A stretch of DNA of 63,179 nucleotides, counting the filler, from Vezdaea acicularis (taxonomy: Eukaryota), in the NCBI GenBank assembly GCA_026025075.1. It is 3 parts of 3 records of this genome, joined end to end, with 100 filler letters (N's around TTAATTAATTAA, not from the genome) between each part and the next. Parts side by side here need not be neighbours in the genome. Positions count along the whole stretch, not along the records: positions 44,934 to 63,179 come from JAPEUI010000205.1; 2 more parts are not named here. One strand, given 5' to 3'. Each line of letters opens with the position of its first letter. Position 1 is the stretch's first letter. The notes under the pieces are model-generated. The model did not search any database, was not told where the DNA came from, and saw only the letters and a list, made by a program, of their open reading frames with translations. Positions 1 through 63,179 of this stretch are shown here, piece by piece. A program made the position numbers and the translations under genes.

Positions 1-1854
1 GGGCCGGCGCCGCTTTGGTCGTGCAGCTCCCTGCACCCGACTCCCACGCCGGACCCTTTTTTCTCGTTGGGACGCAGCTGAGTCTGGTGCAGTCGCGGCA
101 ATCTGGACCTCGCCGCCAAGCCCCGCGTTATCGGATATTCGTAATTCATGCTGGCGCGATGCATTCTCGCTCTCCAAGACGAGCAGCGTTTGCATGTGCG
201 AGAGGACGTCGCAGGAAGCTCGAATCGATATTGTCGATACGGGATGCCGTCGAGCAGCCCTCGTCGTCGCATCGTCCTGCAACGGGCGACTCGGCGCCGC
301 GGATGGGAAGGTGCTTGGCGTCTGGGCACGCTGATCAGTCCCTGGATCGCACCGTTTGGAACCAGCGCACAGTGTCTTGGAATGCGCCTCTGCATCCGCC
401 CACCCAAGATCCAGGCCGGAGATGGGGATATCTCGTTCACGATGCAAGAGAAGCCGGAACAGCTGCGTCATGCTCAGGATCTCTCCGGTGCGAATTGTTC
501 GCGGATTCTCTCCGCCTGTGATGGAGTTCCAGCCACCGCCATGACGAGCGAGGTCGCCCCACGGTGCAGGCCTACAGTAGACAAACGTCGCGAGGGGCGC
601 TACGACATGTCGAGGGAGCCAGGGGGAGCTCGAACGTGCATGCAGCGATTCTTGCGTCGAGCACTATTGAAATGGATGGTCGCGGGCCAGGGCAGCTGCA
701 GCCTTCTCGGCGGTTGTTGCGCTGGTCATACGAACGTCCAAGACGTCGGAGCCCTTTCTTCGCGCCTCTCGCCGTGCCCATTCTCCATTCTCCATTCTGC
801 CATCTTCCTGTGCTTCCATCGCCTCTGCGCCGGCTTCGATTCAATAAGATAAGGTGCGCGGAGCCTGCACGGCCTCTGCAAGCGCGACAGCGTCGTGGAG
901 CGTCACGCCACCGCGACACCTTCCCCAGTGACATCCACTCGCCTTTCCGCCTTTCGTGCCTCTGGCCGGCCGGTGATTGAGCCCCTACCGCTTCCCGGAG
1001 GACCCGACCTGCCACATTAAACCACTGCCATGTGCACCTCATTTTTCTGAGAGACCTCCCCTGGAATCCCGAACATTGCTACCACCGCCCATTTCTCATG
1101 ATCTAACCCGACCTCTCAATCGACGACCATCCGCAATTGAGCGGCCGCCGATTCGTTTGTCGAGCCCTTGCCGTGGCCCTGGCTTGCAACTGGATTGGTG
1201 TGCCTTGCAGCAGTAGCCGAACGCTATTCGATCCATACCCGAGAAGCTGCCCAAGCTGCCTCATGAGAAACTCCACGGCCTCCTCCAGATCGCTGACGGC
1301 CTTGTGAGACGGAGCAACATCGACGGAGCGAGGTGAGTGAACGATCCAAACAAACACCGCAGTCCGTCCTGAGCGGCCACGAGTCGATTGGGCCTGGAGT
1401 CTATCTTCCTTCGTTCGCTTTTGGCACGGGCGTCGTTTCGTGAGTCGAGAACGCTGGCTGACGAGACTTTTTTTAGGGCCTCCTAGCTGGCTGCGTGCAG
1501 AGCAAGCCATTGTGCACGTCTTTCGATTGCTAGCCAGCCTGCGAAGCTCCATACGCTTATCCGAGAGCCGTCTCCATCTTACCCTCTCTCACTTCTCCAC
1601 CTCTCCACTTAATCCTCTCCGCCTCACCCCGTTATTGCACGAACTGATTACAGAGGGTCCGTGTACGGTTGGACGTCATTCTACCGGGCCTCCCTTACAA
1701 CCTACCTGTGCTGTCTGACCCAATTCACCTCTGAATCAATCTCCTCATCGAACTTGACGAGTCCCTCAGCTTTCGACAACCCCTCTCCTCATCTCGTCTT
1801 CAAATCAATTCCTTGACCAACAAAAGTCGCAGCTGCCTCGAACAAACCTTCATC

Positions 1855-2427
1855 ATGTCCTCCAATGAGAAAGTAGGGGGGGAGGTCCTTCCCCCACCAG
1901 CCAAACCTGCGGCAGTTCGAGTGAACACCACAAACAATGCAGCATGCAACCTGCCGACCATCGACGACGTGGATTCAGCGAGAACATTGACTCCCACGAC
2001 GACCTGCGAGACGCCGAGGGAAGAGCTGGGATCACACCCGTTCTCCGCATTCTACTGCCACCCGACCACCCGATACTCCTTTGAGGTTCAGAAGAGCGAG
2101 TCGAAGCCCATCATCAATGTCATGAGCGTCGACCTAGAAGCCTGTCGAGGAGTCAAGTCGTTGGACTTGGACCAACAGAGGAAGGACTGTACGGTCTGGC
2201 CCGGTAAACAGACCAAGCGGAGCTCTCTCAAGCGATGCCGCCAGAAGAAAGGTCCTGTCGCCCGGTTCAAGAGTCTCAGCCCGAACGTCAGGCTCTTGAT
2301 CAAGGTCTTGCTAGTACTGGTCGTCCTTGCTCTTGCCATTGGATTGGGACTTGGCATCTCGAAAGCTGTGGGCGGGGGAGTCTACAAATCGTCCACGCAG
2401 ACGAACGCCAGGATCGGTAGCCGGTAG
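1855..2427 (+). CDS. Hypothetical single-pass membrane protein
   Basis: Intronless ORF from ATG 1855 (MSSNEKVGG...); basic stretch followed by a hydrophobic helix LLIKVLLVLVVLALAIGLGLGIS near the C-terminus; pyrimidine-rich 5' flank. Confidence 0.7.
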   Translation: MSSNEKVGGEVLPPPAKPAAVRVNTTNNAACNLPTIDDVDSARTLTPTTTCETPREELGSHPFSAFYCHPTTRYSFEVQKSESKPIINVMSVDLEACRGVKSLDLDQQRKDCTVWPGKQTKRSSLKRCRQKKGPVARFKSLSPNVRLLIKVLLVLVVLALAIGLGLGISKAVGGGVYKSSTQTNARIGSR

Positions 2428-3260
2428 ACTTGTTCGAGGTCTGCAACACCAATATCTAGCCCCGAATGTAACCGTTATCTTGTTGAGTCAACCATATCAG
2501 ACGGAAACTTCGGTCCAGGACCTCTCATCCAACGCAATCTTCTGCGTCTCGATCTCGACTCGGGCCCTCGGGCACCCTTTCACATTCGCTCATACGCTTA
2601 GCTATCAGACACACTCGGCGTCTGTATTGTTCCCCTGGTTTTGGTCTAGGTCTGAAACCTCGACAGTCTCCGTCCTTAGATCGTCTGTCGACCCTTCACC
2701 TACGCTCAATAAATACGCCCTCTTAATCTCACCAAGTACAAGACTGCACCCGCTCTCATACCGGTCTCTTGTCGCCTCCCCCACCTTTTCTATCCACTGC
2801 TCGATCATCACCATCATCCTCATCCTTTCTCCTTGATACTACACCTGTCTCTACATTCCAGCATTTCTCAGGGCGTTCTCAATAGCATGTAACTACGGCG
2901 TTTTTCTCCTTTTCATCCATCCATCCGTCAAACTTGGCCCGAAGCCTACTATCGCCAGCGCGGCGGTCAAGGCCTTTCTTGAGCTCTCCCTCAGTGTCTA
3001 TTTTTTGGGTTTCTCTCTCGCAAGGGCGGGGAAGACTCGTAATGTTAGAAAGCTTCTAGGCAAATCGAATAGATGGACGTCCCAGTGGCGCTCGGGTTTT
3101 CATGGAGCCCGCTCTTTTGCTTTGCTTGTGGCTTGCTGTTGTGCGTAATATCGACACTCTGAAACCCCCCCCTCCCCTCATTATCGCCGCTATAGTAAAT
3201 GCCTTTCGCCAACCCCCTTCCTGTAGACATACCACAGCGCCCATCATGATGTGTGATACC

Positions 3261-6070
3261 CGTAACGCGAACAAGTGGTGCCCCACGTGAGGAAGTGGAA
3301 AAAGGCACGTGAGATGGGGGATTTTTGTGTCATGTTAGGGGGGGTTAGGGTGGGTTCAAGATGAGGACGTTTTTGGATCGCGGGTGTCCCGCAGGTGAGC
3401 GAGGGGGACCGTCTGCTAGCAGAGAACAAACTCCTAACGCGAAAACCTCCTTCTCACGTGATAGAGAGGGGAGAGCACGTGAGAGGCGAGTTTTTACGTT
3501 GCGTTTGGGGGGGGGGGGGTATGGATCGTTCGGGGCCCGCAGGCGAACCGCAGGAGTCCCACAGGCTAGTGGGCTTTCGAAGCGGTTGACAAAATTGATG
3601 GCGCATAAGCGAACAGTGGGTATGTTTACCCATCGGCGTGCGTTACTCTTAGCATTTCCCAGATCGTTGGCAATCCATAACAATTACTCTTAGTATGAGC
3701 TTGATAGTATCACGTCTTGGTTTTCTTTGAGGTATCATGCTCTGGGCTATGCGTACGACCTGTTCAGGCCGTTTGGGGCCTTCAAGCGTCTAGCATTTGG
3801 CTACTGGGGAGCCTTCGCTTATGCGCCATCAATTTTGTCAACCGCTTCGTTTGTTAGCTGAGGGATGATTGCACCACGAAAAGTACGATTCACGTGATAG
3901 GGGGAGAAGAGCACGTGAGAGATATGGATTTCGTGTTGCGTTGGGGGGTATATTAGTCGCGCGCATGATACTCGAGACGCGAAAAGTCTGGTTCACGTGA
4001 TAGGAGGGAGAAAGCACGTGGGGGGTGGAGTTTTGCGTTGCATTCTCGAAGCGAATAGGGCAGAATTCTTTTAGTCGTACGTCACGCCAGGGCTGGCGCC
4101 CAACGATTGCGACGCGAAAATCATCCATTCACGTGATAAAAGCGGAGAATCACGTGGAAAGATGGATTTTGCGTTGCATTCTCGAAGCGAGTAGGGCCAC
4201 AAAGCAGCAAGGCACGCCGCGCGGTAAATGCGCGATGGCAAATGCATGATCGAGACGCGAAAAGTTGCTTCTCACGTGAGCTTTGTGGAGAAGCACGTGA
4301 GGTGGTGGTTTTCGCGTTGCATTTTGAGGCAACGCCCCTAAACGTGCGCGACGATGGCCCGGGCGCAGGCGGCACGCACGGTCATGGGGGCACGAGTCCG
4401 GGTAATTGAAACGCGAAAAGGGGTTTCTCACGTGAGCAAGGGGGGAGAGCACGTGAGAGGGTTGTTTTCGCGTTGCATCCTCATGCGCAGTGGGTTACAT
4501 GGGAGTTGCATGATCCTACGTGGGTTGCATTACTCCAACGTGGGTTGCTTCCAGGGTATGCCGCAGCGGGCTCCCCGCAGTGTCCCCGCAAGCGCCCCCG
4601 CACAGGCATGATAGTCGTAACGCGAAAACCTTCTCATCATGTGAATGTGAGGGAAGGGCACGTGAGGACGGGGTTTTTGTGTTGCGTCAGTGACCGTCAA
4701 CAGGAAGGCATTATGGGATGGATCGCAGGCGTGGCCGCAGGGGAGCCGCTACGCTTGTCGAGAGGATGGTTATCGGGACGTGGAAAGTTGTGACTCACGT
4801 GATAGAATCAGTAGAGCACGTGAGAGTGAACTTTTTGCGTTGCAGGTTTGGCATTGAGATAGGGCCGTCAAAGATGAGGGCATTTACGGATCGCAGGGGA
4901 GCCGCAGGAGAGCCGCAGGAGCCCCCGGCCCTGAGCTGCTTCACGACGTCTGGAAACCGCAACGTAAAAAGTGATCTATCACGTGATAAACAGGATAAGG
5001 CACGTGAAATGGTAATTTTTGCGTTGCATCCTCAAAGGAGCCAACGCCCAATGCATGCAGTGCCTGATCGGCAAAAACATCGCAACGCGAAAAAGGGCCG
5101 ATCACGTGTAAAAGAGCAATATTCACGTGAGGGAGGAGTTTTTGTGTCACGGTAGTGATTGTGGAGGCGAGGGTATTTATGGATCGCAGCGGTCCCGCAG
5201 GGGAGCCGCCGGGGAAGCCATAGGGGGATGGATCGCAAGGGGGATCGCAGGCGTCCCGCAGTGGGTCGCGCAGGGCAGCCGCCATGCTCGTCGGGAGAAT
5301 GATCGTAACGCGGAAAGTCTTTGATCACCTGAGAGGGAGGGAAGAGCACGTAAGGGGACGGTTCGTTACGTTGTGTCGCTGACCGTCGATATGAGGGCAT
5401 TATGGATCGCAGGCGTGCCGCAAGGGTTGCGCAAGGGAGCCGCAATCCCCGTCGGGATGCGGGTCGTGATGCAAAAAGTGATGCATCACGTGAGAAAGTG
5501 GAACGGCACGTGGGGAGGTGGCTTTCGTGTTGCGTTGATAACAGTCAAGGTGAGGGTATTTTGGGAAAGTATTTTGGATCGCAGGGGAGCCGCAGATGTC
5601 CCGCAGGTGACTGCTGGTGGAGGGTGACCGTAACGCGAAAACTCAGTCATCACGGGATATCAGGGGGTGCGCACGTGAGAAGGTGATTTTCGCGTTGTGT
5701 TCAAGATGAGGGGGTTATAGGTCGCAGGGGAGCCGCAGGCGTCCCGCAAGGCGGTGACGACTGCTAGCAAAGAATGAACGCAACACAAAAACCATAGTCA
5801 CGTGATATGGGAGGACGGACACGTTGTGTTAGGGAGGGTCGAGATGAGGGGATTTTAAATAGCAGGCGTGCCGCAGGGAAGTCTATCGGAATCGATGATC
5901 GTAACGCGAAAAGTCATAGCTCACGTGAGAAAGGAGAATAGCACGTGGGATTGAGGTTTTTGCGTTGCGTCTTCGTGCGTGTAAACGCATGCAGGCATCA
6001 ATCAAATTTATGCAACGATGAATTGAATGTCTCACGTGAGATCACGTTGACCTGGAGATTCGGCGTTGCA
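3261..6070 (+). repeat. Array of ~16 quasi-palindromic ~71-bp double-CACGTG cores with variable linkers (array 1)
   Basis: Cores start near 3261, 3435, 3871, 3973, 4109, 4251, 4408, 4616, 4774, 4958, 5081, 5304, 5466, 5629, 5779, 5900, plus a degenerate one at ~6011; consensus CGYAACGCGAAAA-N-TCACGTGA-N-GCACGTG-N-TTTTGCGTTGC. Confidence 0.9.
3578..3849 (+). mobile_element. MITE copy 1 (272 bp, perfect 36-bp TIR, TSD TTT), inserted in array 1
   Basis: CGAAGCGGTTGACAAAATTGATGGCGCATAAGCGAA at 3578 and its exact reverse complement ending at 3849; TTT on both flanks; homologous copies at 29024 and 32730. Confidence 0.9.
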
Positions 6071-6342
6071 GGTGGCTGAGCTTCCGCCTGCAGCACGGGT
6101 GGCACACCCCCATCATTGGGCAGGAACCTGCAACAGCAAACTCGTCGTCATTTGCGGCTCTTCATTGAGGGCACCGCGTAAAGCCGAACCCCGCAAAATG
6201 CCCCCACACGCAAGAGTGCCGAGGACTGGTCATTGACCAGAGGACGAGTACCTCGGGCCGATCTAAGGCATGATGAAGCTAGCAACATCTACGCTGCTCT
6301 CCTGTGCCTCTTGCGATATCTTCGCAACTTGACATTGCACCG

Positions 6343-7963
6343 ATGGTTTCCGCAATTCGGGTCGCGCCCTCTGCGGCGAAACGGGCATTGAATCTTCTGC
6401 GGACGGTGCAATATACCCATCCACCGTCATGCCCTTGCCACTCTGCGCCAGGCCATCATCACAACGCGCCTGAGCTGTTGAGTAGTGCACGCCGCTCGCT
6501 GGCAACGCCGGTCGATGCCTCGCGACAAAAGGAGTATGCGTTCGAAATGGCTGGTCGGTTCCGTCAATTGAGTTCTCCACTTCCTTGGCTGACATCCTTG
6601 GAATAGCAAGCTCCATCAGGTTTGGTCCGGGATGTACTCGGGAAGTGGGCATGGACTTTAAGAATATCGGTGCTCATAGGGTGGTGGTGGTGACCGACAA
6701 GAATGTCGCCAAGCTGGATGCTATGAAACAAGTTCAGGAGGGGCTTGAGGGGGAAGGCGTGGAGTATACTGTCTTTGACAATGTTAGGGTGGAACCAAAG
6801 GATAGCTCGTGAGTCGCATTTATTTACAAGAATTGAATCCGAGGGCAAGTGTCTCTATCAAAAACACCATTTGCTAATGATGCTAGCATCATAGGATCAA
6901 AGAAGCCATTGACTTTGCAAAACCATATAGTCCAGACGCATTCCTTGCCGTAGGTGGCGGTAGCGTCATAGATACAGCGAAGCTCATGAATCTCTACACC
7001 TCATTTCCTGACGCCGACTTCCTCGACTTTGTCAATGCACCATTGGGAAAAGGGCTTCCCATCACGAAGCCTTTGAAGCCCCTGATAGCTGTACCAACTA
7101 CCGCTGGGACGGGCTCAGAGACTACTGGAACAGCCATCTTCGACCTTGTAGCCAAGAAGGCGAAGACAGGCATAGCTCATCGAGCCCTCAAACCCACCCT
7201 CGGCATATGCGACCCCCTGAACACCCGCACAATGCCTTCGGCTGTCCACGCCTCTTCAGGTCTTGATGTCCTCTGCCACGCTCTTGAATCCTGGACCGCA
7301 ACCCCATACTACGAGCGCATTCCGCGTCCCACTAATCCCATCAATCGCCCCGCCTACCAGGGCGCGAACCCTATCAGCGATATCTTCTCACTGCAGGCGT
7401 TGCGCGACACAGTCAAGTACCTCCCTCGCGTCGTCAAAGACCCCGAAGACTACGAAGCTCAAAGCCAGATGCTACTCGCCGCAACGCTTGCCGGTGTTGG
7501 ATTCGGAAATGCGGGCGTGCATCTCTGTCACGGTATGAGCTATCCGATATCAGGCCAGAACCCCGGCAACTACAAACACGCCGGCTACCAGGTCTCCTCG
7601 CCCATCATCCCGCACGGCGTCAGTGTCGCCGTCACAGCCCCAGCGGTGTTCAAATTCACCGGCGCATCGAATCCGGAGAGACATCTGGCTGCGGCAGAGA
7701 TCTTTGGCGTTGATATATCGAACGTTAAGAAGGAGAGCGCGGGGGATGTGCTGAGTGAGGCGCTGAAGGAGTTTTTGGTGAAGCTGGGGGATCAACCAAG
7801 GGGTCTGACGGCGATGGGCTTTGGAAAGGAGCATGTGGAGGCTTTGGTCGAGGGCACGCTGCCGCAGAGGAGAGTGTTGATGCTAGCGCCAAGCTTGAGT
7901 GAGGAAGTGGGGGAGGAGAGAGAGCAGTTGAGGGCCCTGTTTGAGGAGGCCATGGAGTATTAA
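6343..7963 (+). CDS. ADHFE1: Mitochondrial hydroxyacid-oxoacid transhydrogenase (iron-containing ADH family); introns 6554-6606 and 6809-6894
   Basis: Motifs EYAFEMA/ASSIRFGPG, AVGGGSVIDTAK, IAVPTTAGTGSETTG, GNAGVHLCHGMSYPI, PHGVSV; splicing restores the frame; N-terminal targeting-like peptide. Confidence 0.93.
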
Positions 7964-9273
7964 ACTGTAGAAGCTTTGACAAGGGCAATTCTGTGTAGGA
8001 AACAATCGAAATCAAACCAACATTGTCTAGATAGGGTGCATAGACCCTGGAGCTTGACAATATTCATTGCATTCGGCGCGTCTTTGCGTGGTGGATACGG
8101 GGCGCGCAACATGATATCATCGCAGTATTTGCATACTGATAGGTAGTGCACGGACTGGGCTCTGGCCTTATGTTGAGGTAGCAAGGTAGGTGACTGACGT
8201 CGCAGTCACTCGGAGGTTTGAGAAGCCTTTGGAACAGAATGGGCTGTGAACATGTTGCATGGCATGAATAGTGGGGTCCTCCGCGATAAAAGATAGCGAT
8301 CCAACGGCTAAGGCGCAGATCTCCCAGATCTATCCTTCCCCAGGGCTCTCTCTCTATCTCTACCGACGCGTGGCCGCATAAGGCGAGATGTTGCGAGTTG
8401 GAGGATCGGCCACTCAGCTTACGTTGGTGACACGCTTGGCATCGGCCGGGGTCCAGGCTCGGCACTGCCTCTCCCTATTTTCGTGGGACGGGCTCGCCTA
8501 AGATTTCGAGATTCGATCGCCGTTTCGCGCGAACAACCCCCAAGCACGGGCCAAGCCTTTTGCTTCTTTTCCCCTCAGGATCAACCACCGTTCTGGAGGC
8601 GTGGGTCGGCCCTACAACCATTGCTTCGTCGCCCGCTGTCGAGTTCCGCTCGTCGCACATCCTTATTGCCCTCAATTATCCTGATCGAGTAGCGTACGAA
8701 GTAGCCCTTCCTCTCTTATACCATTTTGCTTCAAGTGCCCTTGTTGGAAGTCCAAGCCTTCAGCCGCACTACTCCTTTCTCAACCTCGGTTCCGCCCAAA
8801 CCACCGTCTTCTTCGGCTTTCGCACTTTCACATTATAAAGTATACACTCGCCGGCTACTAAGCTCGACGCTCTTCAATTCATGGAAGTGAGGGTCTCCCC
8901 TCATCGGCGGTGACCTCCGTTCCTGGAGAGCCCTCGCGCTTTCTCCCTCGGTCTGTTTCAGCCTTGACAGCGAGACTCGATCTCTGCCCTCAGCCGCACC
9001 ACTTTCGACTACCATTCGAAACTCAAGGGTTCCGAGGCCTCGAATTGAAGCCCCCAAAAGGCCTGGCATTGACGTATTGCCTTCAGTATTACTGCTGGCG
9101 TCAAATACTTATGGTCAAGACTAGTTCTCTGCAAGTCTAGGCCGCAAGCTCGTAACTGCCTAGCCAAAAAGGCCGAATTGGTCAACGTAGTGCGTTGCGA
9201 ATATATACCAGGCTTGCTCGGGACAAAAGTTTTGCTCTCACCTTAGTCTTCGGACTAAACTGGGTTCTCCAAG

Positions 9274-11298
9274 ATGCCTGACCTGGGTTGCGCTCGCAAC
9301 CTCTTCTCATTGCTACGAAATCTTCTTTTAGCGATCCTCCTCTACAGCAGCATCTACATCCTCATAAATCTTGTGCGAACGGGCTCAATAGACCCAAGAG
9401 TACGTTTGAAACATACACAATCCGCACAGGTACCTGCGAAAGAGGAGATACGACCGATTGGCGGCCCAAGCAGCCCCTCCAGCTCGAAAGTGACGATACA
9501 GATCGGAAATGCCAAGACGATAACGATCAATCCACATGCGAACTGGTTCAACAGACCAGAGAGTGCCGTTCTACCTCGGGATGACTATTTGGGGCCACGA
9601 CCTCACGTCGACACTGTTGCGAATCTTTCTTTGTTAGTTGAGGAGTGTCGGGGGACATATGAGGGATTAGAGAGGATGCGTGACGTATTTCATTGCATGG
9701 AGTATCAGGCGAATAAGGAGGACGAGTACTACTTTGTTCCAGAGACTGGATCAAGAGCCAGCGAGCAGGATCCACAGAAAGCGGAGTATCTGAATGCGGA
9801 TGGACACAACAATACTCTGCAGAAGTACCTATCAGTCTCAGCGGCAGAACCTGCAGCTTTATCGTCTGTAGGGACCTGCCCTGGTCCCATTATCCCTATG
9901 CACGTGTATTGGACTGGTCCTGCGACGTGGCGGGTCGAGATCTTCATCAAGAGTTATTTATACACGCAGAATCTGCCTTGCTCAAGGCTCTGGCTCTGGC
10001 TGGACACTGATCGAAATCCTAAAGCCTTGGACCACATGTTAAAAAAGGACGTCCTGTTCAAGAGGTTCTTGCCGTTTGTCGAGCGCGGTGATGTAGTGCT
10101 AAAGGAATGGAAGTTCCCTTCTCGAATTCCTTTGCCTAAAGATATGGACAACACCGACGGGGTTGGATACTACCAAACGCCAGGGAAGCCCGATTTAAAT
10201 GGGGATAGCGCGGTGGCGGATGGCATAGTCCGAGACGAGACGGGTCAGGAATGGCTGGCGCTCACTTCGAAACAGATGACATTCCTGCCGCAAGCTATAT
10301 CTGACGCCGTCCGCTTTGTCATTTTACATTTGCATGGCGGATTGTACTGCGATATGGACGTCCTGTTTCTTCGAGACATGCGACCTTTACTTCTACCCGA
10401 CCCCTCAACTGGTGAACATGCTTTCGCCGAGCGGTGGGCAGCACACCCCCACCCTGGCGACTACAATACCGCAATCATGTCACTCACCGCCAACTCCTCG
10501 CTTTCTTCATACTTTCTTAGGGGTGGTGTCCGAATGGGCTTGAACTTCCATCCGAGAGTAATCGGGCGAATGGCATGGAAAGACAAGCGGAACCAAGAGC
10601 TACTGATGCTCGAAACCGCAGCCTTCGACCCCATCTGGACGGAGTTCAACTGGGCACGGGAAGGTCGTTGCACAGTGCCTTGCCTGCGAGACTACGGTGT
10701 GGCTTTCAAGGGCAAGCCCGAAGCTATCAGGGATGAATGGGAGAGCTACGATGGACCACAGCTCGAGGAAATTGACCTCACGAAGCGTGAAATGGATGCT
10801 GACGCATTGGAACACACACTTCCGGACGCCGCCCCCGCGCGAAGACAACGCCGAGCTGAGCTGGCAAAGCGCTACGAGTCCGCAGAAGAGCAACCCCCTG
10901 CGCCTGGTGACAAATCCGTCGTCGAGTCCTTCAGCACTACCAGCGAAGAAGAGGATACACTGCGCGCCGCAGGTGTCATCGGCGATTACCGCATCACGGA
11001 AGACACCTATCCGCCCAACAACCGCACCCTCGGGAACTTCTTCCGCGGCGCCTGGACCTATCACATCCACAACCAGGTAAGAACCCATCCCCAGTCCTAA
11101 AGCTTAAGCTTGACTGCTCTAGAGACAATCCGCTAATGAATGAAATAGTGGCTCCGTCACCCCGAACCCTCCTCCTGGTTCTCCGTCATCCAACACGCAC
11201 ACGACGGCTTCTTCACCGGCGTCCGCCAAAACCCCTACGGCGAGCGCTGGGCCGGCCCGCCGATCGCTCCCTACAACCGCTGGGCTGAGTACACCTAG
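9274..11298 (+). CDS. Type II membrane DXD glycosyltransferase (GT32-like); intron 11077-11148
   Basis: N-terminal TM helix; SDAVRFVILHLHGGLYCDMDVLFLRDM motif; spliced last exon WLRHPEPSSWF...EYT*. Confidence 0.8.
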
Positions 11299-12332
11299 AT
11301 TCCTTCAGCCTTCTTTCTTGCGATGGAACATCGCGCCCTGCAAATTCTCTCTTGCGCAATCGTGCCTTGCCCTTCATCTTCGCGGGTATTTTGCTTTAGC
11401 AGGGCGTTTTTTGAGGCATTAACTGGGTTTTTGTAGGCGGCGCATCTAGATTCCGTGGCTCGGCGCTCCTTTCCTTCTACTGCTGTTGCCCCCCTTCATT
11501 TAGGAGAGGGGGGTGGTTAGATCGCTTGGCTTTGCGGACTTGTGAATAGTGCTGGTGGCTTGGTGCTTCGAGGATGGGGGCAGGTGGTGTAGAAAATTCC
11601 ATTCGTGTCCTCTGAAAGGTCATTCCCCCCTATGCTTTCACCGTGTCCATCGTATCATTGGCTACCGCTGGTATCAATGCCACCCCCGCGGGCAGCGGTA
11701 GGCATGACGAGACTATATATCCCACCTCTCCACCTCTCTCCCTCAACAAACCTAAGCATCCCGGGAACGATAATCCGCCTGCACAACCCTCAGAGACGAG
11801 ACTTAACTAACTCGTGATACCCCCCGCTAGAGATGATACACACGAATCGTCCAGGAAATCTAGAGATTCATGGGAGTTTATAGCTGGTGCTGAAGATCAG
11901 ATAGACCGGGATGGCTGTCGTGAATGTGTTTCGTGTAGAGGTGGAGATGTGGAGAAGGGTTGAGAGGGTGGGATTCGGGGGGTTAGATGCTGGTATGATG
12001 GGATATTCGGGGCTTGTGGGAATAGGTCCTGCGGACTGGACTTGAGGATTCGGGTAGCAGAACGAGGCCCAAGAGGGCGGATGGGTGCTAAAAATATCGA
12101 CTAAAAGGGGGGATTTGCACGGCTTGTCAGAAGATGTGGAGGGGGGGCACTTGTGGAAATTGGGTATAAATTTCTTTCGAAAGTGTAATACAACAGGTCC
12201 CAAATAGAGGTAGTAAACTCGTGAATTGAAGGAGATAAAGTGAATGTATACCGCTAACCGACAGAACCCGCCAATCCATGTCCCAGCCCAGATGCAGAAC
12301 GGTAGAAATACAAAGGAGATCTGAAACACTCA

Positions 12333-13343
12333 TCATGAGGTCTTCACCCCTGGGCTATTCCCCATACCCTGTGCCTGTGGTAATCTGGGCGTCCGATTGA
12401 CCATCTCAGGCGCCAGCCGCGGCACGGGCGGCGCATGGCCATCCCTTCCGCCACCCTCCAGCACATCCCCGAACCTTGTCATGCGTTCATTCGCACTCAG
12501 CCCCTGTGCAAACACCGAAATCTCCTCTGTCGACATGTCCGACTTCTGGGTGCGTTGGGTGTCGCGCCGAAACAGCGAGCGCACGCGAGATATGGTCGAG
12601 GCGCGCGAAGGTGTCTTGTTGGCGAGTTCGAGCGGGGAGTTTGACGGGTTGGACCGCAGGAAGTCGGTGCGGTGGTTGTCGGGGACGAGGATGGGGGAAG
12701 ATATACGTGTCTTTGTGCGGCGGCGGCCAAGGCACATGATCAGACCTAATGAAGAGATAATGCCGAGGATGAAGCCGGGGAAGAAACCGGCGACTACAGC
12801 TTTGGCAGGGTAGCCAGAGGAGCTGGGTGAGGGTGTAGGAGATGTGGAGGAGCTGCTCGTGGTCTGCTCGGGCTTGAGGGTTGGTCCTAGGCCGGATGTC
12901 GTCGTTGGCTTGGGACTGCTCGAAGAGGGTGGCGCGGCGGGCTCGTCATTACGTTGGCAGCCGCCGTTCTTGCACATGTATGCTGGCGGGCAGCATAAGT
13001 TGCCACATACAGTAAGATTTTGCCCTAGTTGCGTTGTGTGTGCAGGATTCTCGGGGTTAGCGGTTGCATTCAGTTGCTGAATGTCGCAAGTTATCGGTTG
13101 TATAAAGTCGCACTTTTGTCCTTGGGGACAACATATGACGGTTGCGTTGTCGGCAAGCACGATACAGGTGGAGGTGCTCGCACAGCAGAAGTTTGTGGGG
13201 AGAGTGGTATCTCCACTGCAACTATTGAAATTTGTTGGGCAGCTCGCAGAGTCGCGAGTGAAGAGTGGTGAAGGTATTAAAGAAGCTGTTGCTGAATTGA
13301 ATGCTATTGCCAGAATAGCGAGAGTCCTATAAGTTGTGTACAT
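12333..13343 (-). CDS. Cell-surface protein: signal peptide, Cys-rich domain, Ser/Thr stalk, single TM, cytosolic tail
   Basis: 336-aa ORF; signal peptide, CC-rich ectodomain, TM AVVAGFFPGFILGIISSLGLIMCLG followed by RRRTK. Confidence 0.8.
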   Translation of the reverse strand: MYTTYRTLAILAIAFNSATASLIPSPLFTRDSASCPTNFNSCSGDTTLPTNFCCASTSTCIVLADNATVICCPQGQKCDFIQPITCDIQQLNATANPENPAHTTQLGQNLTVCGNLCCPPAYMCKNGGCQRNDEPAAPPSSSSPKPTTTSGLGPTLKPEQTTSSSSTSPTPSPSSSGYPAKAVVAGFFPGFILGIISSLGLIMCLGRRRTKTRISSPILVPDNHRTDFLRSNPSNSPLELANKTPSRASTISRVRSLFRRDTQRTQKSDMSTEEISVFAQGLSANERMTRFGDVLEGGGRDGHAPPVPRLAPEMVNRTPRLPQAQGMGNSPGVKTS

Positions 13344-14011
13344 TGCGAAAGGTGAATGCTAATCAGTGCCTTCAAGGCAATAAAGTGCACAGTTAAGCTC
13401 GTTGACAGTCCAGGATCGGGGAGTGAAGTGGGAATGTAAGCAGAATATGGAGAGGAAGAGACAGCGCGTAGGAAATGGAGGAGAGAACCAAACGGAAATT
13501 CGCCACAGCGTGCTCTTGATATCCAAGAGCGCGGATATAAAAGGAAATGACCCGTCCAGCTTTGTTCATCATGGACGTAACGCCAGTGCCAGACGCTCAC
13601 GCGGCGGCCTCATGGATAAAGAAGGCCACTCGACAGGCCTTATCGGAGATCAGGTCTAGGAATAGCATAATGAAGCGCCCATCGCCAATGGGTCCCCCAC
13701 AAGGCGGGTCAAAGGGATATCTGTTACCCATCTCGTGATGAGTCTTAAGGTTGAGTGGCTATGAAGCGCGTAGCAGATATGTTTAGCTGTGGAGGCCGCA
13801 GACTTGAAACATCAATGAAGTGGACAAGAGCTGTCGCGAAGAAATCGAATCGGTAGGCAAGCGAGCGATGTGGTTGGCCAGTGCGATCTGCGCTAGCACG
13901 GATCTAGGCGCAGTCAACCGCCGCTTTGTCGCCCTGAGCCTCTCGTCGCGTATAGTTCGGGGTTCGATAATTTTCCTGCCGTGGTAAGAACTGCAAGATG
14001 CAGAGTCAATC

Positions 14012-15089
14012 ATGATAATACAACGGTCCCTCCGGCACCAACCGGTGCGACAGTTCCTACAGACTTTGCGATCACATGTACGTGAATGTGGGAGAATGCC
14101 AGCTCAATCAGTGGCTAATGACTTCTCTTACAGAATGCTGTGCCGTCAAGGACATCCCGGAGAGGACTGCACAACGTCCCCCTTCTTACACATGGGGAGG
14201 CATTCAAGGAGGGAGGAATACCCCCGATGATGTCAAAGGAAGGGTTCGAGATCGCATGGACACAAAAACAGGCTGCATTGGTGGAGAGACTGAACGAGTT
14301 GACGGAGAGTGAGTCTTCCCTGCGACAATCAAGTTTATATCTCTAGAACAGGGGCTGATACAGATGATATCTACAGGGACGGCTGAAGAGAACTCCAGCA
14401 CGAAGAATATTCTAATCAAAACGTCGAGGAGGCCCGAACACGCATCCCTGTTCAATCATGCATCGATGGCGCACAACAATTACTTCTTCTTTGAAGGCAT
14501 CGTCAGTGCTCAGCAAGCTACCCCTTATTGCCGTATGCTGAGTGTTTGATAGTCACCCGAACCCACCAAAGCTCCATTAGGGGAAGCTGGAGACTCTCTA
14601 GGGAGAAATCTCGCGGAGGATTTCTCGTCCATGGAGTCTCTAAAGCTCGAGTTTCTCGCCACTGGCGAGGCCATGTTCGGCCCAGGTTTTGTTTGGCTCG
14701 TCTTACAACAGCAAGAGCCGAGAACTTATGGTGCTGGAAAGTTCCGAATATACACAACCTACAATGCTGGCACGCCTTACTCTGAGGCGCACTTCCGTCG
14801 TCAACAGCACGATATGAACAACCAAGCGACTGGCCTAAGTCTCGATGAGCACCATAGGCAAACAACGCCTCAGAATAGAGTAGGGTCCTTCAACACTTCT
14901 GCACCGCATCCCAAAGGCTCCGAGCATGTAGCGCTAATCACGCCACTCTTGTGCGTAAGCACATGGGAGCATGTGTGGTTGCCAACTTGGGGCGTCAACG
15001 GGAAGAGGCAGTATCTGGAGGCATGGTGGGACCATATCAATTGGGATAGGCTCCGCGCATCATTTTCTCGACTGACGTCTCGCTCGTAA
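14012..15089 (+). CDS. RSM26: Mitochondrial small-subunit ribosomal protein, Fe/Mn-SOD-like fold; introns 14078-14133, 14309-14376, 14502-14552
   Basis: Spliced frame gives LFNHASMAHNNYFFFEGI, AMFGPGFVWLV, TYNAGTPY, PLLCVSTWEHVWLPTWG, WWDHINW, which is SOD-like without a full metal-ligand set. Confidence 0.8.
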
Positions 15090-15305
15090 TATAAATGTCT
15101 TGTATAAGGCTACATTAGATGGTAGACTGGCTTGCATATATACAAAAAGGAAATTGTATCATAGGGTGTTGAAGTCACATCTCGAGCATTGTATATAGAA
15201 ACACAATAGAGATCAGCGCATGCTGAAGTTCTCCCATGAACCAACAGTCTATTTAAATTAGGTCTCCTCGAAATATTCCTCGGCCGCAGTGACGTCTTGG
15301 CAGGA

Positions 15306-16016
15306 TTAGATGATATGGCCAGCCATAAGCTTCCTTGCTCTTGTCTCAAAGGCTTCGATCATGACGCTCGCGACCTTGGGGGCCACTGTTTGACTCAACG
15401 CAGCGTACATTGGATTGCTAAACTTGAACTCAATATCAAGCTCAACGTTTGTCTCAGGCACACTTCCACCCTTTCCTCCACGAGTCCCCATCGCGGCACC
15501 ATTGAGACCTGTGATTGTCCATCGAGTAAGCAGATGCGATAGTATCTGCCCTTGTCCTTCTAGCTCTGCTTTGCTATCCGCGTCAAGCTCTGGCTCTTTC
15601 CATTTCTCTCTTGGAATAGTGGTCTCGGCGTCGCCAGCCACTGCCTCGACAATCTTATTTGGTTCACAGAATACTTTGCTTCTAAAATTCTCTTCCAAGC
15701 CTGCCCATCCCACACGGAGCTCGCCCTCCATGGGCCATTGGTTGCCTCGTGGGTCTTTCTTGCTCCATTTTGTGACTCGTGAGTGAGAGCAATAGGGGAG
15801 GAATGTTGAATATTGGTCAACGTCGGCGATGATACTGTACAAGTAATTGGCTGTATAAGGTAGCGTACGTGTGGCATGGAGCGTTTGAACGGAGTTGTCC
15901 CATGGCGGGGTGAATGCCCGTTTCTGAGGGAAAAAGAAAACCGTTGGGCATGAGCTTTGGATGGGCGTCAGGCTTGGCGTTCGTCGCAGCGCCGATTGCG
16001 CGCGTAGAGCCTTCAT
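15306..16016 (-). CDS. COQ10: Coenzyme Q-binding START-domain protein
   Basis: RTLPYTANYLYSIIADVDQYSTFLPYCSHS and FKFSNPMYAALS...MIEAFETRA motifs; ATG at 16016 with an Arg-rich presequence. Confidence 0.88.
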   Translation of the reverse strand: MKALRAQSALRRTPSLTPIQSSCPTVFFFPQKRAFTPPWDNSVQTLHATRTLPYTANYLYSIIADVDQYSTFLPYCSHSRVTKWSKKDPRGNQWPMEGELRVGWAGLEENFRSKVFCEPNKIVEAVAGDAETTIPREKWKEPELDADSKAELEGQGQILSHLLTRWTITGLNGAAMGTRGGKGGSVPETNVELDIEFKFSNPMYAALSQTVAPKVASVMIEAFETRARKLMAGHII

Positions 16017-16252
16017 GGCAGGAGAAGAAGTTGTTAGAGTGATGATATGAGTGCTAGCAAGAGCTAAACTCGGGGTTACCGCAGTGAAGCCATGGTTATA
16101 GCCGTGATGCCGAACGTTGAGTTGCTCCGCTGTGATCATGTCGGGCCCTTGGGAACTTTTCCTTAGCGGCCCTCGCTTCCAGCCTTACAATACCTTAGCA
16201 TTTTGGCTTTCACAGAAATCTTTAAACCTCTTTATATTTGCGCTTGCTGAAG

Positions 16253-17512
16253 ATGGCATCAATTGCCATTCCACCTGCGTACGCTATATTCACTTCAGCT
16301 GGAGATTCGCCCGCTCCTAGTTCTTCCCAGCAACCTCCAGCCCAGCCATTGAGCAAAGCTTCCACAAGTCCACCACAAAGCTTAATCCCTGTACCTCCAG
16401 TCTACGCTCTCTTTCCCCCCGCAAAACCTAAAACCCTCTCTTCTATATCAAGCCATTGTAGGCTACCTACCCCTCCAGCTTCTCCACCGTGTTCAGAGCC
16501 TCATCCGATCCCACCACACCGTTCCCACGACCCCGCTAAAAACCAAAAACGCAGCGACCCCTTCCAATTCGGCTCCCGGTACCTCGAAGCCACGGACGAC
16601 GTCTTCGAATTTAATGCCTGGGACCACGTCGAGACATCACCCGAATACAAAGAATATGCCGAAGCGCAATTCAGCAAACAACGCTCCTCGCCCGTGTCTG
16701 ACTACGATAAACTACGCTTCAATAGCAACCCTGCGAAGTGGTGGACACAGTTCTATAAGAATAATAATGCGAACTTCTTCAAGGATAGGAAGTGGTTGTT
16801 TCAGGAGTTTCCGGTACTAAGGAAGGCTACGGCCGAGGATGGAGGAGAGGTAAGGCTATTGGAAGTTGGGGCCGGCGCAGGGAATACCGCGTTTCCGATA
16901 CTGGCGCAGAATAGGAACCCGGGTCTACGTATCCACGCTTGCGATTTCTCAGCGCAGGCTGTAGAACTTATTCGGACGCATCCGCAGTATGATGCTCCCC
17001 CTGTAGGGTCCATTTTTGCCGATGTGTGGGATATCTCTTCAACAGACTCTCCTCTACCTCCGAACGTCGAGGCTGGAAGCGTCGACATTGTCCTGATGAT
17101 ATTCATATTCTCAGCCCTATCACCTAATCAGTGGGAAGCTGCCGTACGGAATGTCTCTCATCTTTTGAAACCTGGCGGAAAGGTTCTCCTGCGAGACTAC
17201 GGCCGAGGGGACCTGGCTCAAGTGCGATTTCGGGCTGGCAGGTATATGGACGAGAACTTCTATGCCAGAGGGGATGGTACGAGGGTATACTTCTTCGAGG
17301 AGCAAGAGCTACGGGGCATTTGGGAGAAAGAGGGACTGCAGGTCCAGGTGCTAGGTGTGGACAGGAGGTTGTTGGTAAACCGTCAAAGGAAGTTGAAGAT
17401 GTATCGATGTTGGCTGCAAGGAGTATTTCAGAAAGCATGTAGTGGATTGACGGAGCAAAGTACAGAGACTCATATAGAAAGAAGCCATGCAAGTTATACA
17501 GATTCGACTTGA
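16253..17512 (+). CDS. TRM140: tRNA m3C32 methyltransferase (Trm140/METTL2 family)
   Basis: FGSRYL..DVFEFNAWDHV, NFFKDRKWLFQEFP, LEVGAGAGNT, LLRDYGRGDLAQVRF, RGDGTRVYFF, DRRLLVNRQRKLKMYRCWLQ. Confidence 0.9.
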   Translation: MASIAIPPAYAIFTSAGDSPAPSSSQQPPAQPLSKASTSPPQSLIPVPPVYALFPPAKPKTLSSISSHCRLPTPPASPPCSEPHPIPPHRSHDPAKNQKRSDPFQFGSRYLEATDDVFEFNAWDHVETSPEYKEYAEAQFSKQRSSPVSDYDKLRFNSNPAKWWTQFYKNNNANFFKDRKWLFQEFPVLRKATAEDGGEVRLLEVGAGAGNTAFPILAQNRNPGLRIHACDFSAQAVELIRTHPQYDAPPVGSIFADVWDISSTDSPLPPNVEAGSVDIVLMIFIFSALSPNQWEAAVRNVSHLLKPGGKVLLRDYGRGDLAQVRFRAGRYMDENFYARGDGTRVYFFEEQELRGIWEKEGLQVQVLGVDRRLLVNRQRKLKMYRCWLQGVFQKACSGLTEQSTETHIERSHASYTDST

Positions 17513-17754
17513 CGTGTGAGTCTGCCCTATAACCATACTAGTAAGTATGATTAACTCGGAAACTCGAGGCTTCCACGTGTATGAGCTCTGAGAGGACCGC
17601 GCACATTAGGACAATACGTGTCGTGAACATGCCTTACTATTCTGGCGACTTCAAGACCAAAAGAAAACTGCCAGCTCACAGATTCATAAACATCCTTGCA
17701 ATTGGCGGGGTATAGCGCTCTGAAATCAATAACACCTTCATCCCTATAAATAAC

Positions 17755-19945
17755 CTACTCGATGCTCATGTTCATCAGCCCGTCGTTTGTGTCATTCATA
17801 CCCTGGAACCCAACCCGTTTCGTTCCAATATTCACAGGCCCACTCTGGCTTTGGTATCCCTGGCTAACGACGCTACCACCACTGGTTCTCTCTCCAGCTG
17901 CATGCCCGTTCAACGGTGCGTCTTTCCCTCCTCTTGTCGTCCCCCAATTTTGAACGGGGGATTGGGTTAGGACTGGGCTGTTTTGTACGCTCATCCCTGG
18001 AGATACAGCTCGTCGCTTGAAAGACAAAGGGTCGAGGTCGTCTTCCCGCCGGCGCTTATTGTTGACCCGTCTGGATATTTCTGCTGCCGAAGGCATCTGG
18101 TTTTGTGACTGCGATGTTGAAAGATTTGAAGACTCTATAGATTGAAGCCTTAACGGAGGATTCAAATTACTCAAGGTGATTGATGAGGAAGGACTGGAGA
18201 CCACCGGCGATTCCATGACTGTATCGTCACTAAGCACGGAAGAGGTACGACGGGAGAAAAGAGGTGGCGGTGGCGTCCGAAGTGGCCCAAGGCTCTCCCA
18301 GAAGTCCTTGCCGTTGTTTATGATTGAGCTACCAAAGTTCCCGGATCGGCGCTTGGAGGTGCTCTCATTACTAGCCATGATCTCATCTTCAGGTATATCT
18401 TCAAGCGAGTCCGGTAGCCCTGGGACGGTCGGTAGAAGGTTCGGCGATAGGTCATTTGGTAGTAAAGAATTCTGATCACCATCCATATCACTCTCACGGA
18501 CTTGACGGATAATCTCCGCTTCTCTCCGAACCTCGCTGTCAACTGGCGCCCCTTCTTCCATTAAGGCAGCACGAATACGCGCAAAATTCTTGGTTTTTGG
18601 CTATGGATATTAGTATTGGAACCACCCTCTAATTGATTGAACCACTTACTAGCAAATTGCCTCTCCGTGTTACTGCTCTTCTGATGACCCCTCTCTTCTC
18701 ATCCGTAGCAGTCGTCACCGCCATTGCCACATTCGTAGACGCGTTGTTGAAAGGGGTAGCGGTCGTTGCTCCACCTTCATCGCTTTCTCCTCCCGAAGAT
18801 ATGTGCAAGTCCTTCGTACCCCAGCTTAGGCTACTTCGTCTTGATTCAGCCCTGGACTTTGCGAGTTCTTTGACGAAATATCCAGAGGTACTACCGCTCT
18901 CGACACTTTTCAACACGGGTGGGGACGCCGGAGACGGACTAGCCAAAGAGCTCCCACTGCTTGAGCTCTTCCTGCTTCTTCCACTCCGTAGTCGTGCCCT
19001 CTGGAAACTCATCAAGCTGGCTGCTGCTGGGGAATAATTCCCAAGCCAGTCACCGGCTGGACTGGCCATTGCAGCACCAGTCGTAGTATTTGTAGGGTTG
19101 AACGGTGACGCAGTGAAACCAGATTTCAAGACCTGGGGAGTCGTCAAGATAGGATCCTCAGTATCGTCCACGTCGTTTGAACCCTCATCAGAAGAGCTGC
19201 TGTTCATCGAGTCCGAATCCATCATATTAACACTTCCAATTGAGCTAGAAGTCGGGTTTCGATCTGCATGAGCCATTGTTGACCATAGTGAGTGTGCATT
19301 ACTTCCAGGAGATCCTAAACTGTTAGAAGTGCTTGGAAAGCCTTTGCGTGAAGGTATCATGACACCTCTCCCTGGCATTACAGGGGAGGAATCAGGTGAT
19401 GACTGATCAGCAAGAGTCGAATGATGAAGGTTGGTACATGCTCGAGAGAAGTCAAGTCCACGAGATCTACGAGGTAGCACTGTTGCAGGAGCTCCATAAG
19501 TGCTAGAGGGATCAAGCTTGGGGCTTAAGGGAATACGACTGATGAAGTTCGCGGTGCTATTGGTGATGAGATCTCGGGGTGGCATCTGCAGAGATAAGCC
19601 TCGAGCTGTCAACGAGGGTCTTCTTGGAGTAGTAGGGTCTGGAAGAACAGAGATATCATCCCGGGTTGTGTTCAATGTCTCTCGGAACTTTGGAGAGGGC
19701 GACAATGTCGGAGAGACAGCATCCGATACGGAACGTGTTTTGGTAGGGGTTTGAAGTAGTCCAGCTCCATCATTGACTCTATCTAGAACACTCTGGTTGC
19801 TTTGAGCCACGTTTCCTAGCTTTCTCTTCTCGTGTTGTAACTGATTCGTCAAGTGACTGCTCTGTCTTGCTCTTTGAGGGCTGAGCGGAGCCAATCTAGG
19901 GCTTTCAAGCACCGACGGCGATGCTGGCCTCTTCAAGGTCGTCAT
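17755..19945 (-). CDS. Conserved Ser/Pro-rich hypothetical protein; intron 18601-18649
   Basis: Two long ORFs joined in frame by a GT-AG intron (RRAVTRRGNLL/PKTKNFARIRAALMEE); basic KRRREDD..FKRRAVSPG motif. Confidence 0.8.
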
Positions 19946-20551
19946 ATTCGGTAAATTCTCAAGCGTAAGGAGAACCGCTTCATCTTCTACAAAGTCTTTG
20001 AGCTCTATCTATGAGACTTTAATGCTGCATATCGGTCTGACTCGATGGTCAAGGTGGATTGACAAGCGGTACTCAAGTGTGGGGTGCACGGCATTTGCCG
20101 AGAAACTTCAATTTGGAGAGGGGTGAAAGACGACGAACCCGCCATTAGGCAAAACATCATGAAAGCTATAGGATGAGAATGATGAGGAAGCTAAGGGAAA
20201 TTGTTTCTCTAAGACCGAGCATGGAGGTTTCTCATAACGTCTTTGGACACGATATACCCAGTCGACTGGGCAAAGATAGTTCATAACTGACTTATAACTA
20301 TCACCGGTGACCCATGAGTGACGCGCTGACTGAGTCTTAATTGGACTCATTGCTCTGTCAAACACCGAGCCTCATACCACTAGAGCAAAAGCTGTAAAGG
20401 CAGCAATATATCAGGGGCACGGGCTTCTTATCGTGCAACCATATCAAACAGCTATGCCAACTCCATCCATCCGAAAAAGTGACCTATCCCATCAAGACAC
20501 CCGAAACGCCATGCTACAATCATGATGCACGGCTCGACAAGTTTCCTCGAC

Positions 20552-22470
20552 CTACGCTGAAAATTTTTGCTGGAGATTTGACCGTTCGTAGAATAGGATA
20601 AAGGCATTATTCTTATCCCTCTCCTTGTCAACGAGCGCACGGGTCTCTATTGGCAACACGTTTGAGTCGTCGAAGGTATACCATTTGCCAAATTGGTCTC
20701 TAGCATCAGTGGTGTAATGACCGCTATTGAGCGACGCCCCTTTGTGCCGAATGATCGCAAAACACCGATACAGATAAGGGGGTGTTGTTTGGACTGACTT
20801 GATATAATTCTGGCACATGAGGCTCCGTTCAGATTCAAGAGTCGCGCGTTTGATTTGAGCCTTTTGAGTTTCGGATTCTTCATTTTCCAGTCGATATGAT
20901 TCGACTGCGAAAGGTGTCATATCGAGTCCTTCCAGAGGAAACTCGAGAGATGTTGTTATCTTTCCACCTGCGTTGTTCGAGCGCTTTAGATGGAATACTA
21001 GGACATTTGGCAGGCGCGTGAACTGGATGCCTTTCCTCGCCTTAGAACCCTGACACTTAGAACACTTCCATTCGATTTCTTCAGACTTGGTATAATGCCT
21101 AAGCGCTTTATGCAATGATTCAACTGAAGTCTGCGTTGTTTTGGGTAGCCCAAGACTGATATCGTTCCATGCCTCGTATGTAGTAGCGGTGTATTTACAC
21201 GTTTGACATGCTATTCTGCTAGCATGCTGTCCTGTAAAAATGCTTGTTAGGAAGGATCGTTCAGCGTGCAAATACCGCTCCCACTCTTTGAGCGCCGCTA
21301 TGGGTACTGGAAGACTCTCGCGAAATTCTTCTTCAGAAGGTGTCAAGTTATTCAAATTCGTCTTGCCGTGACAAGTATTGAACGCCTCTTGCAAGAAATT
21401 CCAAGTCCAAACGAGAAAATCGTGAGCGTCTTGTTGTAACTCGTTGTCCCAGTCCTCACCAAACACCTTTGCGCCCCTCATAAACCCCTGCAGCAAATAA
21501 TTAAAAGTTGGTTTTAAGCTGTTTACTGAGTCGAAGACATACCCGAAAGTTTCTAGGAGTCAGGCCAAATTGGCTGTCCCCTTTCCAAAGTGATCTCATC
21601 AACTTTGCATAGTGATCTGCGAACACGCTAGCATCGGAATCCACAGAACGTCGAGGCCTGCTTTTTGAGATCATTGATTGATAAGAACCATCAAGAAAAG
21701 GTGATACTAGGAATTTCGTATGACTTAGAGCCTGAAGTACAGAATTCATATAGCATGTGTTATTCATGTTAGTAAGTCCAATCAGGCCTCTCCCTCGTGG
21801 GAAAGAGGGCGTTGATTGGGTTGAAGGGAGATGAGAGAAAGTTGAAGTGCTCGAGATTATTCCACGGCCCTCCTTTTTCAATGCTGACGGAGGATAGCTA
21901 GGAATTGTGGATGTAATTCTTTCTGCATGAGGATAAATGGATTCTCCTTTGACAGGTGGCATGTTTACTCCGTAGGTTGTACCGATATCCTTAACACGCG
22001 TCGCGGATCCATAAGGATAGTCCGAAACGTATGAACCACTATAGGTACTATTGTTGGACTTGTATGTGCGAGAGTCGGTCGTTCTTGGCCGAGGAATTAC
22101 CATAGACTCTGATATAGCTGAAGGCTCGGGGAACCTTTTGTGGAAGTCTTCATAAGTTTTGTTATAGTTTTCTAGCAGCGTTGAGTCACCCTGCGCTGGG
22201 ACAAGAGAAGCAGCCCGCCTAAGGGTTTTGATATTGGAAGGAGTCACCTCATTGAATTGAGGATATCTCAGTTCTAGGCCCTTGGTTCCTTCAGTCCTGA
22301 CTGGAGTTGAATCTTCCGCTCCTGAGTCTTCCAATATAGAATCACGTAACCTCTTCCTTGTAGCTTCAAAATTGTACAGCGTGCCAGCAACCGGCGTTCT
22401 TCCTATGGGCCGATCTGCAGCGCTATATAGGCGCGAATTTGGGACTCCCTCGGTGAGGCTGGGTTCACTG
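20552..22470 (-). CDS. Ubiquitin-specific protease (Doa4/Ubp5-like), 5'-truncated by the contig gap; intron 21488-21542
   Basis: Cys box GLTNMNNTCYMNSVLQAL, QQDAHDFL, His box HKGASLNSGHYT, WYTFDDS. Confidence 0.85.
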
Positions 22471-22570
22471 NNNNNNNNNNNNNNNNNNNNNNNNNNNNNN
22501 NNNNNNNNNNNNNNTTAATTAATTAANNNNNNNNNNNNNNNNNNNNNNNNNNNNNNNNNNNNNNNNNNNN
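22471..22570. other. Artificial contig-joining spacer (N run with TTAATTAATTAA)
   Basis: 100-nt N spacer containing a six-frame stop linker; genes on both sides are truncated. Confidence 0.97.
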
Positions 22571-23436
22571 GCCACCGCCGCCTCGACGACAACTTCGCCG
22601 GCGAAGCCGGCACCGATGAAGCGATGGTGCAGGACGGCTTCGCGCCCGGCGAAGGCGGCCGCTCCGAAGGCGACGACGGCTGGCTTAGGACTGGCGGCCT
22701 GGCGGCTTCGCAGCAGCTCCGCGCGAAGGACGTGCGCACGGTCGACGAAGCGGGCGAGATGAGCGCAAGAGATGTCAGTGACGATGAAGAGGAGATCCCC
22801 GATATGGTCGACGAGGACGACGACGAAGACGCCATCATCCGTGACCCTGCCAGTCACGGCGCAGCTGGTACCACTGCCCCGCTCCGTACTTATACACTCT
22901 ATATCACATATACGCCGTACTACCGCACGCCGCGGCTATATCTGAGCGGCTATCTCAGCCCGAGCGAACCCCTGCCGCCGCGCGACATGATGGAGGATAT
23001 TGTGGGGGACTACAAGGACAAGACCGTGACGCTGGAGGACTTCCCCTTCTTCGAGGGCAGCGTCAAGTGCGCGACCGTGCATCCATGCAGGCATGCGAGT
23101 GTGATGAAAACGCTTCTCGAGCGCGCGGACGCGGCGTTGAAGATACGCCTGCGGAAACAGCGCGAGTGGAAGCTGGTGGGCGGACCCAACCATGGAGTCG
23201 AGAGTGGGATGGAGGGGCTAGTAGACGAGACGAATCGCCTCTCCGTGGGTGAGAAGGGGTATGCGCAGGGCGCGGCGGCGGCGGGGCATGGCGACGAGTG
23301 GGAGATGCTAAATGAAGGAGAAGGCGGCGAGGGCGACGAGGTCGCCATCAGGGTCGATCAGTATCTGGTCGTGTTCCTGAAGTTCATGGCTAGTGTCACG
23401 CCGGGGATCGAACACGATTTCACCATGGGCGTCTGA
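22571..23436 (+). CDS. ATG3: Autophagy E2-like enzyme Atg3, C-terminal part (5'-truncated)
   Basis: [20 protein letters not shown], catalytic [34 protein letters not shown]. Confidence 0.93.
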
Positions 23437-23711
23437 GGGGTTGAGGAAAGGGGGGGCTGGTTGCAGGGGTAATGGCGGGGCAGATAGTTTGGGGCGGCTT
23501 GATGCGCCATGAGCTGATGACGGCGGCGCTTGGGGACTGGATGGAGTTCACGGTGCTTGTTTAGAACTGGCGAGTAGCATGCGCACCCCTCAATACGTTT
23601 GTGCATCTTTCATGCATCTATCTAAACGGCCTCGCAACTGAAATCATGAGTCTATTGTTGTGGTATTATCTATCCCATAGCCCCCCAGCCTTCAGCTCCA
23701 CCATGTCATCC

Positions 23712-24401
23712 TCACAACTCTCCCTTCTTTAGCTTTTTCTTCATCTCTTCTGGAGTCAGGTGGCGCTGTCTGGAGATATAGACGCATTGCTGCTTAACGA
23801 CGACTCTGACTGTAGAACTCGAGGTGGCAGTGCTCGATGTGCTAGACGTACTAGTCGAGCTCACCGCAGCAGCGCTGGTCGACGTGTAACTAGACGCATC
23901 TGCGACGGAGACTATCGTAGGCGCAGTCGATGCCGTAGTTGGGCTTGTACTGGAACTGGAGGTAGAGGCGGCTGAAGAGGTGCTGGTGCTGGTGCTTGCG
24001 AGCACGGTCACGTCAGGTATCGATGTTGATGCCACCGGTGCAGACGTTGAGCTCAAGCAGTCATTGCCATTTTGAATTATGATGGCTCGTCTCCTTTTAC
24101 CATCACTGCGAGGCGGCAGGAGACAGGCATTCTGGATGATTTCCGCCTCGCGTCGGTCTACAGCAGCTCCAAGTTCAGGCGTAGAGGGGCCGATGTTGAG
24201 TCTTCTGTCAAGCTGCGGATGGTTTGGCTACAAGGATGGGTTAGCACTTCTTGGAACTGGTCCACGTGCGATTTGTGAGCTTACTACATAATCTTGGATA
24301 AGACGGCGATTGAATTGGCGTGGGGTAGATCGGTGGAGGGAGGCAATGATAGAAGGGATGAGGAGGAGGATGCAGAGAAGAGAAGTGGTGGTTCTTGGCA
24401 T
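23712..24401 (-). CDS. Putative secreted Ser/Thr-rich protein (~210 aa); intron 24228-24284
   Basis: ATG 24401 MPRTTTSLLCILLLIPSIIAS (signal-like); GTAAGC..GCTAAC..TAG intron joins in frame to the ST-rich ORF 23712-24056. Confidence 0.65.
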
Positions 24402-25029
24402 GATGGAGTAACCCTAAAGCAGAATGAAAGGTAAATGAGTGATCTGGTTTTGAATAGCTTCTTGAGCTTCTTCAGGAAGCTTTCCTAACAAACTGAATAA
24501 GAAGTTGGTGTGCGATGGATGACGGTTTTTGAGGCCCTTGAGGGCGCTCATGCCCTTCTCTTATAGTCAGCTCCTCCAAGACCTCCGATTTCTCCAACTC
24601 ATCCAAGTCTCTGCATCAGTAACCCCCTCACGTAATGAAGAGAACATCCTGCAAGGCGTTCAAGCCATTCGCAACTCCTTGAGAAGAGCCCACGATACCC
24701 CTGCGTCGTTGCGCTGCTCGGGTGAGTGCCTATTTGAGCCTTAAGTGCTTCTAGCTCTAAGGAGACGAAATAGAAAATTGATCGCGTTTGCTGCGTGAAG
24801 TGACGCGCAGGCCACGTGTGGTATAGTTCATCACAGGGCCAACATTCCAGTCTGTCGCGAGGAATGTGGGTCCCATATCTGAGTGAGCTGATACTGGCGA
24901 GATCGTCTCCTCGGTCAGTTACGGACCTGTTGATCGTCGGATCCTGCCAAGTATCTCGTGTTCATGTGAGGGGTCGCTCGCATGTAGACTCTTTGCTACT
25001 GCGAACCACGCAATTGGGACCCTTGAACA

Positions 25030-26250
25030 TCACGTGGAACCGACCACCTTGGCTCCAAATACACTTCCGAAATTCATGCTCCGCTTGAACTTCAATTGAA
25101 CTTCTGGCTCTGATTGACCTGACGGTGCATCTGTAGTGTCGTGTACGGCTTCCTCGGAGACTGAGGAGGTCTCTGAAAGACATTGGGTGAGTTTCTTGGC
25201 CTCTTCAAGCAACTTCGAATCGAGCACGCTTAGAAAAGTCGAATCATGGGCCTCTTCATTGAGTAATCCCAGCGGTGCTATTAGTTCTGGCTCGCCACTG
25301 GGCTGCACATCGGTATCGTGATTAGCCATGGGTTCGAGTTGAGGTGGGGGAGCCGCGATGGAAGCGCGGTGTTTTGCCGCTTTCTGCGTAGGTGTCGCCT
25401 GCCCACTATCCTCAAGACTAAAAACAGAGGCATTTGGGGTATGTCCCGCGTGTTTTGTGAGCATCGGGTTGTGTGGAGATAGAGAGTTTCCACCACCATT
25501 CGTGGCTTTAGCGCCACGAGAAGGAGACGGGGAAGGAGATCGCATCGGTGATGGTGAGCGAATTTGAGCAACGATAGCAGGAGGTACAGCGGACGGCTTT
25601 AAGGTGATGCCATCAAGGTCTTTCTGCACTAGCGAGATATCGATACCAGGCCCCTGATTTCTACTCTCGGGCGGGGAGAATTTCTGAGGTGATGAATGCG
25701 ATGAATGCGACTCAAATGATCTTGAAGCCACTGATCCCGCCCGAGACGACGAACCCTCCCAGAAACGATCCTCGCTATTTGTACCGCTTGATTGCCTAGA
25801 GCGAGTCGGATCGTTGGGTAGCAGTCCGAAAGAGTTCCCTTGCGCTTGTATCATCACTGTATCCATCTGGCGGGATAGAGCGCTTTCCAGCTCCTGCACT
25901 CGATCATACAACCCCTTTCGCTCCGTCTCCCACAAACTCCTCTCTTGATTGAAAAGCGACCGTTCTTGCTCAAAAAGCAGACGTTGCCTTTCCATCAACA
26001 CGCGCGACTGAACGATGTACTCGTCCATGGGTGATGTTAGAGTGGCTCGTGGCGAGACATGGTTGGTGGAGACTAGCTGATATTCAGGCGGTTCTTGGGC
26101 TCGACCTCGATCTGGGGATGCGTAGGGTGATCTGGAAGTCGTCGCCATCATATGGCCATTTGAAGAGGTTGTAGGAGATATCATGGTGTCCGGCGCGAGA
26201 GAGTCGGCGGGAAACTTGAAGGCAGGAAGTTCTTCCCTTAATGAAGCCAT
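25030..26250 (-). CDS. Hypothetical protein with N-terminal coiled coil
   Basis: 406-aa intronless ORF; heptad segment MERQRLLFEQERSLFNQERSLWETERKGLYDRVQELE; C-terminal LKFKRSMNFGS. Confidence 0.8.
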   Translation of the reverse strand: MASLREELPAFKFPADSLAPDTMISPTTSSNGHMMATTSRSPYASPDRGRAQEPPEYQLVSTNHVSPRATLTSPMDEYIVQSRVLMERQRLLFEQERSLFNQERSLWETERKGLYDRVQELESALSRQMDTVMIQAQGNSFGLLPNDPTRSRQSSGTNSEDRFWEGSSSRAGSVASRSFESHSSHSSPQKFSPPESRNQGPGIDISLVQKDLDGITLKPSAVPPAIVAQIRSPSPMRSPSPSPSRGAKATNGGGNSLSPHNPMLTKHAGHTPNASVFSLEDSGQATPTQKAAKHRASIAAPPPQLEPMANHDTDVQPSGEPELIAPLGLLNEEAHDSTFLSVLDSKLLEEAKKLTQCLSETSSVSEEAVHDTTDAPSGQSEPEVQLKFKRSMNFGSVFGAKVVGST

Positions 26251-27199
26251 GACGCTATCTGAATGAACGGTCCGATCCGAGTTAGCTACCAGCCACGTAC
26301 TTATAAGTGAGTTGAGTCGAGCCGTGAGAGGTCATAGGTACAGTACAAGTGTAGACTGATGCATGATTCGACGGAGGAATGGGATATGCAAATGGCAGCC
26401 TGCCACAAATCGCGTTGGTGCACGCGACCGAACGAGCTGCGTGGCGTGGAGACTGCCTCTCGTAACGCCTGGAAGAAAAAGTCGAGGCCTCGCTAACACC
26501 GAGATTCAGCCATGGGTGACAAAAGACTTCAGAGCGAAGAGTCAGGATAGACTGCAAAGATATGGGAAGTTGCTGATCAGAAAGGGAAGTCAACCAGGGC
26601 CTTGCATGGAAGAGGTCTTTGCAGATATTATCGGGGGTATGGCGATGAGGCGGAGAACAACTGCGTCAGGGTCAGGGGCAGAGATCTTCTCCGATAGTGT
26701 TTTCGGTCGGGGTGCAATGCTGCTGACGTCGCTAGTCTCAACCCGCAGACCACCTCACTGGATGGTCGCTTGTGTGGATTGGGGAAAGGCTGGCACCCAT
26801 CCGCAGCGGTCAGGCCAAGCGTGCCGGGGACACGTCGATGTTCCGATTTGTTACCCTGTCGCCCGCGTATTTCCTCCGATCCGCTGGGCCGCCCTTTGCA
26901 CCAATCAAAATCCGTCAGATAATCCGGCATCTGCGTCCCCGGACAGAATGCATCAATACCACATGGTAAAACCAGCTGTCTCTACGTCCTAGTAAGGTCC
27001 CCCAGAACTATGTGAGAAGTTCTTGTATGCCGAGCCAGAGCTTGCTGAAAGCCTTCTTCAATTGCACCACAGGTGATTTAGGGCTGCGTGATCTTGCTCT
27101 TGAGTCAAAGCGCACAAAAAGGCATCACACTTGGGGTGATGCCTAGTCGGCAACCAAAAGAACCTTTATTCAAATCTATGGATACAATGCACGATCGTC

Positions 27200-28517
27200 T
27201 CACCCTCTCCGATAAACGCCGAGTCCCCAAGCAGCCCTAAGAACAGCCAGACCCCATGCCATACCTAAAGAATCCCACAGGACGTTGAGTTTGCTGCCCT
27301 TCACTTCTTTCCAGCCAACAGCAACCTCGCAGACGGGAATGCTGGCACTCTCGGCGAGCATTAGCATCTCGACGTCGAATATCCATCCTTCAGAGTGCAT
27401 GTATGGTATTATGTCTGGTAGAGACGCCCTCGAAAACAGCTTGAAGCCGCATTGCGTGTCTTTAATCGCAGCCGTAGCAGGAGGTGTTAAGAATCGAAGA
27501 AAGAGATGAAAGGAGTGCATTAGGAGATTCCGCAAGAGTGAACGCTATGAAACCGTCGTTAGGTGAGACCTAGCTTGAAGAGATGAGAGCTTACCTGGAC
27601 CACCGCCTGGCTTCCGACAAGGTGTGCCCTACTACCGACAGCGACACCTCTACCTTTGCTATCCTCAACCTTCTTACACCCAGTCACTAGCTTTCCGAGA
27701 TCAGAAAACGTGCTTGCCCCATCCGCGTCAGCGAAGACTGCGTATTGTCCACGAACATGCCTCATGCCGTGTGTGACAGCACCTCCTTTGCCTCTGTTTT
27801 CCCTTAAAGATACAACGCGTATTAAACCTGGCGAAAGCTTACGACTCTTTGCAAACTCCAATGCAGTTGTCGTTGTGCCATCGGTGGAGCCGTCGGACAC
27901 CACTAACACTTCCCATCCCTGTATTAAGGGTTTTGGTGAAGGAGCATGGGGGTGCGCATGCCCATTAGAACTCTTCTTCTTGCCACTAGCCGTCTTCGTG
28001 GCGGCTCCGTTCTGTTTGTTCTGCGCATGGAACTGCAGTTCTCGAAAATCGCTCTCTAGGTAGTCCACAGCGTCTTCCAGCATGTTGGTCAGCCGCTCCT
28101 CTTCATTATAAGCTGGCACCACAATGCTGATGCCCACTTCGGGTTTCTCCATGTGTAGTGTCCGACCGGAGAAGTCATCTTTCCGGCGTGCGTTCTTGCT
28201 CTGCGCATTGTGCGTTTCCAACCAACACGGCAGCTTTGATGGGGTGCTTGGCCGTCCGTCGGATAGGTTCGTAACGTAAGTTTTCTCAGAGGCAAGGGGA
28301 GCACGCGGAATTGGAGCGGCGATGAATAGGAAGAGATAGAACTGCTCTATTAGCTCTTCACGTTGGAGCGCCTACGAGAACAGAACGGGGCACTCACGAC
28401 AGACGCGAATCCCAGCAGAGTAGTCACCGCCAGCAGCACTACCAGCGAGAGTGGCGCAATCTTGCATTGTTGAATGAGCAGCTCAATGAATGAAGTTGCT
28501 CCATTCAGCAGGCTCAT
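27200..28517 (-). CDS. ALG5: Dolichyl-phosphate beta-glucosyltransferase; introns 28342-28397 and 27545-27594
   Basis: SIVVPAYNEEERL, VVSDGSTDGT, NRGKGGAV, FADADGAS, DTQCGFKLF, WIFDVEML; N-terminal TM. Confidence 0.93.
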
Positions 28518-29023
28518 CTTGGCAGTGATGGGAGGTATGCGACCCTCAAACAGCACGGCAGTCGCACTCTTGGGTGTCTTCTTAAGCGAGCTTTTGGGCA
28601 GAGGCCACTTTTCACCACACGCGACAATTGACTTACCAACTTATTCCCGCTTGTGCGTATTAGGTTATTATGCCTCTGAGTTCATGAGTCTATCGCCCTC
28701 TCCCTCCGACCACCTTTCAACTGCTGTTGCGAATATCATTTTGTAGAACACCAAAGGATCTTAGGTTGTTAATGAGGCAATACACGGTACAGCAACCTCT
28801 ATAAGTACCGGAGGGCTACTGTAGACCGCCTGCGCTATCGATCTCGCGCTGCTTTAGACCGGTGTGACACCACCGCAAGGACCACATACATGTAATACCG
28901 CTCGGTATACGAGACTCGGTATTCAAGGGATATTTGTTGACACCTATCGAGTTTTTAGGTTTTGTTACAGAAATTTCGATGCATTAGAGATCAGTTGACA
29001 AGCTCAATACGCTACTTGTAAAT

Positions 29024-29289
29024 CGAAGCTGTGGACAAAATTGATGGCGCATTAAATGGGGGTTCACCCGTAGCTAAATGCTTCACACATAAAACGACCC
29101 GGGCAGGCCGCGGATACAAACTGTAGTATAAAGAATCTTACAAGAGTAACGACGTAGTACCGTTGAGCTAACACTAAGAATAATCATCGTTGATTGCCAA
29201 CGATCTCGAAACTGCTGAAAGTAACGCATGCCGATGGGTAAACATGCCCAACATTCGCTTGTGCGCTATCAACTTTGTCCCCCGCTTTG
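29024..29289 (-). mobile_element. MITE copy 2 (266 bp, degenerate TIRs, TSD AAT)
   Basis: Reverse-complement homolog of 3578-3849; ends CGAAGCTGTGGACAAAATTGATGGCGCAT.. and ..GCGCTATCAACTTTGTCCCCCGCTTTG; AAT on both flanks. Confidence 0.85.
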
Positions 29290-29460
29290 AATTGGGTATA
29301 ATGCTGCTTCCCTCCTGAACGGCAAGCCATCTCTAAACAAGTGTCTGAAGAGCACTTGGCGTTTTTCGTATGTGTATCAGCTAGCTCCATCAACGAAAAG
29401 GCGAAAGGCTAGGGAAAGTACGGTATGCCATAAAGACATCATGACGCAGTTCAGCCATAG

Positions 29461-29945
29461 ATGGAAAGGTAGACGGCGGGCCAATCAACGTCCACCATGA
29501 AACGGGAGTAGAAGGCTGGCTAAACAACGCCCACCCTGAAAGGAGAGTAGAAGGCTGGCCAATCACCGCACGAAAGCTACCTAAAAAAGGGAGTAGACGG
29601 CTGGCTTATCAACGTTTCAAAGAACACGCTAAATGGCGAGTAGACGAGCGGCCAGTCAACGCCCACCCTGGAAAGGGAGTAGACGGCGGGCCAGTCGGCG
29701 CCCACCCTGGAAAGGGAGTAGATGGCGGGCCAGGCAACGCCCACCCTGAAAGGGGAGTAGAAGGCTGGCCAATCACCGCACGAAAGCTACCCAAAAAGGG
29801 GAGTAGACGGGCTGGCTTATGAACGTCGCTAAGAGCATGCCAAACGGCGAGTAGACGGCTGGCTTATGAACGTCGTTATGAGCACGCCAAATGGCAGGTA
29901 CACGTGCCGCTAGTCAACGCCCACCCTGAAGAGGGAGTAGACCGG
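29461..29945 (+). repeat. Minisatellite of mixed 39-bp and ~46-48-bp units
   Basis: Recurrent GGAGTAGAYGGC(G/T)GGCC..CAACGCCCACCCTG(G/A)AA; about 11 units. Confidence 0.85.
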
Positions 29946-31392
29946 CCCCGCGTGCACGGTCGGATCACGCCTCTGGATTGCTGGCGTGCTTGACTCGGCT
30001 CATTCCTGCGACGGCAAACGGCTCCGCTACCGCCGGTACATCCTTAGAGCAACGGAAAACTGCTCAAGGGTGTGTCGCTTAATGACGCGTGAATGAATTA
30101 TAGATCTTTCAATGGACTAGGTTTAGACCTAGATCTGTGCGCTTCCACATTCGATCGCCCCTCATGAGCTCCACTTGGAGCTCAAGTACGCCCCAGTCTT
30201 ACCCATCCTGATTTTTAAAGCTAATCCTAAATGGACCTACTAGGGCTAAGTCACATAGCAGGTGGTAGATTTCTTTCCTTGGACATGCTTCTATGAAAAA
30301 CCTATAAAGCAGGGCATAGGAGGCTTAGCTCTTTCATGTCCGTCTCTGACCTCTCTTGCTACTATTATCCACCTTCTATCCTTTCTATCATTTGACAGTC
30401 ATATTCCTTCTTGGTTGAGTTGTATGATCCGTTGCATCTTTCGGGTCAAGATGATTGTCCCCCTCAATGGTTCCGAACCTTGCTATCCAAATTCAGATAG
30501 CAACACGCAAACAGCTTTCTCGATCATACAAGCAATCACAGCTGTCGCCGCTCTACTCTTTACACTATCTTTTGGTATTATTGCTGCATGGCAAGGCCGG
30601 TATCTGCGGGAGGCCATTGTCGAAGCTGTTCACGAGTTCAGAGAAAGACCAGTCTCATGCGCACGCAGTACGCTGTCTTCCTTTGTCATGCATAAATAAT
30701 GCTTGGCCCGAATCGAAGATCTTCTAACTCTATGCCTAGTTCTCAGCGATAGTTTTGCTTTACTCTTCTTTGGATCGGAACGGCACAGAAGATTTGAAGT
30801 TCTCAACACAGTCGACCCTCAAGATCTCTAACATTATTTCCGACAAGGGTACATTCTACTCTCATCGAAAGGAGCATGCAGTACGCATGAATGACTATGC
30901 AGACACAACGCCAACTATAATACTAATAGTCATGAATCAAGACGTATTTCTATCCAAGCGTAACCTGGGTACCGGGTTGCCTATCTAGTGGAATGTTTCC
31001 CGTCTTCGGGCTTGCCAATCGATGTCAAAGTCAATCCCCTTCCAAAAGGACCTAAGCGTTAGGTATATGTATCATCAGCTTTCTCTTTGATAGGGGTGTT
31101 CAACAGCTGCAAGAAATCTTTAATACAATGGGAAGGTCAAGGGGATAGGGTGGAGCTTTCAAACTGTCACGAACACCTTTTTGTCATACAGCATCTTTTT
31201 TACCACAAATCGGACCTCGTCCTCTTCCCGGAGAGTAGCTTAGCATCAATGAATGAAAAATTTGGTTCCTTTGAGGCTTGACGGGTTGCACGCAGTTCTT
31301 GGTATGTCGTTAAAAATAACACATTCAGAACAAGACATCCTCGGGTTTGATCAAGCCTCGATATGCTGGATAGAGCAAGGCAGCCTTTGCTT

Positions 31393-31607
31393 TGCTTGGT
31401 AGAAACCCTAGGTGCAGCATCTTCATGCAACACGATTTTCTCGCGGCTTACGACCTCACTCGGCACGAAGATACCATTCACAATGCGCGCAAGCGAAAGG
31501 TCCGATGCCATGTCTGCACCGAAGAGAAGACATTCTCGCGCAACGACGCCCTGACCAGGCGTATGCGCGTCGTCCATCCAGACTTCGACTTTCCAAGCAA
31601 CATATGA
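31393..31607 (+). pseudogene. RPN4: Fragment of an RPN4-like C2H2 transcription factor (frameshifted)
   Basis: CNTIFSR / 1-nt deletion / YDLTRHEDTIHNARKRKVRCHVCTEEKTFSRNDALTRRMRVVHP matches the Pezizomycotina Rpn4 zinc fingers as I recall them; a Zn-ligand His is replaced by Arg. Confidence 0.75.
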
Positions 31608-32729
31608 AGACATGAACAGATTGGAGGTAAGACAAGACCGTGCCATCTATCTATCTATCTCACGCCCTTTAGAGCCCCTCGATTCGAATACAGCCTAGCG
31701 TTCTCGTTTGTGCAGTCGTGCGACACGTATGGGAGAAATCTAAGCGTGGCATTTTTGTCCACCTAGCACGCTGGTGATCTGAGCATCGCACGAGTGTCAA
31801 AGCTGCCCTGAAGGAAGTAGAACCAGCTTCCCAAAAAGCTCGGACCGCAGTATGCTTGTGACAGCACACTCCAGGATCATTCGTGAGGCTGCCAAGGCAT
31901 GCTCAGTATGTGATGGATCTCTTGACGTCTAATGGATCTTTGACAAGGGATGAGACGTTGCTACACCCTCTTCCTTTAACGTTCGTCTCCGATACGATAC
32001 GCTACACCTACTCAAATGCTTTTTTGACATACAACTTTGAGCAGCAGTCACAGAAAGGCTCTAGTGACCTAGGGTAAGCTGGAGAAGAGACATCTCAGAG
32101 CAGAGTCATTATCATTTCGTATTTAGCCTTTCCTATTTTTTTCAAGTCTCGCCAGAAAATAAACGGTCAGCTAGAAAGTTCACCGAAAGAATAGCGGGGA
32201 CGGGATTGAGAGAAAAAGGACGCAGTAGAAGGAGCTGGTATGAGGAAAGGCTTGCACGGGCCAGAAGAAAGACGCTGCTTGGACGGATAAGGTATGGCCG
32301 TAAGGGTCACATCATCAACCCACGGAGCACAATCCCCCGGTACCTTGGCGGCCTTTATCAAAGGAGGAAGTGATGTCTACCAGGGGTCACCATTGCAGGT
32401 AGATGATTCTGACTACGGGAAGAGAGTAGATCCAAGCGTCTTCCCCCCTTTTCAAGCCTTGCGCATGTTGCGAAAGATCCGAAAGCTAATCATTGCACAG
32501 CTCAAAGGCTGGCTTGGAAGTCCCGCAACCCAAGGACTGAAAGTTGAAATGACGTATGCTGAAACAGGTCCCGACCTGAGTACGGTTCTGCTCAACATAC
32601 AAACTGTAATGCTCTCATCCCACCTTCAGTAGCTTGATGGGAGACACTGTTTCGAAGAAAGCGTACTATTTCTGGCTCATCCTACGGCGAAAAGTGCCCC
32701 CCAATTAAGGGCTATCGCCATAGCTCTAC

Positions 32730-33001
32730 CGAAGCAGTTAACAAAATTGATGGCGCATAAGCGAATAGTGGGCATGTTTACCCAACAGTATGCGTTACTT
32801 TCAGCAGTTCCGAGATCGTCGCAATTGATGATAGTTATTCCTAGTATCAGCTCGATAGTACTACGCCTTTAATCCTGTTGGACTATCATGCTGCCGGCTA
32901 TGCCCACGGCCTGGCAGGGCTGGTTTGTGCCTTCGACTGCGGAGCGATTAGCTACGGGGGAACCTCCGTTTAATGCGCCATCAATTTTGTCCACTACTTC
33001 G
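32730..33001 (+). mobile_element. MITE copy 3 (272 bp, TSD TAC)
   Basis: Colinear homolog of 3578-3849; TIRs CGAAGCAGTTAACAAAATTGATGGCGCAT and ATGCGCCATCAATTTTGTCCACTACTTCG; TAC on both flanks. Confidence 0.88.
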
Positions 33002-34359
33002 TACCCATCCAAGTGAGCTCTCACTGCCCCAGGTACTCGCCTCATAGCTGCTTGGTAGGGCCGACACCTGCGAGAAACAGTTCCTGAGGCACTACACGCG
33101 CTTCATGAATGCCTACTAATCTTTGACAAACTTCATCTGGAGCAAACTTTCTCCCTTGCAATTACGAGTAGGTTTTTCAGGACATAGCTCGAAAGGCCGT
33201 CGCGGGCGTCATTGCACCACCCCCTATGTACGACACAGGCATAGTCAGCATCGTCTAAATACAAGACTACGCGAAAACTGAGAGCAATCCTGTTGAACTG
33301 CTCACTGAACTGCACCGGAAAGAACGCGAGGTCCATCTTGTCAAAGGAGGGTTTGCAGGTCAACATATCAACGTCCGTCATCCTTACTTTGGAATGGCAC
33401 ACCAGAAGACCCTCTTGTCGTACAGCTTGGTCCCGTTTACTCGCAGGCTAGAGACCACTCGAGAGAATGTACCCTCAAATGAACTCTAGCCGACGCTTTT
33501 ACGCATGGAGAGACGACCATCCCACGAATGGTCAAGACGGCGCCAGCCCCTGAACTTACAAGGTTCTCGCAACGAGCTTCATCACACATCCTACACGTAT
33601 CTTATTATATAAGGAATCGTTCAAATCATTCTTGTGTGGACTTTTAAATGCTCCCCTCCACAAATGCTCCTCTCTACCTCAAGCTCTTCAGTTGCGGCCC
33701 CCAGGTCAAGATTTGCTAGTTTCCTATCCATCGCGCCCAATCCATCTGTCGCGCCCTTATAACCCGTGTGAGCGAGCTCACAGGAACGATCCCCAGGACT
33801 GGCTGGTATGGTAAGATGATCACGCCGGTCAGGGAATACGTGACATCCTCCAGCCCGCCCAAGCTCAGCCTGCCATTAGAGTGTATTACGACTCCATCGG
33901 CAAACATGTCCTGTCGTCCAACTACCGTAGGTTGCTACGATAGTATATACCGTCGGGCGGTAGTGGGCTAGAAAATATCTCGTAGAAAAGGACGCGACGT
34001 GTCTCAACCTGGAGACGTCGCTTGCAACATGAACCTCCATCGCCTTGGTACCTCATCTCCTGGTCTTCCGTATCCTCACCGTAGAGATAAGTGGACAAGT
34101 ATTCCCGCTCTCACGCAATTCAATTCCTTTGATCTAGGTAGGGTTGGCATCTGTCAAACGGACTCGTACGACGTCAAGTAACAGGAAAGAAAATGTTCAC
34201 CGCACACGTAGGCTAGGGCACGAAAGTTACCTTTTTGATCGGATCGGGTCCGCAGTATAGCAGACCGGACTGCATCCTGACTGGTTTTGCCCAGTCAGGA
34301 GGGACTCTGCTATACTCTAGCGGAGCTTTCACCGATCGAGGTAACTTTCGTGCCCCTGG

Positions 34360-37300
34360 TTATGGATCTGCGATAAAGCCTCCTTGTCTGGTAAGGTTAT
34401 GCCCATCCGCTGTGACTATCTTGATGTTCTTGTCTTCGTTTATAGCGAGTCGTATATATTCCAATGCCGCCCGTGCGGCATTTGCCAGAGATGGATTTTT
34501 CATTGCTATTTCCTCTAGCTCCACTCCAACGCTGTTGGGAACAACTACAGGCTCCTCGGCTCTCTCGATAGCATTCCGAAAAGCATCTAGGTCTTTTAGT
34601 AGGAACTCAAGATTGACGATCTGACCCAAGCGTTAGCAGGCTTAAACTAGGCGGAACGCTGGGCGATGCAAGGGGACATACCGGTTTGCTTAGCTTCAGC
34701 TTTTGCTTAGACAACGACCATGCCTGATTATCCATAACCGTCTCGGATTCTGCAAAGTTTAGCGTATTACCTTCAGACAAAAATTGTATACTACTTCCTG
34801 CGTCCAGCTTTTGTGCATCGCGGTTCAACTGAAGTTGACTTGGCTCTTGTGGCTGTAAGTCGAGCATATCATGATCTCCGTCAGGGCCGACGGGTAAAGT
34901 AGTTGACGTATATGGGAATGGGCGGAGCTGGACTACTGAAGTCGGCTGTGCGGCGTATGGTTTCGTAGAGAACAACTTAGTTGCATGATCAAACTCCAAA
35001 TGCCCACGACCCTGTCATTGTCTTAATTCAAGGAGAGGGGCGGAGAAAAAAAGGAAAAAGAGAAAGAGATTACCTCTGAGATTCGAACACCAAGCCAGAG
35101 ATCGCGCACAAGTCGTGGTCTCAAGTTGGAGGGACGCTCCAAGTTCCGTTCCTCGTAATCCACTCTCGACTGACTGAACCAATCTGACGGGAAATACCAT
35201 GCGCTCCAAAGCTGTCCCCAGATTGCAAAGTCTTCAGGAAGAGGGCGGCAAAGTTCTCCCTCTTTCTCTCCCTTTGCATCTTCTTTCGGTCGTGGAAACG
35301 CCTTTCCTTCTATGATAGAAAAATCTAAATCATTCGATCTGGAGATGAAATTGAGATGTGACGCGAGCTCGGCCCATGGCACAAGGTCTCGAACGTATTC
35401 CCATGTACTGTGATCCATGGATATGCTCTTGATGAGGACTAAGGAGACATGTACAAAGGGAAGCACATTGTTATCGCCCAGACGAGACAGCGCTACACTA
35501 AAGGAAGAGAACAAAAGCTTAGCCGCGGAAGGAAACGTGGGCGGAAGGACTGAATCTGAGTCCAACATCTCAACATCTTTTGCTGGTTGCTGCGAAGTCA
35601 CCTCTTGCTTCTGGTCAGGAGGCAGAGTGCTTTGGATAGCAATGCGAAATGGTGATGAAGAGGATCCATATTCAAACAGAGCGCAAGCGTTAGAAACAAC
35701 GATAAAGACACCAAACTCCCTGAAACGAGCGGTTACACGACCGATGTAATTGTCGAGCATGCTGACGAAGCTTTGAATGACATTCTCAACTTGGGAGATT
35801 GAACCATGAAAAAGCATGCCGTGGCATTTGACAAAGGTCCTCTCCACTGGCAACGATCGATAGTCGATAGAGTGCTCCGTCCCATCCAGAATTGGATTGA
35901 TCAGGGTAAGAATACTCTCACGAGTACTTGAGAAAGGGATCTGGCACGTCAACGACCTGGAATAGAAGTAAAGTTGTTGCATTGGATTCCCTCGAGACAA
36001 GATGGCAAGATGGTGCTGCAAACGGCCTTCAGAAGGCTTTTGGTCTCCGGCCTTGGTGTACCATTCGCGGGCAGTGGCAGTCCAGATATCTCTGTCTCTT
36101 GGATCTTCGTCTTCTATAGCCATTCGATAGCGCGCTAAATCGCCCAGACATTCAATCCATGTAGCCTCGAAAGACGGCACGGTCTCGAACAGGAGTGCCA
36201 TTATCGAGTAGGCGAGATAAATGAATTGAAGCATATACTCCAACGATCCAGGGAGTCGATGGCGTAGTAATTCAAGGAAGGAGTGGATCCCATGGCGCCA
36301 CATCCTCGCGGGCATCGCATACTTGCCGGCAAGACGTCGTAAGGAAGGGCTTGCTGAAGGATGTTGACTCGCCAGGAAGAAATCATGGTGCTCGTGTAGG
36401 AGAGTGCGGTGCAGAGCTATGAGTGCTTGAGATTGCTCTTGGGTCAGTTCTGGCAACTTGCCAGGCTCGGCCTCTTGCGCGGCTTTGGTCTGCTTAGCAT
36501 CAACGTCCATACACTTAGCTTCAATCATGACTAGTCCGGCGTAAATGCCCTTAACCTCCGCTACCAACTGCTCCTGGGATATACTCCTCGCCTTGGGCTG
36601 CCGGATGATAGTAGGTAATCTTTGCTCAGGTTCAGATGGGCCAGGGGCAAACGCGCCTCCACGTATCTCCGCCAGGGTGGACCGGCCAGTCTTTGAGGAC
36701 GACCCAATGGCAACATTGTAAGGCAGACCACGATCTATGACAGAGGGGTGGGAATGGCGAGGCGACCGGTGCATTCTATGGATGGGGGAAGGCGTGCCAG
36801 CGGCTACCACACTAGGCGTGTCTGCAGCTGCCACCCCCCCGAGCGAATCACGTGATGGCTCTCCCTCACGACCAGACGGCAGTTTGATTACCAATTGATT
36901 TTCTACTTGGGAGGAGCGCGGTCCTGAGAAGTGGTCAGGCGTTTCAGGCAGCTGTTGGTTCGATCCCTGGCCCTTCACAAGTAACGTGCGTGGCCCAACC
37001 CTTTCTTCCCGGAGAGGTGCAAATTCTGCATCCTCTGACTGTGGCCTGACAAACCCCCGTAGGACCGTCTTATCTCTGGTGCCTCGGTCTCCGGTATTAT
37101 TCTTCATGGAACTGTTGGAACCCTCATCCTCAGGGCCTTGCCACGACATTGGCTCTGTGGCGAATTCATGATGCTGCGCTGCGTTCCTGGAAGTTAATTT
37201 GAGCCGCGGATCAATTTAGAATTGGATTTCATCGATGCCTACAAGCTTTTCGATTCTTTCTGGATTTCTTTAGCCGTCGGAGCTTCGGCTCTTCCGTCTG

Positions 37301-37409
37301 AAGCCCGAGACCTCAAGTGCGCCTTCCGATGCCTCGCCTGCCGTTGATACTGCTCATTCTGCCTCAACTTTTGAACCCAGAGCTTGTCTATATCTTCAGA
37401 TTTGCTCAT
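34360..37409 (-). CDS. Est1/SMG5-7-like protein with a degenerate C-terminal PIN-like domain; introns 37187-37242, 35012-35073, 34621-34681
   Basis: QLVAEVKGIYAGLVMIEAKC, LHEHHDFFLASQHP, WIECLGDLARYRMAIE, GRLQHHLAIL, PLPEDF motifs; all three GT-AG introns restore the frame. Confidence 0.8.
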
Positions 37410-37539
37410 GGTGGGAAAAACGTATGTTTGTAAATATAGGAAGGTTTGCGCGCCACAGCGTTGACCCACTTAGTGGTCGGACGCTTTCTCTGCAGAAGCA
37501 AAGCTGCCGTGATAGTCTTTGAGAACTCGCATCAGCGAG

Positions 37540-37637
37540 CTAGAAGCGAGAAACAGAACTTAGGTGACCGATGAGCCTCACTCTACCGCTCTCTAGAAGC
37601 GAGAAACAGAACTTAGGTGACCGATGAGCCTCACTCT
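37540..37637. repeat. Perfect 45-bp direct repeat (period 53) upstream of the Est1-like gene
   Basis: CTAGAAGCGAGAAACAGAACTTAGGTGACCGATGAGCCTCACTCT at 37540 and 37593. Confidence 0.9.
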
Positions 37638-38983
37638 GCCGCCTCCGGGAGAGAATATATATGAATGAGGCTCTTTCGGTGAACGTGTTGGTGTGATTGT
37701 ATTCTGGTGCGCCAGCTAGAAGGCAAATGTGTTCACTCGGTTTTCCCAGAGTACGAAGCGTGAGTTGAATTGCATCTCCGGTTGGCAACGCACGGTCAGT
37801 TGCCTACCTACTACCTTACAAGTTAGGCAACCAACCACCCAGCGAACCGATGCGACCCACCGCGAAAGCGCGAGACCTACACCCCACTTATATAAAGACT
37901 TCTCGACTGTTTCTCATCGCAATCATTCCGAAGTACTCAAATACACCTACAAGTTTGACTTTCCACGTAAGTCGTCCCGACTGGTCTCACGGCATGCCTC
38001 GTCACAACATATACTAGACCTGCGGAGAACTTTGTGTCTAGCATCGTTCTGCAAATGGAGAGGTCACACGTTACCGACGGTGGTCAATGCTAGATTCATG
38101 ATATCGCCTGCGCCTATCCGACGTAGGGGGCGAGGCTGAGTAGCCTTCTCCGGTTTGAGCAAGCTGAAGGCAAAATAAGTAGTCAGGCTCCCCACCGTAC
38201 ATTGCAGGGATGTGACTTCTTTTTAACAATAGGATTTTGCCGTGAACTCCGACGTTTTATGTCCAGCCGCGTCGTTGCTACCAGCATGACACTTGTGGAG
38301 CCTCATAGCCTTGGTGGCCCTCCTGCTGTTAAATAGCATTGGCTTCTCAATTGCTGCGCACCTTTAATCGGGGCGACGGACAAAAGCGAAAGCCTGACTA
38401 AAATCATCCCGTCACAAGACCCGTGTGTTCCACTGGTACGAGCCTATCTTCTATGTCCGCTTAGAGCTTGACGCGTTCGATCGTGGCGAGGTCCGATTCA
38501 TAGCAAGCCGAGGCGATGCCTACAAGGTTGGCCGGTTACATCACTGTCATGAAAAACCTCAGGCATCACTACATATGCGCAGGGGGCCTACTCGCTGCAA
38601 GACAAAATGTGAGGAATCTACTTAGGCTCTCGGGTGAAAATGTGAGCAGGAGTAGTTCCCTACTTGCGTGTTTGTGAAACGTGGTCTTGAATAACGAGCA
38701 TTGGTTAGTCACTCTGTGCAGAAAAGGATCTTAAGAAATATTCAGGAAACACTTGAGATAGTCAAAATTTATTGGCATAATGATCACGACCAGCCATGCC
38801 ACTCCGCTGGCGTGCATGTCTTTGGAGGCAATGTGATTGGAGGGTATGCAAGACGGGGCACCTCCATCGAATCGGAAGGGGCAAACAGACCTTTGAACCT
38901 AGCCGCGCGCACGAAACCTTCAACGACAGAGACCGCATGGGCCTAGACAACCTGCTCTTGCGTTCTGGACGCGTTACAGGAGT

Positions 38984-41050
38984 TTGATTAAATGGATTCC
39001 AAGAAAGTGTGAGGTAGATTACGTGACTCTATTCGAATTTTTGGCTAATAGTGTCGCGGTTAGGTTGAGAGATGTAGTCGAAAACATAGGCAAAGCGGAT
39101 TACCGTAGTGCAGCTTACGTGAAGAGCACTAAGCCTTTGGGAGAATATATTGATGGAAAACCTGGGATGCTACCGATGGATAGGTTCTTTAAGACACGCT
39201 GGGAGGGCGATATTATAAGCAATCACATATCAGGGGGCCCACCTGAGAACTCAACCTACACGCCTATTTCGATGAAAGCGCCCTATAATGGTCCTTATGG
39301 GCAATTTCTGAAAGAACAGAGTGATCACGAACTTAGCGGCCGGATCAAAGCTGGCTGGTCAGGCCGAGGACGTCATGCGCTCTTCAAGAGAGACCATGAA
39401 GTTCTCGAAGTCTTGACTCCAGATGGATTTCTCGGCCAAGGTGGATACAGTGTGGTACAAGCGGTTAAATGCGTTGCGTCAAATGGAGTTGAAGTTCGCA
39501 TCGCTCAGAAGGTCATTCAAACGGAGTCTGATGATGATGTCAAGGAGATTCTAAAGGAGATAAAGCTTATGAATAGGCTAAAACATCCACATGTGATACA
39601 GCTAGTCGGCACCTACCTCCTAGCTCGCAAGATCAATATATTGATGTATCCCGTTGGAGAGGATCTGCTTGCCTATATGACGAACATCGACGGCAACGCC
39701 CCTTTCAACGAAGTTCAATCACTTATACGCTTTATTCCTTGTCTTTCCGGTGCTCTGGAGTATCTGCATCGTGTTGGAGCGCGACACATGGATCTCAAGA
39801 GCGCAAACATCATTGTGAAGCGAACAAGCAGCATTACTAGAGTATATATGAGTGACTTTGGACTTTCTCGCGATTTCACACCCTGCGGAGATAGCCGGAG
39901 TTCAGGTCCCGTCGCATTTACCAGGACATACGTTGCGCCAGAAGTTGCTCGCTGCGAGAGCCGAGGTCGACCGGCTGACATTTTTTCCCTTGGGGCTATC
40001 TTCTCAGAAATATTAACAGAGGTGGCATCTTGGCTTCCCTCCCATGCTCTCTATGCAGAGCTCGAAAGCAACTTTCCCCTGCTGAATCTTACTAATTTCC
40101 GAAAATATCGTACAAATAAGGATGAGAAGCAAACACCGGCATTCCAGTGTAACCTAGAAAACGTTAGTAGGTGGCTAGGTTTTTGTGTACGAGTTATTAT
40201 ACGCCATAGGGACATTCTTACGCTTCCAATCTCCGAAAAGACGCTCCTGAATATGCTTCGGGACGACCAGAGCTTACGTCCTTTAGCATCTGATCTTGTC
40301 ATCGAATGCGGTTCCTGGCCTTGTTGTGCCTCTAATGATGATGAATACGACCAATTTTGGCCTGAGTCGAACATGGTGGATACTACGTCAATAAAAGAGA
40401 CTGAGATGGTCGTTGGCCAGCTAGCTCATGATTTGACCGAGCCTCCTTTAGTTAAGAGGATACGTGATGCGAATGAGCCGGCTGCTCAAATGAATGATTT
40501 TGAAGAACCTTCCCCGAACATGGCTGGTGCTGGAAGATATCCTAGACCGATAGTAATTGAAGAACCTTCCCCGAACATGGCTGGTGCTGGAAGATATCCT
40601 AGATCGATAGTAATTGAAGATAGCTCTACTGAAATCGAAGGCTTCGACGAAGATTCTGAGGAAGAGCCTCTGATTGAGTTTCCATTCTGGCGAGGAGACC
40701 ATGAACTAAATACATACATCCACAGCGCTGAAGGTATCGATCTTGCAATATTTAGGATACGAATAGTCCAGTATTTAGGAACAAATGCTACCGTCAGAGC
40801 TACGACTATCGAGGTAAGCTGGCAAGTTACCGGGTTTGTTAAACACAGCTAAATATTCCTTCAGGGAAGACCAGTGTATCTTGTAGAGGCTAGTCACGAT
40901 CTTTTACCACAAAATCTAGCAGAGCTTAAAAGTATTTCATCTGCACATAGAGAGCGATCGCGCAACCTAATAGGCATACGCAAGAATAAGGTACCGTTTA
41001 AGCAAAATGAAAGGTCCTATCTTCAGGTGGGTGATACCGTTTATAAGTAA
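38984..41050 (+). CDS. Fungal Ser/Thr protein kinase with a C-terminal RfeG-like domain; intron 40814-40864; start uncertain
   Basis: LGQGGYSVV, IAQK, HMDLKSANI, SDFGLS, YVAPE, ADIFSLG; spliced last exon GRPVYLVEASHDL...; first in-frame ATG at 39167. Confidence 0.8.
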
Positions 41051-41492
41051 CTTGATGTTCTACTACGCTGGATATTAAGTAAGATCATCACAGTGAAGAT
41101 ATGCTCCTACTTGGGCATCCCCTCAACAGAATCGGCAGAAACGTAACCTCAGCCTAATTCGGTCCTGTGGCCACCATTTCAACATGCGACCTTATTGCAG
41201 ACAGGCACTGGATTGGGGATTCTCAGAATTTGGGCACACATGATTATACTGAAGACTAGATAAAATTGAATGTCTAGGATTCTCTAAAGATCGTCTTCAC
41301 GTGAGCGTGTCTTACCAGTCTTGGGCGGTTTAGCTTTTCCATCAAGCTGGTTCTCTATGGAGAGCTGACTGCATTTGGAGGTCCCTCAAAAAAGGACCAA
41401 AGTGGAATGGCGTAGAAAATTGGGGTGTGAACACATTGTAGTATAAACGTATTATTTCTTTGAATAGACCCTCAATAGATTTCATATAATGT

Positions 41493-42292
41493 TTAAAGTT
41501 TCCATTTCCTGGCCACCTCTATTCCTTCTGCTAAGGTGCCTACCCTTGCATCGATGGCACAACCTTCGCTTTCTAACTTTTTGCATTCCGCATAGAGATC
41601 CTTCAGCGGCACAGTGAAGACCTCGATAAACTCGCTATCTTCCAGTTGAGGCTTCGGCTCCTTATTCTCAGGAAGCGACATATCGACCTTAACATGTACT
41701 ATATTAAGATTCGTATTACAAAAGCCCGGATCTGCGATTAAGCATTAGCTCAAAACCTTAAAGAAAGCCCCCTGTCCCATGAGAAACTAACCGTTAAACA
41801 TCAATGGGCTGACGCTCGTGCCGACCTTGACTACCTCCCCCACATAACCTGTCTCTTCCTTCAGCTCCCGAATCGCACATGTCTCGACGGACTCCCCTGC
41901 ATCTATAAGCCCTGCAGGCACCTCAATGCATACCTTGGCAACAGGCGGTCTGAATTGCTTCTGCAGCAGCAGTTCCGGGCCGGATGGCTTTTCAAGAATG
42001 GCCAGGATACCGACGCCGTCGACGTCACAATTGGCAGGGCGGGTCCGTCGTTCGGAAGATTCCCATGTGCGAGCTTTACCGAGAGGATCTGTATAGTTTA
42101 TCCTATTTGCAGTGTTTAGTCATTGCATGAAGGAGGGGTTATGGAGCGGAACAAGTGGTTCTCACTTGACTAGCTTCGTCCATTTCGCCTCGTCGTTCGA
42201 CTAGATATCGTGAGCGATCTACTTCCAGGGCGAGACTCTCGAAGGCTTACCAATGGCTCACGTGAGTCTACTCTTGCTTTTGAGGAAGACAT
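41493..42292 (-). CDS. YSA1: ADP-ribose pyrophosphatase (Nudix, NUDT5-like), multi-exon
   Basis: Nudix box GLIDAGESVETCAIRELKEETGY; QKQFRPPV; DPGFCNTN; C-terminal IDARVGTLAEG. Confidence 0.9.
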
Positions 42293-42927
42293 GATGTGTG
42301 GCCCTATAGGACGTGCTTTCAGTGGAGAGGTGGTAAGAGGAGCGAAGAGCTGGTGCGAATTGATTAATTCTAGACGTCGATTGGTGGCGCGGCTCAACTT
42401 CGAGCTTTGTGTCTGGAAAGTTTTAATGCCGATAGAACCCCATTTCATTTCAAGAAGCGGCTCTCTCTACATGCTGACATAGAGACTAAGCAATCATGCT
42501 CAACTAAATTGATGCATGCTATGAGATCATTCCGAGCTGTGATCTCGGCTAATCAGACTTTTATTTATCGAATAGGAATTCAGAAGCAAGCGTTGCGGTA
42601 TCACTCACTTGGGCTAGTGCTATGCTCTTTAGATTCCCGATATGTGGTATGAAATGGAAGCTTCATATATTTCGTCTTACTAGGTCTCACTAGGTCCTGT
42701 ACTAGTGATCACTTTCAGTATGATAGTCTGGCAGCTCGCATATCTATTTCCTAATTTCTCTTTCGCAGCTTTTGGCTTAGAATCTAGAGTAGCCTTCTCC
42801 ATTTCACATGACGGCCGCTTGTCCCCCTCCAAACCCAATGGCATCTCATCCGAGTCTCAGAGTACCCTCTCGTGTACCTTTGGCTACATGGCTTTCACAG
42901 ACCATCCCGAGCCCGTGTGACCTTGAT

Positions 42928-43502
42928 TCAATGGATGTCAGCTATTGCTTCGAGAGCAACAGCGATCCTCTCCATAAATCGACCCTGAGCGTTGGCTGCG
43001 TCCACCTCTCCGTTACCAGTTATGTTTACTAAACGCCACGCCTCCACCTCGTCGGTGAAGCGCTTGACAAGGACCGAAAGCTCTTCACGGAGGCGGTCCA
43101 GGCTTTCCTGGTCGACCGCTATAAGAAGTTAGTAGGAGCTCGTACAAGCCACGCCGTAGCAAAGCAGGAGGCAACTCACGGAGGGCGCTGATTGAGTCGG
43201 CATAGCCTATCAAGTGGTTGGCGGCAAGGTGGAAGGGGTCGGGGATCTACAAGACATTAGTAGAGTAAGCAGGAGACACGCAAGCGACTCACCTCGTGGC
43301 AAAAGTGCTTCAGTCCTTTGCAGCGAGTGCATTTATGAGACGTGGCATTCCGAAGACACACAATGTTCGGTTTGGCTCCCAGCTGCTTGAAGCAGCCAAG
43401 GCACATCCGTCTGGTCAGCGGCGGGGTGCCGATGGCAAGCGGCGGAGCGACCCCAGCCACTGAGGGCTTCTGCAGCGAAACAGGATCTTGAGTTTTTGAC
43501 AT
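42928..43502 (-). CDS. Small protein with an atypical Cys6 zinc-cluster-like motif; introns 43247-43292 and 43119-43179
   Basis: CLGC-x11-C-x8-CTRC-x6-C; two canonical GTGAGT..CTAA..AG introns keep the frame to ...ALEAIADIH*. Confidence 0.6.
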
Positions 43503-44254
43503 GATTGAGTAAAGAAAGCCTAAGGGCGGGGAGAAAGACACCGAAGACGGTGGGAACAACAACGTGGCACTCGCTCAGACAGCCAGCGCACGTAAGAAAA
43601 AGAAAGAGAGAGAAGACGAGAAGATGGTGGCGGGGGCCCACTTTATATACCCCTTCGACACACTTGCAAGGCCACTGTAGAGGGGGCAACGATTTGAAAA
43701 ACAAATGACACGCGGCGTAAAACCGGTGGCGACGCGATGAGGCTGTTGATACACAGCTCCATCGCGAGGGAGGCCACGCGACAGCCGAGTTATCTCCTCA
43801 GTAACGTTGAACAGTGAGGGTTGAACCCTAGGAGCCGCAACTGTAAGAACGCAAGCATTACCGGAAGAGATTTCAGAGCTCTGCCGGTACGTTACCCTAG
43901 CGTGTCGTAGCTCGGCCAAGAGCAGAGAACAGAGCGATGGGCAACAAAGGGGCTTGCAACTATGCTATTCTCATCTTGCTCCTACACTTCGTGACGCCTG
44001 CGCTACTCTCGATTGATCCTAGCCTGCTCCCTGCTCGTATGCTGCATCCTTATACCTGTACGATGAGGGATTGCCCCTTATTGGACGTCAAACTGGCGAG
44101 AAAAGACAGGACTTGTCCAGGAATCAACTGAACTCATATGGGTCAAAACACTAGAGGTTGGGGCTTCTTGAGTGCTTTGTATTTTTGACTTGCAGCGATT
44201 CTCTAAACCCGACCTGCAAGACTTCAATAAGTCTGCTTTGTTAGGTCAAGTTTA

Positions 44255-44833
44255 TTACGTCTTGAAACGCTGAACAAGCCCATGTAATCGATCGATGACA
44301 ACTGGAAAGATCGCACTGACGCTATCCGCTATCAAACTCTCGAAATGCCTCATTGCCTCTTCTTCGCTCATCTCTAGATGGAACCTCTCCTTAACTTTGA
44401 GCACAGCTTTATCTGGCTCTAACATGATGTCGGGAATATTGGCGTCGACCATAAGTGAAAAAAGGTTTAGGATGAGATTTGAAGACTTGCGCAATGTTGT
44501 ATAGGCTGTAAAGCAATACTGCTTGAAAGCAATCCAATACTGGCTATTTGATCCACCCATGCCTTCAACCATCTCTTGACACAGCTTCATGGCTGGAGCA
44601 AAGGGCTTCGGATCGCGGCCCAGGATATATCCGAAGTCTGCGTGAAAGAAGTGGCCTAGAGTATATCAGGTTGGATTTCTAACAAAGGGGCTAGCAACAC
44701 TCACCATCTGGTGCCAACAACAGATTATCAAGATGCCTGTCACCAACGCCAAGAAGGTAGGTGATTACGCAGTAACCCGCGCAGCTCTTGATGTATGTGT
44801 CCATAGTCTCTCTCCTTACACCGAGTGGTGCAT
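44255..44833 (-). CDS. VPS34: Class III PI 3-kinase, C-terminal catalytic part (5'-truncated by the gap)
   Basis: [44 protein letters not shown]. Confidence 0.93.
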
Positions 44834-44933
44834 NNNNNNNNNNNNNNNNNNNNNNNNNNNNNNNNNNNNNNNNNNNNTTAATTAATTAANNNNNNNNNNN
44901 NNNNNNNNNNNNNNNNNNNNNNNNNNNNNNNNN
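44834..44933. other. Artificial contig-joining spacer
   Basis: Same N/TTAATTAATTAA linker as at 22471. Confidence 0.97.
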
Positions 44934-47669
44934 CTGTTCGTATACACAAACTCATCGTACATAATCGCCTCCACCTTCTTCCCAAATAGTCCGCTCGAAG
45001 GATGGATGGCAACGGTCTGATTACCTTGAATCGTACGATAGCTACCGTCCTTTGCAAGCATTGCTGTTCGACATGCAAATGCCTTGAGAAAGCACTTCAA
45101 TATCAGTTCTGAACGCTCTGGAGTGATCGCAGGGGCTTGAGCTTGAAGCGACAATTCTGAGGAACTTAGTAGCCCCTGGCGTTGACAATGAAGACGTAAT
45201 TGTTTTCGTATGTCCATGACTGATGCCAACGCCCTATGTGATACGAAATGCCGTTCAGCCCATAACTTCCTGTCAGCCCTCTCAGATGCATAAGCCTGAA
45301 CGGTAGCCAGTAAGGTGATGTGATCACCTTCTCGCCGTGTCAAGGACTTCCGTGCCTCCTCAGCAGCTTCTCTCTTCTCTTCGGACAACAAGGGTAAGAA
45401 CACGTTCTCAACACTTAGACAGGAGATAATGTCAATAGCCTCAAGTAGGCAGCCCGCTTGAGGCTCCGATGCAGCCAGCAATACCCGGCCTAGCAGAGGA
45501 GAAAGGGGTAGTCTCGCAATTGATTGGCCAAGTTCGGTGATGTCTCCAGTCGATGGATTCAGCGCTCCAATGGACAGTAACTGAAGCAAGGCGCTTTGAA
45601 GAGCTTCTCGGCTTGGGGAGTCCAGAAAGGGAAACGTGGTGACATCGCTAACTTTTCGTGCCTTGATATTAAGTAAAGTATCCAGCAAATCGCAACGTAG
45701 TATCTCGGGTGTGTTGGCTACATCCAGCTTGAGGTACTCATCTTCCGTATACAGCCGATAACATTTCCCGGGGGCTTCCCGCCCTGCTCGGCCTTTCCTC
45801 TGTATTGCGGAAGATTTCGAGATTGGTTTTGCTAGAAGCGAGTCTAATCCAAGTCGGGCACGGAATTGTTTAACTTTGGCTTTCCCACAGTCAACGACAT
45901 AGCAAACCCCTGTCACAGTCACCGAGGTCTCTGCAATATTTGTTGCGAGAACTATCTTCCTGACTTTAGGGGGTGCGGGCTCGAAGGCCCTCTGTTGGGC
46001 TGCCTGTGGAAGACCGGCAAAAAGGGGTAGGACTTGGACCTATTCGAAGACAATAAGCACAAACGCATCAACTTGTTGCTCCACTGGAGCTTACCCTCGG
46101 CACATCAGCCTGCATCTGCGATGCGTAGTCGGTGATCAATCTTTCCAGCTCCTCTATGTCGTCCTGACCCGTGAGAAACACCAGTATGTCGCCTGGCAGA
46201 GCTTCTGCGTAGTGAATCTGAAAGATAGTCCTCAATGCGCCATCTACATAGTCGTGGACAGGTTCCGGCGCATAAAAAATCTGAACAGGGTATTGACGTC
46301 CCTCAATGAAGCAAGTGGATACCTTGATCCGGCCTTCCTTATCCTTCGATGCAGCATTCACCTTTCCAGTGGCAAGATTTTGAGAGCGGGCTTCCAGAGT
46401 ATGTACCTCTTTAGTGGCTGGAGATCGTCTTTGTGATGCTCTGCCAGATGCAACGTCGATCTCCCCTGACTTCCGTACCCTCTCAATAGAGTGATCATTA
46501 TCTAAAGTAGAAGACAAGCCTGCACCGCTCTCTGGTTGTGTTCCTGGTGAGCTAGCTTCGGACGAGGAAATCCCAGACCAATCACTAAATTCTCCCGGAT
46601 CGTCGGCCCGTTCCGAGTTTGATGCTTTTGCCCTATTCTGAACTGCGTCACCGCTCTTCGAATGGTTCTTATTATGTGGGTTGCCCGTGAAGAATTGGGC
46701 GAGGCTCTCTGCGTCCGCTGTAGCACTCATCACAATGACCTTCAGGGGCACCCCTCCTCGGTCCTCGTTATCACTCAACAGTATCCTTTTCAGGAACCCG
46801 ACAATGAGATCTACATTGACTCCTCGTTCGTGAATCTCGTCAACGATGACGGCACTGTACTTGCGAAGCCAGGGATCATGGAGCATTTCTTGGAGTAGCA
46901 TTCCGTCTGTAAGGAACTTGATCCGAGTCTTGTGCGTTACAGAGTGATCGAAGCGCACGGAGTATCCAACTTGACTCGCAGGCATACTAGAAGCCAGTGG
47001 CTCACCCAACTCGAGAGCAACCCGCCGCGCTAGGGTGATTGCCGCGACCTTTCGAGGTTCCGTGATTGCAATGCAACCTCCCACCATCAAGTTCTGCAAC
47101 CCATTGTCTTCTTGTACTTGCACCTTCACCTGCTTGCACCATGGTTGGTCCACTAAAAATTTCGGTACTTGTGTACTTTTGCCACTTCCTGTTTCACCGA
47201 CTAAGAGAAGCACATCGTTCTTCTGGAGAGCTTGCCGGATCTCTGTTGCATGAGACCATATAGGTAGAGAACGAGATGCTCCATCTAGAGCACTTGTGAC
47301 ACCGCCTCCTCGCGAACGCGCTTTATATCTTGCGGAAGTATTTGTGCTGAGACCTCTGCCAAGCTCAGGCCCATTTGTAGGACTAAAGCGTCTCCCTTGA
47401 AGGCTCCCCTTCATTCGCGCCGAACCAGTCCCGCTCCGTGTTATGAAAGCATCAGGTGTTACACCGTTGCTTCTAGGGCGCGGAACATCTGCTTTGTGGG
47501 CTAACAGCGACGACTTGACTTGCTCAGAAGTTGAAAATGTCCCTTTTTGCAATGCTGAAGGCTGCTCTTTCGAAGGCGGTGGCGTCCAATTTGATGGCCG
47601 AGAAGTCGCGTTCACTGGCGGATATCTCTTTCTTTTAAGTCCATTTTGCACTCCGACAGATGAGTTCAT
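44934..47669 (-). CDS. DHR2: DEAH-box RNA helicase (Dhr2/DHX33-like), 3'-truncated; intron ~46040-46094
   Basis: GETGSGKSTQ, DEIHER, MSAT, FLTGQDDIE, ATNIAETS, QRKGRAGRE, HA2 and OB regions. Confidence 0.85.
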
Positions 47670-48234
47670 TATATGACCAGTCTAAGCTAAGCCAGTTGTC
47701 TGGTTGTTCTGCCTGTCAAGACCTGCGGATCCTGCAGAGGTCTTTGCTAATTTTATGTCGGAATCAAAACGTAGATGCATAGTTGGTTTCACGCTCTTCA
47801 AAAAGTAGCAGCGGAGAACTGGGGGTTTCCACTATGCTGTAATACATGCTGTTGAAGGCGGAGCGCACGAAAAGACAAAATGATGCATTCTCGTAGAGCA
47901 CAAGCAGAAATCACCACATCTATGTACCTAAAATGGCAATTTTACGCGAATTGTGCATGCTAAGCGTTTCGGCTTTTGCTGCCCAGTCACTTTGAAATAT
48001 TGCATACGTTTACCAGTGGCTATACTTGCATAACAAAGCTAGTTCACTATTTTTCCAGTCGAATATAGAGCCTGAAGCAACATGAACATTGGTTAAGTTA
48101 TCGAAAGATATACCAAGCAAAATAATGCACGAAGTGCGAAACCACATGCACTAGGTAATCAATGCTGGTAGATCAAACGCTAATGTGCCTCATAACGCAG
48201 TTTAATATTACATTGATTTATTATTCCGTGGTGT

Positions 48235-49234
48235 TTACCCGTCAACGTCCATCTTCTCGCCCACAGCCGTCTCGCCATCATCCTTCAGCTCATGGACGGT
48301 CACGTACTTGCTGATCTCCTCCTTAGTAATGATCTTTTCCTTCAGAACCGCCGTCGTCCCTCTTGCGAATTTGTAATCCCTCTGTTTCTTTTCGCGCTTG
48401 TTAGGCTGGATGTAGTTCCTCATCAATGTTGTCTTGTCTTCCGTGATCACGCAGACATCTACATTAGACCCAGACCCTAAATCGTTGAAGATGCCGGCCT
48501 GAATGGCATCTGAAGATAGTTTGATCGCCTCTTCCCTAGTCATTTTTGTCTTCCATCCCGACTCAAACACCGACATAGCAGCAAGGGAGCCACTACCCAT
48601 TGTGACATATGGAAGCTTATCGGTACTACCGTGAGCATGGACTGTGAATAGTCCTACACCAGTCGGATCAACCCCCGCCACAACAAGGTATGCGCCTATA
48701 TGGCCTTGATAGCGGAATAAATGTTGTTTGAGCATTGTCATACAAGTGACAACACGAGGTTTGCGGCCAGTGGACAGAGCATGTAGTTCGAGTTGAGAGG
48801 AGATGAGGGCTGTCGTGAATTCAGTATCAGCTGCAGTACCAGCACCTGCACACCATATTTGAGGGGCGATGTAATGTAGCTTTTCGCAATTCTATTGAAA
48901 TTGACTGGTTAGACTTTGTCTCTCTTAGGAACGATCACTGAAAGCCCCACCTTGTCCGCTACTATAGGACCACTTGTAGCTCTTGTGTCCGCTGCGATCT
49001 ATAAAGAAGATGAGCTATCAGCAAATCTTCCAAAGCTAAGAGAAGCGAAAGGTATAGACCAAAGGCTCTGTTTGTAGGAGGAAATGCAGGGCTTCAGATT
49101 CTACTTACTACCACACCTCCATCATATATACACCCTACGATGGTTGTACCAGTACTAGTGGCTTTTGGGAGTGGTACACCTCTAGCATGCAAGGCCACAT
49201 TGCGAGTGTGGTTTGAGAAGTCGAAGCCCGGCAT
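48235..49234 (-). CDS. PUP1: 20S proteasome beta-2 subunit, two introns
   Basis: [56 protein letters not shown]. Confidence 0.95.
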
Positions 49235-49747
49235 AGCAATCAATTAAGCTCTTCAAGAGCTAGGAAGTGATGTTGTTTGAGAGTCTAGGATGGAATGGCC
49301 GAAGCTGAACCGGAGAGGGCGGATTATCCTTTCAAAAGCTTTGAGGGGAAGTTTTTGGCTATGCAAGACGTGTTCGTTGGTAGTTCTTGATCGCAAGGTT
49401 CGTCGCTGACGAGGCTCAGTGTGCCTGAAACTCACCCAGAGCTTGACCCGCGACTCGCGAGAGCGCGAAGCATCCTAACACGTGACTTATATTTTGCCAA
49501 TACGCGCTCGAGGCAACACCCGGTGTTGGAGAAGGCACGCTGGAGCATACAGGCCGCATCGAAACCCCTCTAAGAACCTTGTATAGGTCTGGTTAGATGT
49601 CAGTGTACCAAGAAAGCTTGCCACGGCTGAACATACTTCCAGTCTCTCCAGGTCGAAAATAGTCTAAGAGATTCCGACATAGTCGCAACTTTGAACGGTT
49701 GTTATGAGTCCGTGAATGGCAACTCGAGCGCACTGTGAGACAGCGCA

Positions 49748-52700
49748 ATGTCTTTCAGCTTTGCAGGCGCAGGTGGCGGCTCGGCCTTTGGATCTCCAAT
49801 TACTCCGCAAAATCCAGGCGCTCAAATCGAATCTGGCCCTGACCTCGAGGAGATACTAACGGAGGTACTTACTTCCCCTTATGACAACTTCCTCCCCAAA
49901 AACCTCCGTCCTAACATGCAATAATTCAGAACTTAGGATATCGCTCCCTGGCAGGTGATGCCAAAGTCCGCCTCCTTTCAACACCATGGCCGTCTGACGC
50001 TCTTCCCCCTCCGACCTCCTCGCTCCTTAGTGTTGCTTCAACCAAAGGTCTCGTTGCTGCGGCTGGGCCAAGGCAATTGGTCATAGCTAGTACTGACTCC
50101 GTTAGAGATGCTTTCTCTGCTGAGTCATCTGGAGATGGGAGGATAAAGCCAATAACGCCACAATGGAGCGTTTCGCTGGAAGAAGCGGAGAGGTTATCAC
50201 AAGTGGCTTTCACCGCAGATGAGACATATCTCGTGATATCAGCGCAGCTCGGAGGAGGAATCAGGGTTTACGAGGTCCAAGCTATCATGCAGGGAAGTAC
50301 GCAGCCCGCTTTTGACCTTCCAACAAACGGGATAGCGCTACGGGCTTTACTACCCAATCCAACACCTGAACGGGCGTCTCTCGTCGCTATAGTCACGTCA
50401 AACGGCGATCTTATGGTCATCAATCTTCAGAATAGACAGTGGGCCTCTGGACCGACTGGGCCGGTACTGCGAGGAGGAGTCAGCTGTCTCTCATGGAGTA
50501 CAAAGGGAAAGCAGCTCGTTGCAGGGATGGGTGATGGAAGTGCATGTCAAATGACTCCAGAAGGAGAAGAGAAGGCCGTCATACCCAAACCTCCAAAGTT
50601 ACTGGGTAATGAGCATGGTAAGTTTACCTGAATCAACATCTTGTAACAAAATTAATCAATCTCAGTTTCCTCCATTTCTTGGCTCGAGAATAATTCTTTC
50701 CTTACCGTGCATACTCCAACTCTCTTCGACAGCGATTCAGCACCTGAATCCACCTTCCACATCGTCACGCGGCAACCTCCCTCAACTTACGGGTATCAGG
50801 TACTCCCCGACCCATGCCCTCCTTTTGGGCTCAATCGCTCGCCGGCCCATCATTTCATGGCTCGCCTCAAGAATTTTCCTCCACATCTTCAGGACATGCT
50901 TATAGTAGCCTCCACAGCTTCAACTGATATTGGTCAATTCACAAAGACCGCCACTCCCTTTGCGCCCAATCCGTCTCCTGACAAGATTACCGGTCACTTT
51001 ACCATGACTACAATGGCTGATGATACGCGCCGGTCTCAGCTTCCAATGACTGAGGAGTTAACTGACACATCCCCCATTGGTATAGCGATCGATCTCTCCT
51101 CGCGAGTGAATATCCCCACCCCAATACCAGGGGAAGAGATCGATTCCAGTACCCCTTTACCAGCCCTTATGGTTCTAAATAATGAAGGAGTGTTGGCTGC
51201 GTGGTGGATAGTCTATTCAGATGCAGTCAGGCAAGGCTTGCCATATCCTGAACTTGTTGCGACGAAAGGCCAAGCACAACCACAGCCAGTTCAGCCCGTT
51301 CTGCCAGTAGCACCTTTTGGCGCAACGACTCAACAAACTCCTACCTTTGGTCAGGCTGCTCTTACAGAATCGCCTTCTTCAAGTGCATTCGGTGCCTTTC
51401 CAAAACCTGCGACTCCCTCATTTGGCACTCAATCCACATTTGGAGGTGGTTCTTCGAATGCATTTGGCACACCAAGCGCTCTCGGAGGTGGCACAGTGGG
51501 AGCGTTTGGAGCATCGACAGGACTAGGAACTCAACCATCCCCTTGGAGCAAAACAGCAGCACCGAGTCCGGCCTTGCAGACTGGTGGAAATGCGTTCGGA
51601 AAACCAGCATTTGGTACACCTGCTGCTCTCGGCACTCAAAGCAGTAGTTTCGGCAGTACTGGGGGTTTGGGCAATAGGGGATCACCTTGGGGAGGCTCAA
51701 CAACTCTTGGATTGGGCGTTTCGCCTTCTCCATTTGGCTTAGCGGCAGAAAATGCTTCGAAGTCTGGATCTGTGTTCGGCTCAACTAGTAATGGCGCTTC
51801 TGGAGGAGGTTTTGGCAACTATGCAGATAAGGGTGGCTTTGCCGCCGTGAACACTCAAGGAAATTCTGGAAGCGTGTTTGCAAAATCTAGCACGCTAGGG
51901 CCAGCACAAGGAGGCGATATGGATACCGATACCAGCTTTGGGCGGCCAGCAGAAACATCGATTGCTCCCGGAATCGGATCAACGCCATTCACTCTTGGGA
52001 GCACTTTCAAGGGGGATGGTACGGCGAAAGACGACGCGCCAAAGCCTCAAGGCACGAAAGAGGATGGCCTATTCGGCGCAAAGTTCGGCGATGATCTAGT
52101 TTTATCCTCCTCTCCGCGCTCAACTTTTGAGCCAGCAGCACCAGATCTTACGCCAGCTAGAACATTACCCATCCAATCTTCCATCACAGAAGAGGCTAAG
52201 ATGGCGAGTAAAGAGAGTGCTCATTCAGCAAGTTCGCCAGCTACAACTTCTGTGCTAGCTCCTACAACAGCAACCACTATAGCACCCAGTAGTTTTGAGG
52301 GACTTTATGGTGGAAAACAAGAGTCTGGAGGGCCTTCTGTTGTCCCCCAGACAGCGCAGAAAGTGGACCAAGACGGTGTTCCAACAGTGGGAGTGGCTCA
52401 ATCAAAAGCTCCCGAAGACTTTCCCTTGGTTGCATCTCCAACCGACGCTAAAGAGTCATTGTCAGATCCAATCCCAGCCCTTGAGAGGCACGAGAATCGG
52501 ATATCACCCGCGGGTGCTTTGCCACCATCTCCCAAGATTAAATCCGAACCTGAAGTTGGCGAGGAAAATTCTCCCGCAGCCTTAAGAGATATTCCCGAGG
52601 CGCCGCTACCTCCTGTTCCAACGAGCAAAGCTAGTTACGCCCTGGGCGACTCCTCCACGTCATCCATTGGCACATTCAAAGGTGATACTGAGGATGCCCC

Positions 52701-54492
52701 TTTACCTCCAGATTTCGTTGCAGCAAAGAGCGAGCCTCAAGAGGTTCCTGAAGATGCCCCCCTACCACCGGACTTCATCATGCCGAAACAGACAACAATA
52801 GATCCCAGCCTCATACCCCCAATGGACGTGCCAGGTACTCCCGAAAGAGAGCCATCTTCCCTCCTTGAACCTTCATCGTCGCCTTTGGAAGACGAGGGGA
52901 GCGACAAGCTGGATGAAGAAGGTAGTGGTGAAGATGTTGCGAAGGATATCACTCCTGAGATTTCTCCTGAAAGCTCCTTTGGTGGTGGATCCATAAGCTT
53001 AACTGGGGGAAAGTTCACCAACATTAGCATGCCAGGTTCCCACCAGACAGCAAGACCATTATTTGGGGAAATCGGAAGTCACTCGATCCCTATGCTCCCT
53101 CCACCCACTAAAGTACCCGAAAGCCCTCGCTCGCCTAGTCCGGTCCGGCCACCACAAATCCGCAATAACCTTCGACCGGATGTGTCACGTTCTGCAAGCG
53201 CTCCTGGGTGGGGCATGAAACCGAACGGTGCTCAGAGTGCGGCAATGGGGCGCTCTCAGCCTACGGCACCAATCCCAAGGAGCTCGGCTGACAAGGTATC
53301 AGCAGGGCGACAGCCACAAATACAGAAACCTCAACTAAAAGACGAAGAAGAAGAGTTGCTTGATCAACGGGACGAAGAAGTACGTCGTGTGCTAGCATCT
53401 GAAATCCAGCCTACGAAAACACTTCCCGAATTCATAGCCCACAACGACTATGTTGGTATCGTAGACAAAGCTGGCATCCCTGGCCAGATAGAAAGGGTGT
53501 ACAGGGATATCAACTCTATGATAGATACACTCGGTCTAAATGCTCGAGCCCTTGAGGCATTTGTCCAAGGTCACGAGGAATTCAAAGAGAGCGGTCGCTC
53601 ACGTGAAGATCTTGAAGATGAGGATGACTGGTGCCTTTGCGAGATCCCAGACCTAGGTGGTATGGAACATGAACTTGAGGTGCAATTAGAAGATGGTCGC
53701 ATCAAGAACGTACAAGAAAAGATCATCGAATGCCTAGCCACTCAAAAGGAGCTTGAGAAGCGTAAGTTCTGATGCTGTAATCTATTCGAGGATTTCATTG
53801 ACTTTAGCCTAGTGCGGATCAAGCATAATGACATTAAGAAGGCGATCGATGCTCGCTTGGACCCTACGCAACTTGCAGCTTTACGGACGATGCCACTAAG
53901 TGCAGAGCAATCTCTTCAACAGCATGACATTAGAGAAGCATTCGGGAAGCTCCAAAAGCTTCTCGCCGAGGTTGAAGAAGCAATTACTGTTCTCAGGGCA
54001 AAACTCGCGAGTCAGAGTGGCGTTAGTGGGAAGAACGGCGCAACGGCCCCGACAGTGGAGAACGTCATGAAGACAATCATGACCATGACCGGGATGATAG
54101 AGAAAAAGAGCGGCGACGTCGATATGCTCGAAAACCAGATGCGGAAACTACGCTTCAGCTCTGTCGACAGTAGACGTAGTCGGGAAGGGTCTCCCTTTGC
54201 AACACCCCAAAGCAAGTTTGCAGGCTCAACTAGGACGCCAGGCTCAGGGGCTACCGGCCCATACTTCACACCTGAGAGTAGGCGAGGCACGCCAAGTCGC
54301 TTTCGCTCATCCAGTATGAGCCCGTCACCATTTTCGAGAAGTGGGACGCCAGTGAGCCAGAAACTTTCTAGTATTCAAATAGAGGACGTGGAAAGAGTGA
54401 GGGCAAAGATGATGAGGAAGAGAGCAGTAACGACGAAGCTCGCCGAGGCTGTTGTCAAAGCTGGGCCAAGAGTAAAGGTTATGGACGAGTGA
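49748..54492 (+). CDS. NUP159: Nucleoporin Nup159/NUP214; introns ~49865-49929, 50618-50665, 53762-53811
   Basis: N-terminal beta-propeller, FG repeats (PAFG/SFG), repeated DAPLPPDF, C-terminal coiled coil. Confidence 0.9.
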
Positions 54493-54977
54493 AGCGTCCG
54501 CAATGTATAGACTTTAGCGTGTATAATGCATGTGTGACAACGGTGTTGGATTCACGGAAAGCGAGGAGCGCGAATGCATAGCGATAGAATCATCCGTTTT
54601 TGCACGGTTAGTTAGAGATATATGCGGCTGCAATTTGATGCACTTGTCTATAGGACCAACATGTCGATTTTTCCACCAGAAGTTGTAGACATCCCCTTTT
54701 ACCGCCACCTTGTAATCGCACTCCTTGAAATGCTGTCGCACAAGCCTAAGATAGGAGTTAGACCTTACGGTTGGGACACGATGTCAGAAGCATATTCTCT
54801 GTCCTGCGCACCGAACAGTGTCGGGCCTGTTGAATGCCGCATTTAGATATGATGAGGGAGACCATGATATTCACAACCATTCTATATATGCATTAGACTA
54901 CTGTTCTCTACCTTACCATAAGCCGCAAACAGCCAACGCACCGTGAATCCCTAAGCCAACCAACCCTCTCCTACTCC

Positions 54978-55758
54978 TCACTTCTCTACCAACCTCTTTT
55001 CGACCTTCTCCCTCTCCCTCTCCTTGATCTCCCTCAACTCCTCTTTCGTCGTATCGAACTTCGCATTAACCTGATTGTGAGGATTATCCGGGTGCTTCTG
55101 AAACTCCTTATACGCGAGGTCCTCCCTCTGCTGCTTCCTCAAGCCCGGCTGCTCCTCTTTAAGCTCTTCCGTGCGCTGCGCCTTGAACTTCGCCCATGCG
55201 GCCGGGAAACGCCGTTCCGGGTGCCTGTCTACGTTATCGCTCGTGTTGTCGGCGGTGAGGGAGAGCGCGTCGAGGGCGTTGTCGATGCCGGTTGCGTTCA
55301 GAGCGGAGGCTTTGCTGGTCGGGTCCGAGTCGTCGAGTTGCGAGAGGTCGAGGCCTTTGGATTTCTTGGGCGCGGTCTTTGCGTTGCCCTTCTTAGCGGT
55401 GGGGAGGGCCTTTTCTTCTTCTGCTAATAAAGCGTCTTTTTCGGCTTTCTTTCTTGCGGCTTCAGCCTTTTTCTGCTCGGCGGCCTCTCTGTAGTTTGTA
55501 GCGCATCAGTACATGCCTTCACGTACCACTAATCGCATTGCGTTGATCGCGGGTGCAACCGCCCAAGATGGGCTGAGGGGAAGGAACAGCAAACACCTAC
55601 TTTTTAGCATTTGACTTGGCTCCTTTGCCCCATTCTTCGTCCTCAACAATAGCTTTTTTGGCGTTCTCTGAGGCGGCTTTTTGTGCAGCGGCTTCGGCCT
55701 TTTTGGCGTTGCCAGAGGCCTTTTTGGAATTCTCACCAGAGTTCTTCTTGCCTGCCAT
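54978..55758 (-). CDS. LSO2: CCDC124/Lso2 ribosome-associated coiled-coil protein; intron 55489-55600 (missed by the ORF track)
   Basis: MAGKKNSGENSKKASGNAKKA..., ATGIDNALDAL, DRHPERRFPAA, PGLRKQQ, KEFQKHPDNPHNQ. Confidence 0.88.
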
Positions 55759-56189
55759 AGTTTAGTCGGTTCAGGAGGACAGTAGTCTTCAAGGTATTAT
55801 GTGAATTATGGCAATTACTTCTGCTCTGGGGTTATGGGTACGTGGGCTTTGATGGTATCACAAAGCCGTGGCGGTTTCGATGGTTTTGGTGGGGCAATGG
55901 CTGGACCCCACGCCACGTTGGTGGGCTTATACAATGACAGTGTACCACGATCACCGCATTCTCGAGTTTGAAAAACAATTGTCAACGCACAACACTCCCT
56001 CATTATGAGAAACAATATCCTAAAGCGATAGTTTCATATACCCATAGTTGTATCTCTTGTTGAAAAGTAGATCCCGAATCTGGAAATCGAAGTCCCTCTA
56101 GCGCATGTCCATCTCCCCATCGCACCTGCAGCTCATCCCTCGGATCCACCCCTTTGTACTCTCACGAGCTCATCGTCTTTGATCATCCA

Positions 56190-56498
56190 TCACATAATAG
56201 CACAACAATTGATGTCCACTCCTCCAGGCCCCCTGTCTGGCGTGACCCCAAACCTCACCCCATATTGTACGTTCTCCACAACTCTTGTCCTATTGTAATC
56301 AACTGCTCCTTTTAGATCATGCCAAGGACAAGTCGCAGGAGGTGCGGGTCTCCAGCCGCTAGTAGGTATGCGTGCCTGCCCGTTCCAAAAGGTGGGGCAT
56401 GTTTGGAAACCGCCGCCAGGGAAGCATTGCGTTCGGATTGTCATCCATTTGTGCCTGCAAGGGGGATAGAACGACTTCCAGCCGTCGACGGTACACAT
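56190..56498 (-). CDS. Small Cys-rich protein with a C-terminal CaaX motif
   Basis: 102-aa ORF MCTVDGWKSFYPPCRHKW...INCCAIM*. Confidence 0.65.
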   Translation of the reverse strand: MCTVDGWKSFYPPCRHKWMTIRTQCFPGGGFQTCPTFWNGQARIPTSGWRPAPPATCPWHDLKGAVDYNRTRVVENVQYGVRFGVTPDRGPGGVDINCCAIM

Positions 56499-56870
56499 TG
56501 GTGTGGTATAAGTTAGGCGATATTGTTGAGGGGGCCAAAAATGGTGCGCCTTTGATCGCCGACGATCTTAAAGGTATGGAGGACAGTCTAGGAGCTCAAT
56601 AGTAACTTTAGAGAGTCGATAGGGTGCTTCCCGACGTTGGAGGCTAAAGATAAACTTCAAATAACGGCATTATCATCGACTAGCTAGTTGTCTTCGTTCT
56701 GTCAAGTGCATTTCGTTCCCGAATTTCGTTGGTCGAGTTCGGAAATTGCCATGATCCGACCCGTTGTCAGTGAATGTCGACACACAGCAGGCATGCTATG
56801 CGGCCAATATCTAACTTCGCTCAGATGAGGTGGTATAAATGCGAGACTAGTGCTGCCCAAATAGCTTACT

Positions 56871-57327
56871 TCAATCGCCATCCCCCTGCCTCTCCTTCTC
56901 CCTTATAGCTGTCATCAGCTCATAAAGCTGCCCTAACTGTTGATCTGCACCGTCGTCAGTTTCATTACACCTATTGAAGTCCAACCCAAGAGACAGAAGC
57001 TTTACCACTCATCTTATCAATCTTTCCCCTATCAAGCGTTTCCCCCTTCCAACTATCTCCCTCAAGCTTCTGCGCATACATCTGCCATTCAGTCAAGAAC
57101 CCAATAATATGCACCGGATTCTCCACCGTCTTATGCGCACGGAATTCGCTCTTCACGTACTCATCCCCCAGAAGCCGCATTTCTTTGGGCAGTTTATGTC
57201 GATGCGCGCGTAGCAATCTTCTGTAGAGCAGAAGGGGTGGAAGGAGGGCCATTGGAGCGGGTTTGAACCCAGATGTCGAGCCCGCGGCAGTAGGCATTGC
57301 CATTAGGGCACGGATTGTGAGATGCAT
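56871..57327 (-). CDS. SDH7: Succinate dehydrogenase assembly factor 3 (LYR family); intron 56945-57005
   Basis: LLPPLLLYRRLLRAHR, LGDEYVKSEFRAHK, HIIGFLTEWQMY, MS/DQQLGQLYELM. Confidence 0.92.
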
Positions 57328-57507
57328 AGTTGTGAATATCCAACTTAGAAAGACAACAGGAACACGTATGGAAAGCTACAGTGTACTCATTTGTAGGACT
57401 TCGACTTGATATAGTCGATTAAGTCATCGGCCGAGATTCCCCATATATTTTGGATGGACTAAAAAGCGAAGCGCAAATATCACTATCTTTCGTCCTGCTC
57501 CCCTATC

Positions 57508-58880
57508 TGCAATGCATAATCCATCTCGCCACGTGCGAAGTGGCCTTCATCACATGACTTTCACAATTCTGCGTTACATAAACCGTAACAGCGCTGTCAA
57601 TCGGAGGCGGAGGCACCAGTACACCAAATCGGGGCGTAAGTGTATACACCATAAGGGCCGTGACGGTTTGCGAATCATGCAACGCCATATCCTCCATATC
57701 ACGTGCCCAATTGTTCTCTCACGTGAATCGTTCACTTCTACGTTGCATCACGCGGTTAACAAAATAACCCGCACACCGTACGGGTCAAAAGAGGCAGTTT
57801 TCGCTTAGAAGCAAGGTACTTCTCCACCTAAATTTGCTGGTAAGGTACCTCGCTAAGCCCTTGGTGTGCGGGTTTTTTTGATAACCGCGTGGCATATCCA
57901 TGAAGCATGTCTCCATTTCCTTGAGGGATATCTCTCTGCCCAACACCACAGCAGGGCGTAAAGCTTTGCCCAACACCATATAGGAGCATATGCAGCATCA
58001 TGCGATTCCCGACTCCATCTCGTGCAACGTACAAGTCGTCTAATCACGTGTGATCTAGTCTTCTCACGTGGGCAGCTCACTTATATGTTGCATAAATATG
58101 AGGCATATCCTGTGTACCTTGCGGGATATTTCTCTGCCCAACACCACATCGGGGCATATGCCACACCCAAGATTCCCAAATTCTCTCCCTCCTGCAACGT
58201 ATAAGTCGTCAAATCACGCAGATACTCAGCTTCATCACGTGGGTATTTCACTTGTACATTGCATACGTTCCTAGAATCGGCATGCACTGGCTACTCGATT
58301 ACACCTAAACTGGGCGTAAGTCAAAATAGCCCCATGGAACGGCGTTCCACCTCTTCCCTGCAACGCCAAATCCTCATTTCAGGTGCACAACCGCGAAGTC
58401 ACCTGGCATGGCATATCCTTTCCCCTAAATCATGAGACATTCGATTTTTGCATTGCATAAATGCCTGGTTTGCGGCCAGATCCTGCATCCTCCACACCAA
58501 AGTCGGGCGTAAGCCTCCACAGCGCCGGAGCCGGCATCGCATGAAGCAAGTCGCCGCCGGGTCCGTCTCCTGCAATACTCAATCTCACAAACGACGTGCT
58601 TGACCGTCTTTATCACATGACATTTCCACTTCTGTGTCTCGATGAAAATTGCACTTCTGATTACTAACTTAGCTGACTGAGGGGCGTCACCCAAACTGCA
58701 ACACTAAAACCTTCCATCCATGTGCCTTGTCATTTTCGTCACACGATGCTTTCATTTTTGTGTCTCGATAAAAACATCTCAACGGCATAGGGAGCAGACC
58801 GGGGCAACAGTCGCCCAAGCTGCAATACTAAACCCTCCCCTCGCGTGCCTGGCCATCTGTTTATTTCATTGCTTTCATCC
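57508..58880 (-). repeat. Second, more degenerate array of the double-CACGTG core, in reverse orientation (array 2)
   Basis: Cores at 57508, 57678, 58023, 58193, 58359, 58571, 58697, 58821: TGCAAC/T..CACGTG..CAC(G/A)TG..TTYTRYGTTRCA or TTYTGTGTCTCGA, with the same ~22/21-bp spacing as array 1. Confidence 0.8.
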
Positions 58881-59269
58881 GTTTCATCCTGATTGGACTT
58901 GCTATCAACTTCTTCCATAATATGTCTAGACGTCACGAATCCACCTTCTCATGATCACGGCGCCTGCGCTATGCTTGCGCTAAACATCTGATCACGTGAC
59001 CTAGCATAGACAAATTGCAAGGAAGCGCTGAGGTTTAGGTCTCCAGTATTCAATCTACAATATCAGCTATGGCATCGCCCTGCCATCAGTATAGATACCT
59101 CTATTGACTACTGCATCATTGCGATACTACGCATCGTCCCTGAGATCATCCTGCGCGCTGCCTGCTCCTTTGCCGCATGAAGCTTAGCCTGCTCCCTCCT
59201 GTCGCCTACACTCTCACACTAGATCTCAGACACCTACTGAACTGGTTCGGGACGGTTTAAGGATGTAGC

Positions 59270-60460
59270 GTACGAGCAAGAACTCAACCTGCACCGGCTT
59301 CACAGTGTTTTCACTTGGCTATGGGTGTGGGCCGTCCCATGCCGCCACGACCGCTGCACTACCAGCTCCTGCTGGCGCGGAAAATCTTCGTCACCAAGCA
59401 GATGGATATGCACCTGGTCTGGACGACAGGCCGCATCTTCCTTAAGCCAATTCCGCGCTTTCTGCTCGAGTGTAAGGACAGGCCAGTGCTTCGTCAGGGA
59501 GCGAGGGTCTGTAGGCGTGTGAGCTAACTCCCAAGGACTCAAGAACTTGTAGACAAAGACTAGGTGCAGTGATAGTAACTGGGGCAAGGCAAGACAAGGC
59601 AAGGCAAGATAGGAGAAGGGTCAGACGAAGCAAAGCGAGGATGCCTTCCTACTAGTTATTCAGATGAATAGATGAGTTGATTGCTGAAGAGTTATCCTAA
59701 GAGAAGCGGCAGCTCTAATAGCTACGCTTGTCTATGTCAGGTAATCTAAGAACCACCTGGCCTTATGCTAGGTGCTAGGGAGCTAGGCAAAGCAGAAGCA
59801 AAGCTGAAGCGAAGCTAATGTCAGGACACGGGGCGTCCTGGCATCGATACGTCAGGGCACAGGGCGTCCTGTCAGTAAACGGTGTTTATGAAGAAGTTGT
59901 TCTATTTATCTAGCTAGGGGATTCATCTATATATAGGGCAAAGAGCATCCGGTCATGACTGCCTGGACAAGACAACGCTGCTAGTCGCGGCAGGCGCTGT
60001 CCGTCCTAGGGCAGTCGCATGACGTACAAACGCTGCCCCTATTAGTAGACGCCATACAATCGCTCCTTATCCTTGCGTCCAGATGCCACTACCCTTTAGC
60101 TCCTATGTCCGGGCGATGCTTCCTCCTGCCCAGACGCCCCCTATCTCGTGTCTCATAACAGCTAGCCTCCTTACCCCTTATTCATCCCAAAAGACTTGAT
60201 AAGAGCTAGAGGCTAATACAGTCATTACAGCTAGGCGTAGACCGTCTGAAGACCGATGGCAGGTTTCAGTCTGCATCATACGGCTTCACCATCTTCTCGA
60301 TTCTGGGGCCCCTCATTATCACAGGGTTAATTATCCTAACGTTCTGCTTCATATTCATCTACAGCTGGGCTGTAACATCAGCTTATAATAAAAACCAGTC
60401 TCTGCACATACAGCTTTGGCAACCAAATACCAGAAGCAGTTCGACCGATCTGCCTGCCTA
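59270..60460 (+). pseudogene. DUF6601-like gene remnant split by an LTR-like insert
   Basis: 5' part GRPMPPRPLHYQLLLARKIFVTKQMDMHLVWTTGRIFLKPIPRFLLE (frameshifted upstream); 3' part LGVDRLKTDGRFQSASYGFTIFSILGPL from 60231. Confidence 0.65.
59471..60229. mobile_element. LTR-like non-coding insert (TGTAA...TTACA), possibly nested LTR fragments
   Basis: Begins TGTAAGGA exactly where the coding homology stops and ends ATTACA where it resumes; TpA-rich; no TSD. Confidence 0.5.
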
Positions 60461-60702
60461 GATCGTTGAACTAGGCGGACTGGGCCAGCAGGTTCACTTG
60501 AAGAACTGCAAGACAAACCAATGAAGCACTGCAAGTATACCCCTGAGTTGCAGGCAGAGCCATTGAGCTGAGCGAAGGGTCACACGCTTTTCACAGTCAC
60601 TCCGGTTATCTGCTTCAAGAATATAAATTTCTCTACTGCAGTAGAATCCTTTGATCTGCGTTGGACCAGTTGCACGAAGTTGTATGCATGATGAGGGATT
60701 AT

Positions 60703-60987
60703 TGTAAGGAAGGGCACATGGCGTATAGCCTTTGAGGCGCGCGTGCCTTTACCCTCGTGGTAGTCACGTGGGACACTCGCCTATAAGGAGGCGACCTAGG
60801 AGATGATCTAGGGATTGTCAATTGATGTACATGACAATGGAGATGAGGAGCTGTCAACACCACGTCGACATAGTGGAATTGCTCCCGCGACCTAAGACCT
60901 ATTCCCACTACGCTGTCAACTCTCTAGTGCCCATATTCCCTCGTCGCTCATCCTTCTACCTATCGAGGCCCGTCAGCGAAGCTTACA
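60703..60987. mobile_element. Putative solo LTR (285 bp)
   Basis: TGTAAG...CTTACA termini; flanks TTAT and TTAC (4-bp TSD with one mismatch); internal CTATAAG. Confidence 0.5.
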
Positions 60988-61185
60988 TTACATTTAGGCG
61001 ATTGGTATTTGTACACGGGTGTGTAGTATTTACACCACCCCCCCCCCATAATTAGCGACCCGATAGTAGAGCACCTCCTACGTGAAGATATCGAAATAAC
61101 CCATGCAACACGCTCTTTATCACCCCGTTCGAAAGCCCATTGCCATCCCCCACCCTAGGGCCACCGCCTGACACCCTAGTGACCA

Positions 61186-62301
61186 ATGGGGGGCGCCAAA
61201 TGGCCGTCCGTGGGCGTCCAGCCACAAAACATGTACGACCATGCCACGCAACTCATCGCCGACGTAGAAGCCCTAGAGATAGGCATAAACGCAGAGCAGG
61301 GAAAGCCACGAAAGCAGATACCAGCCGAATCGATCCTACCCTTCCTCCGAAGCTGCAAGAAGCCCGCAGAGAAGGCAAAAGATCAGCCATCCTTAAAGGA
61401 CTTCTCAGCCCAGCTGGAAGCGAGCTTCAGGGACGTTAAATCGATAAAGGACGACATCAAAGTCGTCAAAAACACCGTCACCAACACCCCGCTCCCGCAA
61501 CGCCAGGGCTCACAGCCTTCATCATACGCCAAAGCCGCCGCTTGGGCCGCCAACGCCGCATCAGCTAGCCCCCCGCTCTCAGGCATCATCCCCACGTCAA
61601 ATCTGACCAGCACAGCAACAGAGAAGGAAAGAGTAGTGATCATAAAACTGGCAGACCCAGACCAGATAGAAGCGGCCAGAGGACAGCAACCCGCCAACCT
61701 CAAAATACAGATCGACACAATCATGAAACAGAGCTCCAACACCCGCATCCGAAACACAAAGATAACCGCCGCCAAACAGCTTAAAAGCGGAGACCTGGCG
61801 ACATACACAGCTATGCCAGAAGGAAACTACTACCTGAAACGATACGCAGACGATTGGGTGAAAGGTCTGGGCCCACACGCATACATCCCCATCCCGACAT
61901 ACGAAGTCATCATGCATGGCATCCGTTTGGACACAATAGACATGGCAAAACAGACGGAGATGGCGATGGAGCTCAAGCAATGGAGCAATCATGTCATACC
62001 TAACGCGGAGATCAAATACATGGGATGGCTCACAAAGGCAGGTGGCTCCAAGAAAGTCTCATCGATGATTATCGAATTCGCAGACGCGGAGGACGCCTCA
62101 ATGCTAGCAAGAATGATGCTCATGTATTGCTCTTTTCTATTGGATCCGCCCATATCGGATTTTACGATCTACCAGGAAATCTGTCGATTAGATGCGCTTC
62201 ACTGTCGTGGGATCTGCCCATGTGTGACCTTTTCTTATAGGATATTACCTAAAGTTATCCGGCAAGCCTGCCGCTTCTGCGTTATAGGCGATCCCCCATG
62301 A
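61186..62301 (+). mobile_element. Truncated ORF1 (gag-like) of a fungal non-LTR (Tad1-like) retrotransposon
   Basis: SYAKAAA, ERVVIIKL, AAKQLKSGDL, TYEVIMHGI, YMGWL, SSMIIEF motifs; homology breaks near 62100 before the expected zinc knuckle; no RT ORF follows. Confidence 0.7.
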
Positions 62302-62365
62302 AATAGTCCCCAACGGAGTACACTGGCAGTCCTGTCGCTCCATTCTGTCGTAGAACTAGTCCCAT

Positions 62366-62600
62366 ATGGGATGATCCCTTAGGGCGTACCGGCAGTCTTA
62401 CTGCTTTCTTTACCTTGTGGAGTCATCCCTCATGGGATGGTCTCTCAGGGCATACCGGCAGTCTTACCGCTTTCCTTACCTTATGGAGCTATCCCTTATG
62501 GGATGGTCCCTCAGGGCGTATCGGCAGTCTTACCGCTTTCTTTACCTTGTGGAGTCATTCCTTCGTGGGATGGTCCCTTAGGGTGTGCTGGCAGTCTCAC
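62366..62600. repeat. 66-bp tandem repeat, ~3.5 copies
   Basis: ATGGGATGRTCYCTYAGGGCRTAYCGGCAGTCTTACYGCTTTC... at 62366, 62432, 62498, 62565. Confidence 0.88.
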
Positions 62601-62959
62601 CTGAGACGGTCGCCTACTTAGGTATCTCAGTTACCAGCAAAGGTAAGATATGTTGGGAAGGTATATCTTGGATTGCTATCTTGATATAAGCACGAGTCCT
62701 CCATAAGGGTGGACTCGCACTCCTATATAGAAGTCTAGTTTGTGCTGTGACCAGTGGTGACTGCCACGACCGGTGATCCAAACCGCCGGTCACACCAGGC
62801 ACGCCCGGCGAGGTTTTGGTAACCCGTCCCCGCCATTTGTGCATCCTGCGTAGTTGGTCTGCCCTGCATCCCGCCTACCTCCGGTGGTCGTTGACTGTCA
62901 GGACCGTCGTCCGTAACATTTACCAGGCTAGTTGTTTCAAAGAAGGTGCTAATTTTCGG

Positions 62960-63179
62960 TAGGGCACCAGTTTCAGGTAGGTGCCAGTTTCAGGTAGGTG
63001 CCAGTTTCAGATCGGTGCCATCTCCAGTAGAAGCCAATTTAGGACACCCGTCTCAGGTAGGTGCCAGTTTCAGATTGGTGCCAATTTTAGTGGGGCGCCA
63101 ATTTCAGGTAGGTGCCAGTCTCATTAAGGTATCAATTTCAGTAGATTGCCAATTCAAGTAGAGCATTAATTTCAGTAGG
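62960..63179. repeat. 17-bp minisatellite (GTGCCAGTTTCAGGTAG), running to the window end
   Basis: About 12 progressively diverged copies. Confidence 0.85.

Follow-up and report, generated by a model that had tools for sequence, protein, structure and literature searches.

A diverged tandem array of four-site, dyad-symmetric cores with paired CACGTG boxes upstream of a gene in Vezdaea acicularis

Results

Genes and arrays in the window

The window, i.e. the whole stretch of Vezdaea acicularis DNA that was analysed (63,179 nt), consists of three record parts joined with 100-N filler. Positions 1-22,470 are from JAPEUI010000188.1, and the joined parts need not adjoin in the genome. Our census of cores and arrays covers this 63-kb window of one genome. 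Two arrays of short cores, inverted relative to each other, are found in it, and their coordinates are given in Table 1 together with those of the neighbouring genes.

The protein encoded upstream of the left array has 38 homologues. Identity is 35-56% in Vezdaea, Trichoglossum, Geoglossum, Xylona and others, other assemblies contain a copy that is 98% identical, and one homologue is labelled 'transmembrane protein' by its source. The ATG of the alcohol dehydrogenase gene lies approximately 270 bp past the last degenerate core of the left array, and an intron follows '...KEYAFEMA' in its translation. The ATG of the LYR-motif gene is located approximately 180 bp from the innermost core of the right array. 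Both arrays end 180-270 bp upstream of the ATG of a gene whose transcription leads away from them, and have the same polarity as that gene, a 2/2 match with a chance probability of 1 in 4.

About 20 housekeeping genes lie between the arrays in the window, including those for proteasome beta 2, a NUP159-family nucleoporin, an autophagy E2-like (Autophagy_act_C) protein and a DEAH-type helicase. The window's 68 ORFs of at least 130 aa include none with a transposase domain. The presence of these genes argues that the inverted pair delimits neither a giant transposon nor a centromere, and a giant-transposon or Starship-like reading was rejected since the interior consists of housekeeping genes without any recombinase or transposase domain.

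Table 1. Position and strand of the arrays, cores, insertions and neighbouring genes in the window
Feature	Position	Strand	Description
Conserved hypothetical protein	1735..2424	+	~190 aa; upstream neighbour, 3' end toward left array
Left array	3260..6069	+	16 clear cores + 1 degenerate, ~73-77 bp each (nhmmer coordinates)
Left cores 1-6	3260-3336, 3432-3506, 3868-3943, 3971-4046, 4106-4182, 4249-4324	+	nhmmer
Left cores 7-12	4405-4481, 4615-4689, 4772-4845, 4956-5031, 5079-5153, 5302-5377	+	nhmmer
Left cores 13-16	5464-5537, 5627-5702, 5777-5846 (right arm deleted), 5898-5972	+	nhmmer
Degenerate 17th core	6028-6069	+	HMM E 1.3
Representative core	4249..4324	+	Left arm ACGCGAAAA at 4255; right arm TTTTCGCGTTGCA at 4309-4321
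Boxes of representative core		+	Box 1 TCACGTGA, CACGTG at 4273; box 2 GCACGTGA, CACGTG at 4294
MITE	3578..3849	.	272 bp, perfect 36-nt terminal inverted repeats; in linker after second core
Linker module, example	5540..5629	+	GTCAAG(A/G)TGAGGG..TTTGGATCGCAGG, then 1-3 (G/C)CCGCAGG at ~11-bp steps
Iron-containing alcohol dehydrogenase family gene	6343..7960	+	PF00465, PF25137; downstream of left array
Complex1_LYR_2 family (LYR-motif) protein	56974..57330	-	PF13233, 1.3e-22; downstream of right array
Right array	57508..58858	-	~8 decayed cores, inverted vs left array, periods ~125-345 bp
Right-array hits 1-4	57577-57508, 57746-57676, 58075-58023, 58245-58193	-	HMM
Right-array hits 5-8	58402-58359, 58643-58592, 58769-58694, 58858-58830	-	HMM
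Second inverted-repeat insertion	57749..57891	.	29-nt arms, 93% complementary; within right array

Anatomy and geometry of the left array

The core is a dyad-symmetric unit of approximately 73 bp with the layout YGNAACGCGAAAA-N8-TCACGTGA-N13-GCACGTGA-N8-TTTT(C)GCGTTGC, and its outer arms repeat one 13-mer in inverted orientation, in the manner of terminal inverted repeats. All cores of the left array stand head-to-tail in a single orientation, as tandem repeats do. The original prediction of about 16 cores was borne out, with 16 clear copies and one degenerate copy, all on the plus strand. The HMM used was trained on the 16 cores, whose recovery at E values of 2e-19 to 1.5e-8 is therefore by construction. 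Fifteen of the 16 score 46-66 bits and the core lacking the right arm 31 bits, with the most degenerate copies at the two edges (left, 46 bits; right, E 1.3). The periods are 103-225 bp, plus one of 436 bp that spans the inserted MITE, and the cores tile the array without long core-free gaps. Tandem Repeats Finder missed the left array because its units are too diverged. The array is non-coding: its periods are not multiples of three, and the overlapping ORFs have no Pfam match.

The distance between the two boxes is 21 bp in 13 of the 16 cores and 22, 20 and 20 bp in the remaining three, exactly as had been predicted; one of the 13 carries the variant boxes CACCTG (5326) and CACGTA (5347). 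The 21-bp spacing corresponds to two helical turns, with the boxes on the same face of the helix. From the start of ACGCGAAAA to CACGTG the distance is 18 bp in 11-12 of 16 cores, and from box 2 to GCGTTGC it is 20 bp in 11 of 16. The earlier figure of 22 bp between the left arm and box 1 holds if the start of the arm is placed 4 nt farther upstream, at YGNA, but not for ACGCGAAAA itself.

The motifs are strongly concentrated in the array. Of the window's 47 CACGTG sites 28 fall within 3284-6033, where composition predicts 15.8 across the whole 63 kb, and nine of the ten ACGCGAAAA sites lie in the array region, the motif being exact in 9 of 16 cores. The exact pair CACGTG-N15-CACGTG occurs nine times, always in the array region, compared with none in 100 dinucleotide shuffles. 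Box 1 includes TCACGTG in 12 of the 16 cores, and in the right arm the full CGCG is often missing (TTTTGCGT five times and TTTTCGCGT three times in the window). The GC content of the arrays is 52-56%. The observed/expected ratio of CpG is 1.18 in the left array versus 0.89 in the window, with CpG-rich conserved blocks, which argues against neutral or methylation-driven decay in the left array. Just one G-quadruplex motif was found inside the left array, and TTAGGG showed no enrichment.

Most linkers (9 of 16) also carry a conserved module in which CGCAGG is directly repeated at one-turn spacing; in the left array CGCAGG occurs 18 times on the plus strand and never on the minus strand. The MITE is multi-copy in the metagenome, with a summed depth of 80.6 versus about 8-9 in its flanks (run X1) and up to 14 contigs, and contig loose ends with differing flanks coincide with its edge at 3577/3578. 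The second inverted array, the linker module and the MITE insertion were all absent from the original prediction. The genome also carries other MITEs and several other minisatellites.

The original prediction had listed a centromere-like array among its possibilities. A chromosome-maintenance element, whether centromere-like, replication-origin or partition-type, would agree with tandem dyad-symmetric sites, two-turn phasing and a CDEI-type motif. However, there are two arrays 51.5 kb apart in the window, with housekeeping genes between them, and apparently more copies elsewhere; the arrays are embedded among ordinary genes and are not AT-rich (GC 0.52-0.56), and no equivalent of CDEII or CDEIII was seen on reading the left-array sequence. 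The centromere-like proposal was consequently given up, and we regard chromosome maintenance in general as highly improbable.

Conservation is restricted to the motif blocks

In pairwise comparison of the left cores, the 38 motif columns have a mean identity of 0.83, the 29 columns between motifs one of 0.40 and the 29 columns outside one of 0.39, against a chance level of 0.26-0.31, the column classes having been picked after the alignment was seen. The between-motif columns are near saturation (0.40 versus 0.31 expected from their own composition). Variation between the motifs is less free than had been predicted, the between-motif bases being 72% purine on the plus strand (G 0.43, A 0.29). 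Finding cores by their motifs inflates the apparent motif conservation, an effect limited by the tiling of the array. In a test independent of any motif definition, 31 of 96 columns had an identity of at least 0.7 and fell into 17 runs, compared with 43 ± 4.2 after shuffling (0/20000), and the lag-1 autocorrelation of column identity was 0.70 versus a permutation maximum of 0.39. Motif columns deviate in 62 of 608 cells, 46 of these being transitions. Rather than being uniform across the unit, divergence is strongly concentrated outside the four motif blocks.

Polymorphism relative to motif position was also considered. The variants listed for the array without its MITE comprise 4 substitutions and 3 indels; all of them lie outside motif columns, a placement that is not significant (approximately 0.18 by our own arithmetic) given that motif columns make up some 22% of the array, and there are 71 further variants besides those listed. 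An 11-bp indel polymorphism is found within a linker. The neighbouring cores at 3971 and 4106 have flanking sequence in common, which indicates a recent local duplication.

The last two observations are what a neutral minisatellite would display, as are the degenerate edge cores and the occurrence of other minisatellites in the genome; the motif conservation would then be an artefact of motif-based finding and aligning combined with concerted evolution. Concerted evolution, however, homogenises whole units and not four blocks of 8-13 bp, and identity in the blocks is far above that between them. The clustering test needs no motif definition, the cores leave no long gaps, and an independent array on the right has the same conservation profile (see below). 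Neutral evolution of a minisatellite is thus an improbable account of the array.

Since the motifs are palindromic, every core folds into a hairpin, with a mean z-score of -2.75 on both strands (16 cores, 100 dinucleotide shuffles each), as would be seen in a cluster of hairpin units such as microRNA-like precursors or recombination or replication cruciforms. This folding is nevertheless a trivial result of the palindromes. The RNAalifold covariation term was -0.02, with compensatory change in only 2 of 18 pairs, and spacers paired at 52.9% versus 50.4 ± 2.5 for shuffled partners (99/500 as high). Slid registers paired equally well (57.9% at +1), and Rfam covariance models gave no match at E<=1 in 2500-6800 on both strands. 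With no covariation and spacer pairing at the level of shuffled controls, the structured-RNA or cruciform reading was rejected as barely credible.

The right array and copies elsewhere

HMM matches in the right array number four at E<0.001 and eight at E<10, and reach at most 27 bits compared with 31-66 for the left cores. Many CpG have turned into TpG or CpA (TCATGTGA, CACATG, ACACA). The same blocks are nevertheless kept at the same distances, without indels across the core, and column conservation is correlated between the two arrays (rho 0.51, p 1.4e-7, 93 columns), which upholds the conserved geometry that had been proposed for the left array. The right-array linkers are unrelated to those on the left, and outside the cores the two arrays cannot be aligned. 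The right array is clearly decaying, hence not every array is maintained. No solitary core was detected by the HMM outside both arrays in the 63-kb window.

Logan contigs of four runs (DNA, moss metagenomes, one study) reproduce long parts of the left array, and these runs may be the window's own source; contig cover is little or none at 3138-3371 and at about 4400-4570. The same samples yielded contigs with non-identical cores and linkers at single-copy depth, loose ends with variant cores, and, in three runs, a joint 4024>5385 whose two sides are separated by 27 unrelated letters. A scan of JGI metagenome contigs with the specific module pattern gave no match. A looser pattern gave eight single-match loci (GC 0.57-0.71) with neither an array nor an arm motif, which were taken as chance in view of their GC content and of a number near our rough chance estimate. 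The module pattern had no match in prokaryote genome contigs or in viral contigs.

Discussion

A proposed docking array under selection or a possible selfish repeat

In its behaviour the array is satellite- or minisatellite-like. We tentatively propose, at somewhat less than an even chance, that the cores form a diverged tandem array of a lineage-specific, dispersed, non-coding repeat family in an uncultured member of the Pezizomycotina sampled from a moss metagenome, in which the motifs would be protein-recognition sites under selection. Purifying selection on the motifs is suggested by comparison among paralogous repeats of one genome, and we infer protein binding to the cores, the identity of the binders and the functional outcome from sequence.

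In the proposed mechanism, the four blocks would be recognition sites kept by purifying selection. The central boxes may be occupied by two dimers of a bHLH factor that binds CACGTG with the T flank of Cbf1-type sites, and the flanking arms by two molecules of a factor of SBF/MBF (APSES-related) type that reads ACGCG/CGCGAAA. Some 16 iterations 270 bp upstream of the neighbour's ATG would create a high-avidity, multivalent docking platform. Possible roles of the platform are those of a transcription-factor hub or sink, an upstream activating element or a boundary element.

In favour of such a docking array we count the motif-restricted identity, the column clustering, the fixed 18/21/20-bp distances, the exact box pairs, the likeness of the right array, the CpG richness, the matching polarity, the literature motif matches and the Logan contigs. 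Against it stand the decay of the right array, the MITE insertions tolerated in both arrays, and the degenerate ends of the left array, as in ordinary tandem arrays evolving in concert.

A selfish origin with no host function is possible, if unlikely. The units would then descend from a non-autonomous DNA element (a MITE/foldback-type element or a derived satellite), either as its remnants or as its expansions. The dyad arms and boxes would serve as sites for transposase or propagation, spread would be limited to copies in which these sites are intact, and immobile arrays would decay. Each unit is dyad-symmetric, the right array is in decay, and other MITEs and minisatellites reside in the genome. 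The family appears to be dispersed, with two arrays of different subfamilies in the window and variant contigs at single-copy depth in the samples, and a mobile origin explains this distribution more easily than a host regulatory origin does. Transposons and satellites have been linked in the literature, according to the available portions of PMC4079207 (the Tetris foldback transposon) and PMC10048060.

On the other hand, the window's ORFs contain no transposase domain, no solitary core was found, and reading of the array sequence disclosed no target-site duplications around the units. All cores of an array face the same way and the duplicated unit includes the linker, which suggests tandem duplication and not a series of insertions. 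Covariation is absent between the arms, and pairing between spacers does not exceed that of shuffled partners. The inverted arrays enclose housekeeping genes. Finally, under a selfish origin selection on the individual internal units of an immobile array would be unexpected, yet nearly all left cores retain high scores. The original prediction had named subterminal repeats of a known transposon as a reading that would count against it; no transposase domain was seen in the window, and no paper pairing CACGTG with a repeat or transposase was found in the literature searched.

Taking the selected docking array further, it is doubtful, though conceivable, that the locus represents an undescribed class of fungal cis-element, namely a host-maintained, dispersed four-site dyad array co-recruiting bHLH and SBF/MBF-type (KilA-N-derived) factors. 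Upstream of particular genes it might then work as an insulator, as a hub for transcription factors or in nuclear positioning. Among the papers listed for these motifs, alone or together with fungal tandem repeats, satellite DNA and subterminal repeats or transposase, no description of such an element was found; those listed, one of them a review on centromeric transcription, were unrelated.

If the blocks are occupied, the arrays would be a natural fungal case of a repeated, geometry-locked composite binding platform, in which the cooperative assembly of bHLH with SBF/MBF-type factors could be studied. They would also be informative on how compact genomes that otherwise purge repeats come to have tandem repeats as regulatory DNA, or keep them as such. 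If they are selfish, they would represent a new repeat family in a poorly sampled, moss-associated ascomycete lineage and show how units that are short and diverged can last while staying rich in GC. Whichever holds, the core HMM and the motif geometry provide a concrete probe for fungal genomes.

Comparison with known systems

Alpha-satellite with its CENP-B box is an example of a satellite with a conserved protein-binding box. Like satellites and minisatellites, the arrays consist of head-to-tail, non-coding units of about 100-225 bp, have degenerate units at their edges and indel polymorphism, probably occur as diverged subfamilies at several loci, and contain a short box that is more strongly conserved than the remainder of the monomer. 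Unlike them, they have four boxes in a strict 18/21/20-bp dyad geometry, are short (1.4-2.8 kb) and rich in GC and CpG, and are found immediately upstream of single-copy genes and not in heterochromatin.

Epstein-Barr virus (EBV) oriP contains the FR and DS elements, the latter with EBNA1 sites spaced by 21 bp, and the STB locus of the yeast 2-micron plasmid is a partition repeat array. Tandem dyad-symmetric sites, two-turn pair spacing and the principle of multivalent tethering are common to these and to the present arrays, but the latter are chromosomal, lie among housekeeping genes, have unrelated motifs and are not accompanied by replicon genes. The S. cerevisiae point centromere shares the CDEI-type TCACGTG, but its AT-rich CDEII and its CDEIII have no counterpart here, and the sites are arrayed, GC-rich and present in at least two places in the window.

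Inverted arms, arrayed short motifs, an inverted pair of arrays and apparently dispersed copies recall foldback and MITE elements and transposon subterminal arrays, and, judging from the accessible parts of PMC10048060 and PMC4079207, there is also a likeness to TE-derived or dispersed satellites. The differences are that transposase, target-site duplications and solitary copies are lacking in the window, that the interior, unlike that of elements with subterminal arrays, is 51.5 kb of housekeeping genes, and that the core spacers, unlike foldback arms, are complementary no further than composition predicts.

By motif, the cores resemble Cbf1/CDEI sites and the MCB/SCB (MBF/SBF) promoter elements of ascomycetes. 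According to the portions consulted of the respective papers, the Cbf1/CDEI site is TCACRTG (PMC2926612), MCB is ACGCG and SCB is CGCGAAA (PMC526180), and the SBF consensus is CGCGAA (PMC4862756), in agreement with the motif readings originally offered. By sequence, box 1 (TCACGTGA) fits TCACRTG, and the outer arm ACGCGAAAA includes both ACGCG and CGCGAAA, whereas the right arm of the cores often departs from MCB/SCB in lacking the full CGCG. The arrays likewise lie upstream of genes, but where known promoters have one or a few sites, the left array has about 16 composite modules in fixed phasing over 2.8 kb.

Architecture of the cores

The series of cores described in the original prediction is directly visible on reading positions 2900-6500. 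Sixteen clear cores of about 73 bp, each with a left arm, two boxes of the CACGTG type and a GCGTTGC-type right arm, were anchored and aligned, one of them (boxes at 5326 and 5347) being placed by direct reading of the sequence. The HMM built from these 16 matches its own source cores on the + strand by construction, and also detects a degenerate seventeenth (Table). Positions 3284-6033 contain 28 of the 47 CACGTG sites and nine of the ten ACGCGAAAA sites in the window, and all nine exact occurrences of CACGTG-N15-CACGTG lie in this left array (0 in 100 dinucleotide shuffles).

As predicted, the two boxes are 21 bp apart in 13 of the 16 cores; the remaining three have spacings of 22, 20 and 20 bp. 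The distance from the start of ACGCGAAAA to box 1 is 18 bp in 11/16 cores (12/16 after re-anchoring one core), and that from box 2 to the start of GCGTTGC is 20 bp, likewise in 11/16. A left arm beginning 22 bp before box 1, as had been proposed, is thus obtained only with four extra bases in the arm, not for ACGCGAAAA itself; with these bases counted, the left and right arms are inverted copies of the 13-mer YGNAACGCGAAAA.

The linkers, i.e. the DNA between successive cores, share in 9/16 cases a module, GATGAGGG..TGGATCGCAGG followed by one to three more (G/C)CCGCAGG in steps of about 11 bp; the left array has 18 CGCAGG on its + strand and none on its - strand. Since the module recurs in the linkers, the duplicated unit comprises both core and linker (about 150-170 bp). 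The copy number of the linker repeats varies within the population.

A coding array was rejected, the periods not being divisible by three and the ORFs that overlap it having no family match in Pfam. Individual cores do fold on either strand (mean z-score -2.75 for each), a consequence of their palindromic motifs. A structured RNA or cruciform was likewise rejected: the alifold covariation term was -0.02, spacers paired with their own partner at 52.9% versus 50.4 +/- 2.5 when shuffled (99/500 as high), and slid spacer registers paired equally well. Rfam gave no match at E<=1 for positions 2500-6800 on either strand.

Table. Coordinates of the arrays, neighbouring genes and other repeats in the window.
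Feature	Position	Strand	Remarks
Conserved hypothetical gene	1735-2424		~190-aa protein without Pfam family; homologues with 35-56% identity in Geoglossomycetes, Xylona, Vezdaea and several lichen-forming fungi, one of them labelled 'transmembrane protein' by its source
Left array	3260-6069	+	
12-G run	3508-3519		immediately 3' of second core's right arm
MITE in left array	3578-3849		272 bp; perfect 36-nt terminal inverted repeats
Cores with shorter linkers of different sequence	3868-4481		
Deletion polymorphism	4899-4909		11 bp, one CGCAGGAGAGC repeat of linker module; contigs of X1 and X2, two of the moss-metagenome runs
Degenerate core	6028-6069		
Fe-ADH gene, ATG	~6343	+	
Single-copy genes (Pfam)	6.3-57.4 kb		Fe-alcohol dehydrogenase; glycosyltransferase; Fe/Mn superoxide dismutase; polyketide-cyclase/dehydrase-family (Polyketide_cyc) protein; methyltransferase; ubiquitin hydrolase; autophagy E2-like protein (Autophagy_act_C domain); family-2 glycosyltransferase; EST1-domain protein; protein kinase; PI3/PI4-kinase; DEAH-type helicase; proteasome beta 2; NUP159/214-family nucleoporin; CCDC124-family protein; LYR-motif protein
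Intergenic minisatellite	29469-29940		~11 copies, 39-47-bp unit (GAGTAGACGG..GTCAACGCCCACCCTGGAAAGG), A-rich on + strand; its CAACGCCC recurs in two array linkers (near 4330 and 5040)
Tandem duplication, 53 bp	37540-37642		near-perfect (98%)
Tandem duplication, 57 bp	40500-40620		near-perfect (98%); within long protein-kinase-domain ORF (38903-40849)
LYR-motif gene	56974-57330	-	
Right array	57508-58858	-	
Inverted-repeat insertion	57749-57891		143 bp, between two right-array cores; 29-nt arms, 93% complementary
372-aa ORF	61183-62298		no Pfam match; 8 distant homologues only (22-38% identity), mostly metagenomic
Tandem array	62366-62601		66-bp unit, 3.6 copies
Tandem array	62944-63161		17-bp unit, ~9.5 copies (CCAGTTTCAGGTAGGTG)

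Conservation within the left array

The 38 motif columns have a mean pairwise identity of 0.83, compared with 0.40 for the 29 between-motif columns and 0.39 for those outside (expected by chance, 0.26-0.31); an argument for selection from these values refers to paralogous repeats found via their own motifs, on one contig of one organism. The column classes were picked post hoc, and clustering was therefore also tested independently of how motifs are defined. An identity of at least 0.7 is reached by 31 of 96 columns, which fall into 17 runs (shuffles 43 +/- 4.2; 0/20000), and the lag-1 autocorrelation of column identity, at 0.70, exceeds the permutation maximum of 0.39. Because conserved columns cluster in this way, uniform divergence of the cores is rejected, and the predicted non-uniform divergence stands. 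The accompanying claim that bases between motifs vary freely fits their low identity but goes too far, as 72% of them are purines on the + strand.

Deviations occupy 62 of the 608 motif-column cells, 46 of them being transitions, and consensus CpG columns are not enriched for them (20 deviations in 11/38 motif columns). The CpG observed/expected ratio is 1.18 in the left array versus 0.89 in the window, a retention that fits protection or selection. The GC skew of the region is +0.16 to +0.29; G runs after several cores contribute to it.

The right array and probable dispersal of the family

On the - strand the HMM gave eight matches in the right array, four at E<0.001 and four weaker, and elsewhere in the window no further core better than E 2. 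Read in reverse complement, the right-array units (about 125-345 bp) have the architecture of the left array, the joint alignment has no indels across the core, and column conservation is correlated between the arrays (Spearman 0.51, p 1.4e-7, 93 columns); the linkers are unrelated to those of the left array. Many CpG have become TpG or CpA (TCATGTGA, CACATG, ACACA for ACGCG). The right array is a decayed relative, and from its CpG decay it follows that not all arrays are maintained.

Among sequencing runs, only four moss metagenomes, all from one study, contain the window sequence. Other metagenome contigs cover the window's own version of the array at >=99%, so the left array is not an assembly artefact. 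Non-identical cores and linkers occur on single-copy-depth contigs from the same moss samples, and further arrays therefore probably exist elsewhere. Variant cores are also found at several loose ends of metagenome contigs, and at a joint of 4024 to 5385, in three of the four runs, 27 unrelated letters that read as a variant right arm lie between the two sides. Scans with the module pattern gave no match in JGI metagenome contigs (specific pattern), prokaryote genome contigs or viral contigs, and a looser pattern applied to the JGI contigs gave only chance-like matches. The moss metagenome contains multiple copies of the MITE that lies within the left array, on many contigs with diverse flanks in all four runs; the summed depth of this MITE reaches 80.6, versus about 8-9.

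Genomic setting and origin

Pfam domains were searched for in every stop-to-stop ORF of at least 130 aa in the window (68 in total): ordinary single-copy genes occupy the region between the arrays, and none of the ORFs carries a transposase or recombinase domain. A giant transposon, Starship or foldback composite was rejected, as the 51.5-kb interval separating the inverted arrays consists of housekeeping genes, with no transposase. The source is an uncultured fungus of the Pezizomycotina; its proteasome beta-2 fragment has at most 89% identity to any deposited protein, the top matches being from Acarospora, Sclerophora and Xylona. The tandem repeats near the right edge of the window may be the cause of the contig end there.

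The left array is flanked by the 3' end of the conserved hypothetical gene and by the Fe-ADH gene, whose ATG lies about 270 bp from the last unit; the right array stops about 180 bp upstream of the ATG of the LYR-motif gene. In both arrays the polarity is that of the gene downstream, for which the chance probability is 1 in 4.

Our tentative reading, to which we give somewhat less than an even chance, is that the arrays belong to a lineage-specific family of dispersed, satellite-like repeats, each unit carrying a putative composite protein-binding module of locked geometry. The chief alternative is that the family has a selfish origin, its motifs being kept for propagation and not for the host. 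We consider it less likely: while dispersal, the dyad symmetry of the cores and the decay of the right array are all accounted for, it leaves unexplained the uniform orientation of the units, the joint duplication of linker and core and the retention of the module in 15/16 internal left-array units (46-66 bits, HMM), as well as the absence from the window of solitary copies, target-site duplications and, among its ORFs, a transposase. The two readings can be combined in a transposon-derived satellite carrying, or co-opted for, putative transcription-factor sites.

Comparison with known binding sites and centromeres

In the literature, TCACRTG is the Cbf1/CDEI site (PMC2926612), MCB is ACGCG and SCB is CGCGAAA (PMC526180), and the SBF consensus is CGCGAA (PMC4862756). 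ACGCGAAAA includes both the MCB ACGCG and the SCB CGCGAAA. On the reading as a composite binding module, two bHLH dimers would sit 21 bp apart on the same helix face, two SBF/MBF-type molecules would bracket this pair, and about 16 such modules would follow one another immediately upstream of a gene. We class the element as a tandem repeat with conserved putative binding boxes. The symmetric binding platform of the original prediction is a plausible candidate, but the centromere-like role also suggested there is unlikely: unlike a point centromere with its CDEII and CDEIII, the arrays have neither element, are GC-rich and are multiple, with two on one contig and probably more elsewhere.

Follow-up and report, generated by a model that had tools for sequence, protein, structure and literature searches.

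The window, that is, the whole stretch of DNA analysed here (63,179 nucleotides), consists of three contigs joined by N spacers and was taken from a genome of 18.9 Mb in 315 contigs. Introns and gene content identify the source as a fungus, and its genes suggest a filamentous-type ascomycete. The array of repeats under study (array 2) occupies kilobases 12.6–13.9 of contig C119 (18.2 kb); upstream of it, housekeeping genes (coding for a helicase, a proteasome beta subunit, NUP159, Ccdc124, and a LYR-family protein) are closely packed. Between the array and the contig end, repeat-like sequence and tandem repeats were found. The segment beside the array (58932–59197) occurs with different flanks in other runs and is likely another mobile element; a frame of 372 codons (61183–62301) is retroelement gag-like by eye (no Pfam match), and the contig end (62366–63161) is occupied by tandem arrays of 66 and 17 bp.

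Table 1. Position of the cores and neighboring features (window coordinates unless a locus is named; scores are those of the profile built from array 1, and shuffles are the number, of 200, scoring as high).
Feature	Position	Strand	Details	Score (bits)	Shuffles
Core 1	57508–57577	−	arm 57508, boxes 57530 (CACGTG) and 57551 (CACATG), far arm	17.3	0
Core 2	57678–57747	−	boxes 57700 and 57720, both perfect	25.7	0
Core 3	58023–58092	−	boxes 58045 and 58065, both perfect	11.4	4
Core 4	58193–58263	−	box 58215 decayed (CACGCA), box 58236 perfect	4.1	33
Core 5, lengthened	58359–58458	−	boxes 58380 and 58400, third box-like word 58431 (31 bp on), far arm	8.0	0
Core 6	58571–58641	−	boxes 58593 and 58614; arm variant GTCTCG at 58636	14.4	0
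Core 7	58697–58767	−	boxes 58719 and 58740, both decayed; arm variant GTCTCG at 58762	22.9	0
Half core 8	58821–58847	−	arm and single decayed box 58842	6.9	
Linker motif copies of array 2	57621–58513	+	at 57621, 57943, 58141, 58301, 58494; weaker at 57646, 57973		
Array 1 (contig C99)	3256–6075	+	17 cores, type-A linker		
LYR-family gene frame	56971–57375	−	array 2 begins ∼0.2 kb upstream of the frame		
143-bp MITE	57749–57891	.	unrelated to cores; inserted where core 2 ends; inverted ends of 29 bp that start with CAC; 97% copy on C24		
Second MITE family	∼3575–3850; L016 4753–4991 (C33 array)		3-bp duplication read by eye		

Each core of the family spans ∼70 bp and is built as arm–CACGTG–CACGTG–inverted arm. 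Array 2 (57508–58847) comprises seven full cores and one half core, oriented opposite to array 1 (Table 1). A preliminary description of the sequence had reported about eight reversed cores with arm-to-box distances of 21–22 bp and box-to-box distances of 20–21 bp, and its coordinates and distances all held on recheck: in unit order, arm and box are 22, 22, 22, 22, 21, 22, 22, and 21 bp apart, and the two boxes of the seven full cores 21, 20, 20, 21, 20, 21, and 21 bp. The arm variant noted in that description is indeed common to both arrays (GTCTCG in cores 6 and 7; CGAGAC at 3973 and 4251 in array 1), and the arrays do lie on separate contigs. The ACACC linker motif, which had been proposed for five places, is exact at all but 57943, where the last letter differs, and has no further exact occurrence within the window.

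Array 2 is a more decayed copy than array 1, and a young MITE has inserted into it. A perfect CACGTG is left in only 6 of its 15 boxes, CANNTG in 11, and 11 of 90 box letters have changed, compared with 5 of 192 for array 1 (p = 0.004, Fisher test). Still, its boxes are better kept than its spacers (pairwise identity 0.77–0.83 versus 0.33–0.47). The MITE is bordered by a 4-bp duplication (57745–57748 and 57892–57895) and has nine other matches in the genome, none of them near a core; CAC..GTG ends and 4-bp duplications were present in all three copies checked (window, L002, and L005), and the ends fit the CMCT clade as characterized in PMC12730594. In contigs from other studies, the same MITE has different flanking sequence; run X1 covers only the MITE and a flank, and run X7 matched nothing in the window.

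Whether array 2 belongs to the same family as array 1 was assessed with a profile built from array 1 only, against which the full array-2 cores were scored, all of them being found on the minus strand. The outcome named in the preliminary description as fatal to its view, namely array-2 cores scoring no better than shuffled CACGTG-containing DNA, did not occur. The seven cores scored between 25.7 and 4.1 bits (Table 1), as compared with at most 6.6 bits for 47 genuine CACGTG sites of contig C1. Five of them exceeded every one of 200 shuffles in which both boxes were held in place; the remaining two, at 58023 and at 58193 (placed through its similarity to core 3), were matched by 4 and 33 shuffles, respectively. 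When 5,000 perfect box pairs were planted in random sequence, 22 reached 15 bits and one reached 20 bits, as compared with 25.6, 22.9, and 17.3 bits for the three best array-2 cores.

Genome-wide, no fewer than 34 loci, distributed over 26 contigs, belong to the family, and 19 of these loci hold more than one unit. The count is a lower bound derived from pattern searches of the genome and profile scoring of the loci and of C1. The exact box–box–arm pattern yielded 53 matches (0 for the reversed control), and exact box pairs 19–22 bp apart were found 61 times (once for the reversed-pattern control). Among the box pairs listed at this distance, 47 of 50 fell within profile-positive loci, and the remaining 11 pairs equal the number counted in the loci on C260, C261, C262, C268, and C311. 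Pairs on C46 and C76 were excluded for lack of a profile match, and weak ones on C120 and C53 (14–15 bits) were left out of the count. The catalogue is probably near complete because, when 400 kb of C1 (424 kb in all) were scanned with the profile, only the four loci already known (at 151, 210, 251, and 283 kb) and one 7-bit fragment were returned, the reversed sequence returning none. Viral contigs (0 matches to the core pattern) and plasmid collections did not contain the element, and a bacterial promoter scan remained at chance level. The 15 matches to the core pattern in metagenome contigs all represent one ∼520-bp LTR-like repeat without a left arm (≤18 bits), which was counted as one chance match. 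No description of such an element was found in a full-text literature search, beyond whose reach lie most subscription papers and the repeat databases. The family apparently is an undescribed dispersed repeat, and its sequence bears what looks like a strong signature of protein binding.

The linkers are subfamily-specific. A profile of the array-1 linker matched 10 other contigs (E < 0.05), array 2 not being among them; array 1 and the arrays on these contigs are referred to as type A (11 multi-unit arrays on 11 different contigs). Array 2, C261, C135, C57, and the 151-kb locus of C1 each have linkers of their own, and the profile of the array-2 linker gave no other match below E = 3 among the scanned loci. 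All 14 genome-wide matches to a linker-only pattern were in known arrays (control, 0). The idea of locally evolving linkers put forward in the preliminary description consequently applies to array 2, the linker of which is private, but not to array 1, the linker of which recurs on 10 other contigs, indicating that whole core-plus-linker blocks have spread. Type-A blocks end alike: AGCGCTC stands close to the 5′ terminus, and at the 3′ terminus a short stem-loop is followed by GAGCGC. The type-A array at C1:283k contains an internal head-to-tail junction. In a joint tree of 66 cores, which was built on few columns, left 39 of its 63 branches open, and was otherwise star-like, the four array-2 cores included formed a single clade (99/97), and some first and last, also terminal and penultimate, units of type-A arrays paired across contigs. 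The blocks were thus dispersed first and then grew in tandem locally; the spread of the family looks mobile-element-like, with local tandem growth added. A fixed nucleosome period finds no support, as unit periods varied between 103 and 223 bp (median ∼150, plus five longer gaps).

Several other repeats adjoin or interrupt the arrays. A second MITE family, with inverted ends starting CGAAGCGG and a 3-bp duplication apparent by eye, has inserted among the cores of array 1 and of the C33 array. Two type-A arrays are adjoined by a further repeat family (L019 2990–4650 and L026 1–600), which contains tandem as well as inverted copies within itself. Loci L022, L023, and L024 (C160 and C225) consist of repeated segments of several kilobases containing a Ulp1-like frame (Peptidase_C48 at E 0.02; no usable Atlas match for the protein), a 29-bp tandem tract, and, upstream, a core. 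The copies of this segment differ in the core region by inverted duplications of ∼100 and ∼330 bp, which suggests template switching at the cores.

What is retained within the cores are the boxes and their distance. In all 14 linker-anchored units, a small set itself selected for a good linker, the boxes kept 161 of 168 letters (seven differences); the spacers of the same units were 0.32–0.56 identical (0.27–0.43 from composition alone) and the 10 bases preceding the linker 0.59. The CpG was kept in 124 of 130 cases in the box and in 65 of 101 in the arm. As type-A copies at different loci are at most ∼80% identical, the boxes were presumably kept after dispersal. Among 80 cores parsed with box-to-box distances restricted to 19–22 bp (a few weak cores being misparsed), the distance was 21 bp in 52 and 20 bp in 21. 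Box pairs at 6–18 bp occurred 16 times genome-wide (control, 10), six of them at exactly 10 bp, and three new loci with 10-bp pairs all carried arms (25–31 bits) and are full members. At 23–51 bp, pairs were near background (19 versus 13 in the control). Although none of 17 fetched pairs at other spacings exceeded 15 bits (one weak pair had 14.7 bits), one member with perfect boxes and arms has a spacing of 31 bp (C1:210k) and one weak member a spacing of 14 bp; the phase of the spacing rests mainly on 10 and 20–21 bp. The earlier view that the family is dispersed and old and has retained its core is supported by the number of loci (at least 34, on 26 contigs), by the limited identity between type-A loci, and by boxes far better kept than spacers. 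That the core has a function, as also proposed, is a fair reading of the sequences of the family, for which array 2, with its higher proportion of changed box letters, is the weaker witness.

The cores could also be the sites of a structured non-coding RNA or of a single-stranded DNA hairpin (attC- or REP-like), and some cores do fold well (4 of 8 tested, z −3.5 to −5.0); the arms also covary weakly among non-type-A cores (p = 0.003). However, the left and right spacers within a core were not complementary (0.293 versus 0.283 when permuted, p = 0.27, 75 cores), the arms covaried neither in 45 type-A cores (p = 0.56) nor within loci (p = 0.65), three of six array-2 cores folded no better than shuffles, and Rfam had no match in the window. 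The lack of spacer complementarity and of arm covariation in type A points to proteins on one face of duplex DNA rather than to a hairpin or RNA, a reading that is thereby largely refuted and has hardly any credibility left. Bacterial REP/BIME mosaics resemble the family in layout, being short arrays of palindromic units between genes in which each subfamily has linkers of its own; here, however, the host is eukaryotic, hairpin covariation is absent, and no HUH transposase was identified. tRNA genes were not detected in 33 loci or the window. A core on C250 (L025, ∼4940–5010) abuts text that by eye resembles the 5′ part of a tRNA gene, although neither ARAGORN nor Rfam gives a match there.

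The genome was found to contain seven bHLH genes, one of which has yeast Cbf1 as its best solved relative (E 6e-5); others we take, by eye, to be SREBP-like and Pho4-like. The word CACGTG cannot separate Cbf1 from the Pho4-like or SREBP-like genes. The arm word presumably resembles the yeast SBF/MBF site; its likeness to an RSS nonamer was dismissed because the orientation is wrong. Nine loci have Pfam-named genes on both sides (four convergent, three tandem, and two divergent), and these genes are unrelated. Unrelated neighbors, and the position of four of the nine loci between two gene ends, argue against a promoter element of a pathway. Retention of boxes and spacing while the spacers drift would fit duplex DNA bound by bHLH dimers.

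The explanation that we favor, to which we give about an even chance, is that the family is a mobile-element-derived chromatin platform bound by the host. The core would be a four-site putative protein-binding module on double-stranded DNA, in which two CACGTG E-boxes may lie on one face of the helix, one, two, or three turns apart, flanked ∼2 turns out by two inverted A-tract arms. The family would first have spread as a non-autonomous mobile element; host bHLH dimers, most likely of the Cbf1 relative, would occupy the boxes, and a second protein would bind the arms. Copies would now be kept in place by selection as chromatin-organizing platforms (nucleosome-free or boundary sites), probably not tied to the promoters of any one pathway, and array 2 would represent an old subfamily copy that expanded locally and is less strongly constrained. 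The decaying boxes of array 2 (11 of 90) and the toleration of a MITE count against the platform reading, as does the discovery of most loci through perfect boxes, and the accessible part of PMC1488866 lends no support to phase-dependent pairs of Cbf1 sites.

It is possible, though doubtful, that the cores are merely relics of a family of non-autonomous DNA transposons, in which boxes and arms served mobilization, only intact copies were copied, and no present host role exists. The common ends and the head-to-tail junction of type-A blocks, the pairing of terminal and penultimate units across contigs, the unrelated neighbor genes, and the presence of three cores in the repeated segment beside the Ulp1-like frame agree with this. 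Yet, nine single cores had 4-, 5-, 6-, and 8-bp repeats in 7, 2, 0, and 0 cases (7.0, 3.1, 0.9, and 0.1 expected by chance), which is at or below chance for target-site duplications, and no young copies exist across the type-A loci, so that neutral decay should have struck boxes and spacers alike. Searches of the genome for NDC10_II and for a tyrosine recombinase with a GCR1_C domain also found no match, a weak argument because the control queries were silent as well. A solo-LTR or TRIM (TG..CA ends) was ruled out for want of target duplications. The element agrees in full with none of the known families with which it was compared. With non-autonomous Helentrons (HINE/DINE-1; PMC4067079), it has in common the lack of coding capacity and, in type A, variable central tandem repeats; the 3′ stem-loop is a less certain parallel, as a stem of 6–7 pairs stands where it would be expected in five of ten type-A ends. 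The TT-rich flanks and the sub-terminal inverted repeat of 11–15 bp were, however, absent from the places stated there (type-A flanks are not T-rich and have only a 7-bp word in common), and array 2 has no defined ends and no stem-loop that was seen. The 6-bp word AGCGCT, at both type-A ends and at the head-to-tail junction, may recall CryptonF elements (PMC3212892), as a circular intermediate would give this arrangement; but the C68 copy alone has the exact word at each end, the others being degenerate, no recombinase/GCR1_C partner was found (the weak negative above), and ends of this type are missing from array 2. Like the cores, MITEs derived from DDE transposons (with CMCT clade ends as in PMC12730594) are short, quasi-palindromic, and dispersed, but the cores have no target-site duplications, their arms seem not to match (inverted, but only 0.63 alike, no better than permuted within loci; the C160 copies alone come near to a perfect match), and the spacing inside them is constrained.

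The Cbf1-type boxes also call to mind centromeres. Type-A arrays, one per chromosome, might be Cbf1-marked centromeres or kinetochore-nucleating sites defined by their sequence, with array 2 and the remaining subfamilies as older or orphan sites; this we consider unlikely. Eleven multi-unit type-A arrays on 11 separate contigs would fit such a role, as 322 telomere-repeat matches (∼17 per end among the 100 matches listed) amount to ∼19 ends and hence to 10 or more chromosomes, and the genome encodes a Cbf1 relative. Yeast point and proto-point centromeres, according to PMC13017519, are likewise short non-coding loci with Cbf1-type sites (CDEI) that may derive from mobile-element motifs; the boxes and the bHLH protein with Cbf1 as its nearest solved relative would correspond to these on sequence grounds. 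In contrast to them, the present family has paired boxes in arrays, no AT-rich CDEII (the most AT-rich 80-bp window reaches 63.8% in array 1 and 62.5% in array 2), and no detected CDEIII/Ndc10 (the same weak negative as above), and the host genome is of the filamentous ascomycete type. Four loci within 132 kb on C1 argue against one-per-chromosome centromeres for the whole family, as do two loci on each of five other contigs and, overall, at least 34 loci versus ∼19 telomere ends. Furthermore, the loci show no GC anomaly, no GC trough surrounds the type-A arrays (0.519 versus 0.508, p = 0.16), arrays sit in tight gaps between housekeeping genes, and array 2 falls outside type A. That mobile-repeat-derived, helically phased arrays opened an independent second route to Cbf1-marked centromeres outside the budding yeasts, with the 11 type-A arrays as centromeres and array 2 as a retired one, is a proposal of low probability. 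Replication origins or origin enhancers with iteron-like sites appear very unlikely, even though they would be in keeping with repeats in helical phase that occupy intergenic gaps whatever the gene orientation, with inverted and tandem duplications arising locally around cores, and with a spacing of 32–59 kb on part of C1: ordinary origins are expected to be denser than ∼34 loci per 18.9 Mb, none is present in C1 at 1–151 or 284–400 kb, and GC skew, at 10-kb resolution, does not shift where the C1 loci lie.

If the boxes are bound as the favored platform explanation has it, the family would provide ∼90 natural copies of a single protein-binding module that differ in spacing and in degree of decay, and would illustrate how a mobile repeat becomes an element of the host chromosome. 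The ∼34 loci are a short list for centromere, origin, and boundary roles, and sequence-defined elements of this kind were not found for this fungal group in the literature as far as accessible to the search. Even if only a transposon relic, the family is still an unclassified one. Pieces of array 2 were present in DNA contigs from two other studies, X2 (58047–58293 and 58424–58531) and X3 (58353–58467 and 58560–58708), with 13 differences in 246 bases and 20 in ∼149 (5–13% overall). These contigs are short, of low depth, and do not bridge to the flanking LYR gene; the pieces are probably orthologous because the array-2 linker is single-locus in this genome. L084 (C60, ∼19,940) holds a near-perfect palindrome of ∼70 bp with CACGTG in both arms and without family arms. 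In L028 (2700–3690, C261), which is built of 235-bp tandem units, the second arm after the two boxes is direct, not inverted.
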